Assembly: GCA_036263495.1 (NCBI GenBank) | Contig: DATAGU010000330.1 | Span: 16,637 to 80,636, forward strand | Source of the DNA: Polyangia bacterium | GTDB lineage: Bacteria; Myxococcota_A; Polyangia; Palsa-1104; SHYY01 | Direction: 5' to 3' | Length of the DNA: 64,000 bases | Shown here: in pieces, positions 1 to 64,000 of the stretch | Numbering within the stretch: the stretch's first letter is position 1 | Layout: each line of letters opens with the position of its first letter | Program-made: the position numbers and the translations under genes | Notes under the pieces: generated by a model | Databases searched by the model: none | What the model was told of the DNA's origin: nothing | The model's input: the letters and a program-made list of their open reading frames with translations, nothing else

Positions 1-7
1 GGAATGG

Positions 8-610
8 ATGGAACGACCTTGGCTTACCCATGATCGCGTGGTGCGCTGCGTGCCGCCGCCGGCCGATCCCGGAGTCGGCGGACCGCCTCCCGGCAACAAG
101 ATCTCCATCAGGGTGAGGCACCGCCTGCGCTGGCGGAACGGGTTGCTCCTGCTCGAGGAGTCCACCGGTTACCCCGCGAGCTGGATCGTGGGCCGTCTCA
201 TCGAGCTCCGGTCGTCCGCGCCGCCTGCGCCGGCCGCGCCCGCGGCCCCCGTGGCCCCCGTGGCCTCAGAGGACGCCGGCGAATCGGAGGACGCTGGTGG
301 GGCGGAAGGGGCCGGCGGGATGGACCCCGAGGAGGAGGCCCTGCGCGACAGCCTGCGCGACGAGCGCGGCGCGCCGTCTCCGGAGCCGTCGGAGAGCATC
401 AATCAGTTCGTACAGCGGCCGCTCCTGCTCGGCGGCGTCGCCAACGATCCCGTGGGGGACTACTTCGACCAGAGCTACCTCCTCAAGGAGGAGCAGGTCA
501 CGGCCCTGGAGGCGCTCGCCAAGGGCTACCAGCTCACACCGGATCAGGCGCTCGATTTCCTCCTGGCGCGCGAACTCTGGCAGCTCGCCCAGGGCTGGCT
601 CCCGAAGTAA
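8..610 (+). CDS. hypothetical protein with Pro/Ala-rich and acidic low-complexity linker (possibly 5'-partial)
   Basis: ATG at 8, but the frame is open back to the window edge. Third-position G+C is high. Contains a PAPAAPAAPVAPVA and SEDAGESEDAGG linker. No family recognised. Confidence 0.45.
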   Translation: MERPWLTHDRVVRCVPPPADPGVGGPPPGNKISIRVRHRLRWRNGLLLLEESTGYPASWIVGRLIELRSSAPPAPAAPAAPVAPVASEDAGESEDAGGAEGAGGMDPEEEALRDSLRDERGAPSPEPSESINQFVQRPLLLGGVANDPVGDYFDQSYLLKEEQVTALEALAKGYQLTPDQALDFLLARELWQLAQGWLPK

Positions 611-626
611 CCCAGCTACAAGCCAA

Positions 627-3281
627 CTAATCGGACGTGAGCGTCTCGAGCTTGAAGAGCCGCTCGCGCAGCTTGTCATAGCCCTCGCGGAGCCGCTCGA
701 GCTCGTCGCGCAACGCCTGACTCTGCTCTTTGGCGCGCAAGCCCTCCTGCAGCGCCCGGCTGGCCTCGCGGGCCCGACGGCGCACCCGGGGCTCGAGATC
801 GGCGCTCTCGACCCGCGCGAGCGGCGCGAGCGCGCGGGCGTCGCCGAGCGTGCGCAGGGCCTCGATGGCGGCGATGCGGACGCGGAAGTCGGGATCGGTG
901 AGGTGCCCGGCGAGCGCCTCGAGCGCGCGACGGCGCAGCCCAGGGTGCTCGTCGCCGAGCGTGGCGATGAGGGCCAGGGCCGCGCGCCGTGAGGTGGGTG
1001 GTTTGCCGGGCGCCGCCTCCTCGAGCGCCACGGAGAAGGCGCGCTCGTCCCGCAGCTCGCCGAGGCCGGTGAGGCAGGCGGAGCGCCTGACCTCGAGGTA
1101 GGAGGGGATGCCGAGCCCGCCGAGGAGCGCCTCCAAGGCCCCCTCGGTGCGCGTGCGCCCCAGGGCGATCGCGGCCTCGGCCTCGACGAAGTAGCTGGGA
1201 TCGCCGCTCAGGACCTGGGCCGCGGCCTGTGCCGCGATGCGATCGTGACGGAACTCACCGAGCGCTCGTACGAGCAGGCGCCGCGCCTTGTGGTGCGTCT
1301 CGACGCGCACGGCCCCGACCAGCGCGTCGCGGGCCGCCTCCACGCGGAGCTGTCCGATCGCCAGGGCCGCCTCCCCACGCACCGACCACACGGGGTCCTC
1401 TACCATGGCCCGGGCGAGGGCGGGCAAGGCCAGGGGATCGCCCGCCTTGCCGAGGGCTCGCGCCGCCCGCACGCGGTCGATGGCGTGCCGCGCCCCGGTG
1501 AGCTCGCTCATCCATACCCCGGGGGGCTTTCGTTCGTGGCTCTTCTTGAGGAGGTGCGCGCCCGGGTCGATGATCGCCTGGGTGGGCCGGCCCGGGAGAG
1601 GGAAGAAGAAGATGTGCTGCGCCTCCTCGACCTGCACGGTGAAGTGGCTCTCCACCCCGTCCACCACGAAGCACAGGTCGAGGGGGAAGGCAAAGAGGGG
1701 CGTCCCCTCTTTGATCTCGTGGGTCTGTTTGATCGCCACCCGCGCGAGGTGCTGGAACTCATCGAATGAGTAATCCACCTCCAGCACCGGGTAGCCGGCG
1801 CCGAACACCCACTGATCGAAGAAGCGGTCGGCGTTCACTCCGGTGGCCTCTTCGATGGCCCGGGCGAGGTCGCGCGACTCCACCGAGCCGGTGCGGTGCT
1901 TGCCCACGTAATGGCGGATGGCCTTCCAGAAGCGGTCATCCTCCCGGGTCGCTCCCGTGCCCCAGCTGAGCTGATGGCGCAGCATGTGGAGCACCGCGCC
2001 CCCGCGCTCGTAGAGGTGGCGGTCAAAGACGTCGAGCGGCTCGTGGAAGACGTTGGTCACCATCGGCCGCCGGTAGCGCCCGCCGTCCTCCTCGAAGTAG
2101 GCGTCCATGTCGGCCAGCCGATCGTAGTCGGCGGCGTCGCGGCCCTCGGCGTGCTCCTTCCACACGATCTCGAAGTAGGTGGCAAAGCCCTCGTTGAGCC
2201 AGCCGTGCGACCAGTCGCGGCAGGTGACGAGGTCGCCGAACCACTGATGCGCGAGTTCGTGCGCCACGAGCGGCGCGGAGGAGAAGTCGAGGTGGGCGCG
2301 CGCGTCGTGCAGGGTGAGCTCGGTGATGGTGGTCGCCGAGGTGTTCTCCATGCCGCCGAAGATGAAGTCGGACACCACCACCTGGGCGTATTTCTCGTAC
2401 GGGTAGGGGTGGCCGATCTTCTCGCCGAACAGGCGGATCATCTCCGGGGTGCGGCCAAAGGCGCGGCGCGCGTCCTCCTCGCGCCCGGGCGGCACGAGGT
2501 ATTGCACCTGGACGTCGTCGATCTGGTCGCGCAGCTCGACGTACTCCCCGGCGACCAGGGTGATGAGGTAGCTCGAGTGGGGGACTTCGTGCCGGAAGTG
2601 GAAGGTGCGCGTGCCCCGGGTGCTGCCGCGCATCGAGACCAGGCGGCCGTTGGACATGACCGTCATCTTCTCCGGCACGGTCGCCACCACCTCCGAGGTG
2701 GATTTCTCGTGCGGGTGATCGAAGCACGGGAACCAGAAGCGGTTGTCGTCGTCCTGGCCTTGCGACCACACCTGGACCGGTCGGTGCGGGTGCAGCTCGT
2801 CGGGTTGGAGGAAGTAGAGGCCGCGGCGCGGCGTGGCGTGATAGCGCACCACGAGGTCGATGATCTCGCCGGCCCGACGCGGGCCGAGGTCCACGAGGAG
2901 GTGCTGGCCATCGTGGCTGTGAGGGAGCCGCGTGCCGTCGGCGAGCGTGACCGCGTCGATGTGCATCTCGACGGCATCGAGGCGCAGGCGCGTGGGCCCG
3001 TCATTGAGCGGCGCGATGGTCTGGGTGCAGGCGCCGCTCACCGAGCGGGTGGCGAAGTCGAGCAGGATCTCGATCTTGATGTGGCGCACGTCGCACACGC
3101 GGTCGGGCGCATAGACGGCGCGGGCGCCGGGCAGGACGAAAGGCTGCGGTCCGCTCGTCCCGGCCGTATCCCCGAGACTTCCGTCACGCCGGCAACAAAG
3201 CTCTCGTTCGAGACGCAGGGTGCTCATGAGTGAGTCGAGGATAGCATCGATTCTCGGCCCCGAGGCCACGCCGCCGCTCAT
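627..3281 (-). CDS. M1-family zinc aminopeptidase (aminopeptidase N-like) with C-terminal HEAT repeats
   Basis: 884-aa ORF. Gluzincin motifs FGGMENTS (GxMEN) and HELAHQWFGD...WLNEGFATY (HExxH-x18-E). The C-terminal third is HEAT/PBS-lyase-like repeats (ARALGKAGDPLALPAL, AIEALRTLGDARALAPL). Confidence 0.9.
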   Translation of the reverse strand: MSGGVASGPRIDAILDSLMSTLRLERELCCRRDGSLGDTAGTSGPQPFVLPGARAVYAPDRVCDVRHIKIEILLDFATRSVSGACTQTIAPLNDGPTRLRLDAVEMHIDAVTLADGTRLPHSHDGQHLLVDLGPRRAGEIIDLVVRYHATPRRGLYFLQPDELHPHRPVQVWSQGQDDDNRFWFPCFDHPHEKSTSEVVATVPEKMTVMSNGRLVSMRGSTRGTRTFHFRHEVPHSSYLITLVAGEYVELRDQIDDVQVQYLVPPGREEDARRAFGRTPEMIRLFGEKIGHPYPYEKYAQVVVSDFIFGGMENTSATTITELTLHDARAHLDFSSAPLVAHELAHQWFGDLVTCRDWSHGWLNEGFATYFEIVWKEHAEGRDAADYDRLADMDAYFEEDGGRYRRPMVTNVFHEPLDVFDRHLYERGGAVLHMLRHQLSWGTGATREDDRFWKAIRHYVGKHRTGSVESRDLARAIEEATGVNADRFFDQWVFGAGYPVLEVDYSFDEFQHLARVAIKQTHEIKEGTPLFAFPLDLCFVVDGVESHFTVQVEEAQHIFFFPLPGRPTQAIIDPGAHLLKKSHERKPPGVWMSELTGARHAIDRVRAARALGKAGDPLALPALARAMVEDPVWSVRGEAALAIGQLRVEAARDALVGAVRVETHHKARRLLVRALGEFRHDRIAAQAAAQVLSGDPSYFVEAEAAIALGRTRTEGALEALLGGLGIPSYLEVRRSACLTGLGELRDERAFSVALEEAAPGKPPTSRRAALALIATLGDEHPGLRRRALEALAGHLTDPDFRVRIAAIEALRTLGDARALAPLARVESADLEPRVRRRAREASRALQEGLRAKEQSQALRDELERLREGYDKLRERLFKLETLTSD

Positions 3282-3368
3282 ACGGCGGTGGGATCCATGT
3301 GCGAGGGCCGGGTTCTAACTAACTATTGGAGGGGGAGGGGCGGGTGGTTGTGGCTGGCGGCGGCGGTC

Positions 3369-3689
3369 TCAGCCGCCCACGATCACGTTGTTGGAACCTT
3401 CGATGAGCTTGCCCATGCCGCCACAATGCTTGTCGGCATCGCCCAGCCGGTGTGCGGCCTTGCCGTTGATGAACACGGTGCCACTGCCCTGCTGGGCGGT
3501 CCAGGTGTTGGGGCCGCAGCAGGCTGCATGGACCCCCGAATCGCCCACGCGCAGCGCGGGCCGCTTGTTGACGAGCACGTTGGGCGATCCCGAGACCGCC
3601 GGCCCCACGGCCGGATGCGGACAGGCAGGGCAACCGTGCGCATCTGCCGGGACCATCGACTTGTCTCCCAATCTACCTTGCGGGGGCAT
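3369..3689 (-). CDS. PAAR-domain spike-tip protein
   Basis: 106 aa with three R(L/V)GD turns (GRLGD, LRVGD, HRLGD) and a Cys/His cluster (HGCPACPH, HAACCGP, KHCGG), typical of PAAR. AAGGAG Shine-Dalgarno lies 6 nt before the ATG. Located 36 nt downstream of the spike gene. Confidence 0.85.
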   Translation of the reverse strand: MPPQGRLGDKSMVPADAHGCPACPHPAVGPAVSGSPNVLVNKRPALRVGDSGVHAACCGPNTWTAQQGSGTVFINGKAAHRLGDADKHCGGMGKLIEGSNNVIVGG

Positions 3690-3725
3690 CTCTGCTCCTT
3701 GCCATGAGCCGGACGGCGCGGCGTT

Positions 3726-4574
3726 CTAGTTGATGTTGACCGTGCTGCCCTTGATCGTCATCGTGCCGCTCGATTCGACGTCGCCCTGACCGTTGGCCTT
3801 CATGGTCATGTTGCTCTTGACCTTGAGGTCGAAGTTCTGGCCCACGTCCATCTGGGTGCCTTTGTCCGACTTGGTCTCCAGCGTCTCGCACTCGAAGCGG
3901 ATGGTCTTCTTGGCCTTGATCAGGATGTCGCCCGTCTTGGTCTCCATCGTGATCTTCTTGTTCTTCGTGTCGATGAGGATGTAGTTCTCTTCCTTGCCGT
4001 CGTAGATCTCGATCTTGTTCGGCTCATTGCCATCGTCGTCGAGGACGATGCGGTGCTTCTGGCTCGAGTGCAGGGCCACGCGCGGCGACGAGGCGTTGTC
4101 GTTGAAGATGAGCTGGTGGAAGGTGCGCGAGGTGAAGCTCCGCAGGTCGTTCTTCTTGGCCTCGTTCTTCCCCTCGAACTTGGCCCAGCGGACCTTGCCC
4201 TGCGCGTCCTTGTTGCTGTAGGTCGGCTTGTCCATGCCGTTCCACAGCGAGCCGATGATCACCGGCTGGTTGAACTCGCCGTTGATGAAGGTGACCAGCA
4301 CCTCGTCGTCCTTCTCGGGCAGCCAGAACATGCCGCGCTCGGGCCCTGCCCCGATGGTGGCGATGCGTGCCCAGTAGCTGTCGATGTCGGCCCCGGTCTC
4401 GGGATCGGGCGGCAGCCAGGGGAACTTCACCCGCACGCGGTAGTCCTTGTCGAAGGCCGACCCCTGCGTGCGACAGACGTTGTCCGTCACGATGCCGATC
4501 ACCACCCCCTGGATCGTGTGCTGGAAATCCCGGTGTTCGAGCGACAGGGGATCATCTTTTCCGAGCTTGGCCAT
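3726..4574 (-). CDS. gpV/gp5-type (Phage_base_V) spike protein lacking a gp27-like N-terminal half
   Basis: 282 aa. OB-fold signature VRVKFPWLPP...YWARIATIGAGPERGMFWLPEKDDEVLVTFINGEFNQPVIIGSLWNG. The C-terminal half is K/D/T-rich and beta-helix-like (ILIDTKNKKITMETKTGDILIKAKKTIRFE...). G+C is visibly lower than in flanking genes. Confidence 0.8.
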   Translation of the reverse strand: MAKLGKDDPLSLEHRDFQHTIQGVVIGIVTDNVCRTQGSAFDKDYRVRVKFPWLPPDPETGADIDSYWARIATIGAGPERGMFWLPEKDDEVLVTFINGEFNQPVIIGSLWNGMDKPTYSNKDAQGKVRWAKFEGKNEAKKNDLRSFTSRTFHQLIFNDNASSPRVALHSSQKHRIVLDDDGNEPNKIEIYDGKEENYILIDTKNKKITMETKTGDILIKAKKTIRFECETLETKSDKGTQMDVGQNFDLKVKSNMTMKANGQGDVESSGTMTIKGSTVNIN

Positions 4575-4640
4575 GGTGTCTCCTGCCGGACGGCCCGCGT
4601 CCGGCGTCAGGCGATGCGAATCTCCGCGGACCCATACAAA

Positions 4641-5477
4641 CTACGCAAAGCCTCCGGGGGGCATGTTGGCCACGCCCCCCACCACCGGTCCGGCCGGTAC
4701 GATCGGCGGCGCGAAGGTGGGCACGGGTCCGGTCCCGAGCACGTTGGTGACCATCGTCGACGTCTGCCAGATCTGGAAGCACTTCTCGAAGGCGTCGGCG
4801 ATGCAGTCGAACAGCTCCTTGTGGTGCGGCGCCCCGGGATCGGCGAACTGCGCGATCATCTGTCCCTTGAGGACGTCCTTGGACACCGGCACCGTCACCT
4901 GGGTCAGCGCCGCCACCGGCACCGGGATGTTGGGCATGGGGGGCGCCACGGGCAGCGCCATGGCGGCGAAGGCCGGATACCACGGCAGGCCCGGCACCTT
5001 GATGCTCGACTGATACTGCAGCCAGGCGGTCCCGATCACCTGGGAGATGACGTTCGAATACTTGAGCTGGGAGGGACCGGCCTTGGGCGCCGTGGCCAGG
5101 ATCAGCGGCTGCAGCGGCGGTCCCACCACCTGCCCGCCGCTCGCCGTGACGGCGTTGACCATCACCCCGACCAAGGTGGCCGCGCTCTGCCACTGGCTCC
5201 AGGCCGAGCAGATGGCATCGCAGATGCCGTCGATGTAGCCGCCGTAATCCTTGGTCTTCTGCTTCTGGACGTCGCAGTGGTACTTGTTCGTCGAGTCGGC
5301 GATGAAGAGGGGCGGGACGGTGGGATCGGGCGAGGCGCTCTTCTCGTCGTCCTTGAAGGCGTCGGCGAACGTCTTGGGGACGTTCATCTGCGGCGCCTGG
5401 TCCGGCACCTTGATCCCGAAGCTGCTGAATTGCAGCCGGGCAAGTTGCTTCATCATCGAAGCTTGCGGCGCAGGCAT
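4641..5477 (-). CDS. hypothetical protein (278 aa) with internal duplication, first gene of the spike module
   Basis: I trimmed the track ORF 4641..5669 to the ATG at 5477 (MPAPQASMMKQL...), which has GAAGAGGG upstream. Codon bias looks coding. No family recognised. The motif D-x-I-x-D-A-[IF]-x3-[WF]-x2-WQ-[ST] occurs twice, each time followed by a Pro/Gly/Val-rich stretch. Confidence 0.6.
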   Translation of the reverse strand: MPAPQASMMKQLARLQFSSFGIKVPDQAPQMNVPKTFADAFKDDEKSASPDPTVPPLFIADSTNKYHCDVQKQKTKDYGGYIDGICDAICSAWSQWQSAATLVGVMVNAVTASGGQVVGPPLQPLILATAPKAGPSQLKYSNVISQVIGTAWLQYQSSIKVPGLPWYPAFAAMALPVAPPMPNIPVPVAALTQVTVPVSKDVLKGQMIAQFADPGAPHHKELFDCIADAFEKCFQIWQTSTMVTNVLGTGPVPTFAPPIVPAGPVVGGVANMPPGGFA

Positions 5478-5599
5478 GGAACCCTCTTCATGGACGATAG
5501 CTGGCGGATGCTCGCTGGATGATATCCCTCGCGAGCGATTATCGGCAACCGGCGATTCCGAGTTGCTTGGCCCGGGTGGCCGGGCCGCGCCAGGCCGCT

Positions 5600-5768
5600 C
5601 TAGGCGGTCTTTTCCGCATAGGTCAGCACCAGATACATCACCACCGCGATGTTCCCGGGGTTGCGGCACTGATGGGGGACGTCCGCCGCGAACAGGATCG
5701 CGTCCCCGGTGCCGAGCAGATACTGCTCACTGCCCACCACCATCTCCAGCGTTCCGGTGGTGACCACG
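5600..5768 (-). pseudogene. C-terminal fragment of a cupin-domain protein, truncated at a repeat array
   Basis: The last ~55 codons of ORF 5600..5914 read LEMVVGSEQYLLGTGDAILFAADVPHQCRNPGNIAVVMYLVLTY, which is cupin_2-like. Everything upstream in this frame is translation of the 22-bp repeats, and no N-terminal domain is present. Confidence 0.5.
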
Positions 5769-5853
5769 GGTTGAGTGCCGCGTACCCCCCCGGTTGAGTG
5801 GCGCGTACCCCCCGGTTGAGTGGCGCGTACCCCCTGGTTGCCCTGGTTGGGGA
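5769..5853. repeat. tandem 22-23-bp repeats, GGTTGAGTG(C/G)CGCGTACCCC family, about 3.5 units
   Basis: Read directly. Units start at 5769, 5792 and 5814, with a partial unit at 5836. The same family recurs at 52097-52244 (same orientation) and 30081-30158 (inverted). Confidence 0.9.
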
Positions 5854-6021
5854 CTAGGATCGCCAGCGCTCTACTCAGAGCCCGGACAGGCCTTCGGAAC
5901 CTCGCGGTGGTCACCCACTAGCGGGGCGCTGTATTAAGGAAGAACACAGTCAGATTGCGAACGAGGGGGGCCGGGCTCGGCCGGGAGCAGGCAGGTTGGA
6001 GGGCGAAGAGAGAGCAGGGAC

Positions 6022-6933
6022 TTACGCGTCGAGATGCACGCTGCGGTCGAAGTCCTCGTCGTCATCCATCTGCAGGGGCCTGCCCGAGTCCCCCACGCAG
6101 TAGCTGCGCAGCTTGGCCTTGGCACGCAGCTCGAGCTGACGTACGCGCTCGCGCGAGATGCCGAACTTCTTGCCAAGCGCCGCCAGGGTGGCCGGGCGCT
6201 GCCGCATGTGACGGGCGCGGATGATGGCCCGCTCGCGCGGATCGAGGAGCTTGAGCCCTTCGGTCAGCGTCACCTTGCGGAAGTCCTCCTCCTGGGTGCC
6301 GGCGACCATGTCCTCGGGGTTCGGACCCTCGTGCGCCAGGGTAGTCCCCACGGCGCGGCGATCGTCAAAGCCGCGCTGCGCATCGATCGAGACGTCCCGC
6401 CCCGTCAGGCGCGGGGTCATGGCCTCTACGTCCTCCTGCATCACGCCGAGCTCGCCGGCCAGGAGCTCGAGGCTCGCCGGCTCGCCCTCGCGCTCGAGCT
6501 TGCGGCGGGCGCGGCCGAGGCCAAAGAAGATCTTGCGCTGCGAGCGGGTGGTGCCGATGCGGACCGGACCGTGACTGCGCACCACATGCTCGAGCATGCA
6601 GGCACGGATCCAGTAGGTAGCGTACGTTGCCAGGCGGGTGGCCCGGTTGGGATCGAAGCGCCGCGCCGCGATGGTGAGGCCGAGGTTGCCTTCCTGGATG
6701 AGATCCTCCATCGAGGGGCCCGAGTGCCTGAACTCCATGGCAATGCGGATCACCAGACCCAGGTGGGCCTCGACCAGGCGCGCGAGGGCGTCCTGATCCT
6801 CGAACACCTGCCACCGGCGAGCGAGGGTACGTTCCTCGATGGCCGTCAGAGGGCCGTCACGGTGGGGGCGTTCAGCAGTCGTAGTCTCGGCGAGCATCGT
6901 CATAAGAGCCTCCAAATCCGGCTGACAGGTCAT
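6022..6933 (-). CDS. RpoH-like (sigma-32 group) sigma-70 family RNA polymerase sigma factor
   Basis: Region 2 (DLIQEGNLGLTIAARRFDP, YATYWIRA), an RpoH-box-like SQRKIFFGLGRARRKL, and region 4 HTH (TLAALGKKFGISRERVRQLE). The start could instead be the ATG at 6903. Confidence 0.85.
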   Translation of the reverse strand: MTCQPDLEALMTMLAETTTAERPHRDGPLTAIEERTLARRWQVFEDQDALARLVEAHLGLVIRIAMEFRHSGPSMEDLIQEGNLGLTIAARRFDPNRATRLATYATYWIRACMLEHVVRSHGPVRIGTTRSQRKIFFGLGRARRKLEREGEPASLELLAGELGVMQEDVEAMTPRLTGRDVSIDAQRGFDDRRAVGTTLAHEGPNPEDMVAGTQEEDFRKVTLTEGLKLLDPRERAIIRARHMRQRPATLAALGKKFGISRERVRQLELRAKAKLRSYCVGDSGRPLQMDDDEDFDRSVHLDA

Positions 6934-7043
6934 CAGTTTTAGGGGGGGACTGTTTGTCCCCCCTCACCCGGCAGAGCCGGGTGAGCCACCCCCCACCGCA
7001 CGCTCCCCGCGGGCCCTTCCCCGCGCGGGCCCTTCGTCCTACG

Positions 7044-7400
7044 TCAACTTCTATGGGCGGCGCCGGACATCGACTCCGGATCCAGGAGACCGGCAAACAT
7101 TTCACGCGCGCCCTGGCCGAGCACATCGCCCATGAACGAGCGCAGGTAGGTGCGCGCTCCGAGCCGCGCGAGGCGCCAGGTCATCCGCGAGAAAAGTCCG
7201 CCCGAGACGACGAAGCCGACCGCAAAGGCCGCAGCCACGGCGGGGAGTGGACGCTCCTCGATCCAGCTGCGGAGATTGGACACCAGTTCGTTGCCGCGAT
7301 CCGTTGCAGCTTGGCGCAGCTGCTCGAGATCATCTTGCAGGCGCCCGCTGTTCGCATGCGCCGCCTGATTCGAAGGGTTGCCGGAGTTGGCGTGATCCAT
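7044..7400 (-). CDS. small tail-anchored membrane protein, DUF883/ElaB-like
   Basis: I prefer the ATG at 7400 (MDHANSG...) because GAGGTGAGGAG sits directly upstream; the track start is 7454. Coiled-coil segment LQDDLEQLRQAATDRGNELV followed by a hydrophobic PLPAVAAAFAVGFVVSGGLF. Family assignment is tentative. Confidence 0.5.
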   Translation of the reverse strand: MDHANSGNPSNQAAHANSGRLQDDLEQLRQAATDRGNELVSNLRSWIEERPLPAVAAAFAVGFVVSGGLFSRMTWRLARLGARTYLRSFMGDVLGQGAREMFAGLLDPESMSGAAHRS

Positions 7401-7470
7401 CTCCTCACCTCTCTCTGCCACCTGGGGGTCTCTGGTTTCGCGCTGCCTTGCCATTGCGAAATGAGACCGG

Positions 7471-7486
7471 TGCAGGTTCCGTGCCC
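7471..7486 (-). promoter_or_regulatory. sigma-54-type promoter (-24 GGCACG / -12 CTGCA)
   Basis: The minus strand reads GGGCACGGAACCTGCA against the consensus TGGCACG-N4-TTGCA, with correct GG/GC spacing. It lies about 70 nt upstream of the ATG at 7400 and is divergent from the NtrC-type activator gene. Confidence 0.55.
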
Positions 7487-7603
7487 TGCGCTTGGTCCCA
7501 TACTCAGAGAGCCACCAGACCGGTGATCCAGAGGTTGACGCGGCTGCTATAGCAGACTGAAGGGAAACAGATTTACACTCTGGCCTGCTCGCTGCCTGGA
7601 GGA

Positions 7604-7620
7604 AGGGAAAAATTTTCCCT
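7604..7620. promoter_or_regulatory. perfect 17-bp AT-rich palindrome AGGGAAAA-A-TTTTCCCT in a divergent promoter region
   Basis: Read directly. It is flanked by direct TTTACAC copies at about 7573 and 7636, and lies 56 nt upstream of the GTG at 7676. Candidate operator; the binding protein is unknown. Confidence 0.35.
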
Positions 7621-7675
7621 CTCCTGAGGAGATGGTTTACACATCCACGTTGCGGGGGCGGGATCGGGTGATAGA

Positions 7676-9163
7676 GTGAGGGCCATGTCGGAGCTGGAGC
7701 GTTCTGCTGCGGTCCCGGTGGCCGGTCGAGAGCCCACCCGGGCCCAGGCCGGGGCCCCGGCGCGCAAGATCCTGGTGGTGGATGACGAGCCCGAGGTGGC
7801 CAGCAGCCTGGCGGAGATCCTACGCGAGGAAGGCTACGCCGTGGACGTTGTGGGATCGGCCGAGGATGCGCTCGAGCGATTTCGTTTGGAGACCTATCAT
7901 CTCCTCCTCACCGACCTCCTCCTGCCGGGCAAGAGCGGCGTCGATCTGACCAAGGCGATCCACGATAGTTGTCCGGCCACGGCGATCGTGCTCGTCACGG
8001 GGCACGCCACGGTGAAGACCGCGGTGGCGGCGCTCAAGCGCGGCGCCGCCGACTATGTGCGCAAGCCGGTCAACCCGAAGCGGCTCAAGGAGCGAATCGC
8101 CACGCTGCTCGCCAACCGCCCGGATTACCTGCCCAACCGGCTCCTGTCGGTGGGGCGCTCGGGAGAGGTCCACTTCGAGGGGATGATCGCGCGCACCCGC
8201 GTGATGCACAACGTCTTCGAGAAGATCAAGCTGGCCGCCCAGGCCGACGCCACGGTGCTCATCACCGGGGAGTCGGGGACGGGCAAGGAGCTGGTGGCGC
8301 GGGCGGTCCATCGGCGCTCGCGGCGCATGAGCGGCCCGTTCGTGGCGGTGCACACCGGCGCCATCCCGCGCGACCTCATCTCCTCGGAGCTGTTCGGTCA
8401 CGAGAAGGGCTCCTTCACGGGGGCGGTGGAGCGCAAAGAAGGCAAGTTCGAGCTGTCCGAGGGCGGCACCATCTTCCTCGACGAGATCTCGACCATGGAC
8501 GAGCGCACGCAGATCAACCTCCTGCGGGTGCTCGAGAACTTCACCTACATGCGCATCGGCGGCAAGAAGGAGCGCGCGGCCGATGTGCGTGTGGTGGCCG
8601 CCACCAACCGCGACCTGTCCAAGATGGTGGAGGAGGGGACCTTTCGTGAGGACCTCTACTACCGGCTGAACATCCTCCAGATCAGCCTGCCGCCTTTGCG
8701 CGAGCGCAAAGAGGACATCGCGCTCCTGGCCAACGAGTTCGTGCGCCAGTTCTCCGAACAGTACCGCACCACGGTGGAGCTCGTCCCCGCGGAGACGCAG
8801 CGCCTGCTCGATGGGTATCACTGGCCGGGCAATGTGCGCGAATTGCGCAACGTGATCCAGCAGGCGGTGCTGCTCAGCGGCGGTCGGACCCTCGCCCCGG
8901 AGCTCCTGCCGCAGATGATCTACCAGGCCGGCCCCGTGGAGGAGGTCATCCGCATCCCGCTCGGGGTGTCGATGCGCGAGGCCGAGCGTGAGATCATTTT
9001 GCGCACGCTCGATTCCAAAGAGGGGAACAAGAAGACGACCGCCGAGGTGCTCGGGATCAGCCGCCGGTCGCTGTACAACAAACTTGCCGAGTATGGCGCG
9101 GACGCGGTACGGCGGCGTCCGAGCCCCCCGGCCTCCCGGTCTTCCCGGGACGCGGGGCGGTAA
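7676..9163 (+). CDS. sigma-54-dependent response regulator (NtrC family enhancer-binding protein)
   Basis: REC domain (ILVVDDEPEV...LLLTDLLLPG). AAA+ sigma-54 interaction domain (GESGTGKE, GSFTGA, ATNRDL). C-terminal Fis-type HTH (TAEVLGISRRSLYNKL). GTG at 7676, alternative ATG at 7685. Confidence 0.9.
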   Translation: MRAMSELERSAAVPVAGREPTRAQAGAPARKILVVDDEPEVASSLAEILREEGYAVDVVGSAEDALERFRLETYHLLLTDLLLPGKSGVDLTKAIHDSCPATAIVLVTGHATVKTAVAALKRGAADYVRKPVNPKRLKERIATLLANRPDYLPNRLLSVGRSGEVHFEGMIARTRVMHNVFEKIKLAAQADATVLITGESGTGKELVARAVHRRSRRMSGPFVAVHTGAIPRDLISSELFGHEKGSFTGAVERKEGKFELSEGGTIFLDEISTMDERTQINLLRVLENFTYMRIGGKKERAADVRVVAATNRDLSKMVEEGTFREDLYYRLNILQISLPPLRERKEDIALLANEFVRQFSEQYRTTVELVPAETQRLLDGYHWPGNVRELRNVIQQAVLLSGGRTLAPELLPQMIYQAGPVEEVIRIPLGVSMREAEREIILRTLDSKEGNKKTTAEVLGISRRSLYNKLAEYGADAVRRRPSPPASRSSRDAGR

Positions 9164-9214
9164 GCCTCACGATCGACGCCAGAGATCACAATCAGGAGCC
9201 AGGAGCCCCACGCG

Positions 9215-9931
9215 ATGGCCATGTCCAAGCCTCTCGATACACTGGCGCTCGCGCACCTGGCGGCCGCGCTGGCGCACGAGGTCCGTAACCCGCTCAATTC
9301 CATTGCTATCCATGCCGATCTCCTGGCCTCGCGTCTGCGCAAGGCGGGCCTGGCCGATCCCACGGCGATCGAACGTTCGATCGGATCACTTGGCCGCGAG
9401 GTCGAGCGTATCGATCGCATTCTTGGAACGTATCTAGATTGTGTGGGACCGCGTGAGTTCGAGCGTCAGGTGCTGGTGGTAGGGGATGTGGTGCGAGCGG
9501 CGCTCGAGCGAGCTCGCCCGCAGGCCAAGGAAAGGGAGATCCGTCTGCAATCGCGCATCACGCCCGCCGAGGCGCGCTGGACGTTCGACGAGGCGGCGCT
9601 CTGCCGGGTGCTCGATCTGCTCATCGAGAATGCGCTCGATGCTTCCTCGGCAGGGGGGACGGTGACGGTGCGGGCCAACGTCCGGGGAGGGCGCGGCACC
9701 CTCGATGTGACGGACGAGGGAGAGGGCATCGCGAGCGAGGCCCTGTCGCAGGTGTTCCTCCTCGGTTACAGCACGCGTGAGGGGCGTAACGGCGTGGGGC
9801 TCACGGTGGTCAAACAGATTATCCGTGGGCACGGAGGCTCCGTTACGGTACAGTCGGACGGTCCAGGAAAGGGCGCGACCTTCCGGATCGAGCTGCCGCT
9901 CCTGGCCCCTGACACATCCGGCGCCGGCTAA
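9215..9931 (+). CDS. soluble histidine kinase (HisKA + HATPase_c, no sensor domain)
   Basis: H-box LAHEVRNPLNSI, N-box IENALDA, G-boxes DEGEGI and GVGLTVVKQIIRGHGGSV. No TM segment. Confidence 0.85.
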   Translation: MAMSKPLDTLALAHLAAALAHEVRNPLNSIAIHADLLASRLRKAGLADPTAIERSIGSLGREVERIDRILGTYLDCVGPREFERQVLVVGDVVRAALERARPQAKEREIRLQSRITPAEARWTFDEAALCRVLDLLIENALDASSAGGTVTVRANVRGGRGTLDVTDEGEGIASEALSQVFLLGYSTREGRNGVGLTVVKQIIRGHGGSVTVQSDGPGKGATFRIELPLLAPDTSGAG

Positions 9932-10118
9932 GCCGGCGTACGTCTCCTATTCCGTAATTCGGGCACCAAGCCCGACGGCCGCAAGCCGTAGTACCGTCTA
10001 CTCTCCTGTCCCGAGCCCAGCGCTCGGATGCCGGTGACATGCACCGAAACGCGACGAATTGGCTATGATGGCCATCGTCGAGGCAAAGCGTCGGAGGGGG
10101 AAACATGAGGAGGAGCAC

Positions 10119-10268
10119 ATGATGGAAAAGACGATGAAGAGGATCGAAAAGAAGCTGGCCTTGAAGAAGGAATCGCTCCGGCGACTGACGGACAAGGAGC
10201 TGAGAGGAGTCGCCGGAGGGGCAGAGCCCACCCAAGACTGCACGATCTGGACCTGCATAGGTCCTTAA
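10119..10268 (+). CDS. double-glycine-leader peptide precursor (49 aa); predicted core AEPTQDCTIWTCIGP
   Basis: GAGGAGGAG Shine-Dalgarno at 10107-10115, then ATG ATG. The leader KKLALKKESLRRLTDKELRGVAGG matches the GG-type bacteriocin/natural-product leader pattern (K-rich, L-x-x-x-EL-x-x-V-x-GG). The core is 15 aa with C-x4-C. An imperfect hairpin at 10269-10296 follows the TAA. I judge the track ORF start at 10059 to be too long. Confidence 0.6.
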   Translation: MMEKTMKRIEKKLALKKESLRRLTDKELRGVAGGAEPTQDCTIWTCIGP

Positions 10269-10495
10269 GCTCACTGCCGGCGACCGGGCACTGAGCGCCC
10301 GCACGACCCACCCCAAGCCCATCATGTGTCCCCGATACCGGAAGCGCGGCGGCTTCCATCCCTGGGGCTTCCCTCACCGACCAGCACTCCAGAGAGCACT
10401 GTTCCGAGAAGCCGATCGAGCTTCACGATGTCGGTCCTGCGTCCGAACCGTCACGACAAGAGACATTCACCGGCAGAACATTCGCTGATATTCTG

Positions 10496-13312
10496 ATGGG
10501 TATGATTGGCCACCGCACGAGCTCAGACGTTCCGGTGGCAGCTCAGGATACAGATCCTCCGACCCTCCCGGATCCGCCTCGGGAGCAGCCGGTCACCATC
10601 ACCACGGAGGGCACCGATCCTGGTGTCAGCCGCGGCGGCGCCGCGCATGTACGTCCAGCCCCCCTTCCTCGTGAGGCCGATGCCGGGTCTACCCCTGGGG
10701 CGGCGAACGCCGTGGAGGGGCAACAGACGGCGCCCGTCACCATCCAGCCAGGCTCGGTGGTCGAGAAGGGGTTGGTGGTCGGAGCGGTTGTCGGTGGACG
10801 CTACGAGCTCCGCGCGCTCCTTGGCGAGGGCGGTATGGGGGCGGTCTTCCTTGCTCATGACGAGGTCCTGGGCGCGGACGTGGCGCTCAAGTTCGTGCTC
10901 CGTGATCTGACGCATCGCGAACAGGACTTGCGGCGCCTGCGAGCCGAGGTCCTGCTGGCGCAGAGGGCCTCGCACCCCAACGTCTGCCGCACCTATGACC
11001 TGGAAGAGCTCGATGGTCTGCTCTTCATCAAGATGGAGTATGTGGCCGGCGAGACGCTGGCGCGGCGGTTGGCGCGCGAAGCCAAAGTGTCGATCGATGA
11101 GCTCTTGCGCCTGGCGCGCGCGATCACGGCCGGTCTCGAGGCGGCGCATGCCCAGGGGGTGGTGCACTGCGACCTCAAACCGGAGAACATCCTCATCGAG
11201 CACGGCACCAAGCGGCCGGTGCTGATGGACTTTGGAATCGCCCGCGCGACGGCGCGGGGGACGACGAGCGGTGACTCGCTCTTCTGGGGGACGCCGGCCT
11301 ATATGGCGCCGGAGCAGCTCTCGGGCGGGAGCGTGGATGCGCGCACCGATCTCTATGCGCTCGGTTGTGTGCTGTATCAACTGGCCGTGGGCGAGGTGCC
11401 CTATCCGGAGGTGACGTCGTCCCGGTCGGCGCTGCATTATCTCGACGAGCCGATACCGGACCCGCGGGTCAGGCGGCCCGATCTGCCCTTCTGGCTGGCG
11501 GCGATCATCCGCAAGCTGCTGGTTAAGGATCCGCGCCAGCGATACCCCCATGCGGCGGCGTTGCGCGCCGCGTTGGCCGGGCCGCTGCGCTTGGAGGGGC
11601 GGCGCCTGTGGATACCGTTCGTCGCTGCGGTGGTCCTCGGCCTGGGGGCGATCGGCGTGTATCGATCGATGGGCCACAAGGTGGAGTGGCACGCGGATAG
11701 CCGTGTCCGTGTGCCGGCCTATGAGGAGCATGCCGGCTCTCCCAACATCTCGCCCGATGGCCGCTGGCTCGCCTACATCTCCGATCGCGAGGGGCCTTGG
11801 CGCCTGTACGTCGAGCCGATCTCGGGGGGGCCCGCGCGCGTGCTGCCGTGGGAGGGGCTCTTGTACCCGGTGCGCTGGGCTCATGACAGCCAGTCTCTCC
11901 TCGGCGTGGTGTACAAGGACGCCCGTGTGGTCCGTGTCCCGATGGTGGGGGGGGCGGTGGAGGAGGTGGCACGGCCGGCGGTCGACGTGGCCGACTGCAA
12001 GGGACGGCTGGTCCTGCGCACCCGGGGCGACGGTCAGTGCGCCACCTGTTACCGCTGGACGGCGCAGGAGGGGACCGGCGAGGGGGCCCGCTGGCGCGAG
12101 ATCCTCCGGGTGCCGGAAGCGGCCGTGATCAGGGCCATGCATTGCGATCCGAGTGGCCGGCAACTGACCTTCGCGGCGCTGCTGCAACCGCAAACGGGGG
12201 GCATGGTGCAGCAGGCCGACATCTATGTGCTCGACATCGACAGCGGCTCGCTCCGGCGGCTCACGTTCGACCATTACTATAATGATCACCCGAAGTTCGC
12301 GCCGGACGGCAAGACCATCATCTTCTCGTCGAACCGCAGCGGCGCTCACGAGCTGTGGGAGATCCCGGTCCAGGGGGGGGTGGCCATGCCCCTCACGAGC
12401 AGCGGCGGTCACACCAAGTCCCTGCCGTTCGACATCACGCCCGACGGTAAGCTCCTCATCTACAATCACGAGAGCGAGGCCGACCAGCTCTACGCGTACC
12501 GTCTCGACAGCCCGGATCGACGACGCATCAGCCATCCCTTGTCGCAGAAGCTGCGGCAGCCGTTCGTGACGCCGGATGGCCGCCAGCTCGTGATCCTCGT
12601 GACGCGCCAGGAGAAGAGCTATGCGGTCGTGCTGCCACTGACGGGGGGCGAGGAGCGGATCCTCACTGCGGCCGATGCGGTGGCCCTCGGCCTGGATGGC
12701 ACCGAGCTGATCTTTGCCCTGAACGAGGAGCAGGGCGCGCGGATCCTGGCCATGCCCCTCGGTGGGGGGGAGGCGCGGCGCATCACCCACGCCCCCGGGC
12801 CGGTGTCGAACCTGGCCGTAGACCGCGAAGGCTGGGTCCATCTGGCGATCCGGCAGGGAAGTGCCCGCGGCGGCTGGCGAGCCCCGCTGGCCGGTGGGGA
12901 GGCGGTGCGCGAATCGGCGCCGGGAGCCTTGCTGGTGCTGCCGGCCCCCGTCGGCGGCTGGCAGCTCGTCGGCTTCGAGCGGCCGGACAAAGGGTTTCGC
13001 TGGCGCTTGATGGGCCCGGGCCAGCCGCCGCCGCCGCCCCCCCTGTCGGAGGATCCGCGCTCCAAGGCCTCCGAGGCGGGTCTGCACGTCGCCTGGGCGA
13101 GCGATGGCAAGTCGTGGTTCAGCTGGAACGGCACCGAGATCTACCGCCGGTTCCTGGCGGGACGACCGGAGCAGCTCATCCTGCGCACCGAGCTCGTGAA
13201 CGGCATGACCGTGTCGAGCAACACCAACACGTTGTTCGTGGTGGAGGACGCCGGTCACACGGTGCGGCAGGTCATCGCCAACTTCGGCGACCGGCCGCGC
13301 CCGGTCAAGTGA
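10496..13312 (+). CDS. receptor-type Ser/Thr protein kinase: cytoplasmic kinase, one TM helix, TolB/PD40-like beta-propeller ectodomain
   Basis: Kinase motifs GEGGMGAVF, VALKFV, HCDLKPENIL, DFG and GTPAYMAPEQ. TM helix LWIPFVAAVVLGLGAIGVY. Repeated PD40-like SPDGRWLAYISDR, FAPDGKTIIFSSNRSG, ITPDGKLLIY and VTPDGRQLV. Confidence 0.9.
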   Translation: MGMIGHRTSSDVPVAAQDTDPPTLPDPPREQPVTITTEGTDPGVSRGGAAHVRPAPLPREADAGSTPGAANAVEGQQTAPVTIQPGSVVEKGLVVGAVVGGRYELRALLGEGGMGAVFLAHDEVLGADVALKFVLRDLTHREQDLRRLRAEVLLAQRASHPNVCRTYDLEELDGLLFIKMEYVAGETLARRLAREAKVSIDELLRLARAITAGLEAAHAQGVVHCDLKPENILIEHGTKRPVLMDFGIARATARGTTSGDSLFWGTPAYMAPEQLSGGSVDARTDLYALGCVLYQLAVGEVPYPEVTSSRSALHYLDEPIPDPRVRRPDLPFWLAAIIRKLLVKDPRQRYPHAAALRAALAGPLRLEGRRLWIPFVAAVVLGLGAIGVYRSMGHKVEWHADSRVRVPAYEEHAGSPNISPDGRWLAYISDREGPWRLYVEPISGGPARVLPWEGLLYPVRWAHDSQSLLGVVYKDARVVRVPMVGGAVEEVARPAVDVADCKGRLVLRTRGDGQCATCYRWTAQEGTGEGARWREILRVPEAAVIRAMHCDPSGRQLTFAALLQPQTGGMVQQADIYVLDIDSGSLRRLTFDHYYNDHPKFAPDGKTIIFSSNRSGAHELWEIPVQGGVAMPLTSSGGHTKSLPFDITPDGKLLIYNHESEADQLYAYRLDSPDRRRISHPLSQKLRQPFVTPDGRQLVILVTRQEKSYAVVLPLTGGEERILTAADAVALGLDGTELIFALNEEQGARILAMPLGGGEARRITHAPGPVSNLAVDREGWVHLAIRQGSARGGWRAPLAGGEAVRESAPGALLVLPAPVGGWQLVGFERPDKGFRWRLMGPGQPPPPPPLSEDPRSKASEAGLHVAWASDGKSWFSWNGTEIYRRFLAGRPEQLILRTELVNGMTVSSNTNTLFVVEDAGHTVRQVIANFGDRPRPVK

Positions 13313-13316
13313 TCGC

Positions 13317-16300
13317 TTACTTCGCGGGCGCGGTCTTGGCCGTGATCTGGGCGGATTCGGTGCTACGCTCGAGGTAGAGGCGAGCGACGGGATCGTCGGG
13401 GTTCACCGCGAGCACGCGCCGCATGAGCTCGGCCGTGGTGGCGAACTCCCCTGCGCGATAGGCCTGCGCCCCCGCCTCGAAGTCCGCTCGCGTCTTTTGT
13501 TTGAGCTCCTTGAGGTGCGCGGGATCGGCCTCGAACACCTCGTAGACGGCCACCTTCTTCTGCCGCCCCTTGACCGCCACCTCGTCGACGAAGCGGTGGG
13601 CGAAGCGAGAGGGATCGCTGAGCCGTGCGCGCGTGTCCTCGCTGATGAGGACGGTGACGCGGTAGCTCTTGGTCAGGCTCTCGATCCGGGAGGCGGTGTT
13701 GACCGCGTCGGAGATGACGGTGTTCTCCATGCGCTCGGTCTCGCCGATGGTGCCGAGCATGAGGCTGCCGGTGTGCACGCCCGCGCCCATCCGGATGGGC
13801 GCGAGGCTCCGGGCCGTGCGCTCCTCGTTGAGGCGCTCGAGCTCCTGGTGCAGGGCCACCGCGGCCCTCACGCTGTCGTCGGCGGTGTGGGGGAACAGGG
13901 CCATGATCGCGTCGCCGATGTACTTGTCGATGAAACCGCCATGCTGGCGCATCACCGGACCGATGCGGCGCAGGAGCTCGTTGATGAAGTCGAACGTCTC
14001 CTTGGGCGTCATCTGCTCGGAGAGCGTGGTGAAGTCGCGGATGTCGGCGAACAAGATGCTCATCTCGCGCTGCACCTGATCGCCGAGCGCCACCTCGAGG
14101 ATGCTCTCCTTCTCGAGGTATTTGAGGAACTCGCGCGGCACGAAGCGGCTGTAGGCGCGGGTGAGCGCCATCTGTTGCCCGTACAGGGTGGCGTTCTCGA
14201 TGGACACCGCGGCCTGGGACGACAGGAGATCGATCACCTGCAGGCGCGCCGGGGTGAACGCGTTGTGGGTGAGGTTGTTCTCGAGGTACACGGCACCCAC
14301 GAGCCGCCCCTGCTTGATGAGCGGCGCGCACAGGATCGAGCGCGGCTTGCGAAGGGCCACGTAGGGGTCGCGCGCGTGCGGGCCGAGGCTGCTCGCGTCG
14401 TCGAGCACCACGCTCTCCAGGGTGCGCGCCACGTACTGGATGAGCGTGAGCGGGAGATCCTCGGGCCCGGCCGTGGGGCCGCTCGCGCCGAGCGCGCGCG
14501 CCACGGTGGCACCGGTGTCGTCGACCTCGCCGGTGGCGGCGATCACCCAGGCGCCGTCCTGCGACCGTGGCAGGACGAGCCAGCCGCGCTGCGCGCCCGC
14601 GTTCTCGAGCACGATGCGCATGAGCGCCGAGAGCAGCTGCTCGAGCACGATCTCGCCCGAGAGGGCCTGCGAGGCGCGCAGCACGCTCGACAGATCGAGC
14701 GCCGCCCCGGTCGACCGTCCGGTGGTGGTAATGGTCGTGGACACCTGCGTCCGCACGGGGTTCTGGGCATCGTCTCCCGCGCCCGCGCCGGGGCCGGGAT
14801 TGATGTGGAGCCGGAGCTGCGCGTAGCGAGCCTCGAGATCCCTGACCTTGGCGCGCGCGCCCCAGCGCTGGTAGGCGTAGCGCGCCTCGTGCATGTAGAA
14901 CGCGGCCACGCGCGGCTGCGCGGTCTCGAGGTAGAAGCGCCCGGCCAGCTCGCAAGCGAGCGCTTCATCGTTCAGCCAGCGGTGCTCGCGCGCGGCGTCG
15001 ATGGCCTGGTCGTAGAGCTGGCGCGCCTCCTCGGTGTCGCCGTGGGTGCGGGCGTCCTCGGCCGCCACGAGGAGGTAGCGATGCCGGAAGGTCATGGGCG
15101 CGTGCTCGGCCCAGAGCGCGAGCTTCTTCTTCGCCTGGCCGATGCGCTTGCGCAGGCTGCGCACGCGCTGCGGCGGGAGCCCGTCCCCGTCCCCGGTCTT
15201 GGAGAGCAGCCCGAGGCGCGCCAGGGCCCCGTAGAAGGTGACGAGCACGGTCGTGAACGTGCAGATCTGGCTCTCGAGGTAGCTGTCGGCCTGGTCGGCG
15301 TGGGAGGCCGCGCCCTCGGGATCGCCGAACAGGAGGGCGAGGAGCAGCTTGTGCATGTGGTAATCGCACAGGGTGTTGCCGTTCTTGGCCTCGAGCAGCT
15401 GCGGCACCACCTCACGCTCGTCGTAGACCGTGCCGATGAGCTGCAGCGGGCTACCGGAGGCGGGGGACTCCGAGGAGCCCGGTGACTCGCCCATCAGGTT
15501 GATCACCGACTGCTGCCACATCGTGTGCCCACGCAGCGTGAAGGGCTGCTTCATGTCCACGATGAGGCGGCCGTAGCGCTCCATCTCCCGCCGCACGCGG
15601 TCGAGATCCTCGCCGGCGGCGAAGAGGTAGTAGCAGTAGAAGCGCGCGCAATGCGCCCCGTATTCGTAGTCGCCGGTGTCGAGCCCCTTCTGCACGCCGT
15701 CGAGGAGCCGCGGCAGCGACTCGCGCAGGTGCTCGCGCCAGTGGCGCAGGAGCACGTTCAGGGTGAAGCAGAACCGGACCTGGTTGGCCGCCGAGCCGTA
15801 GCGCTCGTGCACCACCTCGGCGAGCCGCGTGAAACGCAGGCCATCGGCGACGTCGCCGATGAAACCGATGCGGATCACGGCCCACGAGCCGTAGACCAGG
15901 CCGGTCTCCGGGCCATTGCCGTGGCGCACCGAGGTGATGATCTCCTCGCAGGTGAGGAGCGGCAGGAGCTTGGGTCGCGCGAACACCGCCGGCGCCGCCA
16001 CAGCGAACATGATGCGGATGGCCAGGCGCTGCCGTGGGTCGGTCATCTCACCGAGCTCGGCCAGCGCCTCGGGCGACTTGCCCCGCAGCGCCCACCAGGC
16101 GCGGCCCATGCCGGCCAGGATGTGTGGCACGCTCGGCTGCGCGGGGAAGCGCACGCCGAGCTGGGCCAGCAGCCCGAGCGCCGTGTCGATCGCCTCGCTC
16201 AGGCGATCCTGCAGCCCGAGCGCCTGGATCTTGATCTCGTAGACCCGCTGCACGTCGAGCACGTCGCGGGCGTGGGCCACCACGGCGTCGACGTAGCCGG

Positions 16301-18770
16301 TCATGGCGTCGAAGGCCGACGTGAGGAAGGCGCCCTCGGCCGCCAGCTCGTGGAGCTGGAGCGCGAGATCGTATCGCTTCTCCCACAGATCGACCGGCAG
16401 GAGCCCGAGCGCCGTGCGCGCGTAGGACAGGGCCGCGGCGAAGGCCGCCGCGTCCTTGGCGCGGCGCGCGGCGAGGAGGTTCAGCTCGGCCAGCTCCTCG
16501 CGTGCCTTCTCGCCCGCGGCGCCGGCGATCTCGTCCACCGCCCGGTTGAGCTGGTCGACGATGTCGAAGATGTTCTGGGGGCGCTCCGCGACCGGGATGC
16601 TGCGCAGGAGCTGCTCGCCGATGCGCCGGTGCATCGCCGGCCGCGCGGTGACGCCGATGAGCGAGTAGGCGGCCTGCTGGACGCGGTCGTGGGCGAAGCG
16701 GTACTCGACCTTGAGCGCGTCCTCGAGGCCCGGCACCTCCATCTGGATCCACTGGTAGGCGTCGCCGAGTGGGAGCACCATGCCCGCGGCCACGCACTCC
16801 CAAAGGTCGCGCGCCGTCTCGCGCGGCGTGCGCTCGTGGATCAGGGCCAGCGTGGCGAGATCGAAGCGGTTGCCGATGCAGGCCGCGAGTTCGAGCACCC
16901 GTTGCGCCGCCGGCGGCAGGTGCCGCACCCGGTCGGCCACGAGCTCGACGACGTTGTCGGTGATGGCCAGGCTGGCGATGGCGTTGAGATCCCAGGTCCA
17001 CGAGCCGCGCTCGGGGTCATAGCGGAGCTGCTGGTTGCGGTGCAGCTCGGTGAGGAAGGTGTTGACGAAGAAGGGGTTGCCGTGGGTCTTGCCGTGCACG
17101 AGCTGCGCGAGCGGCTCGACCTCCGCCGGCTCCGCGCCGAGCGTGTCTCCGAGGAGCTCGACGAGCGGCTTCACGCCGAGGGGGCCGAGGTGGCACTCGC
17201 CGAGGCGCGCCCCCGCCTTGCCGAGCGCCTCGCGGAGCAGCGCCACCGGGTGCGCATCGTGCACCTGCTCGTCGCGGTAGGCGCCGATGAAGAACGTGTA
17301 GGCCGTGTCGCTCGCGGTCATGAGCCGCTGGATGAACTCGAGCGAGGCGGCATCGGCCCATTGCAGGTCGTCGATGAACACCACGAGCGGGTGCTCCACG
17401 CTCGCGAACGCCCGCACGAAGTTGAGGAGCACGAGCACGAACCGGTTCTGCGCTTCGGCCGGCGGCAGCGCCGGCACGGGCTGCTGCGGGCCGAGGATGA
17501 GCTCGAGCTCGGGGATCACCTCCACGACCAGCGCGCCGTTGGGGCCGAGCGCCCGCGAGAGGCGCTCCCGCCAGAGCGTGAGCGCCGCCGTGCTCTCGGT
17601 GAGGAGCTCGCGGATGAGCTTGTGGAACGCCTCGAGGAGCGGGGCGTAGGGGGTGTTGCGCCGGAGCTGGTCGAATTTACCCGAGGTGAAGTAGCCGCGG
17701 CTCCCGGTGATCGGCCGATACACCTCCTGCACCAGCACGGACTTGCCGATGCCCGCCGGCCCCGACACGAGCAGCGTCTCCGCCGCCCCCACCGCCACGC
17801 GACCGAACGCCTGGAGGAGCTGCTCGACCTCGGCCTCGCGGGCGTAGAGGCGCTGCGGCACGCGGAAGCGCGCCGGCCGGTCGCGTTGGCCCAGATCGAA
17901 GCGCTGGATGGCCTTACGCTCGCGCCACTCGGCGGCGCAGCGCTCGAGATCGAGGCGCAGCCCGGCGGCCGACTGGTAGCGCGCCTCCACGTCCTTGGAC
18001 ATCAACTTCATCACGATGTCCGAGAGCGCCTCGGGCACGCCCTCGTGGCGGAGGTGGGGCGCGAGCGGCTGGCGGGCGATGTGGCAGTGCACGAGCGCGA
18101 GCGGATCGTGCTCGGTGAAGGGCAGCTGCCCGGTGAGGACGTGATAGAGCGTCGCGCCGAGCGAATAGAAGTCGGACCGGTAATCGACGTAGCGGTTCAT
18201 CCGCCCCGTCTGCTCGGGTGAGATGTAGGCCAGGGTCCCTTCGACTTCGCCCGGGTTGCGAAAATCCGGGCTCTCCTGCGACAGCTGGGTCGAGATGCCG
18301 AAGTCGATGACCTTGACCTGGCCGGTGGCCGCGTTGAAGACGACGTTGCCGGGGGTGAGGTCCTTGTGGATGATGCCGCGGTCGTGGAGCTGGCCGAGGA
18401 TCTCGGCCACGCGGATGCCGATGTCGAGCACATGGGGGATCGGCAGCGGTCCGGACACGACCAGGCGATCGAGCGAGGTGCCGCCGAAGTCCTCGAGGAA
18501 GATCATCCAGACGTGCTCGCTCTCGGCGAGCCCATAGGTCTCGATGATCCCGGGCAGGGCGAGCGTCCGCAGGAGCTCGTACTCGCGCCGGAAGCGGGCC
18601 AGCACCGCCGGCGGCGGATAGGGCTGCCGCAGCACCTTGATGATCACGGGCCGGGAGTCCGCGAGCCGCAACGCACGATAGACCGCCGTGCTGCGGCCCT
18701 CGGACAGCGGTTGCAAGACCTGGTGTCCGGCCACCGATAGCATGCCCGCTGCCCCTGCGGCTGAATGCAT
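13317..18770 (-). CDS. 1817-aa Ser/Thr kinase - AAA_16 (STAND-like) ATPase - helical/TPR-like region - GAF - class III nucleotidyl cyclase
   Basis: Kinase: VIIKVL, HKDLTPGN, DFG, SPEQ. Walker A SGPAGIGKS and Walker B VVFIDDLQWAD. GAF-like segment (LVLPRSQDGAWVIAATGE...VYLEN). Cyclase: FADIRDFT, KYIGDAIMALF, AVNTASRIES. Confidence 0.9.
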   Translation of the reverse strand: MHSAAGAAGMLSVAGHQVLQPLSEGRSTAVYRALRLADSRPVIIKVLRQPYPPPAVLARFRREYELLRTLALPGIIETYGLAESEHVWMIFLEDFGGTSLDRLVVSGPLPIPHVLDIGIRVAEILGQLHDRGIIHKDLTPGNVVFNAATGQVKVIDFGISTQLSQESPDFRNPGEVEGTLAYISPEQTGRMNRYVDYRSDFYSLGATLYHVLTGQLPFTEHDPLALVHCHIARQPLAPHLRHEGVPEALSDIVMKLMSKDVEARYQSAAGLRLDLERCAAEWRERKAIQRFDLGQRDRPARFRVPQRLYAREAEVEQLLQAFGRVAVGAAETLLVSGPAGIGKSVLVQEVYRPITGSRGYFTSGKFDQLRRNTPYAPLLEAFHKLIRELLTESTAALTLWRERLSRALGPNGALVVEVIPELELILGPQQPVPALPPAEAQNRFVLVLLNFVRAFASVEHPLVVFIDDLQWADAASLEFIQRLMTASDTAYTFFIGAYRDEQVHDAHPVALLREALGKAGARLGECHLGPLGVKPLVELLGDTLGAEPAEVEPLAQLVHGKTHGNPFFVNTFLTELHRNQQLRYDPERGSWTWDLNAIASLAITDNVVELVADRVRHLPPAAQRVLELAACIGNRFDLATLALIHERTPRETARDLWECVAAGMVLPLGDAYQWIQMEVPGLEDALKVEYRFAHDRVQQAAYSLIGVTARPAMHRRIGEQLLRSIPVAERPQNIFDIVDQLNRAVDEIAGAAGEKAREELAELNLLAARRAKDAAAFAAALSYARTALGLLPVDLWEKRYDLALQLHELAAEGAFLTSAFDAMTGYVDAVVAHARDVLDVQRVYEIKIQALGLQDRLSEAIDTALGLLAQLGVRFPAQPSVPHILAGMGRAWWALRGKSPEALAELGEMTDPRQRLAIRIMFAVAAPAVFARPKLLPLLTCEEIITSVRHGNGPETGLVYGSWAVIRIGFIGDVADGLRFTRLAEVVHERYGSAANQVRFCFTLNVLLRHWREHLRESLPRLLDGVQKGLDTGDYEYGAHCARFYCYYLFAAGEDLDRVRREMERYGRLIVDMKQPFTLRGHTMWQQSVINLMGESPGSSESPASGSPLQLIGTVYDEREVVPQLLEAKNGNTLCDYHMHKLLLALLFGDPEGAASHADQADSYLESQICTFTTVLVTFYGALARLGLLSKTGDGDGLPPQRVRSLRKRIGQAKKKLALWAEHAPMTFRHRYLLVAAEDARTHGDTEEARQLYDQAIDAAREHRWLNDEALACELAGRFYLETAQPRVAAFYMHEARYAYQRWGARAKVRDLEARYAQLRLHINPGPGAGAGDDAQNPVRTQVSTTITTTGRSTGAALDLSSVLRASQALSGEIVLEQLLSALMRIVLENAGAQRGWLVLPRSQDGAWVIAATGEVDDTGATVARALGASGPTAGPEDLPLTLIQYVARTLESVVLDDASSLGPHARDPYVALRKPRSILCAPLIKQGRLVGAVYLENNLTHNAFTPARLQVIDLLSSQAAVSIENATLYGQQMALTRAYSRFVPREFLKYLEKESILEVALGDQVQREMSILFADIRDFTTLSEQMTPKETFDFINELLRRIGPVMRQHGGFIDKYIGDAIMALFPHTADDSVRAAVALHQELERLNEERTARSLAPIRMGAGVHTGSLMLGTIGETERMENTVISDAVNTASRIESLTKSYRVTVLISEDTRARLSDPSRFAHRFVDEVAVKGRQKKVAVYEVFEADPAHLKELKQKTRADFEAGAQAYRAGEFATTAELMRRVLAVNPDDPVARLYLERSTESAQITAKTAPAK

Positions 18771-18955
18771 CCGGTGCGTCCTCTATGGCGCCGTCACACG
18801 CATGGGTCTGCTCCGGCCGGCCGGCCTTCGCTCATCTCGGGCTTCGCCCGCATGGGGTCCTATCGGCTCGTGTGAACGGCTCTTGAGCCTCTGCTTATTT
18901 TTCTATCAGAGTTTGCTGGGCCCAGGGGAAGGAAGCTGAGGCTACCACTTCATTT

Positions 18956-21900
18956 TTACGTCGCAGGGGGGGCCGTGAGCGAGCGCAGCTTCGCCTGATC
19001 CCGTGAATGGTCGAGGAACCGCTGGCGCGCCTCGCGATCGGGGATCAGATGGGCGCGTTCGTCGAGCTTGCGCGCCGCCTCCGCGAGGGAGCTCCGTGCC
19101 GCCTCGTCTTGCCTCAAAGCGCTCCACACCTCGGCGGCCACGAGGTGCAGCTTGGTGTCGCAGAACCCCTCGCCCCCTTGCGCCTGGAGCTGCGCGAGCC
19201 CCTCCCGCACCACCGCCTCCGCCTCCGCGAGCCGCCCTTGCACGAGCAGGTCCTCGCCGAGGAGCGCGCAGGCCAGGAGGTGCCCCACCGGCGCGCTCGC
19301 GAACGACTGGATCGCCTGCCGGGCCGCCTGCTCGGCCGCCTCCTGCGCCCCGCGCTCGGCCTCCACCATCGCCAGCGCGGCCTGGGTCATCCCGGTCCAG
19401 AGGCTGGGCGTGCGCAGATCGCGCAGCGCCGCCTCGGCCAACGCGCGCACCTCGGCGTGGTGCCCTGGACCGCCGGCCTCGGCCAGCGCGAAGGCATAGA
19501 ACGCCTGCGTGACCCGCCGCGCCACCGGCTCCCGGTGCCGCTCCATCAGATCGATGGCCTCGCGGCACAGCATCCGGCCCTGCTCGACCTCGCCGAGCAA
19601 GAGGAGCGCGACCCCCAGGTGCCCCTGGGTGCCATAGATATAAAGACGGTCCCCGGCCGCGATGAAACGATCCAGCGCCGCCTGCGCAAAGGACCAGTAC
19701 GACCACACGTCCCCCCCGAAGAGCCCATACCAGAGGCGCCCGAACTCGAAGAGCCCGCGGGCGCGTGATTCATGTCGGCCCAGCCGGCCGCAGACCTCCT
19801 GCATCCGTTCCAGGAAGTGCTTCGCCAGCTCGCGTCTCCCCAGGGTGCCGGCGAAGACCAGCGCCATCATGGCCGGTTCCATGAAGGCGCTCTCGGCCCC
19901 CGGCAGGGGCTCGGTCCGGGCGAGCAATTCGATGTGTTCGACGAGGCGCGCGCGGTCCCCCTGGAACCCCGACAGCGTCGTGGCCGCTCCTTGGACCGAG
20001 AGCCATCCGGCGCTGCCCGCGGAGAGCAGCTCGAGCGCCGTCCGCATGGCCTCGTAGGCCGGCTCGAAGCTCCCCTGCCAGAGCCGCGCCCAGGATTCGA
20101 TGGAGCGCAGCGTGCCGAGCTGCTCGCCGCGCGCCCCCAGGGCGACTCCCCGCGCCACCCGATCGAGCGCGCCATCGAGGTCGCTCGTGGCGAGGGCCTG
20201 ATGCGCGGCGCGGGCCAGGTGGACCACCGCCTGCTCCGGCTCGCCGCCCAGCCGGTGATGCTCGGCCAGCACCATGGGATCATGCTCGCCTGCCGTAGCG
20301 AGGTAGGCGGCGGCCAGGCGATGGCCGATGCGCCGATCCTCTTCGGTCAGGAGGCCATAGGCGGCGTCGCGCAGGAGCGAGTGGCGAAACGCGAACTGGC
20401 GGTCGCCCGTCGCCCGGTCCTCGCTGCGGAAGGCCAGCACCTCCTGGTCGAGGAGCATGGAGAGCACCCGCTCGTCCTGTTGCCCCTGCGCCTCGCCGAG
20501 GAGCGTGTGCACGCCGCCGCACCAGAAGCTGTCGCCAAACAGGCTGGCGGTGCGCAAGAAGCGCCGCGCGTCGGGATCGAGCCGTAAGAGCCGGGCCTGC
20601 AGCATGGCCAGCACGGTCTCGGGCGGCTTGGCGCCCTGCTCCGCCTCCTGGCCCTCGGCCTCGGCCCGGATGAGCTCCTCGAGGAACAGCGTGTTGCCTC
20701 CGGCCTGCGCGATGAGCCGCTCGACCGTCTCGGCGGTCGCCCGTGCGCCCAGCACGCGCGCGACGAGCTCGCCGCTCGCCTTCTTGCTGAGGCCTTGGAG
20801 CCGCAGCTCCTGCACCCGCCGCTCCACCCACAGCCGGGGGAACATGTCCTTGAGCTCCGGGCGCGCGAGCGCGAGCACGACGAGCGGCTGGTCCACGAGC
20901 TTGTCGAGCGCCACCTCGATCAGGCGTATCGTCGCCGCGTCGCTCCAGTGCAGATCCTCGAGCACGAGCAGGACCGGCTTGTGCTCGCACTCGGCGGAGA
21001 GGAAGGTGACGAAGGCGGACGTCACCTGGTCGCTCATCAGGCGCGGGTCCTGGCGCGCGGCCCGCAGCCGCGGGCTCTCGTCGTCGGGAAAGGGCACCCC
21101 GCACAGCTCGCCGAGGAACTCCGCCACCAGGGGACGCTCGGCGGGGGGGAGGTACCGCCCCACGCGCTCGCCGAGTCGCGCCCGCTCGGTGGTGATGTCG
21201 CCATGGCCGCGGATGCCACACAGCTCGCACAGCGCCTGTCCGAGGAGGCCGTAGGCGGTCCCCACCCGCATGGGATCGCCGCGACCGATCCAGATGGCCA
21301 CGGCGTCCCGGTCCCGCAGGCGCCGCACCAGCTCCTGCCGCAGCCGCGACTTGCCCGTCCCCGAGGGCGCGGTCACGAGCAGCGCCTGCGCCGTCGATTC
21401 GTCGATCGAATAGTCGATCCAGCTGAGGAGGAGCCCCAGCTCCGGCTCCCGCCCGAGGCACGGCGTCACCGTGCCGAGGAGCGGGCGTATCTCGTCGATG
21501 CCGATCCGCTCTCCGGTGAGGAGCGCCCGCCCATCGTCTGCCCGCCGTACGTGGAAGTGCAGATCGAGGAGCCGCGCCATCAGCTCGTCGAGCCAGAGCC
21601 CGGCCCTCGGTGCCGGGCTTTCTTCGCTCCTCGATCGAGCGGAACGCGGATCGAGGAGACGCACCGCCCGGCCGAGCGCCTCGGACACGAGCGACTCGCC
21701 CGAGCCGGTCCCGCGCCCGAGGGCGAGCGCCAGCTCCCACGCCGGCATCCGGGAGCGCCAGAACAGCGCCAGCCGCCCCGCGCGCACGGCGAGGTCGGTG
21801 ATCGTCTCCTCGGTCTGACGTAAGTGGGCGGCGAATGAGCCGTCGGCGAGCCGCTGGAAATGCGCGCCCAGGGTGGCGGCGAAGCTCTCGAGCTCTGCCG

Positions 21901-22903
21901 GCAGCTCCTGCGCCATGCCTTCCGGCGCGTCTCCCGGGGTGGCTCCGGCGTCTCCTCCGATCGCCGCGGGAGCCCGGCCGAGGACGAGGCACACGAGCTG
22001 CTGCTCGGCCAGGGTCAGGGTCACCGCTGCGGCCGGCACAGGCAGGAGTTCGAGCTGCCCCGGCCTGAGCTTGAGCCGGCCGAGCACCCGGGTCACGGCC
22101 TCGCCATCGTCGGGGCGGTTCTCGGGATGCTTGGCCAGCATCGACTCGAGGAGCCGCACCATCGATTCGGGCAGCTCGGGATAGCGCTCTCCGAGGGACG
22201 GCGCCTCCTCGAAGAGGAGCTGCCCGAGGACCGTGGCCGCGTGGTGGCCATCGAACGGCGGCGCCCCGGTCAGGCACTCGATGAGCACGCAGCCGAGCGC
22301 GAAGACGTCCGCGGCCGGGGACTGGCGCACCTCGCCCCGCGCCTGCTCGGGGGCCACGTAGCGCAAGACCTCGATGATGCGTCGCGAGTCGGTGGCCGTG
22401 GTCCACGCCGGGTTGCGGCCGAGGGCGCCAAAGCCGGTGACCACCACGCGCTCGGGCCGCCGTTCGCGGAGCATCAGGCGGCTCGGCCCGAGGTCGCCGT
22501 GCGCCAGGCCTTGATGATGTGCCGCCGCGAGCGCGTCCGCGGTGGCCCGCAGGAGCTCGAGGCTCTCGCCCACGCGCAGGGGCTGGCGCTGCAACCGCTC
22601 GCGCAGGGATTCGCCCTCGACCCACTCGGTGGCCACGAAGAGCAGCCCTTCGGACGTGCGGCCGTGGGAGACGTAAGTCTCGATGCCCGGGTGATGCAGC
22701 TCGGAGAGCCCCTGGACCCCCTTGAGAAAACTCTCCACCTCTCGTGAATGCGGAGCGGCCCACAGCATCCGCAGGGTGACGGGGCAGCCCCGCAAGCCGT
22801 CGTGGGCGCGGTAGACCACATCCGCGCCGCCCCGGTGGATCTGGTTCTCCAGCTCGAACCGATCGTCCACGCGCGTACCACGGCTTATCGCCAGCGGATC
22901 CAT
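18956..22903 (-). CDS. 1315-aa pseudokinase - AAA_16 (STAND-like) ATPase - TPR-like protein
   Basis: Kinase fold with degenerate catalytic motifs: VTLRML instead of VAIK, HGDLGPSR instead of HRDLKPxN, GFG instead of DFG; APE is retained. Walker A APSGTGKS and Walker B LLVLEDLHWSD. Long alpha-helical repeat C-terminus. Confidence 0.85.
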   Translation of the reverse strand: MDPLAISRGTRVDDRFELENQIHRGGADVVYRAHDGLRGCPVTLRMLWAAPHSREVESFLKGVQGLSELHHPGIETYVSHGRTSEGLLFVATEWVEGESLRERLQRQPLRVGESLELLRATADALAAAHHQGLAHGDLGPSRLMLRERRPERVVVTGFGALGRNPAWTTATDSRRIIEVLRYVAPEQARGEVRQSPAADVFALGCVLIECLTGAPPFDGHHAATVLGQLLFEEAPSLGERYPELPESMVRLLESMLAKHPENRPDDGEAVTRVLGRLKLRPGQLELLPVPAAAVTLTLAEQQLVCLVLGRAPAAIGGDAGATPGDAPEGMAQELPAELESFAATLGAHFQRLADGSFAAHLRQTEETITDLAVRAGRLALFWRSRMPAWELALALGRGTGSGESLVSEALGRAVRLLDPRSARSRSEESPAPRAGLWLDELMARLLDLHFHVRRADDGRALLTGERIGIDEIRPLLGTVTPCLGREPELGLLLSWIDYSIDESTAQALLVTAPSGTGKSRLRQELVRRLRDRDAVAIWIGRGDPMRVGTAYGLLGQALCELCGIRGHGDITTERARLGERVGRYLPPAERPLVAEFLGELCGVPFPDDESPRLRAARQDPRLMSDQVTSAFVTFLSAECEHKPVLLVLEDLHWSDAATIRLIEVALDKLVDQPLVVLALARPELKDMFPRLWVERRVQELRLQGLSKKASGELVARVLGARATAETVERLIAQAGGNTLFLEELIRAEAEGQEAEQGAKPPETVLAMLQARLLRLDPDARRFLRTASLFGDSFWCGGVHTLLGEAQGQQDERVLSMLLDQEVLAFRSEDRATGDRQFAFRHSLLRDAAYGLLTEEDRRIGHRLAAAYLATAGEHDPMVLAEHHRLGGEPEQAVVHLARAAHQALATSDLDGALDRVARGVALGARGEQLGTLRSIESWARLWQGSFEPAYEAMRTALELLSAGSAGWLSVQGAATTLSGFQGDRARLVEHIELLARTEPLPGAESAFMEPAMMALVFAGTLGRRELAKHFLERMQEVCGRLGRHESRARGLFEFGRLWYGLFGGDVWSYWSFAQAALDRFIAAGDRLYIYGTQGHLGVALLLLGEVEQGRMLCREAIDLMERHREPVARRVTQAFYAFALAEAGGPGHHAEVRALAEAALRDLRTPSLWTGMTQAALAMVEAERGAQEAAEQAARQAIQSFASAPVGHLLACALLGEDLLVQGRLAEAEAVVREGLAQLQAQGGEGFCDTKLHLVAAEVWSALRQDEAARSSLAEAARKLDERAHLIPDREARQRFLDHSRDQAKLRSLTAPPAT

Positions 22904-23073
22904 CTGTCCTCTTGCTCAGGCCAGGGAGGGGCTATCCCGGGTCGGTAGATTCAACGACCTCTTTTATGGAAAGAGGATGGCAATCCATCGTGTGGAAGAC
23001 AGCTGCGCAGGTCAAGCAGAGCTGCTTGAGAACGCGGAGCAGAGGCAGTGGGGGGAAAGGAAGGAGAAGGAAG

Positions 23074-23097
23074 AGCCCCTGGCGTGGGCCAGGGGCT
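23074..23097 (-). terminator. hairpin terminator candidate downstream of the lipoprotein gene
   Basis: Perfect 10-bp stem AGCCCCTGGC/GCCAGGGGCT with a 4-nt loop, 6 nt after the stop. On the minus strand it is followed by the T/C-rich run CTTCCTTCTCCTTCCTTTCC. Confidence 0.4.
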
Positions 23098-23102
23098 GGG
23101 AG

Positions 23103-23939
23103 TTACGGCTTCTCGGTGCCGTCGTAGCTGAACTTCGTCTCGGCCGTGCCGTTGGCGGCCACGGTGACGTCCATCATCTTGGTGCCGAACTTCTCGTGCC
23201 ACGCCTCGATCTTGTAGGTGCCGGCGGGCACGTTCTTGAGCTCGAAGGAGCCGTCATCGCCGGTGATCGAGAAGAAGGGGTGGTTGGTGACCGAGACGTA
23301 GCCGGCCATCCAGGGGTGCACGTCGCACTTGAACTTGATGACCGCGCCGGCGTCGGTGAACTTCATGTCGACGGCCGGGCTGCCGGCGATCTGCGCCTGG
23401 TTCTTGAGGGTCGCGCTGCCGCGGTAGGTGTGGACGTTGTGGAGGGTCTGGTCGCCGTTCTTGACCTGGACGGTCTGGCCCGCGACCACGCCCTGCAAGC
23501 GCGGCCGGTACATGCAGTTCTCCTGCGCGACCACCGCCACGTCCTTGGGCGCCTCGAAGGTGCCGGTGACGTTGGTCAAGCGGACCAGGACGTTCTTGAG
23601 CGTGCCGTTCTTGTTCACGAGCACGTCCTCGGCGTTCATCTTGGTCTTGGCGCAGAAGGGATCGGCGGCGCGATTGATCGGCATCGGCGCCGGGGCCTGG
23701 CCGGTGAAGGCCACGGAGCCCTTGATCGTGCCCATGCCGGCGGCGGCCGCAGGAGCGCCGCCCGCGGCGGCACCACCCGCGGCCTGGGGAGCGGCGGCCG
23801 GGGGCGCCTCGGTCGGAGCGGCGGGAGCGGCCGCCGGCGGAGCAGCGGTCGGAGCCGGGGTCTCGGTCTTCTTCTCTTCGCACGCCGTGATGAGGGCGGC
23901 GCCGCCACAGAGCAATAGTGCCAGGAAGGTTCGCGACAT
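23103..23939 (-). CDS. lipoprotein with cupredoxin-like (type-1 Cu C-x2-H-x2-M) and carboxypeptidase-regulatory-like domains
   Basis: Lipobox LITAC after MSRTFLALLLCGGAA. Ala/Pro linker. LHNVH...KCDVHPWM resembles the amicyanin-type His/Cys/His/Met ligand set. C-terminal GSFELKNVPAGTYKIEAWHEKFG is CarboxypepD_reg-like. Confidence 0.75.
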   Translation of the reverse strand: MSRTFLALLLCGGAALITACEEKKTETPAPTAAPPAAAPAAPTEAPPAAAPQAAGGAAAGGAPAAAAGMGTIKGSVAFTGQAPAPMPINRAADPFCAKTKMNAEDVLVNKNGTLKNVLVRLTNVTGTFEAPKDVAVVAQENCMYRPRLQGVVAGQTVQVKNGDQTLHNVHTYRGSATLKNQAQIAGSPAVDMKFTDAGAVIKFKCDVHPWMAGYVSVTNHPFFSITGDDGSFELKNVPAGTYKIEAWHEKFGTKMMDVTVAANGTAETKFSYDGTEKP

Positions 23940-24325
23940 GATGTGATGTCCTCCGGAAAGGCGTGACCGGGCTGTCGTGTTCAGTGCAGGGGGAAGTCCA
24001 CGACTCGGTGTGCTTGTTTCCAGCGACGGCCCACGTCGATATTCACCGAGCTAGGCGGGCGGGGTGGTAGCAAAGGCGGTAGGCTTTGTCAAGCAACACG
24101 GCTCGCCAAGCGGCGCGCCGCTCGTGCTCCGAGCGTGCTGAACTCCAATAACATGGCCAGGATGCCAGGATCATGACGCCCATCACACCGCCCGAGCCCC
24201 CATCTCCGCCATCGAAGGGCATCGACCGGAGCACCCGGCTGCACGTCGCCTACGCGATCCTTTTTCTCGGGGGGATTGTGTATCTGCTCGTGCGCTGGCG
24301 CGGACACTGAGTCCGGCCGAGAGGC

Positions 24326-24760
24326 TCAGCCGAGCCCGTGGGGGCCGTGATAGAGCATCCAGTAGACGAGCACGCCGGTCACCGAGACGTACATCCAGAT
24401 CGGGTAGGCGTAGCGCACGAGGCGCCGGTGTTCGGCGAAGCGCTGGCGCAGCGCGAGATAGAGCGCGCGCAGGACGAGCGGCGGGGTGACCATCGCGAGG
24501 AGCATGTGCGAGCCGAGGAGCCCGAGGTAGAGCGCGCGCAAGAGCCCGGTTCCGGGGTAGCGATGCGTGCCGGTCAGCGCCACGCGCGTGAGGTACGACA
24601 CCAGGAACAGGGCCGATACCCCGAGCGCGCTCACCATGCACTTGCGGTGCATCTCCCGATCCCCGCGCCGTACCGCCATCCAACCGAGGAGCAGGAGGAC
24701 CGTGCTCGCGCTGTTGAGCCCGGCGTTGAACGCCGCCAGGAGGTCGCCGAATTCTTTCAT
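24326..24760 (-). CDS. DUF420 family membrane protein (oxidase-assembly associated)
   Basis: 144 aa with four hydrophobic helices. Pattern LNSASTVLLLLGWMAVRRGDREMHRKCM...YPIWMYVSVTG. ATGA overlap with the upstream SCO1 gene. Confidence 0.8.
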   Translation of the reverse strand: MKEFGDLLAAFNAGLNSASTVLLLLGWMAVRRGDREMHRKCMVSALGVSALFLVSYLTRVALTGTHRYPGTGLLRALYLGLLGSHMLLAMVTPPLVLRALYLALRQRFAEHRRLVRYAYPIWMYVSVTGVLVYWMLYHGPHGLG

Positions 24761-25440
24761 GATCTCTCTGTCCCCTGCGCCCCCGCCCGGGTCGGCTCGG
24801 CGAGGAGCCGCGCGGCCGCGGCTTCGAGGTGTCCGAGCCCCTCGGCGTCGGCCTCGTAGTAGCCGCGGATGCGGCCTTGCTGGTCGACCAGCACGAGGCG
24901 CGTGCCGTGGAAGATGTTGATCCCGTCGAGGCCATCTCCAGGCGGCTCGCCCGGGCCCGGGCGCTCGCGAGAGAGCCCTAGCTTGAAGCCCTCGACCGCC
25001 GCCTTCTCCACCGCCTGGTACGGCCCGGTGAGGAAGCTCCAGCGGACGGCGTCCGCGCCGTGCTCCTTGGCGAAGCCCGCCAGGCGCTCGGGCGTGTCGC
25101 GCTCAGGTTCGACGGAGAACGACACGAGGCGCAGCGCCGTGGCCGGATAGCCCGCGCGCTCGGCCCAGCGCTGCACCTCCACCATGCGGCGGGTCAGCAC
25201 CGGGCAGACGCCGGAGCAGCTCGTGAACATGAAGTTGGCGACCCAGACGCGCCCGTGCAGGTCCGCGGCGGTCACCGCCTGACCGCGCTGATCGGTCAGG
25301 CGAAAGCTCGGCACCGTGCCGAAGACCGGCAGCGCCTCTGCCTGGCTCGATCGCCGCCGCCCCGGCCCGAGCACCCCGAGCGCCACCAGGGCGCCGAGGA
25401 GCACGGCGAGCGGCGCCGCGAGCCAGAACCTGCGTTTCAC
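24757..25440 (-). CDS. SCO1/SenC copper chaperone (thioredoxin fold)
   Basis: I trimmed track ORF 24757..25872 to the GTG at 25440 (VKRRFWLAAPLAVLL signal anchor), which overlaps the permease stop as GTGA. CxxxC motif FTSCSGVCP and the conserved downstream His (INIFHGTRLVLVD). Confidence 0.85.
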   Translation of the reverse strand: MKRRFWLAAPLAVLLGALVALGVLGPGRRRSSQAEALPVFGTVPSFRLTDQRGQAVTAADLHGRVWVANFMFTSCSGVCPVLTRRMVEVQRWAERAGYPATALRLVSFSVEPERDTPERLAGFAKEHGADAVRWSFLTGPYQAVEKAAVEGFKLGLSRERPGPGEPPGDGLDGINIFHGTRLVLVDQQGRIRGYYEADAEGLGHLEAAAARLLAEPTRAGAQGTERS

Positions 25441-26423
25441 CGCGCGCCTCCTCCTGCCGTCTTGGCTCGCCGCGGCCGGGCCACGCGCCCGAAGCGCGAG
25501 ATCCACACGCCGAGCGCCACGGTCAGGAAGGCGAACCCGAGCACCACCGCGAACTCGAGCCACGCGCTGGTGCCGAGGCCGGCGGTCCCGACGCCGCCGT
25601 AGAGCGCGCGCCGCACCGCGGCCACGCTGTAGGCGACCGGGTTGAGGTGCGCCGCCACGGCCAGCCAGGCGCTCCCGCGCTCGATGGGGAACATCGCGCC
25701 CGAGAGCACCCAAGCCGGGATGAGGAGCACGCTCATGACCGCGTGGTAGCCCTGCACCGAGTCGAGCCACCAGGCCAGGGTGAAGCCGAGGGCCGAGAGG
25801 CCGACGGCGGTGAAGAGGAGCGTGAAGAGGAGCGTGACCCACTGCACGTGGCCGAGGGAAAAGCCGGCCCAAGGCGCGAGGGCGAGGAAGATCCCCGCCT
25901 GCACCATGGCGATGGTGACGCCGCCGAGGGTCTTGCCGAGCACGAGCGCCCAGCGCGCCCCGGGCGCCACCATGACGGCCTGCAAGAACCCCTGGTGCCG
26001 ATCCTCGATGAGCGAGAGGGTGGTGAAGATGGCGGTGAAGAGCACCACCATCACGATCACGCCGGGGAAGAAGTAGGACATGTAACTGACGCTGCCCTCC
26101 GCGCCCGCGCCCGGGAAGCGGAAGCTGGCGTTGAACCCGGATCCGATCGCCAGCCAGAAGATGAGCGGCTGGACGAGCGCTCCGAGCACGCGGCTCTTCT
26201 GCCGGAAGAAGCGCTTGAGGTCGCGCACGACGAGCACCGCGATGGTCGCGAGCCCGAGCCGGAACGCATGTTCGGACGCCCGCGCCGGCTCCACCTCGGG
26301 GGCGCTCCGGGCCCCGGGCCGCTCGGCCGCAGAGGCGACCATAGATTCGGCCAAAGGACCTGATCGACGTTCCGTCAAAGCCCCCGGCGCCGCCGGCGGG
26401 CTCATTTCACTCACTCCGTTCAT
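25437..26423 (-). CDS. ABC-2 type transporter permease
   Basis: Six hydrophobic segments with the ABC-2 pattern (RDLKRFFRQKSRVLGALVQPLIFW...). ATGA overlap with the upstream ATPase gene. Confidence 0.8.
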   Translation of the reverse strand: MNGVSEMSPPAAPGALTERRSGPLAESMVASAAERPGARSAPEVEPARASEHAFRLGLATIAVLVVRDLKRFFRQKSRVLGALVQPLIFWLAIGSGFNASFRFPGAGAEGSVSYMSYFFPGVIVMVVLFTAIFTTLSLIEDRHQGFLQAVMVAPGARWALVLGKTLGGVTIAMVQAGIFLALAPWAGFSLGHVQWVTLLFTLLFTAVGLSALGFTLAWWLDSVQGYHAVMSVLLIPAWVLSGAMFPIERGSAWLAVAAHLNPVAYSVAAVRRALYGGVGTAGLGTSAWLEFAVVLGFAFLTVALGVWISRFGRVARPRRAKTAGGGAR

Positions 26424-27418
26424 ACCGCTCCTTCGTCACCTTCGGGCAGGCCATGTCCCGTCAGCCGGACGAACACGTCGGCCAGGGTCGGCGCGCGCAG
26501 GCTCACCGAGCGCAGCCGCCCACCGGGGAAGGCCTCGACCAGCCGCGGCACGAGCTCGTGCGCGCGCGGCGCCTCCACCACCACCCGCCCATCGACCACC
26601 TGCACCGCCGGTGCGTGGAGGTCGAAGCGCGTGGAGATCACCTCCACCAACTCCTCGGGGCGATCCCCCTCGATCAAGATCCTCTCGTTGCCCACGCGCT
26701 TGCGCAGCGCGGCCGGGGTATCGCAGGCGACGAGCCGCCCGCCGTCGAGCACCCCGAGCCGATCGCAATACTCCGCCTCCTCGGGCTGGTGCGTGGTGAG
26801 GAGCACGGTGAGGCCGCGGCGCGCGCGCAGCTCCAGGATCTGCTCCCAGAAGCGGCGCAGCGACGGCTGATCCAGGCCGCGGCTCGGCTCGTCGAGGACC
26901 AGGATCTGCGGCTCGTGGAGGAGCACGCGGGCGAGCTCGAGGCGCCGCCGCATGCCGCCCGAGTATTGCTCGACCAGCTCGTCGGCGCGCTCGGTGAGGT
27001 CCACGAGCCGCAAGAGCTCCTCGATCCGCTCGCGCGCCACGCGCCGCGGGAGCGCGTAGAGGCCGGCCCCGAGCTGGAGGTTCTCGCGGCCGGTGAGCTT
27101 GAGGTCCAGGCTGGGGTGCTGGAACACGACCCCGAGCCGCGCGCGATACGCCGGGTCCTCGGGGCCGGTCTCGCGCCCCGCGAGCAGGATGCGACCGGCC
27201 TCGGGCGCGAGCAGCCCGGCCAGGATGTGAAACGTCGTGGTCTTGCCCGCCCCGTTCGGCCCGAGGAGGCCGAAGATCTCGCCCCGCCCGACCGAGAACG
27301 ACAGGCCATCGAGGGCCACTCGATCGCCATAGCTGCGGCGCAGCCCTTCGACCACCAGGAGCGGCCCGCCAGGGGCCTGCGACATGGGGGTCATGGGCGT
27401 CGATGTCGCCGCCAGCAT
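26420..27418 (-). CDS. ABC transporter ATP-binding protein
   Basis: Walker A GPNGAGKTT, signature YSGGMRRRLELARVL, Walker B ILVLDEPSRGLD. The start shares one nucleotide with the ctaB stop (TGATG). Confidence 0.85.
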   Translation of the reverse strand: MLAATSTPMTPMSQAPGGPLLVVEGLRRSYGDRVALDGLSFSVGRGEIFGLLGPNGAGKTTTFHILAGLLAPEAGRILLAGRETGPEDPAYRARLGVVFQHPSLDLKLTGRENLQLGAGLYALPRRVARERIEELLRLVDLTERADELVEQYSGGMRRRLELARVLLHEPQILVLDEPSRGLDQPSLRRFWEQILELRARRGLTVLLTTHQPEEAEYCDRLGVLDGGRLVACDTPAALRKRVGNERILIEGDRPEELVEVISTRFDLHAPAVQVVDGRVVVEAPRAHELVPRLVEAFPGGRLRSVSLRAPTLADVFVRLTGHGLPEGDEGAV

Positions 27419-28314
27419 CAGGTACCTCCTCCGTCCGCCATCAGCACCAGGAACAACCCCGTCAAGTAGATGAGAGAGACATAGAACAGCGAGCGCGCCC
27501 AGCGCTCACCGGTCGTGGCTCGGAGGCCCCAGAGGGTCCAGCCGAAGAACACCGCGCCGAGCGAGAGCGCCGCCAGGAGATAGATATGACCCGCGACCCC
27601 GAGCGGCACCAGCAGAAGGCTCGCGGGAACGAGCGCGGCGACCCAGTAGATGGCGTAGCGCTTGGCCGTGCCCACGCCGCGCGCGCCCGGCAGCGTATGG
27701 AGCCCGGCGCGGGCGTAGTCGTCGTTGCGGAAGAGCGAGATGGCGACGAAGTGCGGCACCTGCCAGAGGAAGAGGACGGCGAAGAGCACGAGCCCGGGCC
27801 AGGACAGCCGTCCGGTGGCGGCGGTCCAGCCGAGGAGCGGCGGGATCGCGCCGGGCACGGCGCCGACCACGAGGGCGGTCCAGGAGTGGCGCTTGAGCGG
27901 GGTGTAGGCGAGGACGTAGAGTCCGAGGGCGAGCGCGCCGAGCGCGCCGGTGAGGGGGTTGACGGCCAGGGCGAGGAGCGGCACGCCCAAGGCGCCGAGG
28001 CCGATGCCGAGCCCGAGGGCGGTCCCCGGGGTGAGGCGCTGCGTGGGGAGGGGGCGCTGGCAGGTCCGCGACATGAGGGCATCGACGTCGCGCTCGAGGT
28101 ACATGTTGAGCGTGTTGGCCCCGGCCACGACGAGCGCGGTGCCGGCCAGCGTGAAGAGGAGGAGCCAGAAGGGCGGCGCGCCGGGCGCGAGGTAGAGCCC
28201 GCCGGCGGTCGTGCACAGGACCAGGCCCGTGATCCGCGGTTTGGTGAGGGTCACGACGTCGCGCAGGACGCCGGCCACGCCATGGGGCACGGCGATCGCC
28301 GGCTGTGCCGACAT
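27418..28314 (-). CDS. ctaB: protoheme IX farnesyltransferase (heme O synthase)
   Basis: I trimmed track ORF 27418..29349 to the ATG at 28314 (MSAQPAIAV...TLTKPRITGLV). UbiA-type motifs NMYLERDVDALMSRTCQRPLP and GAVPGAIPPLLGW. ATGA overlap with ctaA. Confidence 0.9.
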   Translation of the reverse strand: MSAQPAIAVPHGVAGVLRDVVTLTKPRITGLVLCTTAGGLYLAPGAPPFWLLLFTLAGTALVVAGANTLNMYLERDVDALMSRTCQRPLPTQRLTPGTALGLGIGLGALGVPLLALAVNPLTGALGALALGLYVLAYTPLKRHSWTALVVGAVPGAIPPLLGWTAATGRLSWPGLVLFAVLFLWQVPHFVAISLFRNDDYARAGLHTLPGARGVGTAKRYAIYWVAALVPASLLLVPLGVAGHIYLLAALSLGAVFFGWTLWGLRATTGERWARSLFYVSLIYLTGLFLVLMADGGGT

Positions 28315-29279
28315 CAACTCGTCACCTCGGACGCCGCGCTCTGCGTACGCAGCCACAGCGTCACCAGGGTCGCGAGCAGGAGGGCCGCGACGGCGAGGTG
28401 GGAGGTCACGCGATAGAGCTCGAGGTAGGACAGGACGCTCATGGCGCCGAGGGTGACCTGCACCCCGACGAGGATCGGGAGGAGCAGGGCGAGGCCGCGG
28501 AGGAAGCGAGCGGGCCCCTGGGCGGTGGCGGGGGAGCGCAGGAGGCCCACGGCGCCGAACACGATCATGATGGCCACGAGCACGGCCATCAGGCGATGGA
28601 CGGCCTGCAGGATCACCGACGGATGGGCGCCGAGCGGCAGGATCGAGCCCTGGCACAGCGGGAAGTCGATGCAGGCGAGGCCGGAGCCGGTGTGGCGGAC
28701 GAGCCCCCCGAGGAGGATCTGTCCGTAGGTGGCGAGGAGCGCCCAGCCGAGCCAGTTCCGCTCGCGGCGTCCGAGCGGCACGCGCCGGGCGTTCCAGTGG
28801 GGATGGAGCCGGGCGGCCAGGTAGAGGATGAGGCTGAAGAACAGCATGGAGACGGCCAGGTGCGCGGTGGACACGAGCGCCGGCAGCTTGAGCCACACGG
28901 TGAGCGCGCCGAGGAGCGCCTGGACGACGACGAGGCCGACGGCGCCGAAGCCGAGGGCGACGAGCCGGCGGTCTTGTGAGGGACCGCGGCGGCGTGACAC
29001 CCAGATGGCCACGGCCAGGACCACGGTGAGCAGGGCCACGGTCCCGGCGACGAGGCGGTGGCTGTGTTCGTAGAGCACGTGGCCCTTCATCTCGGGAAAG
29101 GCGCTGCCAAAGCAGAGCGGCCAATCCGGGCAGGCGAGGCCGGAGCCTGTGCCATGCACCAGACCGCCAACCAGGAGCAGGATGAACGTCGCGAAGGCGA
29201 GGAGCTGAGCCGAGCGGTGCAGAATCATGAGACCTTCTGAGGTTGGGGGGTGGGTAGCAAATGGCTCCGTGAGTGTCAA
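28314..29279 (-). CDS. ctaA: heme A synthase (COX15/CtaA family)
   Basis: Eight hydrophobic helices. Motifs GLVHGTGSGLACPDWPLCFG and VRHTGSGLACIDFPLC, plus conserved His residues (YEHSHRLVA, AVHRLMA). Alternative start ATG at 29228. Confidence 0.85.
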   Translation of the reverse strand: MTLTEPFATHPPTSEGLMILHRSAQLLAFATFILLLVGGLVHGTGSGLACPDWPLCFGSAFPEMKGHVLYEHSHRLVAGTVALLTVVLAVAIWVSRRRGPSQDRRLVALGFGAVGLVVVQALLGALTVWLKLPALVSTAHLAVSMLFFSLILYLAARLHPHWNARRVPLGRRERNWLGWALLATYGQILLGGLVRHTGSGLACIDFPLCQGSILPLGAHPSVILQAVHRLMAVLVAIMIVFGAVGLLRSPATAQGPARFLRGLALLLPILVGVQVTLGAMSVLSYLELYRVTSHLAVAALLLATLVTLWLRTQSAASEVTS

Positions 29280-29469
29280 GGCGCGGGCAGGCGCCAGCGG
29301 CTTTCAGCAGCTGTCCGGCTGCTTCGCTCAACCCACAGGAATGAGGCACGGCGCTGCGTAGGGGGCGGCACTGCGAGGGGCCTCATGTGCAGGTCCGCTC
29401 CGCGCTCTGAGGTCCTCGGCCCGGTCCGCATTTCTTCGATCCCCTTGCCGCTCAAGGGTTCATGCAAAC

Positions 29470-29780
29470 CTCTTCGGTGTCATGTGCCGTCCTTGTGCCG
29501 CCCAACCTGGGCTGATCGAGAAGATCCACCGCAGACTGCAGCGAATCCGGTCAAGCTGGTGTGTCCGGCAAGTTCCATGATGACCCGCACTGGATCCCCC
29601 GCGCATCGCCAGTTGCGAGCAGAAGGTATGGCGAAGTGTGTGCAGCCCGAAGTGTCGGAGGTCCACCCGCGCCTGGATCGCGCCAGTGTGAACGCAACCG
29701 GCCAGGGCACCGCAAAAGCCGAAGAACCCGAGGTCGAGGCGGCGGTGGGGTTGCGTGTAGCTGTAACGCTGATTCCATCG
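29470..29780 (-). pseudogene. degraded tyrosine recombinase (phage-integrase family) remnant
   Basis: C-terminal motifs are split over three frames: LHTLRHTFCSQLAMRG (box II HxLRH), DPVRVIMELAGHTSLT and PDSLQSAVDLLDQ. The segment carrying the catalytic Tyr (..RYAH..) is missing, and most of the N-terminal and core region is absent. Confidence 0.65.
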
Positions 29781-29788
29781 TTGTGCGG

Positions 29789-30085
29789 CTGCTCTCCGCC
29801 ATCATTAGGGGGCTGCTTCCCTCATTACGGTGACTGCTTCCCTCATTACGGTGACTGCTTCCCTCATTACGGTGACTGCTTCCCTCATTACGGTGACTGC
29901 TTCCCTCATTACGGTGGCTGCTTCCCTCATTACGATGGCTGCTTCCCTCATTACGGTGGCTGCTTCCCTCGTTACGGTGGCTGCTTCCGCCATTACGGTG
30001 GCTGCTTCCGCCGTTACGGTGGCTGCTTCCGCCGTTACGGTGGCTGCTTCCGCCGTTACGGTGGTTGCTTCCGCCGTTAGCGGGG
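29789..30085. repeat. 21-bp tandem array, 13 units plus one degenerate leading unit (CTGCTTCCCTCATTACGGTGA to CTGCTTCCGCCGTTACGGTGG)
   Basis: Read directly. Units start every 21 bp from 29813 to 30065. There is an ordered variant gradient along the array. All six frames are open across it. Confidence 0.95.
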
Positions 30086-30158
30086 GCTCAAGCGGGGGCA
30101 CGGCACTCAACCCCTAGGTAACGCCATCCGAGTGGGGCACGCGGCACTCAACGCCCCC
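30081..30158. repeat. two inverted-orientation copies of the GGTTGAGTGCCGCGTRCCCC family
   Basis: GGGGGCACGGCACTCAACCCC at 30094-30114 and GGGGCACGCGGCACTCAACGCCCCC at 30134-30158 are reverse complements of the units at 5769-5853 and 52097-52244. Weaker matches lie at 29325-29380. Confidence 0.8.
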
Positions 30159-30239
30159 GTGTATCGGCTCGCAACCCGCCAATTCGCGGCACCGAAACCG
30201 CTGGAGGGTGTCGCTGCGCGGGTTTCATCAGGCGTTGAT

Positions 30240-30629
30240 CTAGGTTGCACTAACCCAGTCGGGCGTTGACGCCAGATCCAGCCGCATGCTGATGGTATCG
30301 GACTCGGTTTCGCCACTGGCGGTGTCACGAGTCCGCTTGTTCCGTACGAAGCCGAGCCTTTCATAGAAGCCCACAGATGTTCGATAGGCGTCCACCGTGA
30401 GGAGGCGGCAACCAATTTCGACGGTGTGGGCGCGGGCCAGGTCGAAGGCGAAGCGGATAAGCAAGGTGCCAAGGCCGGTATAGGCTTCGCGGAAGCGGGT
30501 CGCGACCGCGAGGCGGGCCACCTTCACTGCAGGCACTTCGGGATGATCATCGTGGCTAAGGGAGAGCTTCTTCTTGTCGGGCGTCTTCAAGACGACCGCA
30601 TCATTGAGGATGGCGACATACCCAGCCAT
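30240..30629 (-). CDS. GNAT-family acetyltransferase resembling TacT/KacT/AtaT-type toxins; the N-terminal region has no canonical start (possible pseudogene)
   Basis: Contains VPAVKVARLAVATRFRE..GLGTLLIRFAFDLA and GCRLLTVDAY..SVGFYERLGF. The homologous frame continues upstream to a stop at 30810-30812 (VLEIRPFGDGDDVSAFTCGDTDLDAFLKEDAARLQRLHVIRLYLAFHQGE) with no ATG, GTG or TTG. The only ATG is at 30629. Confidence 0.6.
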   Translation of the reverse strand: MAGYVAILNDAVVLKTPDKKKLSLSHDDHPEVPAVKVARLAVATRFREAYTGLGTLLIRFAFDLARAHTVEIGCRLLTVDAYRTSVGFYERLGFVRNKRTRDTASGETESDTISMRLDLASTPDWVSAT

Positions 30630-31060
30630 CTCGCCCTGGTGAAAGGCAAGGTAGAGGCGGATGACGTGGAGGCGCTGGAGACGCGCCGCATCTTCCTTGA
30701 GAAACGCATCGAGATCAGTATCTCCGCATGTGAAAGCAGAGACATCGTCCCCGTCGCCGAAGGGTCGGATTTCGAGTACACCCGCGTGCGCCCCATGCAG
30801 AACGCAAGGCTATCATTGCGGCGGCGAGCTTGACCAGGGGACGGGGCCAACTTACTGTCGGAGTCGTGGCCAAGCCGATCACGCCGACTCCGACGATGGA
30901 GGGTGCCGATGCCGCGGCGCTTATCGCATCGCTCGAGAGCACATCTGTGTCTCCCGAGGAGATGGCGCGGCGGGTGGAAGAGTCGCGTCGTCGGGTAGCG
31001 GCGCTCATGGCCCCAAAGCCTGCCAGCCACCCCAGGCCAAAGAGATAGACACGATCTCTG

Positions 31061-31262
31061 GAGCGTGAGCGCCCTCCGCAGCCGCCTACGCCATGATGTG
31101 AACGCAACAGGAGCCGGCAACGGGCGGCGAGGACCCAGGCGCTGTAGACCGCATCGATTCCATCAGCGTGAGCGCCCTCCGCAGCCGCCTATGCCACCAT
31201 GTGCATCAACATCGACGGCACGGGGCGGCGAGGACTCAGGCGCCTTTACATCATCGACCCCC
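31061..31262. repeat. two imperfect tandem copies of a ~103-bp unit
   Basis: AGCGTGAGCGCCCTCCGCAGCCGCCTA(C/T)GCCA... starts at 31062 and again at 31165. The first ~30 nt are nearly identical and the remainder has diverged. Non-coding, located between the islet and the 3' end of the GS gene. Confidence 0.8.
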
Positions 31263-31336
31263 CAAGGGAGTGGGAGCGCGAGGGCGGAACCGTAGGTTCG
31301 CCCTCGCCGGGGTGGAGGGGCGGAGCCCCCCGACGC

Positions 31337-32788
31337 CTAGAAGAGATTCCAGAGGTACTGGTTGGTCACTTCGTGATGGAACTGCACCTCGGCGGTCTTG
31401 ATGAGAGAGCCGAGCGCCTTGGGGCAGCGCTCCGCCTGCGCCTGCTTGACCTCGACGAACCGACCCTGCACCTCCTCGCTGAGGAGCTGCCGCGTCCACT
31501 CGCTCTGCCTGAAGATGCGGATGGCGTCGTGGATATTGTCCGGCAAGAAACGCGTCCGCGTGCGCTTGTCGTTGTCGGCCGGGTCGGTCGCGGGGCCTTC
31601 GAGGCCGGTCCGCAGGAAGGTGTACATCGCCATGTACGGGTTGGCGTCGGGCGCGATGGACCGCACTTCGATGCGCGCGGTGCGCTCGTTGCCGAGCGGG
31701 ATGCGCACCATGGCGCCGCGGTTGATGGCCGAGGCCTTGATCTGGTTCGGCGCCTCGAAGTGCGGATCGAGCCGGCGATACGCGTTCACGCTCGAGTTCG
31801 AGATGAGGCAGATGTCCGACGCGGAGGCGAGGATGCGATCGATGAACTCCCAGCCGAGCTTGGACAGGCCTTCTTCGCCCTTGGCGTCGTGGAACAGGTT
31901 CTTGCCGTCCCGCGCGAGCGAGAGGTTGGTGTGCATGCCGTTGCCGTTGACCCCGGTCACGGGCTTGGGCAGGAAACACGCGGTGAGGTCCATGCTCTGC
32001 GCGACCTGGCGGCACAGGAGCTTGTAGAGCTGGATCTGGTCGGCGGCGATGTTGGCCTCGGTGTAGCCGTAGTTCATCTCGAACTGCGAGGGCGCCACCT
32101 CGGGGTGATCCTTCTCGTTGGCGAAGCCCATGGCCCGCTGCACTTCGGCGGCGGCGTCGATGAACCGGCGCAGCATGTCGCCGGGCAGGGAGTGGTAGTA
32201 GCCGCCGGTGGAGATGAACTCGAACTTGCCGGCCTCGTGGAAGTGCCGCTCGGCATCGCGGCCCTTGAAGAGGAAGCCTTCGATCTCGTTGGCGGCGTGC
32301 GCGAGGGTCCGATCCTTGGCGTAGAGGGCGTCGGTGTAGCGCCGGAGGACGCCGCGGAAGTCGGCCGGGTAGGGGGTGCCGTCGCGGTTGAGGACGTAGG
32401 CGAAGACGAGCACCTTGCCGGGGCCGAAGACGTCGGCCGGCAGCCAGTAGAAGGCCGGCCAGTCGATGGCGAGGCGCAGGTCGGACTCGTGCTGCTGCGA
32501 GAAGCCGCGGATGGAGGAGCCGTCGAAGGTGAGGTTGTCGGCCGACTTGAGGAGGAACTTCTTGTCGTAGTCGAGCATGTGCAGCCGACCCTCGAGGTCG
32601 GTGAAACACACGGTCACGGCCTTGATGCGTCTCTCATCGGTGAGGTATTTGATGCGCTCTTCACGCAGCTGGTCGGCCGAGACGTGGCTGGCGCGGGCGT
32701 GCTTGACTTCGAGGTTCATCTCCTCGAGCCGGTCGTAGGGGATCTCCAGAAAGTCGCGTAGGCTGCGGGGACTGCTCGTTGGTTCCAC
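31337..32788 (-). CDS. glutamine synthetase family protein
   Basis: 483 aa. Motifs FDGSSIRGF, KPVTGVNGNGMHTNLS, NAYRRL and MVRIPLG. GTG start at 32788 preceded by GAAGGAGG. Confidence 0.9.
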   Translation of the reverse strand: MEPTSSPRSLRDFLEIPYDRLEEMNLEVKHARASHVSADQLREERIKYLTDERRIKAVTVCFTDLEGRLHMLDYDKKFLLKSADNLTFDGSSIRGFSQQHESDLRLAIDWPAFYWLPADVFGPGKVLVFAYVLNRDGTPYPADFRGVLRRYTDALYAKDRTLAHAANEIEGFLFKGRDAERHFHEAGKFEFISTGGYYHSLPGDMLRRFIDAAAEVQRAMGFANEKDHPEVAPSQFEMNYGYTEANIAADQIQLYKLLCRQVAQSMDLTACFLPKPVTGVNGNGMHTNLSLARDGKNLFHDAKGEEGLSKLGWEFIDRILASASDICLISNSSVNAYRRLDPHFEAPNQIKASAINRGAMVRIPLGNERTARIEVRSIAPDANPYMAMYTFLRTGLEGPATDPADNDKRTRTRFLPDNIHDAIRIFRQSEWTRQLLSEEVQGRFVEVKQAQAERCPKALGSLIKTAEVQFHHEVTNQYLWNLF

Positions 32789-32837
32789 GGGGCCTCCTTC
32801 TACTACGATGCCGCTTAGAATTAAACTTACGGTTGGT

Positions 32838-32865
32838 TAATTAGACATAATCCTACTGGCGTCAA
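32838..32865 (-). promoter_or_regulatory. sigma-70-like promoter candidate for the GS-family gene (-35 TTGACG, 16-nt spacer, -10 TAATTA)
   Basis: Sits in an unusually AT-rich 70-bp patch. The minus strand reads TTGACGCCAGTAGGATTATGTCTAATTA, about 50 nt upstream of the GTG. Confidence 0.45.
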
Positions 32866-32953
32866 GGATAAAATCCTGGGCGGCTAGACTGCTGGACTTG
32901 TTCGCAAGGTTTCGGGGACGTTCGGGGAGGGTTGGCGCGGAGGCGGCGCGGGT

Positions 32954-34204
32954 TCAGCTGTGCTTGCGGACCCGCTTGAGCACGGCGAGCGCCAGGACGG
33001 ACGCGATGAGGTTGAAGAGGCTCGCGGCAAAGAACACCGCGGTCCAGCTGCCGGTCATCTGGTGGATCTGGCTCGCCACGGGCACGAGCAGCGCGGCGGT
33101 GCCCTTGGCGGTGTAGAGCAGGCCGGCGTTGGTCGTGGCGTAGCGCGTGCCGAAGAGGTCGGCACACACGGCCGGGAACAGGCTGTAGATCTCGCCCCAG
33201 GCAAAGAACACCGTGCCCGAGAGGACGACGAACAGCTTGGGATCGTGGGCGTAGCGGAGGAGGAGGAGGATGCCGATGGCCTCGAGCGCGAAGGCCCCGG
33301 CCATGACGTTGGCGCGCCCCAGGTAATCCGAGATCCAGCCGAAGAAGGGTCGGGTGAGGCCGTTGGCCACGCGATCGAGTGATAAGGCGAAGGGGAGGGC
33401 GGGCAGGGTCAGGCCGAGCAGGTGGACGGGCAGGTCCGCGACGTGGAAGTCGTGCGCGATGAGGGCGAGCTGCGCTGTGGCCATGAGGCCGCCGGTCGCG
33501 ACCAGGACGAACATGGTGTAGAGGAGCCAGAAGGCCGGCGTGCGCAGCACTTCGGTGGGCGGGAGATCGTCTTTTTCGGGCGCCGCCGCGGCCGCCGCTT
33601 CTTCGGGCGTGCCGACTTCGGTCTTCAGGGTGTGCCGGTGGGGCGGCGGGCGCAGGACGAGCGCGAGCGCCATCACGGCCAGGCCCTGCACCAGGCCGAA
33701 GTCGCGGAACGCGGTCTCGTAGCCCCGGGTGCGGATGAGGTAGGCGATGGGCAGGACCGTGAGGGCCGAGCCCGCGCCGAAGCCGGCCGCGGTGAGGCCG
33801 GCGGCGAGGCCGCGCCGATCGGGGAACCACTTGAGGGCGTTGCCGACGGCGGCGCCGTACACGATGCCAGCGCCGAGGCCGCCGATGCACGCCGCCATGT
33901 AGACGACGCCGAGGGACACGGCGATGGAGTCGAGGTACCAGGCGAGCCCGACCAGGAAGCCTCCGGCCATGACCATGAGGCGGGGGCCGAAGTGGTCGAT
34001 GAGGTAGGCTTCGAGGGGGACGAGCCAGGTCTCGGTCACGACGAAGATCGAGAACGCGAGCTGGATGGCGGCCGGCCCCCAGTGGTGTTTGCTGCCCATG
34101 GGGCCGACGAACAGGGTCCATCCGTATTGCAGGTTCGCGATGAGCGACATGCACAGGATGCCGGCCAGGAGCTGCAGGGCGCGCGAGGGGCGGGGGGCGC
34201 TCAT
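32954..34204 (-). CDS. MFS transporter, oxalate/formate antiporter (OFA)-like
   Basis: I trimmed the track ORF to the ATG at 34204 (MSAPRPSRALQLLAGILCMSLIANLQYGWTLF). About 12 hydrophobic helices with a central loop. Confidence 0.8.
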   Translation of the reverse strand: MSAPRPSRALQLLAGILCMSLIANLQYGWTLFVGPMGSKHHWGPAAIQLAFSIFVVTETWLVPLEAYLIDHFGPRLMVMAGGFLVGLAWYLDSIAVSLGVVYMAACIGGLGAGIVYGAAVGNALKWFPDRRGLAAGLTAAGFGAGSALTVLPIAYLIRTRGYETAFRDFGLVQGLAVMALALVLRPPPHRHTLKTEVGTPEEAAAAAAPEKDDLPPTEVLRTPAFWLLYTMFVLVATGGLMATAQLALIAHDFHVADLPVHLLGLTLPALPFALSLDRVANGLTRPFFGWISDYLGRANVMAGAFALEAIGILLLLRYAHDPKLFVVLSGTVFFAWGEIYSLFPAVCADLFGTRYATTNAGLLYTAKGTAALLVPVASQIHQMTGSWTAVFFAASLFNLIASVLALAVLKRVRKHS

Positions 34205-34390
34205 GCCGCGAGGGGACGACTGGGGGAGGGGGCGCGACGGGAGCCGCGCGCGACGCGGCGATGGCTTGGTTTCATGCGGTCTCGTCGGACTGGCGTGCGA
34301 GCGCAGGTCCAGTGCGGCGATTCTAGCGCGTGATGATGCCCGGGGGTACAGGGATGGGGCGCTGTTTTCGCCCACGCTCCCGCTTACGTT

Positions 34391-35482
34391 TTACGGGGCC
34401 GCTTCCTCCACGAAGACGCTGGCGGTGCGCACCTCCACGAGCACGCGGTCGCCTGCTTGCACGACCAGCGTCTCCAGCTCCGCGGGGCCGAGCTGCACCG
34501 TGAGGGTGTCGCCGGAGGCGAGGCGCAGGTCGGCGCGGACCCAGCCGCCGACCCGGATGAGACGCATGATGTGCGCCTCGACGGCCTGCTCGCAGGGGCG
34601 GCTGCTATTTTGGCCATCGCTGACATGGGGGGCCCAGAGTCGCACGTCGTGGGGACGGACGAAGGCCCGCACGGCGGCGCCCTCGGCGACGCCGCTCGGG
34701 GCCCGCACGGGGAGCGCGGCTTCGCCGAGACGTGCGTAGCCGCGCTCGACGCGGCCCCGCAGGACGCTCCCGCCGCCGACGAAGGAGGCGACGAAGGGGG
34801 TGGCGGGGTGGTCGTAGATGGCCGCGGGGCTGCCGCTCTGCTCGACGCGGCCCTCGCGCATGAGCACGACGTGCTGCGCGAGCTCGAGCGCCTCCTCTTG
34901 ATCATGGGTGACGAGCAGCGTGGTCACGCGCGTCTCTTCGTGCAGGCGCTGCAGCCACTCGCGCAGCTCGGCCCGCACCCGCGCGTCGAGGGCGCCGAAG
35001 GGCTCGTCGAGGAGGAGGAGGCGCGGCCAGGGGGCGAGCGCGCGCGCGAAGGCCACGCGCTGCTGCTGCCCGCCGGAGAGCTGCGCGGGGTAGCGGTCGC
35101 GGAGATCGGTGAGCTGGACGAGATCGAGGAGCTCGTCGACCCGGGCGGCGAGCTCGCGCCGCGAGGTGCGGCGCACGGCGAGGCCGAAGGCGATGTTGTC
35201 GGCCACCGACAGGTGGTGGAACAGGGCGTAGCCCTGGAACACGAAGCCGACGCCGCGCTCGCGCGCCGGCACCCGGGTGCAGTCGTCGTCGTCGATGACG
35301 ATGGTGCCGCCGTCGGGCACTTCGAGGCCGGCGAGCATGCGCAGGACGGTGGTCTTGCCCGAGCCCGAGGGCCCGAGGAGCGCGGTGAGGGCGCCGTCGG
35401 GGGCGGTGAAGGAGACGTCGTGGACCGCGGGCAGACCGCCGAGAGTGAAACGCTTGGTGAGGTGCAGGGCCTGGATGCTCAT
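34391..35482 (-). CDS. cysA: sulfate/thiosulfate ABC transporter ATP-binding protein
   Basis: I extracted this from the chimeric track ORF 34391..37132. ATG at 35482 overlaps the cysTW stop (ATGA). Walker [10 protein letters not shown], signature [15 protein letters not shown], Walker [16 protein letters not shown]-like C-terminus. Confidence 0.9.
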
Positions 35483-37350
35483 GACGGTCTCCCAGGTCGG
35501 CCAGGTCGAGGGGGTCGGGGGGATCGGGCGGCGGTGGTGCGCGCCTCGAGGAGCCGGCGCGCGGCCAGGGTGCCGAGGGCGAGCAGGGCGAGGAGCGAGG
35601 CCACGGCGAAGGCGCCGACGAAGTTGTACTCGTTGTAGAGGATCTCGATCTGGAGGGGCATGGTGTTGGTCTCGCCGCGGATGTGGCCGGAGACCACGGA
35701 GACGGCGCCGAACTCCCCCATCGCCCGCGCGTTGCAGAGGATGATGCCGTAGACGAGGCCCCAGCGGATCTTGGGCAGGGTGACGCGCCACCACACCTGG
35801 GGGCCGGCGGCGCCGAGGGTGAGGGCGGCTTCTTCTTCGTCGCTGCCCTGGCTCTCCATGAGGGGCAGGACCTCGCGCGCGACGAAGGGCAGGGTGACGA
35901 AGGTGGTGGCGAGGACGATGCCGGGGACGGCGAAGAGGATGCGGACGTCGTGCGCGGCGAGGAGGTCGCCAAAGAGGCCCTGGGCGCCGAAGAGGAGCAC
36001 GAAGACGAGGCCGGAGATGACGGGGGAGACGCTGAAGGGCAGGTCGATGAGGGTGACGAGGAGGTTGCGGCCGGGGAAGCGGTACTTGGCGAGGAGCCAG
36101 GCGGCGCACAGGCCGAAGACGACGTTGAGCGGGACGGCGATGCCGGCGGTGAGCAGGGTGAGGCGGATGGCCGAGAGGGTCTCGGGGTGGGTGAGGGCCG
36201 CGAGGTAGGCGCCCGGGCCCTTGGCGAACGCCTGGGCGAACACGGTGGTGAGCGGCAGGACGACGAAGCCGCCGAGGAGGGCGAGGGCCAGGGTGATGAG
36301 GAGCCACCGGATGGGTCGCGGCTCGCTCGCGGCGGTGCGCTTCGGGCCCAGGCTGCGGATGGCGGTCGGGCTGTGCGGGCTGTTCGGATGGGCGGCGATG
36401 CCGTCTGGCCATGGGCGGTGCGCTCCGCCGGACGAGCGGCCGGGGGCGGCGCCGGCGCGGCGGGTCCAGGCCTGGAGGAGGTTGATGCCGAGGAGCAAGG
36501 TGAAGGAGAGGGCCAGCATGCCCACGGCCAGGGCGGTGGCGCCGCCGTAGTCGTACTGCTCGAGCTTGGTGACGATGAGGAGCGGGACGATCTCGGTCTT
36601 CATGGGCATGTTGCCGGAGATGAAGACGATGGAGCCGTACTCGCCGAGCGCGCGGGCGAGGGCGAGGGCGAAGCCGGTGAGGAGCGGGGGCACGAGCGTG
36701 GGCAGGAGTACGCGCGTGAAGGTCTGCCAGCGGCTCGCGCCGAGGACGGCGGCGGCCTCTTCGACGGCGGGGTCGAGCTCGAGGAGGACCGGCTGCACGG
36801 TGCGCACGACGAAGGGCAGGCCGACGAAGGCGAGGGCCAGGACCACGCCGGGGCGGGCAAAGGCGATCTGGATGTCGTGGGCGGCGAACCAGCGGCCGAT
36901 CCAGCCCTTGGGGGCGTAGAGGGTGGTGAGGGCGATGCCGGCCACGGCGGTGGGCAGGGCGAAGGGGAGGTCGACGAGGGCGTCGACGAGGCCGCGGCCG
37001 GGGAAGCGGTAGCGCGCGAGGACCCAGGCGACGAGGAGGCCGACGAACACGCAGAGGAGGGCGCCGGCGAGCGAGGCGCCGAGGCTGAGCTGGTAGGCGG
37101 CGAGGGCGCGCGGGCTGGTGACGGTGGCCCACAGGGCGCCGAGGCCGAGGCGGCCGGCGCGCACGATGAGGGCGCCGAGGGGCACGAGCACGAGCAGGCC
37201 GAGGTAGACGAGGGTCCAGGTGAGCGTGCCGCGGAAGCCGGGCAGGACGCCGCGCCGGTTGAGACGGGGCGCGCGCGGCCGGTCGACTCGTGGGGGCGCG
37301 ACTGCCGAGACGGACGGGAGGGACGTGGGGGGAGAGAGGACTTCGGCCAC
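35479..37350 (-). CDS. sulfate ABC transporter permease, in-frame CysT-CysW fusion
   Basis: A single frame with no stop carries two complete BPD-type permease halves (EAA loops [19 protein letters not shown] and [18 protein letters not shown]), joined by a ~55-aa Pro/Gly/Ser linker. GTG at 37350 lies 1 nt after the sbp stop. Confidence 0.75.
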
Positions 37351-37351
37351 G

Positions 37352-38416
37352 TCAGTGTCCCGGCTGGTAGATCTGGTCGAAGGTGCCGCCGTCGTCAAAA
37401 TGGGTCTTCTGCGCCTTTTGCCAGCCGCCGAAGGCGTTATCGATGGTGAGGAGCTCGAGGCGCGGGAAGGTGCGCTCGTACTTCTTGGCCACGGCGTCAA
37501 GGCGGGGGCGGAAGTGGTGCCGGGCCACGATCTCCTGGGCCTCGGGGGTGTAGAGGAACTGGAGGTAGGCCTCGGCGGCCTGTCGGGTGCCGTGCTTGTC
37601 GACGTAGCGATCGACCACGGTGACGGGCGGCTCGGCGAGGATGCTCACGGAGGGGACGATGATCTCGAAACGGTCATTCTTGCTGCCACGCTCCGCGCCG
37701 AGCTCCTGGGTGAGGAGGAAGGCCTCGTTTTCCCAGGCGATGAGGACGTCGCCGAGGCCGCGCTGGCCAAAGGTGGTGGTGGCGCCGCGCGCGCCCGAGT
37801 CGAGCACGGGGACGTTCTTGTAGAGCCGGGCGACGAAGTCGCGGGCCTTCTGGTCATCGCCGAGGCGGCGGCGCGCGTAGCCCCAGGCGGCGAGGTAGTT
37901 CCAGCGGGCGCCGCCCGAGGTCTTGGGGTTGGGGGTGATGACGCTCACGCCGGGGCGGACGAGGTCGTCCCAGTCCTTGATGGCCTTGGGGTTGCCCTTG
38001 CGCACGACGAAGACGATGGTCGAGGTGTAGGGCGCGCTGTTGCTCGGCAAGCGCTTCTGCCAGTCGGGCGGGATGAGCTTGGCCTTGTCGGCGATGGCAT
38101 CGATGTCGTAGGCGAGGGCGAGGGTGGCCACGTCGGCCTGGAGGCCGTCGATGATGGCGCGCGCCTGCTTGCCCGAGCCGCCGTGGGATTGGGAGATGGT
38201 GACCTTCTGGCCGGTGCGCGCCTGCCAGGTGCGGGCGAAGGCGGTGTTGAGGTCCTGGTAGAGCTCGCGCGTGGGGTCGTAGGAGACGTTGAGCAGTTTG
38301 ACTTCATTCTCGGCGGCCTGGGCGCTCTGGGAAGGCGGCGCGAAGGTGAGCGAGGCCAGCCCGAGGAGCGAGGCCAGCAAGAGGGGGACACGGCAGCGGG
38401 TGTGCGATCTCGACAT
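37352..38416 (-). CDS. sulfate/thiosulfate-binding periplasmic protein
   Basis: Signal peptide [26 protein letters not shown]. Motifs [43 protein letters not shown] and [20 protein letters not shown]. Confidence 0.85.
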
Positions 38417-38503
38417 GCAAAGTCTCCTTCGATGCAGCTTGCACATGTGGTTCCGTCGGCGTGGGGGACTGGTCATGGTTGAGGCGCGGCGCGCGGCGCG
38501 CGG

Positions 38504-40006
38504 TCAGATCGACACGTCGAGCTGGAAACGCAGCTGGTGTCCGCGGGCGGTGGTGGTGGTGCCGAAGAGGTAGAAGTAGTCGGCCTGCAGCTTGAAGAGG
38601 TGGCCGTTGAGGTAGAGGTTGAGGCCGCCGCCGGCTTGCCGGTTCTGGTCCTTGCCGGTCTGGATGAGCGTGGGGTCGGTGTTGCCGATGGGGATGAGGT
38701 GCTCCCAGCGGCCCACCACTTCCACCTGGCGGTGGACCATGGCGCTCGCCTGGATCACGTAGCCCCACGCCGAACGCGACCATTCCCGCACCGTCTTGCC
38801 GTCCTTGGTGGCCTCGCGGAAGGGCTGCCATGCCTGGCGGTAGAGCACTTCGCCGGCGAGGTAGACGCCGGCGCACTTGAAGATGAGATCGGCGGCGGCG
38901 TGGGCGTAGTCGAAGGTGCCGAGGGTGTAGGTGTTGCCGGTGGTGCCGCGCTGGCGATTGGTGGCCTGGTTGTAGGCGCCGGCGAGGCCGATGGCCAGGC
39001 GGGGGCGGCGCAGGCGTTCGAGGTCGCCTTCGATGTCGTCGTCGAAGGCGCCGAAGGGGCGTATGGCGATGCGTCCCACATACAAGCCGCCGGGCACGGC
39101 GCCGCCGAAGCGGTTGCGGCCCTCGCCGCCAAAGACGCCGAGGTGGTAGGAGAGGACGCCGTGGGAGCCGAAGAGATCCTGTGAGGAGAAGGCGATGCCC
39201 ACGTCGCGGTCGAGGCTGAGCTCGCGGATGACGGCGGGCCGGTCGACGAGCTGCAGGGCGAATTCGCGGATGGTGCGCAGCCGGTCGAAGGGGACGAAGA
39301 ACTGGCCGGCCTTGATCTGGAGGTCGCGCAGGCGGGTGTACTCGATGAAGGCGTCGAACAGGGGGGTGGACGAGCCGGTCTCGAAGTCGCCGAAGCCAAA
39401 GGCGAGCTGGATGCCGTACTTGATGTCGGGGTTGAGGAGGTTGCCGGTCAGCCACAGGCGGATGGTCTTGAAGCCGATCTCGTTGGTGGTCTTGTCGTTC
39501 TGGCGGAGGATGGTGTCGCGGAGCTGGGTGCGGAAGCGCAGGTTGAAGGAGAAGCGTCCGTCGGGGAGCGCGAGGCCGATGCCCTTGCCGGGGGCGAGCG
39601 TGAAGACGGGGAGGAGCTTGGGTTTGGCCGCGGTCTTGTCGGGGGCCGCGCCCTGCCTGGGGCCTTGCTCGGCGCCCGGCTTCTGATCCGGCTTCTGCTC
39701 GGCCTTTTGCTCGGTCTTTTGGGCGGCCTTTGGATCGGATGGAGCGGGGCGCTGCTCGCTGCGCTGGCGCTGATCGAGCTCCTGGAGGCGCTGCTCGAGG
39801 ATGCGGATGCGCTCTTCGAGCGCGGCGGTGGAAGAGGGCTCGGGTGCTGGGGTAGCGGGCGGCGCAGCGGAGCCGGCGGGGGGCGGCTCCTGGGCATGGA
39901 CGGACTTGACGAGACCTCCCCCGGACAAGTTCCAAGGCAAAGACCACAGGCTTGCATAGATAACGAGCGAGCGAGCGAACATAGAAGAGCGGTAAGGACC
40001 GCGCAT
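38504..40006 (-). CDS. outer-membrane porin (phosphate-selective porin O/P-like) heading the sulfate operon
   Basis: Signal peptide ending VHA-QE. Coiled coil LEERIRILEQRLQELDQRQ. After that, alternating beta-strand-like sequence continues to the C-terminus. The start could also be 39982. Family call is from memory of the pattern. Confidence 0.6.
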   Translation of the reverse strand: MRGPYRSSMFARSLVIYASLWSLPWNLSGGGLVKSVHAQEPPPAGSAAPPATPAPEPSSTAALEERIRILEQRLQELDQRQRSEQRPAPSDPKAAQKTEQKAEQKPDQKPGAEQGPRQGAAPDKTAAKPKLLPVFTLAPGKGIGLALPDGRFSFNLRFRTQLRDTILRQNDKTTNEIGFKTIRLWLTGNLLNPDIKYGIQLAFGFGDFETGSSTPLFDAFIEYTRLRDLQIKAGQFFVPFDRLRTIREFALQLVDRPAVIRELSLDRDVGIAFSSQDLFGSHGVLSYHLGVFGGEGRNRFGGAVPGGLYVGRIAIRPFGAFDDDIEGDLERLRRPRLAIGLAGAYNQATNRQRGTTGNTYTLGTFDYAHAAADLIFKCAGVYLAGEVLYRQAWQPFREATKDGKTVREWSRSAWGYVIQASAMVHRQVEVVGRWEHLIPIGNTDPTLIQTGKDQNRQAGGGLNLYLNGHLFKLQADYFYLFGTTTTARGHQLRFQLDVSI

Positions 40007-40344
40007 ACGTATCCCCTTTGCGCAGCGGTCGGTGGCCGATGCCTGGGGCATCTGGCAGAAGGCCGGCGGCTGCGCGCGTCAGTGGCGGACGAGACCCCTG
40101 GGAGCTGGCTCGCGGGGGCGGCTCCGTTTCGTCGATCGCCGGTGCTACGTGACGGGGGGAGAGAGGGAAGGGCTGCGAGGGCCTCGCTCTACCGGCACGC
40201 CACCGGCAGGATACAGGTGCAACAGGTGCACCCGATCGCCAGGACGTGAGGAGCGAAGCAGATAGGCATCGCGGACACGATGAATGAAAAGGATTCGGCG
40301 CGTCAAGGATTAAGGAAGCGGACGCGAGGGCACTGGGCGGTGGC

Positions 40345-42114
40345 TCATTCAGCGTGGAGTTGCGGCGCCGCTGGGGCCTGGTGCTGCAGGGGCTCGAGGT
40401 ACGAGGCGCGCACGCGCCGGGTGCGCGCGCGCACGAAGTCCACGGTCACGGTCTGCCCCTCGACGGCCACCACCTGGCCGTCGCCGAAGCGGCGGTGATG
40501 GACCATCTGCCCGGGCTGCGGTGGTGGCGGTCCCTGACGCCGTGGCCTCGCGGGACGGCTGCCCACGGGCGTGTCGCGGCGCGGTCTGGGGGGACGCGGC
40601 GGGGACGCCGCGAGCGCGGGTGGGTGGAGGCAGTTGTCGCAGTGGTCGCAGTCCTCGCTGGTCTCCTCGCCGAAGTATTGCCGCAGGTAGCGCAGCCGGC
40701 ACATGGTGGTCTCGGCGTAGCGCATGATGCTCTCGAGCCGTTCGCGGTCGCCGCGGTGGCGCGCCTCGTAGGCGCCGAGGAACTGCTCGAACTCGGCCGG
40801 GTCCTTGAAATCGCGCACGAGGGAGAGCCGCCCGTGCCGCCGCTCGACGATGCCGGCGGCGATGAGCTGGGCCACGATGACCTGGGCGCGGCGGGCGCCG
40901 AGGTCGGCGATCTCGGCGAGCTCGGCCAGGGCCACGCCGCCCTTGCGGCCGGGCTGCTCGGACAGCTCTTGCAGCGCCTCGTAGAGCTTGAGCGACTCCT
41001 CTCGCCGGGGGTACTTGCCGCCGAGGAAGTAGGACTGGATGCGGCGATCCTCGAGCTTGTAGAGGAGCACCGAGCGCGCGGGCTGGCCGTCGCGGCCGGC
41101 GCGGCCGGCCTCCTGGTAGTAGCTCTCGGGCGAATCGGGGAACTGGTAGTGGACGACGAAGCGGATGTCGGGCTTGTCGATGCCCATGCCAAAGGCCTTG
41201 GTGGCGACGATGATGCGGTGCTCGCCGCTCATGAAGCGGGCCTGCGTCTCCTCGCGCTCGCGCTGCTTGAGCTTGGCGTGGTAGCGGCCGGCGGTCGGCT
41301 CGATCTCGCGCAGCCACTCCCAGAGCTCGTTGGCCGTGCGCACGGTGGCGGTGTAGATGATGCCCGAGCCGTCCTCGTTGCGGATGAGCTCCTCGAGCCG
41401 GGTGCGCTTGGCCACGCGGTTGACGGTGCGGAACACCTCGAAGAAGAGGTTCGGGCGCTCGATGCCGGTGTTGATGACGAGCGGGTCTTGTAGGCCGAGC
41501 TGCCGGATGATGTCGGCCGTGACCTCGGGCGTGGACGTGGCGGTGAGCGCCAGCACGGGCGGGCGGCCGAGGTGCTGGAGGGCCTCGCCGAGGAACAGGT
41601 AGGCGGGCCGGAAGTCGTGGCCCCACTGCGAGATGCAGTGGGCCTCGTCGACCACGAAGAGCGATACCTGGCGCGCGCGCAGGAGGTCGAGGTACTCGGG
41701 CTGCTGGAGGCGCTCGGGCGTGACGTAGATGAGCTCGTGCTCGCCGTGGCGGATCTCGTGGGTCACGGCGCGCTCGTCCGCGGCGGAGAGCGTGGAGTCG
41801 AGCTTGGCGGCGTCGATGTTGGATTCGGCGAGCTTCTCCTGCTGGTCCTGCATGAGCGCGAGGAGCGGCGAGACGACGACGGTGGCGCCGGAGAGGAAGA
41901 GGGCGGGCAGCTGGTAGCAGAGCGACTTGCCGCCGCCGGTGGGCATGATGCCCACGGCGTCGCGCCCGGTGAGCGCGGCCATCATGAGCTCCGGTTGGCC
42001 GGGGCGGAAGCCGTGCACGTCGAAGCGCTCGCGCGCCTCCTCGCGGAGCGCCTCCCAGGAGACGGGCGAGGGGCGTCTGTCCGGCGCGTTGGCGGGCGAA
42101 GCTTTGGAGGCCAT
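40345..42114 (-). CDS. recQ: RecQ-family ATP-dependent DNA helicase with Pro-rich linker and Tudor/UvrD-C-like tail
   Basis: Motifs MPTGGGKSLCYQLPA, VVDEAHCISQWGHDFRPAY, TATVRTA and QEAGRAGRDG. Zn motif CRLRYLRQYFGE...CDHCDNC. The tail reads HRRFGDGQVVAVEGQTVTVDF. Confidence 0.9.
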   Translation of the reverse strand: MASKASPANAPDRRPSPVSWEALREEARERFDVHGFRPGQPELMMAALTGRDAVGIMPTGGGKSLCYQLPALFLSGATVVVSPLLALMQDQQEKLAESNIDAAKLDSTLSAADERAVTHEIRHGEHELIYVTPERLQQPEYLDLLRARQVSLFVVDEAHCISQWGHDFRPAYLFLGEALQHLGRPPVLALTATSTPEVTADIIRQLGLQDPLVINTGIERPNLFFEVFRTVNRVAKRTRLEELIRNEDGSGIIYTATVRTANELWEWLREIEPTAGRYHAKLKQREREETQARFMSGEHRIIVATKAFGMGIDKPDIRFVVHYQFPDSPESYYQEAGRAGRDGQPARSVLLYKLEDRRIQSYFLGGKYPRREESLKLYEALQELSEQPGRKGGVALAELAEIADLGARRAQVIVAQLIAAGIVERRHGRLSLVRDFKDPAEFEQFLGAYEARHRGDRERLESIMRYAETTMCRLRYLRQYFGEETSEDCDHCDNCLHPPALAASPPRPPRPRRDTPVGSRPARPRRQGPPPPQPGQMVHHRRFGDGQVVAVEGQTVTVDFVRARTRRVRASYLEPLQHQAPAAPQLHAE

Positions 42115-42221
42115 GACCCGGAGGAACGCAACCCCTGTTCCAGATGAAACCCATCAGGCGGTAGGCGGGCGAGGACGCCCGAGCGGAGGAACGCCGATAG
42201 GAGCGGCGGGGTGGTGAGGAC

Positions 42222-43652
42222 TCAGGCGGCGATGACGGGCAGGCGGGCCCGTCCATGGGGCGCGCGGGCGCGCGCTATCACCTCGGTCACGGTGGCGCCG
42301 AGGTCGTAGTCGGCGAAGGAATCGATGCGCGCCCGCACGAGATCACCGGGGCGCAGCGTCTCCACGCCCTCGCCGAGGGCCAGGAAGACCTTGCCATCGA
42401 CGTCGGGGGCCTGACCCGCGTGGCGGCCCTCGAAGAGGTACTCGTTCTCCTCGGAGGCGCCATCGACGAGCACCTCCAGCGTGCTGCCCGCGTCGAGCAG
42501 GGCCTTCATCTTGCGCTTGGAGATGCGGCGCTGCTGGCGCATGAGCTCGCGGCGGCGCGCCTCGGCCACCTTCGCCGGCACCTCGAGCTCATCGAGCGTC
42601 GCGGCGTGGGTGCCCTCCTCCTTGGAGTAGGTGAAGACGCCGACGCGGTCGAACTCGCACTCGGTGACGAAGTCGAGGAGCCGCTGGAACCGCTCGTCGG
42701 TCTCGCCGGGGTGGCCGACGATGAAGGTGGTGCGCAGGGTGACGCCCGGGATGCGGGCGCGCACGCGCTCGACCAGGCGCCGCGCGGTCTTGCCCACGTG
42801 GCCGCGGCGCATGATCTTGAGCATGTCGTCGTCGATGTGCTGGAGCGGCACGTCGATGTACTTGACGATGTGCTCCTCCTCCGCGATGACGTCGAGGAGC
42901 TCGTCGGTGGTGGCGGTGGGGTAGGCGTAATGGAGGCGCAGCCAGCGCGGGCCGCCGGTCTCGCGGGCCACCCGCCCGAGGCGGCGCAGGAGGTGCGCGA
43001 GATCGCTGGGCGAGGCCCCGGGCACGGAGGGCAAGTCGACGCCGTAGTTGGTCAGGTCCTGCGCCACGAGGTTCACCTCGACGGCACCGCTCTCGCCGAG
43101 CGAGCGCACCTCGCGCTCCACGGACTCGGGCGAGCGCGAGCGCTGGGCGCCGCGGAGCTTGGGGATGATGCAGAAGCTGCAGGGACGGTCGCAGCCTTCG
43201 GCGATCTTGACGTAGGCGGTGTGACGGGCGGTCGAGGCGCGGCGGGGCGTGGCGTCGTCGTAGAGCCAGCGCGGCTCGGTGATGCTCACGCCGCTCGCTT
43301 CGCCGCGCACCGCGGCGCCGATGCGCGCCATGTCGGCCGAGCCGAGGAAGACGTCCACCTCGGGCAGCTCGCGTTCGAGGTCGCCGGCATAGCGCTGCGA
43401 GAGGCAGCCGGTCACGACCAGGCGCTGGCAGGAGCCGCCCGTCTTGTAGCGGCCCATCTCGAGGATGGTGTCGACCGACTCCTCCTTGGCCTCGCCGATG
43501 AAACCGCAGGTGTTGACGACGATGACCTCGGCGTCCTCGGGCTCGGCGACGATGCGCAGCCCTTCTTCGGCACAGAGGCCGAGCATCACCTCGGTGTCGA
43601 CGCGGTTCTTGGGGCAGCCGAGCGAGACGAAGTAGACCGACTTGGTGGGCAT
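42222..43652 (-). CDS. rimO: ribosomal protein S12 methylthiotransferase
   Basis: I trimmed to the ATG at 43652 (MPTKSVYFVSLGCPKNRVD). Radical-SAM CDRPCSFC. C-terminal TRAM domain. Confidence 0.9.
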   Translation of the reverse strand: MPTKSVYFVSLGCPKNRVDTEVMLGLCAEEGLRIVAEPEDAEVIVVNTCGFIGEAKEESVDTILEMGRYKTGGSCQRLVVTGCLSQRYAGDLERELPEVDVFLGSADMARIGAAVRGEASGVSITEPRWLYDDATPRRASTARHTAYVKIAEGCDRPCSFCIIPKLRGAQRSRSPESVEREVRSLGESGAVEVNLVAQDLTNYGVDLPSVPGASPSDLAHLLRRLGRVARETGGPRWLRLHYAYPTATTDELLDVIAEEEHIVKYIDVPLQHIDDDMLKIMRRGHVGKTARRLVERVRARIPGVTLRTTFIVGHPGETDERFQRLLDFVTECEFDRVGVFTYSKEEGTHAATLDELEVPAKVAEARRRELMRQQRRISKRKMKALLDAGSTLEVLVDGASEENEYLFEGRHAGQAPDVDGKVFLALGEGVETLRPGDLVRARIDSFADYDLGATVTEVIARARAPHGRARLPVIAA

Positions 43653-43798
43653 GACTGTGGGTTCCGGCGTTCGGGTGGGTGTGGGCGGAGGATGGAAGGC
43701 CAGCGGAGACAAGTCAAGCCGCGCGCCGGCCGGGATCGCCGCCCGCACCGGTTAACACCACCCCCTCCATCCTTATCTTCCCCGGCCGGGAGGTGGAG

Positions 43799-44989
43799 AT
43801 GAGGCTCATCACGGGAATCGCACTCGGAGCAGGCGCGATGTACCTGCTCGATCCCGCGGCGGGGCGGCGGCGCCGAGCGCGGCTGCGGGATCAAGTGATC
43901 CACAATTTGCGGGAGGCGGAATGCGGGCTGCACGCGGCGGCGGCAGATCTGCAACACCGGGCCACCGGGGCCCTGGTGGAGACCTGGAACCGCGTGACCG
44001 ATGAGGCAGACGGGGTCACCCTGGAGGCACGAGTGCGGGCGCGCCTCGGCCGGGCGGTGTCTCACCCTCACGCCATCCAGGTGATCGTGCAGGGGCATCG
44101 GGTCCTCCTGCGCGGCGCGGTGCTGGCCGTCGAGGTCGACCGCCTGCTCGATGAGGTGCGGGCGGTGCGCGGGGTCGAGGGGGTGGAGGACCAGCTGGAT
44201 GTCTATGAGTCGCCGGGGACGGTGCCGGCACTCCAGGGCGGGGAACGGCCGCATCCGGCGCGCCATCTGCTCAGCCGCCGCCTCTGGCCGCCCGCGGTGC
44301 GCGCGCTCGTCTGTGCGGCGGGTGGGGCCCTGCTCTTGAGGGGGCTCGGCCGGCGGGGTCTCGTGGGGCGGGCGCTGGCGCTCACGGGCGGCGCCGTCAT
44401 GGCCCGCGGCGTGGCCGGCACGTCGCTGTGGGATCGCGACCGTCTCATCCACGTGCAGAAGACGGTGCACTTCGACGTGCCCATCGAAGACGTGTTCCGC
44501 ATCTGGACGCGCATCGAGAGCTTCCCCTGCTTCATGGAGCACATCCGGATGATCCAGCCGACGGGTGACCAGCAATTGCGCTGGATCGTGCTCGGCCCCC
44601 TCAACATCCCGGTCGAGTGGCAGGCGCAGATCACGCGCATCGTCGATCAGAAGCTGATCGAGTGGCGCACGCTGCCGGGTTCCATGATGGAGGTGCAGGG
44701 GACGGTGCACTTCGAGCGCGAGGGCACGGGCTCGCGCGTCAACATCCTGATGTCCTACTGTCCGCCGGGAGGTCTCCTGGGGCATGTGGCGTCGCGCCTG
44801 CTCGGGTATGACCTCAAGCGCGCGATGGATGACGATCTCATCCGCCTGAAGTCGCTGCTCGAGCATGGCAAGACGAGCGTCCACGGGCGCCACGTGACGC
44901 GGGATCAGCTGTTCGTGTTCTCGGGCGACGCTGCGGCGTCGTCTGCGTCACAACGTGGGGTCGAGCAGAGCGAGCCCCCGCGGCACTGA
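43799..44989 (+). CDS. BON-domain plus SRPBCC (START/cyclase-dehydrase-like) domain protein
   Basis: ATG at 43799 after GGAGGTGGAG. BON segment IQVIVQGHRVLLRGAV...VRGVEGVEDQLDV. SRPBCC segment VHFDVPIEDVFRIWTRIESFPCFMEHI...EWRTLPGS...GTVHFE. Confidence 0.7.
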   Translation: MRLITGIALGAGAMYLLDPAAGRRRRARLRDQVIHNLREAECGLHAAAADLQHRATGALVETWNRVTDEADGVTLEARVRARLGRAVSHPHAIQVIVQGHRVLLRGAVLAVEVDRLLDEVRAVRGVEGVEDQLDVYESPGTVPALQGGERPHPARHLLSRRLWPPAVRALVCAAGGALLLRGLGRRGLVGRALALTGGAVMARGVAGTSLWDRDRLIHVQKTVHFDVPIEDVFRIWTRIESFPCFMEHIRMIQPTGDQQLRWIVLGPLNIPVEWQAQITRIVDQKLIEWRTLPGSMMEVQGTVHFEREGTGSRVNILMSYCPPGGLLGHVASRLLGYDLKRAMDDDLIRLKSLLEHGKTSVHGRHVTRDQLFVFSGDAAASSASQRGVEQSEPPRH

Positions 44990-45068
44990 CGTTCTCTTTC
45001 TGTGAGGGATTCGGGAGAGAGGCCCGGGCGCGGTCCGTGGGGGATGGACCGCGGCCCGGGCGTTGTTT

Positions 45069-45326
45069 TCAGTGCTCGTCGAGCGGGGTGTACTCGACCT
45101 CGAAGTAGGGATGGAGCGGCAGCGAGGCCACGATGCCGCGGGCGGCCTCGGCCGTCTCGGCCTTGACGACGAGCCAGGCGCGGCGCTGCTGGGCGGCGGG
45201 GAAGGCCGCCTCGATGGCGCCGCTCCGCAGGAGCTCGCCGACGCGCTCCTTTTCGGCCGGGAGCAGGGCGAGCAGCTCCTGGGGGTTGCTTGGGGGCTTG
45301 ATGACGATGGATGCCATGAACCGCAT
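45069..45326 (-). CDS. muconolactone delta-isomerase-like small protein
   Basis: About 82 aa. AWLVVKAETAEAARGIVASLPLHPYFEVEYTPL parallels the MIase C-terminal pattern (..SLPLFPYMDIEVTPL). The start may be the ATG at 45317. Confidence 0.55.
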   Translation of the reverse strand: MRFMASIVIKPPSNPQELLALLPAEKERVGELLRSGAIEAAFPAAQQRRAWLVVKAETAEAARGIVASLPLHPYFEVEYTPLDEH

Positions 45327-45443
45327 GAGATGACCTCCTCCAAGGAGGAGGCATCGTAGGCGGGCTGTTCCGGCAGTACAAGCGCGCGCCGGGGAACGGG
45401 GCGCCGAGGTGGCTCGCCTCTCGCGGGCGCGGGGGAGGCCTCG

Positions 45444-46046
45444 CTAGGTGGTTTCGGGCCCGAGTGAGGGGCTGCGATATCCCGGGATCGGCGCCGGGGT
45501 CGAGGGCGCGAGGGGCCGTCCCTTGCCAAAGCCGCGGTACTGCTCGAGCTCGCTCATGCGCTCGGGCAGGTACCGGGCGAACAGCTGGCGCAGCTTGGCG
45601 CCGTCGATGAGCTCCACTTCGGTGGGCAGGTTGGCGAGCCCGCTCTGATCGATGTCGTAGGGCGTCACCAGCATGCCGACCGAGGCGCCCTGCGCCTTGG
45701 CCGTCTCCGCGAGCTCGAGCAGGTCCGTCTGCTCGACGAGGTCGCCGGGGGGCTCAGGCTCGAGGAAGATGACGTAGCGGACGTCGTGGAAGTGGTTCGG
45801 GCGGCGGCCCGACAGGCGCTGCTCTTCTCCGGGGAGCGGCGCGGTGGTGATGTCCATGGCCGCGAGGAGCTCGCGCACGAGGGTGCGGAAGCGCGCCGGC
45901 AGCACGGGGGGCTCATGCCCGAGGAGCCCCGGGGCCCCCCCTTGATCGGTCAGACGATTGGGGTGTCCGCCGTAGCGCGCGAGCAGCAGGGCCAGCAGAA
46001 AGAACGCGAAACCAGCAAACAGGATGCTCGTAATCACAAGATCCAA
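45444..46046 (-). CDS. membrane-anchored restriction-endonuclease-like (Mrr_cat-type) protein
   Basis: N-terminal TM helix ITSILFAGFAFFLLALLLA. The remainder reads FRTLVRELLAAMDI...DVRYVIFLEPEP...LLELAETAKAQGASVGMLVTPYDID...VELIDGAKLRQLF, which resembles the Mrr catalytic-domain layout. Tentative. Confidence 0.5.
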   Translation of the reverse strand: MDLVITSILFAGFAFFLLALLLARYGGHPNRLTDQGGAPGLLGHEPPVLPARFRTLVRELLAAMDITTAPLPGEEQRLSGRRPNHFHDVRYVIFLEPEPPGDLVEQTDLLELAETAKAQGASVGMLVTPYDIDQSGLANLPTEVELIDGAKLRQLFARYLPERMSELEQYRGFGKGRPLAPSTPAPIPGYRSPSLGPETT

Positions 46047-46094
46047 GGTAGGTCGCCGTCAGGCACGGCAAGGGCCGGTTCGTGAGCGACGTGG

Positions 46095-47759
46095 CTACCC
46101 GAGGGAGAAATAGAACGTCGCGCCCTGCCCTTCGGCGCCTTCGGCCCAGGCACGGCCCCCATGGCGCTGCACGATCCGCTGCACGATGGCGAGGCCGATG
46201 CCCGTGCCTTCGAACTCGTTCGCCCGGTGGAGGCGCTGGAACGGCTTGAACAGCTTCTCGGCGTAGGTCATGTCGAACCCCGCGCCGTTGTCGCGTACGT
46301 AGAAGACCAGCGGCTGCGGCTCCCGGGTGAGCGGGGCCAGTGTGCCCACTTCAATGCGCGGCGCGGTGGTGTGGCGGGTGAACTTCCATGCGTTGCCGAG
46401 CAGGTTGTCGATGAGCACCCGCACGAGGTGGGGATCGGCTTCGGCCTGGAGACCCTCGGCCACCACGGTCTCGACCTGGCGCCCGGGCTCGCGCGAGGCG
46501 AGCTCCTGGAGCGCATCCCGCGCGAGCGCGGTCAGGTCGATGGGCAAGCGGTGCAGCTCGCTGCGCGTCACTCGCGACAGCCGGAGGAGGTCGTCGATGA
46601 GCTGGGACATCCGCTGGCTCGCCGCCCGGACGCGCTCGAGATAGTCGCGCCCCTCGTCGCCGAGCTGCCCGGCGTAGTCCTCGACCAGCACCTGGCTGAA
46701 ACCGTCGATCGCGCGGAGCGGCGCCCGCAGGTCGTGCGACACGGAGTAGCTGAAGGCCTCGAGCTCCCGGTTGACCGCCACGAGGGCCGCGGTCCGATCC
46801 TCGACCCGACGTTCGAGTTCCTCGGTGAGCTGCTGGAGCCCGGCCTCGGCCTCCTTGCGCCGCGCGATGTCCTCGAGCACGGTGATGAAGTAGTCGGGTT
46901 CGTCGTGCGCCGTGCGCACGAGGGACACGGTGAGGCTGACCCAGACGAACGAGCCGTCCTTGCGCCGGTAGCGCTCCTCGGCGGTGAAGGTGGCCCGCCG
47001 ACCTTCGAGGAGATCGAGCACGAGGTCGGTGTCCTTCTGCCGATCCTCGGGGTGGAGGATGTCTTCGATGCCGCGCTGGAGCAGCTCGGCCCGGGGGTAG
47101 CCGAGGATGTCGCAGTAGCGCGCGTTCACCTCGCGCCAGCGACCGTCGAGGCCGAGGTGGGCGATGCCGACGGCCGCCTGCTCGAAGGTGGCGCGGTAGC
47201 GGCGTTCGCCAGCTTCGAGCTCGAGGCGGGTGCGGCGCTCGCGCTCGAGGAGGAGCGTGCGCTCGCGGTCGCGCGCCTCGAGTCGTTCGTTGATTCGACG
47301 CAGGCTCACGTTGAGCTGCGTGACGAACAGAGAGAGCGCCGTGAAGGCGGTGAGCGAGTAGGCATCCGAGCGGGAGAACGACCCCTGGAAGACGGGTTCG
47401 AAGTAGAGGAAGTCGACGAGCGCATTGGAGAAGAGGAGGCACACGAGCGCCGGTCCCCAGCCGCCGAGCCAGCTCGTGAACGCGACGGCGATGAAGAAGA
47501 GGATGTAGGGGCTGGGGTGGATGTAGCGGAGGAGCAGCCACTGCAGGGCCGCGGCGCCGAGCGGCGCGCCGAGCGCGATCAGGTAATGCCACGGGCGAGG
47601 GCCCTGGAGGATGCGGGCGGTGAGCCCGGGCGCCACCCGCGGCCCGGGAGGGTCGCTCACTCGCCGCTCCTTGATGGGGGCGTCAGCTGGTGCACGGCGG
47701 GCGACCAAGCGGTCCACCAGCAGCATCGCCTGACCATTTCTTGTCAGTCCTCTCCTCAT
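46095..47759 (-). CDS. sensor histidine kinase (DUF4118-like membrane module, PAS, HisKA, HATPase_c)
   Basis: I trimmed the track ORF to the ATG at 47759 (alternative 47726). H-box FSYSVSHDLRAPLRAI, N-box LGNAWKF, G-box GTGIGLAIVQRIVQRHGG. Confidence 0.85.
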   Translation of the reverse strand: MRRGLTRNGQAMLLVDRLVARRAPADAPIKERRVSDPPGPRVAPGLTARILQGPRPWHYLIALGAPLGAAALQWLLLRYIHPSPYILFFIAVAFTSWLGGWGPALVCLLFSNALVDFLYFEPVFQGSFSRSDAYSLTAFTALSLFVTQLNVSLRRINERLEARDRERTLLLERERRTRLELEAGERRYRATFEQAAVGIAHLGLDGRWREVNARYCDILGYPRAELLQRGIEDILHPEDRQKDTDLVLDLLEGRRATFTAEERYRRKDGSFVWVSLTVSLVRTAHDEPDYFITVLEDIARRKEAEAGLQQLTEELERRVEDRTAALVAVNRELEAFSYSVSHDLRAPLRAIDGFSQVLVEDYAGQLGDEGRDYLERVRAASQRMSQLIDDLLRLSRVTRSELHRLPIDLTALARDALQELASREPGRQVETVVAEGLQAEADPHLVRVLIDNLLGNAWKFTRHTTAPRIEVGTLAPLTREPQPLVFYVRDNGAGFDMTYAEKLFKPFQRLHRANEFEGTGIGLAIVQRIVQRHGGRAWAEGAEGQGATFYFSLG

Positions 47760-47835
47760 CCCACATGCTTCGTTTTGAGTTTCTTTTAGGCTCGGATGAG
47801 CTCGGGACAATATCGCCCCTTCGCGGAGCAGCGGA

Positions 47836-48273
47836 ATGATCCTCCTCGTGGAAGACAACCCCGATGACGTCGACCTGACGATGCGGGCGTTCAAGAAACA
47901 CAACCTGGCGAACCAGATCCAGATCGCCCGCGACGGCGTGGAGGCGCTCGAGGTCCTGCTCGGCAGCGGGGGGAATGGGCCGACCGGGGAGTTGCCGGAC
48001 CTCGTCCTGCTCGATCTCAAGCTCCCGCGGATCGACGGCTTCGAGGTGCTGCGGCGGATCCGCGGGGAGGAGCGCACGCGGCTCCTCCCGGTGGTGGTCC
48101 TCACCTCCTCGGCAGAGGAGGAGGACGTGGTGAGGAGCTACCGGCTCGGCGCCAACAGCTACGTGCGCAAGCCCGTCAACTTCAACGAGTTCGTCGAGGC
48201 GGCCAAGCAGCTCGGCCTCTACTGGCTGGTGCTCAACCGGCCGCCGCCACGCGCGGAGGAGCGGAAGGCATGA
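47836..48273 (+). CDS. single-domain response regulator (CheY-like)
   Basis: ILLVEDNPDDVDL...LVLLDLKLPRIDGFE...VVVLTSS...SYVRKP. Confidence 0.9.
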   Translation: MILLVEDNPDDVDLTMRAFKKHNLANQIQIARDGVEALEVLLGSGGNGPTGELPDLVLLDLKLPRIDGFEVLRRIRGEERTRLLPVVVLTSSAEEEDVVRSYRLGANSYVRKPVNFNEFVEAAKQLGLYWLVLNRPPPRAEERKA

Positions 48274-49385
48274 GACCGCTCCGCGTCCTGTTCGTCGAGG
48301 ACGTCCCCGACGACGTGATGTTGCTCCTCATCGAGCTGCGTCACGCCGGCTACGAGGTGACCTGGGAGCGGGTCGAGAGCGCGGAGGCCATGAAGGAGGC
48401 GCTCGCCCGGCCGTGGGACATGGTGCTCTCCGATTACACGATGCCGCGCTTCAGCGCGCCCAAGGCCCTGGCCGTGCTCAAGGCCTCGGCCCAGGCCGAG
48501 CTGCCGTTCCTCATCGTCTCGGGCAGCATCGGCGAGGAGAGCGCCATCGACTCGCTCAAGGCCGGGGCCGCCGACTTCATCATCAAGAACAACCTGGCCC
48601 GCCTCGTGCCGGCCATCGAGCGCGAGCTCGGCGAGGCCCAGATGCGTCGCGAGCGCCGCGAGGCCCTCGAGGCGCTCGAGCAGGCGATCCGGGCGCGCGA
48701 TGATTTCCTCTCCATCGCCTCGCACGAGCTCAAGACGCCGCTCACCACGCTGCGGCTCCAGGTGGCGGGCCTGCTGCGGGCGGCCGAGAGCGCGCGCATG
48801 AACCTCGCCGAGGACAAGGTGCGCTCGCGCCTCGGCTCGATCGCCCGCAGCGCCGAGCGGCTGGCGGAACTGGTGGACCGCATGCTCGACGTGACCCGCA
48901 TCACCACCGGGCGCCTCGAGCTCGACCGCGAGGAGGTGGATCTGGTGGCGGTGATGCGCGAGGTGGTGGCCGATCTCGAGCTGGGTCTCGACGGTGCCCG
49001 CCCGACGATCGGAGTGCGCGCGGGCGTTCCGGTGACCGGCCGCTGGGACCGGCAGCGGATCGAGGCCGTGGTCACGAACCTCCTCACGAACGCCATCAAG
49101 TACGGCGAGAAGAGGCCGATCGAGGTCACGCTCGAGGACCTCGGCGCGAGCGCGCGGCTCGTGGTCGTCGACCACGGCATCGGCATCGCCGAGGCGGATC
49201 AGCGCCGCATCTTCGAACGGTTCGAGCGCGCCGTGCCCGAGCAGCACTTCGGCGGGTTCGGGATCGGGCTGTGGCTGTCGCGTCAGATCGTCGAGGCGCA
49301 TGGCGGGCGCATCAAGGTCTCGAGCCGTCCGGGGGAGGGATCGCGCTTCGAGATCGAGCTGCCCAAGGGCGAAGGGGGTGTGTGA
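48270..49385 (+). CDS. response-regulator receiver fused to histidine kinase
   Basis: REC domain (VLFVEDVPDD...MVLSDYTMPRF). H-box ASHELKTPLT. HATPase (NAIKYG, DHGIGI, GFGIGLWLSRQIVEAHGG). ATGA overlap with the upstream response regulator. Confidence 0.9.
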   Translation: MRPLRVLFVEDVPDDVMLLLIELRHAGYEVTWERVESAEAMKEALARPWDMVLSDYTMPRFSAPKALAVLKASAQAELPFLIVSGSIGEESAIDSLKAGAADFIIKNNLARLVPAIERELGEAQMRRERREALEALEQAIRARDDFLSIASHELKTPLTTLRLQVAGLLRAAESARMNLAEDKVRSRLGSIARSAERLAELVDRMLDVTRITTGRLELDREEVDLVAVMREVVADLELGLDGARPTIGVRAGVPVTGRWDRQRIEAVVTNLLTNAIKYGEKRPIEVTLEDLGASARLVVVDHGIGIAEADQRRIFERFERAVPEQHFGGFGIGLWLSRQIVEAHGGRIKVSSRPGEGSRFEIELPKGEGGV

Positions 49386-49415
49386 AGGCGCCGGCGCTCA
49401 CGCCCACGCCCCCGC

Positions 49416-51488
<2,073 letters not shown>

Positions 51489-51721
51489 GCTCGAATCCTG
51501 GCTCGCATCCGGCGCTGGCGGTGACGCCCGGGCCGGATGCGTCGGATGGTACCATGCGGCCTGCCGGCTCGCAGCGAGTGGGCGGGGGGGGTTTGATGGC
51601 GCTGGACCGGCGCTGCGGACCTTGCACGCACCAGGGGCGAGCGGCGCTGCGGGCCTTGCACGCGCCAAGGGCGAGCGGCGCTGCGGAGCGCGCTGGCCCT
51701 TGGTTGGATTCGTCCGGTGCT

Positions 51722-52057
51722 CTAGGTCGTCTTGGGGGGGATGCCCGCCGGCGGGGCTCCGCCGGATGAGGCGGTGGCGCCGGTGCCGCCAGCCGCGGCG
51801 GTGGCGGTGCCCGGAGCGGTGGGGCCTCCGGTGGTGGGGGTGGACTTGGGGCCGGTCTTGCGGACCTGGCGATAGAAGCGGCGCAGGGACTTCGGGCCGA
51901 GGCGCGGGATGGTGGGATCGCTCTCGCGGCCGGCGGCGAAGATGTCGACGATCTGTTCGTACAGGGTGAGGTTGATGCCGTCCCACAGGTCGACGGTGCC
52001 CTGGGTGACGGGGGCGATGGGGCGCGTGCTCTCGGCGGCGTCCCCGGCGGACTTCAT
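51722..52057 (-). CDS. hypothetical small protein with Gly/Thr/Pro/Ala-rich tail
   Basis: 111-aa ORF with host-like GC3 bias (MKSAGDAAESTRPIAPVTQGTVDLWDGINLTLYEQIVDIFAAGRESDPTIPRLGPKSLRRFYRQVRKTG...). The ATG lies ~40 nt downstream of the 22-bp repeat array. No family recognised. Confidence 0.45.
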   Translation of the reverse strand: MKSAGDAAESTRPIAPVTQGTVDLWDGINLTLYEQIVDIFAAGRESDPTIPRLGPKSLRRFYRQVRKTGPKSTPTTGGPTAPGTATAAAGGTGATASSGGAPPAGIPPKTT

Positions 52058-52096
52058 GTCGTTGGCGAGGGTCTCGACCCGGGTGAGCGATGCACA

Positions 52097-52244
52097 CAGC
52101 CGGTACTGGGGGGGTTGAATGCCGGTACTGGGGGGGTTGAGTGACGCGTACCCCCTGGTTGAGTGACGCGTACCCCTGGGTTGAGTGCCGATCTGGGGGG
52201 GTTGAGTGCCGATCTGGGGGGATTGAGTGCCGCGTACCCCTGGG
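52097..52244. repeat. tandem 21-22-bp repeats, GGTTGAGTG(A/C)CG(CGTACCCC / ATCTGGGG) family, about 6.5 units
   Basis: Read directly. Units start at 52113, 52135, 52157, 52179, 52200 and 52221, preceded by a partial unit. This is the largest array of the family. Confidence 0.95.
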
Positions 52245-52375
52245 CCCGATCTTGTAAGGAGCTGTACTAAGCACAGCGCACCGCAAATTGGTGCCCAGCG
52301 CCACCCGACCCAGGGCCGGTTCGCTCTGCACGCTTCTCAGCGTACACCTAAAGGCGTTGCGATCCAGGCACGGGT

Positions 52376-52431
52376 GTCATTCTGTGGCTAGGGGGGGTCG
52401 TTTTGTGACTAGGGGGGGTCATTCTGCCTGG
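52376..52431. repeat. tandem 21-bp repeats GTC(A/G)TT(C/T)TGTG(G/A)CTAGGGGGG, about 2.6 units
   Basis: Read directly. Units start at 52376, 52397 and 52418. The array overlaps the possible GTG starts of the next ORF. Confidence 0.9.
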
Positions 52432-52827
52432 TTCCGGGCGGGTGCCGGTAGAGGATCGTCTACGCTCAAGCTCACGCTCGTCTTCTCGGATGGCAGCATC
52501 CCGCTGCCCTTGGAAGACCTCGGCCGGGATCTTCTCGGCATGTCACTCGTGCTCAAGGACGTCGCGCCCTACTTCACCGAGTCCTGGGCATCCTACTACA
52601 ACACGCTCGACCAGCATCTTGGGTACCTGGCCTCTCTGCTCGCCGACGTGCCCGATGCCGGCCCGGAGGCCGATGCGGCGCTGCGGTGGGCCATCGCCTA
52701 CGGCCGAGACCTCGCCTCCTTCAACCTCTCGGTCCTCTTGTGCGAGCGCAGCCCTGGCGCCGGTTCACCGCCAGTCGCGATCAACATCAGCAACGATTAC
52801 GGCGGCGAAGACGCTGGCGCTCAGTGA
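52405..52827 (+). CDS. hypothetical protein (start uncertain; possible orphan immunity-type protein)
   Basis: Coding-like GC3 from about 52460 (LKLTLVFSDGSIPLPLEDLGRDLLGMSLVLKDVAPYFTESWASYYNTLDQHLGYLASLL...). The only in-frame starts upstream of Met-86 are TTG 52288, GTG 52291, TTG 52354, and GTG 52384 and GTG 52405, the last two inside the repeats. Confidence 0.4.
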   Translation: MTRGGHSAWFRAGAGRGSSTLKLTLVFSDGSIPLPLEDLGRDLLGMSLVLKDVAPYFTESWASYYNTLDQHLGYLASLLADVPDAGPEADAALRWAIAYGRDLASFNLSVLLCERSPGAGSPPVAINISNDYGGEDAGAQ

Positions 52828-52957
52828 AGTCGAGGCATGGGCGCTCGTGGAGGCTCGCCGGCTCGGACAGGGACGCTGCGGAGAGGGGCGGACGCGCCGA
52901 AATCATCGATGAGCTACAGAAGCTTGCGCGCCTGATGCAGAACGGAGCCTTTCCTCC

Positions 52958-53539
52958 ATGACCGAAGACACCGCTTCATCGTCGAAGATCTTTCGTCTGG
53001 ACCCAAATCCAGACCAGCACGATGATCTGTTGACGATTCCCCGACGGGGGGTCGCCTGGTTTGAAGTCTTCAATAGGCTGTCGCGTGGTGGTGGACGTTG
53101 TGCGGGCTGGTGGGAGCCGGTGCCCATGGAGTGGACGCGGGCCACGGTGCGGAAGAATCGTGGCAAGCCGGTCGATATCATCGGCCTCATGGGCAATGGT
53201 CTGGCCTTCTCGGATCGCGCTGCGGAGGCCTTGGCGCCTCTTGTAGGTGAGGTGATCGAACTCTTGCCGCTCGCCCACGACGGGCCTGGACGATTCCATG
53301 CCGTAAACATGCTCGACATCGTCGATTGTCTCGATGAAGAGCAGTCCATTTTGGATCGCTCCAGTAGTGGCCGGATTTCGAGCGTGGAGAAGTACGTCTT
53401 AAAACCCGGCAGCACCGACGGTCATCACCTCTTCAAGTGCAAGCAGTGCTTGCTCCATGACCTGGTCTCCGCCGAGTTCAAGGCGCGGGTCGAAGAAAAG
53501 GGCCTGGTCGGCGCCTACTTCAAGCCGGTCGGGGAGTGA
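52958..53539 (+). CDS. Imm11/DUF1629-like immunity protein
   Basis: 193 aa. The layout GLAFSDRAAEALAPLVGEVIELLPL...RFHAVNMLDIVDCLDEEQS...ISSVEKYVLKPGSTDGHHLFKCKQ..LHDLVSAEFKARVEEKGLVGAYFKPV matches my recollection of the DUF1629 pattern. G+C is lower than background. Confidence 0.55.
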   Translation: MTEDTASSSKIFRLDPNPDQHDDLLTIPRRGVAWFEVFNRLSRGGGRCAGWWEPVPMEWTRATVRKNRGKPVDIIGLMGNGLAFSDRAAEALAPLVGEVIELLPLAHDGPGRFHAVNMLDIVDCLDEEQSILDRSSSGRISSVEKYVLKPGSTDGHHLFKCKQCLLHDLVSAEFKARVEEKGLVGAYFKPVGE

Positions 53540-53698
53540 CGCCCACACTGGCGCCCCTCCCCGCGGACGTGTCTTTTTGCCGACTCGTTAGACTCTGGCT
53601 CCCATGCGAGGAGTTGCCGGGCGTTCGCTCCTCTGCCGTTGAAGGGCCGGCAGGGGACGGGATACGCTGGTGCGGCGATCGAGGGAGCACCAAGGACG

Positions 53699-53998
53699 AT
53701 GGCTCGACTACGCGATCAATTCGTGACGCCCAGGGAGGCGGGGATGATCCTTTTGTCGTGGTTGGCGAGTCTCGGCCTCAAGCCGGGCGATGCCGTCTCC
53801 CCGGCGGAGATGATCGTTCACTGTCAGGATACGTTCTATCGATTCGCTGAGCTCGGCTCGGGGATCGATTATCTCCTCGAGCAGGACTACCTCGAGCGGC
53901 GGGAGGGCCCGGAGGATGTCCTCTACCTCACTCGGACAGGGTTCGAGTTGCTGTCCAAGATGTCGCCGGCGCCGGAAGGTTCCGATATGCCTACCTAG
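53699..53998 (+). CDS. hypothetical small protein (99 aa)
   Basis: ATG at 53699 (MARLRDQFVTPREAGMILLSWLASLGLKPGD...). Moderate GC3. The 3' end overlaps the convergent DUF1287 gene by 8 nt. No family recognised. Confidence 0.45.
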   Translation: MARLRDQFVTPREAGMILLSWLASLGLKPGDAVSPAEMIVHCQDTFYRFAELGSGIDYLLEQDYLERREGPEDVLYLTRTGFELLSKMSPAPEGSDMPT

Positions 53999-54971
53999 GG
54001 GCGGGCGGCGCGGGGGCGCGGAAGCGGTGGGTCACGGGGACCCAGGATAGGAGATCCATCTCGCTGTCGGTCGAGCCGGGCGCCCAGTTGTTGATGATGA
54101 GGGGGAGGCCGCTCGGGGCGCGGGTGTCGGCGACGACGCCGAGGTGGTCGGGGCCGGAGCGGGCGGGGAAGGTGTCGAAGAAGACGATGTCGCCGGGGAG
54201 GAGCGGCGCGCCCTCGGGCACGGCCTGCCAGTGGCGCTCGAACCAGCGCACGAGGGTCTTGACGCGCCGGTGGTTGATGCTGGCGTCGACGCGGGGGGCC
54301 ATGGGGTAGGCGGCGCGGCTGCGCATGATGTCTTCGTGCACGGCCTGCTGGAGGTCGATGCCGGCGTTGCGCAGGGCGCGGATGACGGTGTCCGAGCACA
54401 CGCCTTCGGTGCGTGGGACGTCGCCGCCAGGGTAGGGGAGGGTGAGGTAGCGCTCGAGGTAGGCGGCGCGGTTGTGGACGAGTTTGCGCGCGCCGAGCGC
54501 GATGTCGATGCGGTCGGCGATGCCGTCGCCGTCGTGATCTTCGCTGCGGCCCGGGGCGCCGAGGAGCACGGGGGTGCGAGGCTCCTGAGGTCCGAGTCGC
54601 TGGCGCAGCTCGTCGAGGTCGGCGGGGCGCAGGCGGATTCCCCTCTGCGCGGTCTGCGGGTGGGGCCGCGTTGCGTCGGCGCCGGGACCGGCGAGGGGCA
54701 GGGCGAGGGTCAAGGGCAGGGCGGCGAGGGTGGTGTGGTGCGGGACGGTCAGCGGTTTGGGGGTGAAGGCGATGGAGGCGGGGTAGGCCTTGATGGCCTC
54801 GTGCCCTTCGTAGAGGGTCAGGATGCCGTGCTGGGCGTCGGCCCGCAGCCAGAGGCGCTCGGTCGCGAGGTCGGCGGGCAGGGTGAGCGAGACCAGCGGA
54901 TCGAACTCCGGGAAGAGGCCGCGGTCGGGAAGGACCGCGCCGAGGGCCGCGAACAAGAGGAGTGGCTTCAT
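53991..54971 (-). CDS. secreted DUF1287-domain protein
   Basis: I trimmed to the ATG at 54971 (MKPLLLFAALGAV signal peptide). The C-terminal half reads GVCSDTVIRALRNAGIDLQQAVHEDI...INHRRVKTLVRWFERH...PGDIVFFD...HLGVVAD...LIINNW, matching the DUF1287 pattern. Confidence 0.75.
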   Translation of the reverse strand: MKPLLLFAALGAVLPDRGLFPEFDPLVSLTLPADLATERLWLRADAQHGILTLYEGHEAIKAYPASIAFTPKPLTVPHHTTLAALPLTLALPLAGPGADATRPHPQTAQRGIRLRPADLDELRQRLGPQEPRTPVLLGAPGRSEDHDGDGIADRIDIALGARKLVHNRAAYLERYLTLPYPGGDVPRTEGVCSDTVIRALRNAGIDLQQAVHEDIMRSRAAYPMAPRVDASINHRRVKTLVRWFERHWQAVPEGAPLLPGDIVFFDTFPARSGPDHLGVVADTRAPSGLPLIINNWAPGSTDSEMDLLSWVPVTHRFRAPAPPAPR

Positions 54972-55144
54972 GATCTGGAATACGCATGACGGGGGCGTTC
55001 GCTCTGTTGAAGCCCCGGGGAAGGGACGGAGTGGGATCGAGGCGGGACTTGCCCGGACCTCGTCGCGAGGGGCCATGAGGACGGCTCCATCCTTGCAATA
55101 TTTCTCGTTGCCGAGGGGGACGATCAGACCGAGGAGGCACGGAC

Positions 55145-55642
55145 GTGAGAGTCACAAGAGATCGGGTGGTGGCGATCGACTACACGATCTGCCTCACCGA
55201 CGGTCGCGTGGTGGAGACGACGTTCTCGTCGGAGGGGGCGCCGCTGGTTTACCTGCACGGGCGGTCGCAGCTGGTGCCGGGCGTGGAGAAGGGGATCGAG
55301 GGGGCCGAGCCGGGCGAGGTGCTGGATCTGGAGATCAGGCCGGAGCAGGCCTACGGGGTGCGCGACCCGGCGGGTGTGTTCATCGTGCCGCGCGAGGCGT
55401 TTCCCACGGGCGAGGAGATCGAGCCGGGGATGACCTTCGAGGCCCGGCGCAACGACGGCAAGGAGTGGGTCTTCCACGTGCTCGAGGCCAATCAGGAGCT
55501 GGTGGTGATCGACACGAACCATCCGCTGGCCGGTGAGACGCTGCATGTGGCGGTGGCGGTGCGGGGGGTGCGGCCGGCCACGATGGAGGAGTTGCAGCTC
55601 GGCCGTGTGGTGGGCGACGTGGAGGCACAGCTACCTAGCTGA
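55145..55642 (+). CDS. FKBP-type peptidyl-prolyl isomerase, SlyD-like (with IF insert)
   Basis: GTG start. VAIDYTICLTDGRVVETT...LVPGVEKGIEGAEPGEVLDLEIRPEQAYG...IDTNHPLAGETLHVAVAVRGVR. Confidence 0.85.
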   Translation: MRVTRDRVVAIDYTICLTDGRVVETTFSSEGAPLVYLHGRSQLVPGVEKGIEGAEPGEVLDLEIRPEQAYGVRDPAGVFIVPREAFPTGEEIEPGMTFEARRNDGKEWVFHVLEANQELVVIDTNHPLAGETLHVAVAVRGVRPATMEELQLGRVVGDVEAQLPS

Positions 55643-55734
55643 TCCGGGTCGGGACAGGGGGCCTGCGCTGGGAGTGGCTGGCTGTTGGTTGTCGCCCGGC
55701 GGGCCCGGTTCGTGTCATCCTGGGGGACCCCTGC

Positions 55735-58700
55735 GTGGTCCCCATGGTGAGGAGCGCACCGATCGCCGAGCTGGTGGAGTTTGCGGGTACCGACCGCTTC
55801 CAGGTGCGGCGGCGGATCGGGGCGGGCGGTATGGGGATCGTCTACGAGGCGCTCGATCTCGAGCGCAACGTGTGTGTGGCCCTCAAGGTGCTGCGCACCT
55901 ATGACCCCGATGCGCTCCTGCGCTTCAAGAACGAGTTCCGCGCGCTACAGGATCTGCGCCATCCCCATTTGATCGAGCTCGGCGAACTGTTCGAGTACGC
56001 GGGGCAGTGGTTCTTCACGATGGAGCTCATCGAGGGGGAGAACTTTCTCTCCTGGGTGCAGGCCGGGGGCGGGGCCGGCGCCGAGAGTGGCGGCAGTGGC
56101 GACGAGGACGGCGCCCTCCCGCGGACGTCACCGTCGGCGACCGGGAGGGAGCAGGGGCGGGGGGCCGTGCCGGGACGAGGACACTCGACGGCGCGGCCGC
56201 GGCTCGATGAGACGCGACTCCGCGCGGGGCTCGGGCAGCTGGCGATCGGGCTGCACGCGCTCCATGTGATGGGCAAGGTGCACCGCGACATCAAGCCCTC
56301 CAACATCCTGGTGACGCGCGAGGGGCGGGTGGTCCTGCTCGACTTCGGTCTCGTCTCGGACGTGTATGGCGACTCGCCGGGGGAGCTGTCGCGGCGGGTG
56401 GGTTCGATCTCGCACATGGCGCCGGAGCAGGCGGGGGCGCAGCCGGTGGGGCCGGAGGCGGACTGGTACAGCGTCGGGGTGCTCCTGTATCAGGCGCTCA
56501 CGGGGACGTTGCCGTTCTCGGGCTCGCCAGAGGAGGTGTTGCGCCTCAAACAGACGACCCAGCCGGTGCCGCCGCGCGTGCTCTGTCCCGAGCTGCCGAG
56601 TGATCTGAGCCGGCTGTGCATGGAGCTCCTGCGCATCGATCCGCGGGCGCGGCCGATGGAGAGCAACATCTTGTTCCGGCTCAATGTGCGCGATGAGAGT
56701 GGGCCGATCGGGGGTGGGCCGCGCTTTCTCGGCCGGCAGGATGAGCTGGGGGCGCTGCGCGCGGCCTTCGCCGAGATGCTGGGGGCGCGGCCGGATCGCC
56801 GGGGAGAGCCACGCGCGCTGACGGTGCTCGTGCACGGGGAGTCGGGGGTGGGTAAGACGGCGTTGGTGCGCCGCTTCACCGAGCTGCTCACGACGGAGCG
56901 GCCGGAGATGCTGGTGTGCCTTGGGCGCTGCCACGAGCGGGAGGCGGTGCCCTATCGCGCGCTCGATGGGGTGATCGACGCGGTGAGCCGGCATCTGAGC
57001 GCGCAGCCGCCCGAGGTGGCGGCGGGGGTGCTGCCGCGCGACGCCGGGCTGCTCGCGCAGGTGTTCCCGGTGATACGGCGGGTGGCGGCGGTGGCGCAGG
57101 CGCCGCGGCTCCTGCTCGGGCAGCTCGATCCGCAGGAGCGGCGGCCGCGGGTGTTCACGGCGATGCGTGAGCTGTTCGGGCGCCTGGCTGCGCGGCAGCC
57201 GGTGGTGCTGGTGATCGATGATCTGCAGTGGGCGGACGCCGACGGGCTGGCGCTCCTCGGCGAGGTGATGCGCCCGCCGCGGCCGCAACCGATCCTGCTG
57301 GTGGCGACGGTGTGCACGGCGGCCGGGGCGGGGGCGAAGTCAATCACGACGTCGAGGGCTGCAGGCGGGGAGGGGAGCGCGGCCCCGGAGCAGGACTTGC
57401 GCAACGTGGCCGTGCTCGCGCGGCTCTTGCCCGGGGAGGTGCGCGAGCTCGAGGTGACAGGGCTGCCGCCGGCCGAGGCCGAGGCGCTGGCGCGGCGCAT
57501 CTTGTCGAGCACCGGGGCGCCGGTGGTGCTGAACGCATCGGCGATCGCGAGCGAGGCGGCGGGGCATCCGTTGTTCATCAATGAGCTGGTGCGGAGCCGC
57601 CTGGCGGTCGAGACGGAGCCGTTCTCCGGCGGCGCGGGCCACGGAGCGGCCGAACCAGGGGGCCTGGGGCGGGCGGGGGAGGAGGGCCTGGGCGAGAGAA
57701 CGCAGGGGCAGGAGCACCCGCTGCGGCTCGAGGAGGCGCTATGGGCGCGCATCCGCCGCCTGCCGCGGCCGGCGCGGGAGCTGCTCGAGATCCTGGCGGT
57801 GGCGGGGGCGCCGCTCATGCAAGAGACGCTGGCGCAAGCAGGGGGCAGCCAATTCGGTATGTTCAGCGAGCAGGTGGCGCAGCTGCGCGGGGAGCACCTG
57901 GTGCGCATGACCGGGCCGCTGCGTACGGATCTCATCGAGCCGTATCACGATCGGGTGCGTGAGGCGGTGCTCGAACACATGGACGCGGAGGCGCGCAAGG
58001 TGTGGCACCAGCGGCTGGCGCTGGCGCTCGAGGCCTCGCGGCGCGCGGACGCGGAGGCGCTGGCCATTCACTGGCGTGAGGAGGGGGACTTTGCCCGCGC
58101 GGCGATGTATGCGGGGCGCGCGGCCGATGAGGCGTCGGGGGTGCTGGCGTTCGACCGGGCGGCGCGGCTGTATCAGATGGCGCTCGAGCTGCAGCCGCCC
58201 GATGCGCCCGGCCGGCATGCGCTCGAGTCCAAGCTGGGGGAGGCGCTGGCCAATGCGGGGCGCGGGCCGGTGGCGGCGCGCGCTTATCTCGTGGCGGCGG
58301 GGCAGGCGCCATCGGCGATCGCGCTCGACCTGCGGCGGCGTGCGGCGGAGCAGCTCCTGCGCAGCGGGTACATCGACGAGGGGCTCGAGGCGCTCGGGGA
58401 GGTGCTGCGGGCGGTGGGGCTGCGTCTGCCCCGCACGTCGGGTCGGGCGGTGGCCGGGCTCCTGTGGCGGCGCTTCTTGGTATGGCTGCGCGGCATTCGC
58501 TTCCGCGCGCGCGACGCCAGCCGGCTCGACCCGGCGGAGCTCGTGCGCATGGATGTGTGCTGGTCGGCGGGGGCGACGCTCGGGCTGGTGGATTACGTCC
58601 GCGCCTCGTATTTCCAGACCCGCTTTCTCTTGTTCGCGCTCGGCGCCGGGGAGCCGCACCGGGTGGCGCGCGGGCTCGCCGGGGAGGCGTGCTTTGCGGC

Positions 58701-59721
58701 GGTGGCAGGGGTGCGCGGGCACCGGCGGGCGACGCGACTCGTCTCGGCATCGGTGGAGCTGGCGAACCAGCTCGGGGATCCGTACGCGCTCGGCTGGGCG
58801 GCGGCGGCTTCGGGGATCACGGCGGTGCTGGAGGGGCGCTGGAAGGTGGGTCTCGAGCGCTGTCGTCAGGCGGGGCGCATCTTCCATGACGAGTGCACCG
58901 GGATCGCCTGGGAACGGGCGACGGTGGAGCTGTTCACCAATGTGTCGCTGACCTATCTCGGTCGCATCGGCGAGCTGATCGAGCGGGTCCCGGAACAGCT
59001 GCACGAGGCGGAGGAGCGCGGGGATCTCTATGCGGCGACCTCCCTGTGCGTGGGGCTGGCCAACTTGGCCTGGCTCGCGGCCGGGCGCGTGGAGGAGGCG
59101 CGGGAGCGGCAGCGGGTGGGGATCGAGCGCTGGTCGCGCAAGAGCTTCCATGTGGAGCACTGGTGGGACCTGCTGGCGCAGGTGCACATCGGGCTCTATG
59201 TGGGGGAGGGGGAGTCGATGCGGCGGCTGCTGGCGAAGAAGTGGAAGCAGCTCGACAAGGCCCTGCTCTTGCGGGTGCAGCTCACCCGGACCGAGGCGTA
59301 CCAGCTACGAGGGCGGGTGCAGCTGGCGGCGGCGATCGAGCGCCAGGGGGACCCGGGGACCAAGACGGCCAAGGCGGCCAAGGTCGATCAGTCGCTCCTG
59401 CGGGCGGTGGAGCGGGATGCGCAGCGGGTGCTGGCGGAGCGGATGCCGTGGTCGCAGCCGCTGGGGGACACGCTCCTGGCCGGGGTGGCGACGGTGCGCG
59501 GTGAGATGGAACCGGCGCAGGCGTTGTGGGCGCGGGCGGCGGCCGGGTTCGCTGCGGTGGACATGGCGCTGCATGCGGCGGTAGTGCGCTATCGACAGGG
59601 GGAGGCGATGGGAGGCGACGAGGGGGCGGGGCTGCGGCGCGAGGCGGAGGAGTGGATGCGGCAGCAGGGGATCGCGGAGCCGGAGCGGATGGCGCGGATG
59701 CTCGCACCGGCGGGGCGATAG
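55735..59721 (+). CDS. 1328-aa Ser/Thr kinase - AAA_16 (STAND-like) ATPase - TPR-like protein
   Basis: Canonical kinase motifs GAGGMGIVY, VALKVL, HRDIKPSNIL, DFG and HMAPEQ. Walker A GESGVGKT and Walker B VLVIDDLQWAD. Long helical-repeat C-terminus. Confidence 0.9.
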   Translation: MVPMVRSAPIAELVEFAGTDRFQVRRRIGAGGMGIVYEALDLERNVCVALKVLRTYDPDALLRFKNEFRALQDLRHPHLIELGELFEYAGQWFFTMELIEGENFLSWVQAGGGAGAESGGSGDEDGALPRTSPSATGREQGRGAVPGRGHSTARPRLDETRLRAGLGQLAIGLHALHVMGKVHRDIKPSNILVTREGRVVLLDFGLVSDVYGDSPGELSRRVGSISHMAPEQAGAQPVGPEADWYSVGVLLYQALTGTLPFSGSPEEVLRLKQTTQPVPPRVLCPELPSDLSRLCMELLRIDPRARPMESNILFRLNVRDESGPIGGGPRFLGRQDELGALRAAFAEMLGARPDRRGEPRALTVLVHGESGVGKTALVRRFTELLTTERPEMLVCLGRCHEREAVPYRALDGVIDAVSRHLSAQPPEVAAGVLPRDAGLLAQVFPVIRRVAAVAQAPRLLLGQLDPQERRPRVFTAMRELFGRLAARQPVVLVIDDLQWADADGLALLGEVMRPPRPQPILLVATVCTAAGAGAKSITTSRAAGGEGSAAPEQDLRNVAVLARLLPGEVRELEVTGLPPAEAEALARRILSSTGAPVVLNASAIASEAAGHPLFINELVRSRLAVETEPFSGGAGHGAAEPGGLGRAGEEGLGERTQGQEHPLRLEEALWARIRRLPRPARELLEILAVAGAPLMQETLAQAGGSQFGMFSEQVAQLRGEHLVRMTGPLRTDLIEPYHDRVREAVLEHMDAEARKVWHQRLALALEASRRADAEALAIHWREEGDFARAAMYAGRAADEASGVLAFDRAARLYQMALELQPPDAPGRHALESKLGEALANAGRGPVAARAYLVAAGQAPSAIALDLRRRAAEQLLRSGYIDEGLEALGEVLRAVGLRLPRTSGRAVAGLLWRRFLVWLRGIRFRARDASRLDPAELVRMDVCWSAGATLGLVDYVRASYFQTRFLLFALGAGEPHRVARGLAGEACFAAVAGVRGHRRATRLVSASVELANQLGDPYALGWAAAASGITAVLEGRWKVGLERCRQAGRIFHDECTGIAWERATVELFTNVSLTYLGRIGELIERVPEQLHEAEERGDLYAATSLCVGLANLAWLAAGRVEEARERQRVGIERWSRKSFHVEHWWDLLAQVHIGLYVGEGESMRRLLAKKWKQLDKALLLRVQLTRTEAYQLRGRVQLAAAIERQGDPGTKTAKAAKVDQSLLRAVERDAQRVLAERMPWSQPLGDTLLAGVATVRGEMEPAQALWARAAAGFAAVDMALHAAVVRYRQGEAMGGDEGAGLRREAEEWMRQQGIAEPERMARMLAPAGR

Positions 59722-59785
59722 GCCGTAGGAACGCGCTCGCGAAAAAAACATGGCCCGTGCCGGCGGAAAGTTCCTGCAAGGACGT

Positions 59786-62650
59786 CTACCGATCGTTCGT
59801 GGCGGAAGGAGGGGGGATGGGGCCGCGCAGCGGCGCTCCATTGCCGAGTAGGATGAAGGGCGCCCAATAATAGGGATGTGGATGCTGCTCTCGCATCTGC
59901 CACATCGCCTTCTTGAGCGCCTCGGCGCGCCCCGCGCCGACCTTGAGACGTCGATAGAAGTCCTCCATCAGCTTGTGTGTCGTCTGGTCGGAGACCTTCC
60001 ACAAGCTCGCCACGATGGTCTCCGCACCGGCCACTGTGAACGCCCGCCGCAACCCGTAGACCCCCTCCCCGGGTTTGGCCTCGCCTCGTCCCGTATCGCA
60101 CGCCGATAGCACGACCAGCTCCGTGCCCCACAGGTCCATCTCGGCCAGCTCGAGGGCGGTCGCCAGCGTGGCGTCGGCTCGGCGGTCCCCCGGGTCGTTC
60201 CCTGCGGCCAACGCCGCCTGCGCCCCCGCCAGTACCAGGCCCGCACGTAGAAGTGGGTCCGAGAGGCGCTGCTCCGAAGGGGGCTCTCCTGGCGCCCCGA
60301 GGCTGACCCTCCCACGAGTGCCGGGCGGCGTGGCGGTGTTTCCAAGGAAGAAGCCGTGGGTGGCGATGTGCAGGATCGCGGGAGCAGCGACATCGAGGAG
60401 GGCCTGCTTGGTGGCAGCCGGGCCGAGAAAGAGCCGAGCCTGGGGGAAGAGACGGTGAATGGCCTCGGCTTCTTGTTGTGTGCCCGGCAGTGGGTCCCAC
60501 GCCTGGTGGGTCAGTCCTGCGCGATCTTGCGCAAAGAAGCGATCCAACGAAGCGGAGCGGTTCAGGAGACTCGATTCCAGCGACGCGGACACCGCTCCTC
60601 TCTCCGGAGCCGGTGGAGCCGGTGGAACCATCAGGCGCGCGTCCCCGAAGTGAGGGTTGGCGAAGACCACCACCGAACGTGCTGCCGCCGCTTCACCTTT
60701 GCGCACGAGATCCTGGCCAGAGCAAAGGTAGGTGATGTCGAAGTCGTCGGCGACAAAGCGTGCCCCATCGTGGAGCGCATCAAAGGGAATCAGATTGAGC
60801 TGCCCGTCAGGGGCCATGAAGAGTCGGCGCCTCGCTCCGAGGAGCGGCTTGAGGGGTTCGAAGACCCGGCGGTAGAGCTCCTGGGCTGCCGGCAGGTAGT
60901 TCTCGGCACGGCTCGACAGGCCGAGGAGCAGGCGCCGGACCGCACCGTTGATAGGCTCGGCAGGCCCCAGGTCGGCAATGCGAATGTCACCGTCGGGCAG
61001 GAGAACGAGGGCGGCGTAGACCTGCGGGCTCGGCACTTGGGCGGACGCTCTGACCATCATCATGGGGCGCGAGAGGGGACGGGCCGAGAAGGCAACGATC
61101 TCGACGAGCGCACTGTCGGCCGGAAGCGCGGCGGCCACGCGCTCAATCACGTCGTTAGGTCCGGGCCGCTGCTCCTCGGCGCGTAAGAGGGACGACCGGA
61201 GGGCCAGCTCGCCCTCGAGCGCGTTGCCCTGGGTCTCCAGCTCCTTGAGACGGGCCTGATAGTCGCTCGGGGAGAGATTCTCCGGTCTCGCCAACGACAG
61301 GACAGCGAGTTCCGTGCGCAAGGCACGCAGGCGCAGGAAGGCTTCACGGTCAGCCTGTCCGAGGCGGCGGTAGATGGTGCGCGAGATGTCGGCGAACTCG
61401 TCGGCCGAGCGCCCCTTGTGGAGGAGCGCTGCCATGAGCGCCAAGCGGCGGACAGCGGCCTGCGAAGCATACTTGCCGAGTAAGCCGTACAGGTTCTCGT
61501 CTTGGATCCGCAGCAGGGTGAGAAAGCTCGCCCAACGTGTTTCGGAGAAGGCGAGACCATTTTTGCGCAGGCGCTCTTCGGAGATTGTGAAGGCGCGTTC
61601 CAACAAGGGCCAGACAGAATCAAGCTGATGCTTGGAGAGGTAGAGCTGAGCAAGATCTGTGAGCAACACCTCGCTCTGGCGATAATTGTTTCCTATCGCG
61701 GTCTCTTGAATGTGTTGCGCACGCAAATAGAGCCGCTCAGCTTGAGCATAGTCCCCCTTATCGTAATAGAGCCTGGCGAGGTCGTGAAGGATCAAGGCGA
61801 CCCAGGGATGGTTCTTTCCCAGGGCGGCCTCCCGGAGCCGGAGCACGCGGTGCATGAGCGGCTCGGCTCGGTCATAAAGACCCTGGGCACGATAGGCGTC
61901 GGCAAGATTGCTGAGCGGGGCCGTGAGGTGGATCACCTTCTTCGTCTGGGCGGCTTCCAAGATCTGGAACGCACGCTGGTATGGTGCCTCGGCTCGATCG
62001 TAGAGGCCCAGACCGTAGTAGATGTTGCCGAGCACGAGGAGATGCCAGGCAAAGGAGGGGTGGTTCTTTCCCAGGGTCGCCTCGGTGATCTGGATCGCGC
62101 GCCGTACAAGCAGCTCGGCTGGGCCATAGGAGCCTTGGCTCGAATAAAGAGCGCCGATGTCGCTGAGCAATTCGGCGACATCGGGATGATTCTTTCCCAA
62201 GGCTGCCTCCCGGATCCGGAGGGCGCGCTGCACGAGCGGCTCGGCTTGGTCATACAAACCGAGTTCGATGTAGAGGTTCGTGAGGAGGTAAAGCGATTGA
62301 GCGACATCGAGATGGCTCTCCCCTAAAGCCGTTTCCCGTATCTGGAGCGCCCGCTGATGTAGCTGGATGGCCTCCAGCTGCTGCCCTCGTCCGCGATACA
62401 GCTCGCCGAGCAAGTAGAGGCATTCGGCGACCTCTGGCCGGTTCGGACCGAGCGCTTTCTCTCGCGCCCGGAGCGCGCGCTCGACCAGAGGCACCGCCTC
62501 GCGATACTCCCCCGCCTGCTCGAGCCGCCTCGCTTCGGTCAGGTCCCTCTCGGTCTGCTCCAGTGGCGGATCGGGGCTCGTCTCCTCCGCTCGTCCCGTC
62601 GTGGCACAAAAGAGAACGACGGCGACCGCTGCTCTCCGGGCTATCTGCAT
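59786..62650 (-). CDS. secreted TPR-repeat CHAT-domain (caspase-like) protease
   Basis: ATG at 62650 after GGAGGAGG. Signal peptide MQIARRAAVAVVLFCATTGRAEE. At least 7 TPR_12-like 42-aa repeats (...AEPLVQRALRIREAALGKNHPDVAELL...). CHAT catalytic dyad in ILHIATHGFF and LVVLSACDTG. Confidence 0.9.
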   Translation of the reverse strand: MQIARRAAVAVVLFCATTGRAEETSPDPPLEQTERDLTEARRLEQAGEYREAVPLVERALRAREKALGPNRPEVAECLYLLGELYRGRGQQLEAIQLHQRALQIRETALGESHLDVAQSLYLLTNLYIELGLYDQAEPLVQRALRIREAALGKNHPDVAELLSDIGALYSSQGSYGPAELLVRRAIQITEATLGKNHPSFAWHLLVLGNIYYGLGLYDRAEAPYQRAFQILEAAQTKKVIHLTAPLSNLADAYRAQGLYDRAEPLMHRVLRLREAALGKNHPWVALILHDLARLYYDKGDYAQAERLYLRAQHIQETAIGNNYRQSEVLLTDLAQLYLSKHQLDSVWPLLERAFTISEERLRKNGLAFSETRWASFLTLLRIQDENLYGLLGKYASQAAVRRLALMAALLHKGRSADEFADISRTIYRRLGQADREAFLRLRALRTELAVLSLARPENLSPSDYQARLKELETQGNALEGELALRSSLLRAEEQRPGPNDVIERVAAALPADSALVEIVAFSARPLSRPMMMVRASAQVPSPQVYAALVLLPDGDIRIADLGPAEPINGAVRRLLLGLSSRAENYLPAAQELYRRVFEPLKPLLGARRRLFMAPDGQLNLIPFDALHDGARFVADDFDITYLCSGQDLVRKGEAAAARSVVVFANPHFGDARLMVPPAPPAPERGAVSASLESSLLNRSASLDRFFAQDRAGLTHQAWDPLPGTQQEAEAIHRLFPQARLFLGPAATKQALLDVAAPAILHIATHGFFLGNTATPPGTRGRVSLGAPGEPPSEQRLSDPLLRAGLVLAGAQAALAAGNDPGDRRADATLATALELAEMDLWGTELVVLSACDTGRGEAKPGEGVYGLRRAFTVAGAETIVASLWKVSDQTTHKLMEDFYRRLKVGAGRAEALKKAMWQMREQHPHPYYWAPFILLGNGAPLRGPIPPPSATNDR

Positions 62651-62820
62651 GCCTGCCTCCTCCCCACGGAGGAGCCTACACCACGTCACGGCTCATCCAT
62701 CCTCCATCGACCCTCCGGAGGGGCACCGGCAGGCCATCCCCGGCTCTCTTCCTCTGTTCAAGGTCCTACCCCAGGGCGCGTCCTTGACCCCCCCGGGGGC
62801 AGAGCGGTAGAACGCGCGCG

Positions 62821-64000
62821 ATGGAAACGCCGCAGCTGGTCTTGCGTGGTGGACGAGTGATCGATCCCGCTTCGAAGCACGATGGGATCGCGGACGTGGT
62901 GGTGGCGGGCGGGAGGATCGTGGCGGTGGGCCCGGAGGTGGGACGATCCGGGGGATCGGCTCCGGGGGCGCGCGTCATCGACGCCACGGGGCTGGTGGTG
63001 GCGCCCGGCCTCGTGGACGTGCACGTGCACCTGCGCGAGCCGGGGCAGGAGTATAAAGAGGATATCGCCTCGGGGGCGCGGGCGGCGGCGGCGGGCGGTT
63101 TCACCACGGTGTGCTGCATGCCCAACACCGAGCCGGCCAACGACTCCCGGGCGGTGACGGAGCTCATCGTGCGGCGGGCGGCCGAGGCGGCGGTGGTGCG
63201 GGTGTACCCGATTGGCGCCATCTCGAAGGGGCTCAAGGGCGAAACCCTGGCCGAGATGGGCGAGATGAAGGACGCCGGGATCGTCGCCGTGTCGGACGAC
63301 GGCAAGCCGGTGATGAACGCGGAGTTGATGCGCCTCGCGCTCGAGTACGCGCGCACGTTCGGTCTGCCGGTGGTGCAGCACTGCGAGGACCGCAACCTGG
63401 CCGGCGCGGGGGTGATGAACGAGGGTGCGGCGGCGACACGCGCCGGGTTGCGCGGGCAGCCGCCGGCGGCGGAGAGCGTGATGGTGCGCCGCGACATCGA
63501 GCTGGTGGCGCTCACCGGCGCCCGCTACCACGTGGCCCACGTGTCGACGGCGGCGGCGGTGGAGGCGGTGCGCGAGGCCAAGCGGCGCGGGCTCTGGGTG
63601 ACGTGCGAGGTGACGCCGCATCACCTCACGCTGACGGACGAGGCGTGCCTCGGTTACGACACCTCGACCAAGTGCGCGCCGCCTCTGCGCAGCCGCGCGG
63701 ATGTGATGGCGCTGCGGGCGGCGCTCGCGGACGGGACGATCGATTGCATCGCCAGCGACCATGCGCCGCATGCGGTGCAGGACAAGCAGGTGGAGTTCGA
63801 CCGGGCGGCCTTCGGCATGATCGGGCTCGAGACCGCGCTCTCGCTCGGACTCAAGCTGGTGGAGGAGGGCGTGCTCGGCCTCGGGCAGCTGGTGGAGAAG
63901 ATGACGGTGGCAGCGGCGCGCGTCTTCGATCTGCCGGCCGGGACGCTCGCCCCGGGCGCGGCGGCGGATGTGGTCATCTTCGACCCGCGGGCCCGCTGGA
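62821..64000 (+). CDS. pyrC: dihydroorotase (3'-partial; runs off the window)
   Basis: Not in the ORF track because there is no stop in the window. I translated from the ATG at 62821: METPQLVLRGGRVIDP...APGLVDVHVHLREPGQEYKEDIASG..AAAGGFTTVCCMPNTEP...HVAHVST...ASDHAPH. Confidence 0.85.
   Translation, partial: METPQLVLRGGRVIDPASKHDGIADVVVAGGRIVAVGPEVGRSGGSAPGARVIDATGLVVAPGLVDVHVHLREPGQEYKEDIASGARAAAAGGFTTVCCMPNTEPANDSRAVTELIVRRAAEAAVVRVYPIGAISKGLKGETLAEMGEMKDAGIVAVSDDGKPVMNAELMRLALEYARTFGLPVVQHCEDRNLAGAGVMNEGAAATRAGLRGQPPAAESVMVRRDIELVALTGARYHVAHVSTAAAVEAVREAKRRGLWVTCEVTPHHLTLTDEACLGYDTSTKCAPPLRSRADVMALRAALADGTIDCIASDHAPHAVQDKQVEFDRAAFGMIGLETALSLGLKLVEEGVLGLGQLVEKMTVAAARVFDLPAGTLAPGAAADVVIFDPRARW

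Follow-up and report, generated by a model that had tools for sequence, protein, structure and literature searches.

In a stretch of 64,000 nucleotides from a Polyangia genome (the window), we find a 49-amino-acid (aa) lanthipeptide-type precursor gene that is linked significantly, specifically and heritably to a gene for a receptor-type serine/threonine kinase. The precursor gene occupies positions 10119–10268 and the kinase gene positions 10496–13312, both on the forward strand, as are all features of the window below unless stated. The leader of the peptide belongs to the NF038153/PF28317 class I lanthipeptide leader family and by itself the peptide is unremarkable within this curated family; what stands out is the genomic context, that is, the pairing of peptide and kinase. 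On balance, we favour a reading in which the product is a lanthipeptide-type precursor that is matured in trans, exported by a PCAT and functionally tied to its own receptor kinase, most likely as the ligand.

The reading frame is preceded by the Shine–Dalgarno sequence GAGGAGGAG (10107–10115) and opens with ATG ATG at 10119. Its product consists of MMEKTMKRIEKKLALKKESLRRLTDKELRGVAGG followed by AEPTQDCTIWTCIGP, with a TAA stop codon at 10266–10268. The leader (aa 1–34, 10119–10220) is defined by an LxLxKx5L motif and a Gly-Gly cleavage site, together with NF038153 and PF28317, and the core AEPTQDCTIWTCIGP with the stop codon (10221–10268) by comparison with the cores of orthologues and paralogues. 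The core contains two Cys, spaced C-x4-C, and three Thr, within the motifs T-Q-D-C and T-I-W-T-C; its computed mass is 1633.71 Da in the linear form, 1631.70 Da with a disulfide, 1597.69 Da after two dehydrations and 1579.68 Da after three. The initial annotation had read the ribosome-binding site, the start at 10119, the 49-aa product and the Cys pair with three Thr correctly. A longer frame from a TTG codon at 10059, where the interval that it gave begins, is ruled out by indels upstream of the ATGATG in orthologues, among which only this start and its Shine–Dalgarno sequence are conserved.

Upstream of the gene, positions 10040–10118 (a 5′ untranslated region or promoter) contain a TATGAT −10-like hexamer and the Shine–Dalgarno sequence, and retain near-invariant blocks despite indels when four metagenome orthologue loci are aligned. 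Consensus scans for sigma-70 promoters and for terminators at the peptide locus gave no match, and an Rfam scan of 9800–10600 returned nothing credible (the sole match, isrK, reached 16.6 bits where the gathering score is 50). An imperfect hairpin does follow the stop codon (10269–10296), as had been noted; however, with a minimum free energy of −15.2 kcal/mol (z = −0.9, not significant) it folds no better than shuffled sequence, and its conservation among orthologues is partial, without clear compensatory changes. The GC content dips locally to 0.53–0.56 at the peptide gene, with flanks at 0.65–0.72; the frame itself has a GC content of 0.56 (genome, 0.70). Codon use, previously described as atypical for the genome, does deviate, with a GC3 of 0.76 compared with about 0.90 in kinase genes, but only mildly, and low GC3 is common to the whole peptide family (mean of 0.80 over the paralogues).

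The leader scores 30.2 bits against the NCBIfam model NF038153 (lant_leader_L1a, ‘class I lanthipeptide’; cut-off of 22), and PF28317 (Lant_leader_dom) is recorded for its orthologues. It reads L-A-L-K-K-ESLRR-L, which matches LxLxKx5L, and ends in ELRGVAGG, with the Gly-Gly at its end; the LxLxKx5L...GG motif was described by Walker et al. (2020, PMC7268733) in Bacteroidetes class I LanAs whose clusters contain C39 peptidases. The earlier proposal of a double-glycine-leader RiPP precursor is thereby borne out and sharpened to the class I lanthipeptide leader family. Membership in TIGR04149 (GG_sam_targ_CFB), the model for radical-SAM-modified RiPPs that the initial annotation had suggested running, was rejected at 15.4 bits (cut-off of 25). 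A radical-SAM gene had been thought absent from the window; one exists, and it is the housekeeping gene rimO (42225–43655, reverse strand), 32 kb from the peptide. Assignment of the leader to DUF5836 was also rejected, with a score under the cut-off.

The genome assembly (8.75 Mb in 387 contigs, 70% GC, with the window on contig C330) encodes about 34 paralogues of the window peptide. A search with NF038153 returned 16 loci over the cut-off and 34 at E ≤ 10, and a leader hidden Markov model built from the loci of this genome set 32 clear members (E ≤ 3e-5) apart from noise (E > 1), with a further two or three that are truncated. As the assembly is fragmented, some ‘orphan’ peptides sit at contig ends. 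The cores of the paralogues contain 19% Thr and 12% Cys, and one Thr is invariant across the aligned cores. P-T-x-x-C occurs in 18 of 34 cores (1.1 in shuffles) and T-x-x-C in 26 of 34 (11.6 in shuffles), figures that overstate significance because the paralogues are related by duplication.

The partner gene (10496–13312) was identified by its Pfam Pkinase and PD40 domains and by synteny in the orthologue contigs. Its product consists of a kinase domain (aa 103–355, 10802–11560; Pfam Pkinase), a single transmembrane helix (aa 371–389, 11606–11662; the one hydrophobic segment 3′ of the kinase domain) and a predicted tandem β-propeller ectodomain (11666–13309; Pfam PD40 and an AlphaFold2 model). 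The catalytic motifs of the kinase are complete and of the non-RD type (HCD). The model of aa 391–938 is all-β (pLDDT of 87.6, pTM of 0.80) and best matches the propellers of tricorn protease, other double propellers, LRP6 ectodomains and TolB, at a generic level of similarity (TM-scores of 0.3–0.4); the fold search with this model revealed neither a catalytic domain nor an informative ligand site. When named genomes were searched for relatives of the window kinase, none was found.

Across the genome, which contains 245 kinase-domain frames, a kinase gene is found no more than 1 kb away for 22 of the 34 peptides and no more than 500 bp away for 19. Under random placement, the 1-kb count is 4.4 ± 1.9, and the highest value in 2000 draws was 11. 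Many of the cassettes are tandem duplicates, and paralogues are not independent events, so the placement statistics, like those for the motifs, overstate significance. The adjoining kinases all come from three receptor-type families, set by homology of their C-terminal halves, that together comprise about 34 of the 245 kinases: a PD40 type (13 members, about 880–1010 aa), a WD40 type (about 18 members, about 1130–1160 aa) and a TPR type (3 members). None of the other approximately 211 kinases of the genome has a peptide neighbour. In all 30 family members that were checked, exactly one hydrophobic segment lies 10–35 residues past the kinase domain (with a hydropathy below 1.8 in seven), and the repeat domain that follows it should therefore be extracytoplasmic. 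Non-RD (HCD) kinases make up 12 of the 13 members of the PD40 family. The peptide gene usually precedes kinases of the PD40 family in the same orientation, which is the arrangement seen in the window, and lies downstream of those of the WD40 family. We count about 19 peptide–kinase cassettes in the genome, several of them in tandem arrays (C75, C181 and C352). About 15 members of the three families have no detectable peptide neighbour, and a relaxed leader-pattern search beside them found nothing convincing.

The pairing also has a history that can be traced between cassettes. The closest paralogue of the window kinase, on contig C71 (65% sensor identity), is preceded by two peptides, and no paralogues are closer to the window core than their EPTQYCTFPCF cores. 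The identity between peptides correlates with that between sensors among eight PD40 cassettes (Mantel r = 0.71–0.73, p ~0.001) and among nine WD40 cassettes (Mantel r = 0.42, p = 0.011); such co-divergence is evidence of linkage and not proof of physical binding. Peptide and kinase are paired at four of nine loci in other genomes of the order, at one of which (L069) kinase, peptide and LanB occur together, and on three metagenome contigs (L092–L094). The initial annotation took the peptide gene to stand alone, which was wrong: its partner kinase is conserved, and the same pairing recurs genome-wide, in related genomes and on metagenome contigs. The literature that we searched, not exhaustively, contains no description of cassettes of a peptide and a receptor Ser/Thr kinase.

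Contig C120 carries a WD40-type kinase gene, downstream of which lie first a gene for a RiPP C-methyltransferase (TIGR03975 rSAM_ocin_1, 607 bits) and next one for a peptide that has the leader of the family and no Cys in its core; contig C175 carries a truncated copy. The kinase type thus pairs with GG-leader RiPP precursors of differing chemistry.

Upstream of the peptide in the window lie genes for a sigma-54 activator (7676–9163) and a soluble histidine kinase (9215–9931), both identified by their Pfam domains. They adjoin the peptide in the orthologue contigs and are absent at the closest paralogous cassette, C71, and for this reason we define the conserved unit as peptide plus receptor kinase and reject the histidine kinase and sigma-54 activator as parts of the cassette. 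A direct tie to the upstream activator is also unsupported, because no sigma-54 −24/−12 element is conserved among the orthologues.

We propose the following route. The 34-residue leader (LxLxKx5L...GG) would recruit a LanB dehydratase and a LanC cyclase from other loci of the genome, which would dehydrate Thr residues and close thioether rings onto both Cys, probably as Thr4–Cys7 and Thr8 (or Thr11)–Cys12. A PCAT, with two putative HlyD-like partners, would then cut after the Gly-Gly and export the 15-mer. The gene for the single-pass receptor kinase, which follows the peptide gene, is inherited with it as one unit; the kinase domain is predicted to be intracellular and the tandem PD40 propeller extracellular. 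The exported peptide would most likely be recognised by the propeller of the kinase encoded next to it, in autoinduction or as a private signal. The stricter version of this proposal, in which the cassettes are private pairs and each exported GG-leader peptide, thioether-ringed or modified in another way, is the specific ligand of the tandem propeller of its own Hanks-type kinase, we put forward tentatively, as possible rather than probable.

The main rival of the ligand reading holds that the peptide is an ordinary, dispersed antimicrobial lanthipeptide and that the kinase senses another cue and regulates production or immunity without touching the peptide. This proposal has a real, if clearly lesser, chance of being correct. 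The leader and the LanB/LanC evidence fit it equally well; the hypervariable, Cys- and Thr-rich cores resemble lantibiotic arsenals and prochlorosins; and linkage alone can yield co-divergence. The 228-bp gap between peptide and kinase in the window, together with a conserved block before the kinase start, suggests separate promoters, and such blocks are compatible with independent transcription. Yet a purely regulatory kinase would have been kept for each peptide, at a cost, through old duplications (sensor identities of 40–65%), and the cassettes have no recurrent genes for immunity or for transporters. The C120 cassette, in which the same kinase type accompanies a peptide of other chemistry, also argues for a link to the exported peptide as such.

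We return to the favoured reading, a matured peptide tied to its receptor kinase, with the evidence on maturation. Profile searches of the contigs of the genome found no C39, LanB or LanC gene within the 64-kb window, as the initial annotation had stated for exporter and lanthionine genes, and the LanB and LanC genes that a class I precursor has in its own cluster are missing from the entire contig of the window peptide. Because LanB, LanC and PCAT are all absent within 64 kb, we infer modification in trans. The expectation that maturation and export genes would be found elsewhere proved right: the genome contains two LanB genes (C32:17191–21099 and C119:148–3480), five stand-alone LanC genes (C3, C68, C253 and two on C267), one LanM gene, a canonical PCAT gene (C251:13181–15523) preceded by two open reading frames that are HlyD-like as judged by eye, and a second C39-ABC gene on C176. 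The searches for paralogous GG-leader frames and for PCATs that had been proposed thus yielded about 34 peptides and two C39-ABC exporter genes, so that a GG-type leader and a PCAT occur in the same genome; neither exporter gene adjoins the window peptide gene. LanB or LanC adjoins only 3 of the 34 peptides (C3, C119 and C253), and the locus on C3 pairs LanC and peptide without LanB.

The association with LanB and LanC is clearer across genomes. In the order of the window, the peptide family is also found within canonical LanC–LanB–peptide clusters (L066 and L068), and LanB is strongly matched (E < 1e-100) in each of the six genomes with the family, compared with 4 of the 36 that lack it. The family is rare across the phylum, with a match in one other genome among 400 sampled. 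Outside the order, leaders of the KKLSLSKETLR...GG type adjoin LanB or LanC in Acidobacteriota, Actinomycetota and Wenzhouxiangella. A scan of named genomes with the pattern KKL[SA]L[ST]KET confirmed 21 loci (in Acidobacteriota, Actinomycetota, Bacteroidia and Wenzhouxiangella), of which six adjoin LanB and/or LanC and none adjoins a kinase.

These data bear on whether the peptide is modified at all. The initial annotation had offered, as one option, that it is used unmodified; a peptide of the class II bacteriocin or pheromone type, without modification or with a disulfide only, would be exported by a PCAT without lanthionine formation. The exactly two Cys of the window core (C-x4-C), the PCAT exporters in the genome and the absence of a modifying enzyme nearby would all suit such a peptide, which we nevertheless consider improbable. 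Among the paralogue cores, seven contain a single Cys and ten contain three or five, a pattern that cannot be due to disulfides alone, and P-T-x-x-C is conserved among paralogues with the same leader. In the window core, Ser/Thr and Cys are placed as needed for (methyl)lanthionine. The passing score of the leader against a curated class I lanthipeptide model, the co-occurrence of the family with LanB and the adjoining LanB and LanC genes in other phyla point in the same direction.

A further proposal assigns the chemistry to the kinase, which would phosphorylate the Thr of P-T-x-x-C; elimination would follow and a stand-alone LanC would close the ring, so that the steps of class III, IV or V systems would be divided between separate proteins. 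The excess of stand-alone LanC (five) over LanB (two), the LanC–peptide locus without LanB on C3 and the invariant Thr of the aligned cores speak for it, as does the alignment of the kinase domain with the kinase domains of LanL and LanKC. However, the scores against these models (110 bits for NF038150, with a cut-off of 650, and 55 bits for NF038151, with a cut-off of 575) are confined to the kinase domain and fall so far below the cut-offs that the likeness is one of generic kinase similarity. The partner protein has no lyase or LanC domain, and in each of the 30 members examined a transmembrane helix lies between the kinase and a 550-residue ectodomain. We accordingly rejected the neighbouring kinase as a class III/IV synthetase (LanKC/LanL). 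As the partners of a WD40-type kinase on C120 are an rSAM_ocin_1 enzyme and a peptide devoid of Cys, the kinase is probably not the modifying enzyme, and the co-occurrence of the peptide family with LanB also counts against such a role. A biosynthetic role for the kinase is unlikely, and we assign it a very small chance.

That the 49-aa frame is a real gene, far beyond chance, is established by its conservation. A protein search found five close relatives (77–84% identity), and the three that were looked up lie on short metagenome contigs with the order activator, HisKA/HATPase kinase, peptide, next gene. In the DNA alignment with the orthologues, the Shine–Dalgarno sequence and the ATGATG start are invariant, and the window and three orthologues differ by a dS of 0.7–1.2 with a dN/dS of 0.08–0.16, which indicates strong purifying selection. 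The check for conservation in relatives that had been called for thus came out in favour of the gene, with the core kept as EPTQDCT(I/L)WTC in four of five orthologues (P0002 has CMVW and P0005 has PTADC). A chance reading frame or a non-coding regulatory region, to which the shortness of the frame and its GC content below the genome average might have pointed, is effectively refuted by the dN/dS, the conserved Shine–Dalgarno sequence and start codon, the 34 paralogues and the 1076 database relatives at E ≤ 0.001, and has a negligible probability.

To our knowledge, very few ligands of bacterial receptor Ser/Thr kinases are known, and none for most of the hundreds of such kinases in myxobacteria. 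Each of about 19 kinases here has a candidate ligand gene next door, which makes the ligand question directly testable. If the ligand reading is correct, about 19 parallel peptide-signalling channels would operate in a soil myxobacterium, carrying quorum, kin or developmental signals to eukaryote-like kinases, in a bacterial counterpart of the signalling of plant peptide hormones through receptor-like kinases. Class I lanthipeptides would then have a wider part in signalling than the autoinduction for which lantibiotics such as nisin are known, and in diderm soil bacteria lanthipeptides could serve as signals and not as antibiotics. Maturation in trans of numerous dispersed precursors, which is known for the prochlorosins of class II, would also extend to enzymes of class I.

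The system can be compared with several that are known. With the class I LanAs of the pinensin family or Bacteroidetes type (PMC7268733), the peptide shares the leader motif, the GG site and a Thr/Cys-rich core, and the genome has C39 exporters as well as LanB and LanC, which are present and co-occur with the family. Unlike those precursors, the window precursor is encoded outside any LanB/LanC cluster and beside a conserved gene for a receptor Ser/Thr kinase, and the cores carry a lineage-specific P-T-x-x-C. The prochlorosins (ProcA/ProcM, class II) offer a parallel for dozens of dispersed precursor genes with a conserved leader and hypervariable cores, which a few enzymes encoded elsewhere would mature in trans; the leader here is not of the Nif11 type, and the enzymes would be class I LanB and LanC rather than LanM. 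Kinase partners of prochlorosin genes are not known.

Lantibiotic and pheromone autoinduction circuits, such as nisin with NisK–NisR, subtilin with SpaK–SpaR and ComC with ComD–ComE (PMC11876861), likewise place the gene for an exported peptide, processed at a GG site or leader, beside the gene for a membrane sensor kinase, although sensing in our case is proposed. The sensors of those circuits are polytopic histidine kinases, whereas the sensor here is a Hanks-type Ser/Thr kinase with a β-propeller; moreover, our cassette lacks a cognate response regulator, the host is a diderm and there are about 19 parallel cassettes instead of one. For the receptor itself, the nearest likeness is PknD of Mycobacterium tuberculosis, a receptor Ser/Thr kinase with an extracellular β-propeller (PMC1847690). 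Both proteins combine a cytoplasmic Hanks kinase, one transmembrane helix and an extracytoplasmic β-propeller sensor, which here is predicted. The propeller of PknD is a single NHL propeller and we know of no ligand gene beside it; the kinases described here instead have a tandem PD40 (or WD40) propeller and a candidate ligand gene next door.

At two sites in the genome that holds the window (G000), contigs C120 (246-5972) and C175 (15480-16986), both on the reverse strand, a WD40-type receptor kinase gene is followed by a gene for an rSAM_ocin_1 RiPP C-methyltransferase (TIGR03975) and then by a GG-leader peptide gene. The peptide cores, GDENIATSINK on C120 and SALGIPISILT on C175, are Cys-free, and the same leader and kinase type therefore serve different RiPP chemistry; the C175 copy is truncated. 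Radical-SAM genes also immediately adjoin two PD40-type receptor kinases (C346:46387-51582 and C280:26986-31278), and no GG-leader peptide was detectable beside either kinase. The initial annotation had described the window as free of radical-SAM genes; this does not hold, as one lies at 42225-43655 on the reverse strand, but it encodes RimO, the 30S protein S12 methylthiotransferase (TIGR01125, 471 bits), a housekeeping enzyme with no relation to the peptide.

Elsewhere in G000, peptide-kinase cassettes are repeated in tandem: 2 peptides are interleaved among 3 kinases at C181:2343-14416, and arrays of 2 cassettes each occur at C352:6071-13096 and C75:13373-19998. The PD40-type kinases, comprising the window kinase (10496-13312) and 12 paralogues, are non-RD, with HCDLKPxN, in 12 of the 13 cases, and their remaining catalytic motifs are all intact. 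In the WD40-type kinases the motif reads HRD, and DFG is replaced by DWG in most of them. Directly 5' of the start of the window kinase, a block at 10440-10495 (GACAAGAGACATTCACCGGCAGA.CGTTC.CTGATAT) is kept in all of the metagenome contigs that carry the same locus. Its TTCACC-N17-TATTCT/TATCCT arrangement makes it a possible promoter, separate and the kinase's own.

Lanthipeptide-type genes accompany GG-leader peptide genes at some loci. In a genome from another family of the same order (G030:C4:204000-217000), a kinase gene with a 1,204-amino-acid frame precedes a GG-leader peptide gene, and a convergent LanB gene, apparently split or frameshifted, lies around 1.3 kb beyond the peptide; this gene order therefore places all three at one locus. 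At C3:23337-29078 of G000, LanC and a peptide gene occur together without LanB, flanked by genes that, judged by eye, are FAD-linked oxidase-like, aldehyde dehydrogenase-like and methyltransferase-like. At C119:148-4539, also in G000, a LanB gene (1,110 amino acids) is followed by a convergent gene for a GG-leader peptide and by a gene for a secreted 270-amino-acid protein. This protein has a signal-like stretch at its N terminus and a QxxxxFCGPTS motif that looks like the one in phytochelatin-synthase-like Cys peptidases, which makes it a possible leader peptidase.
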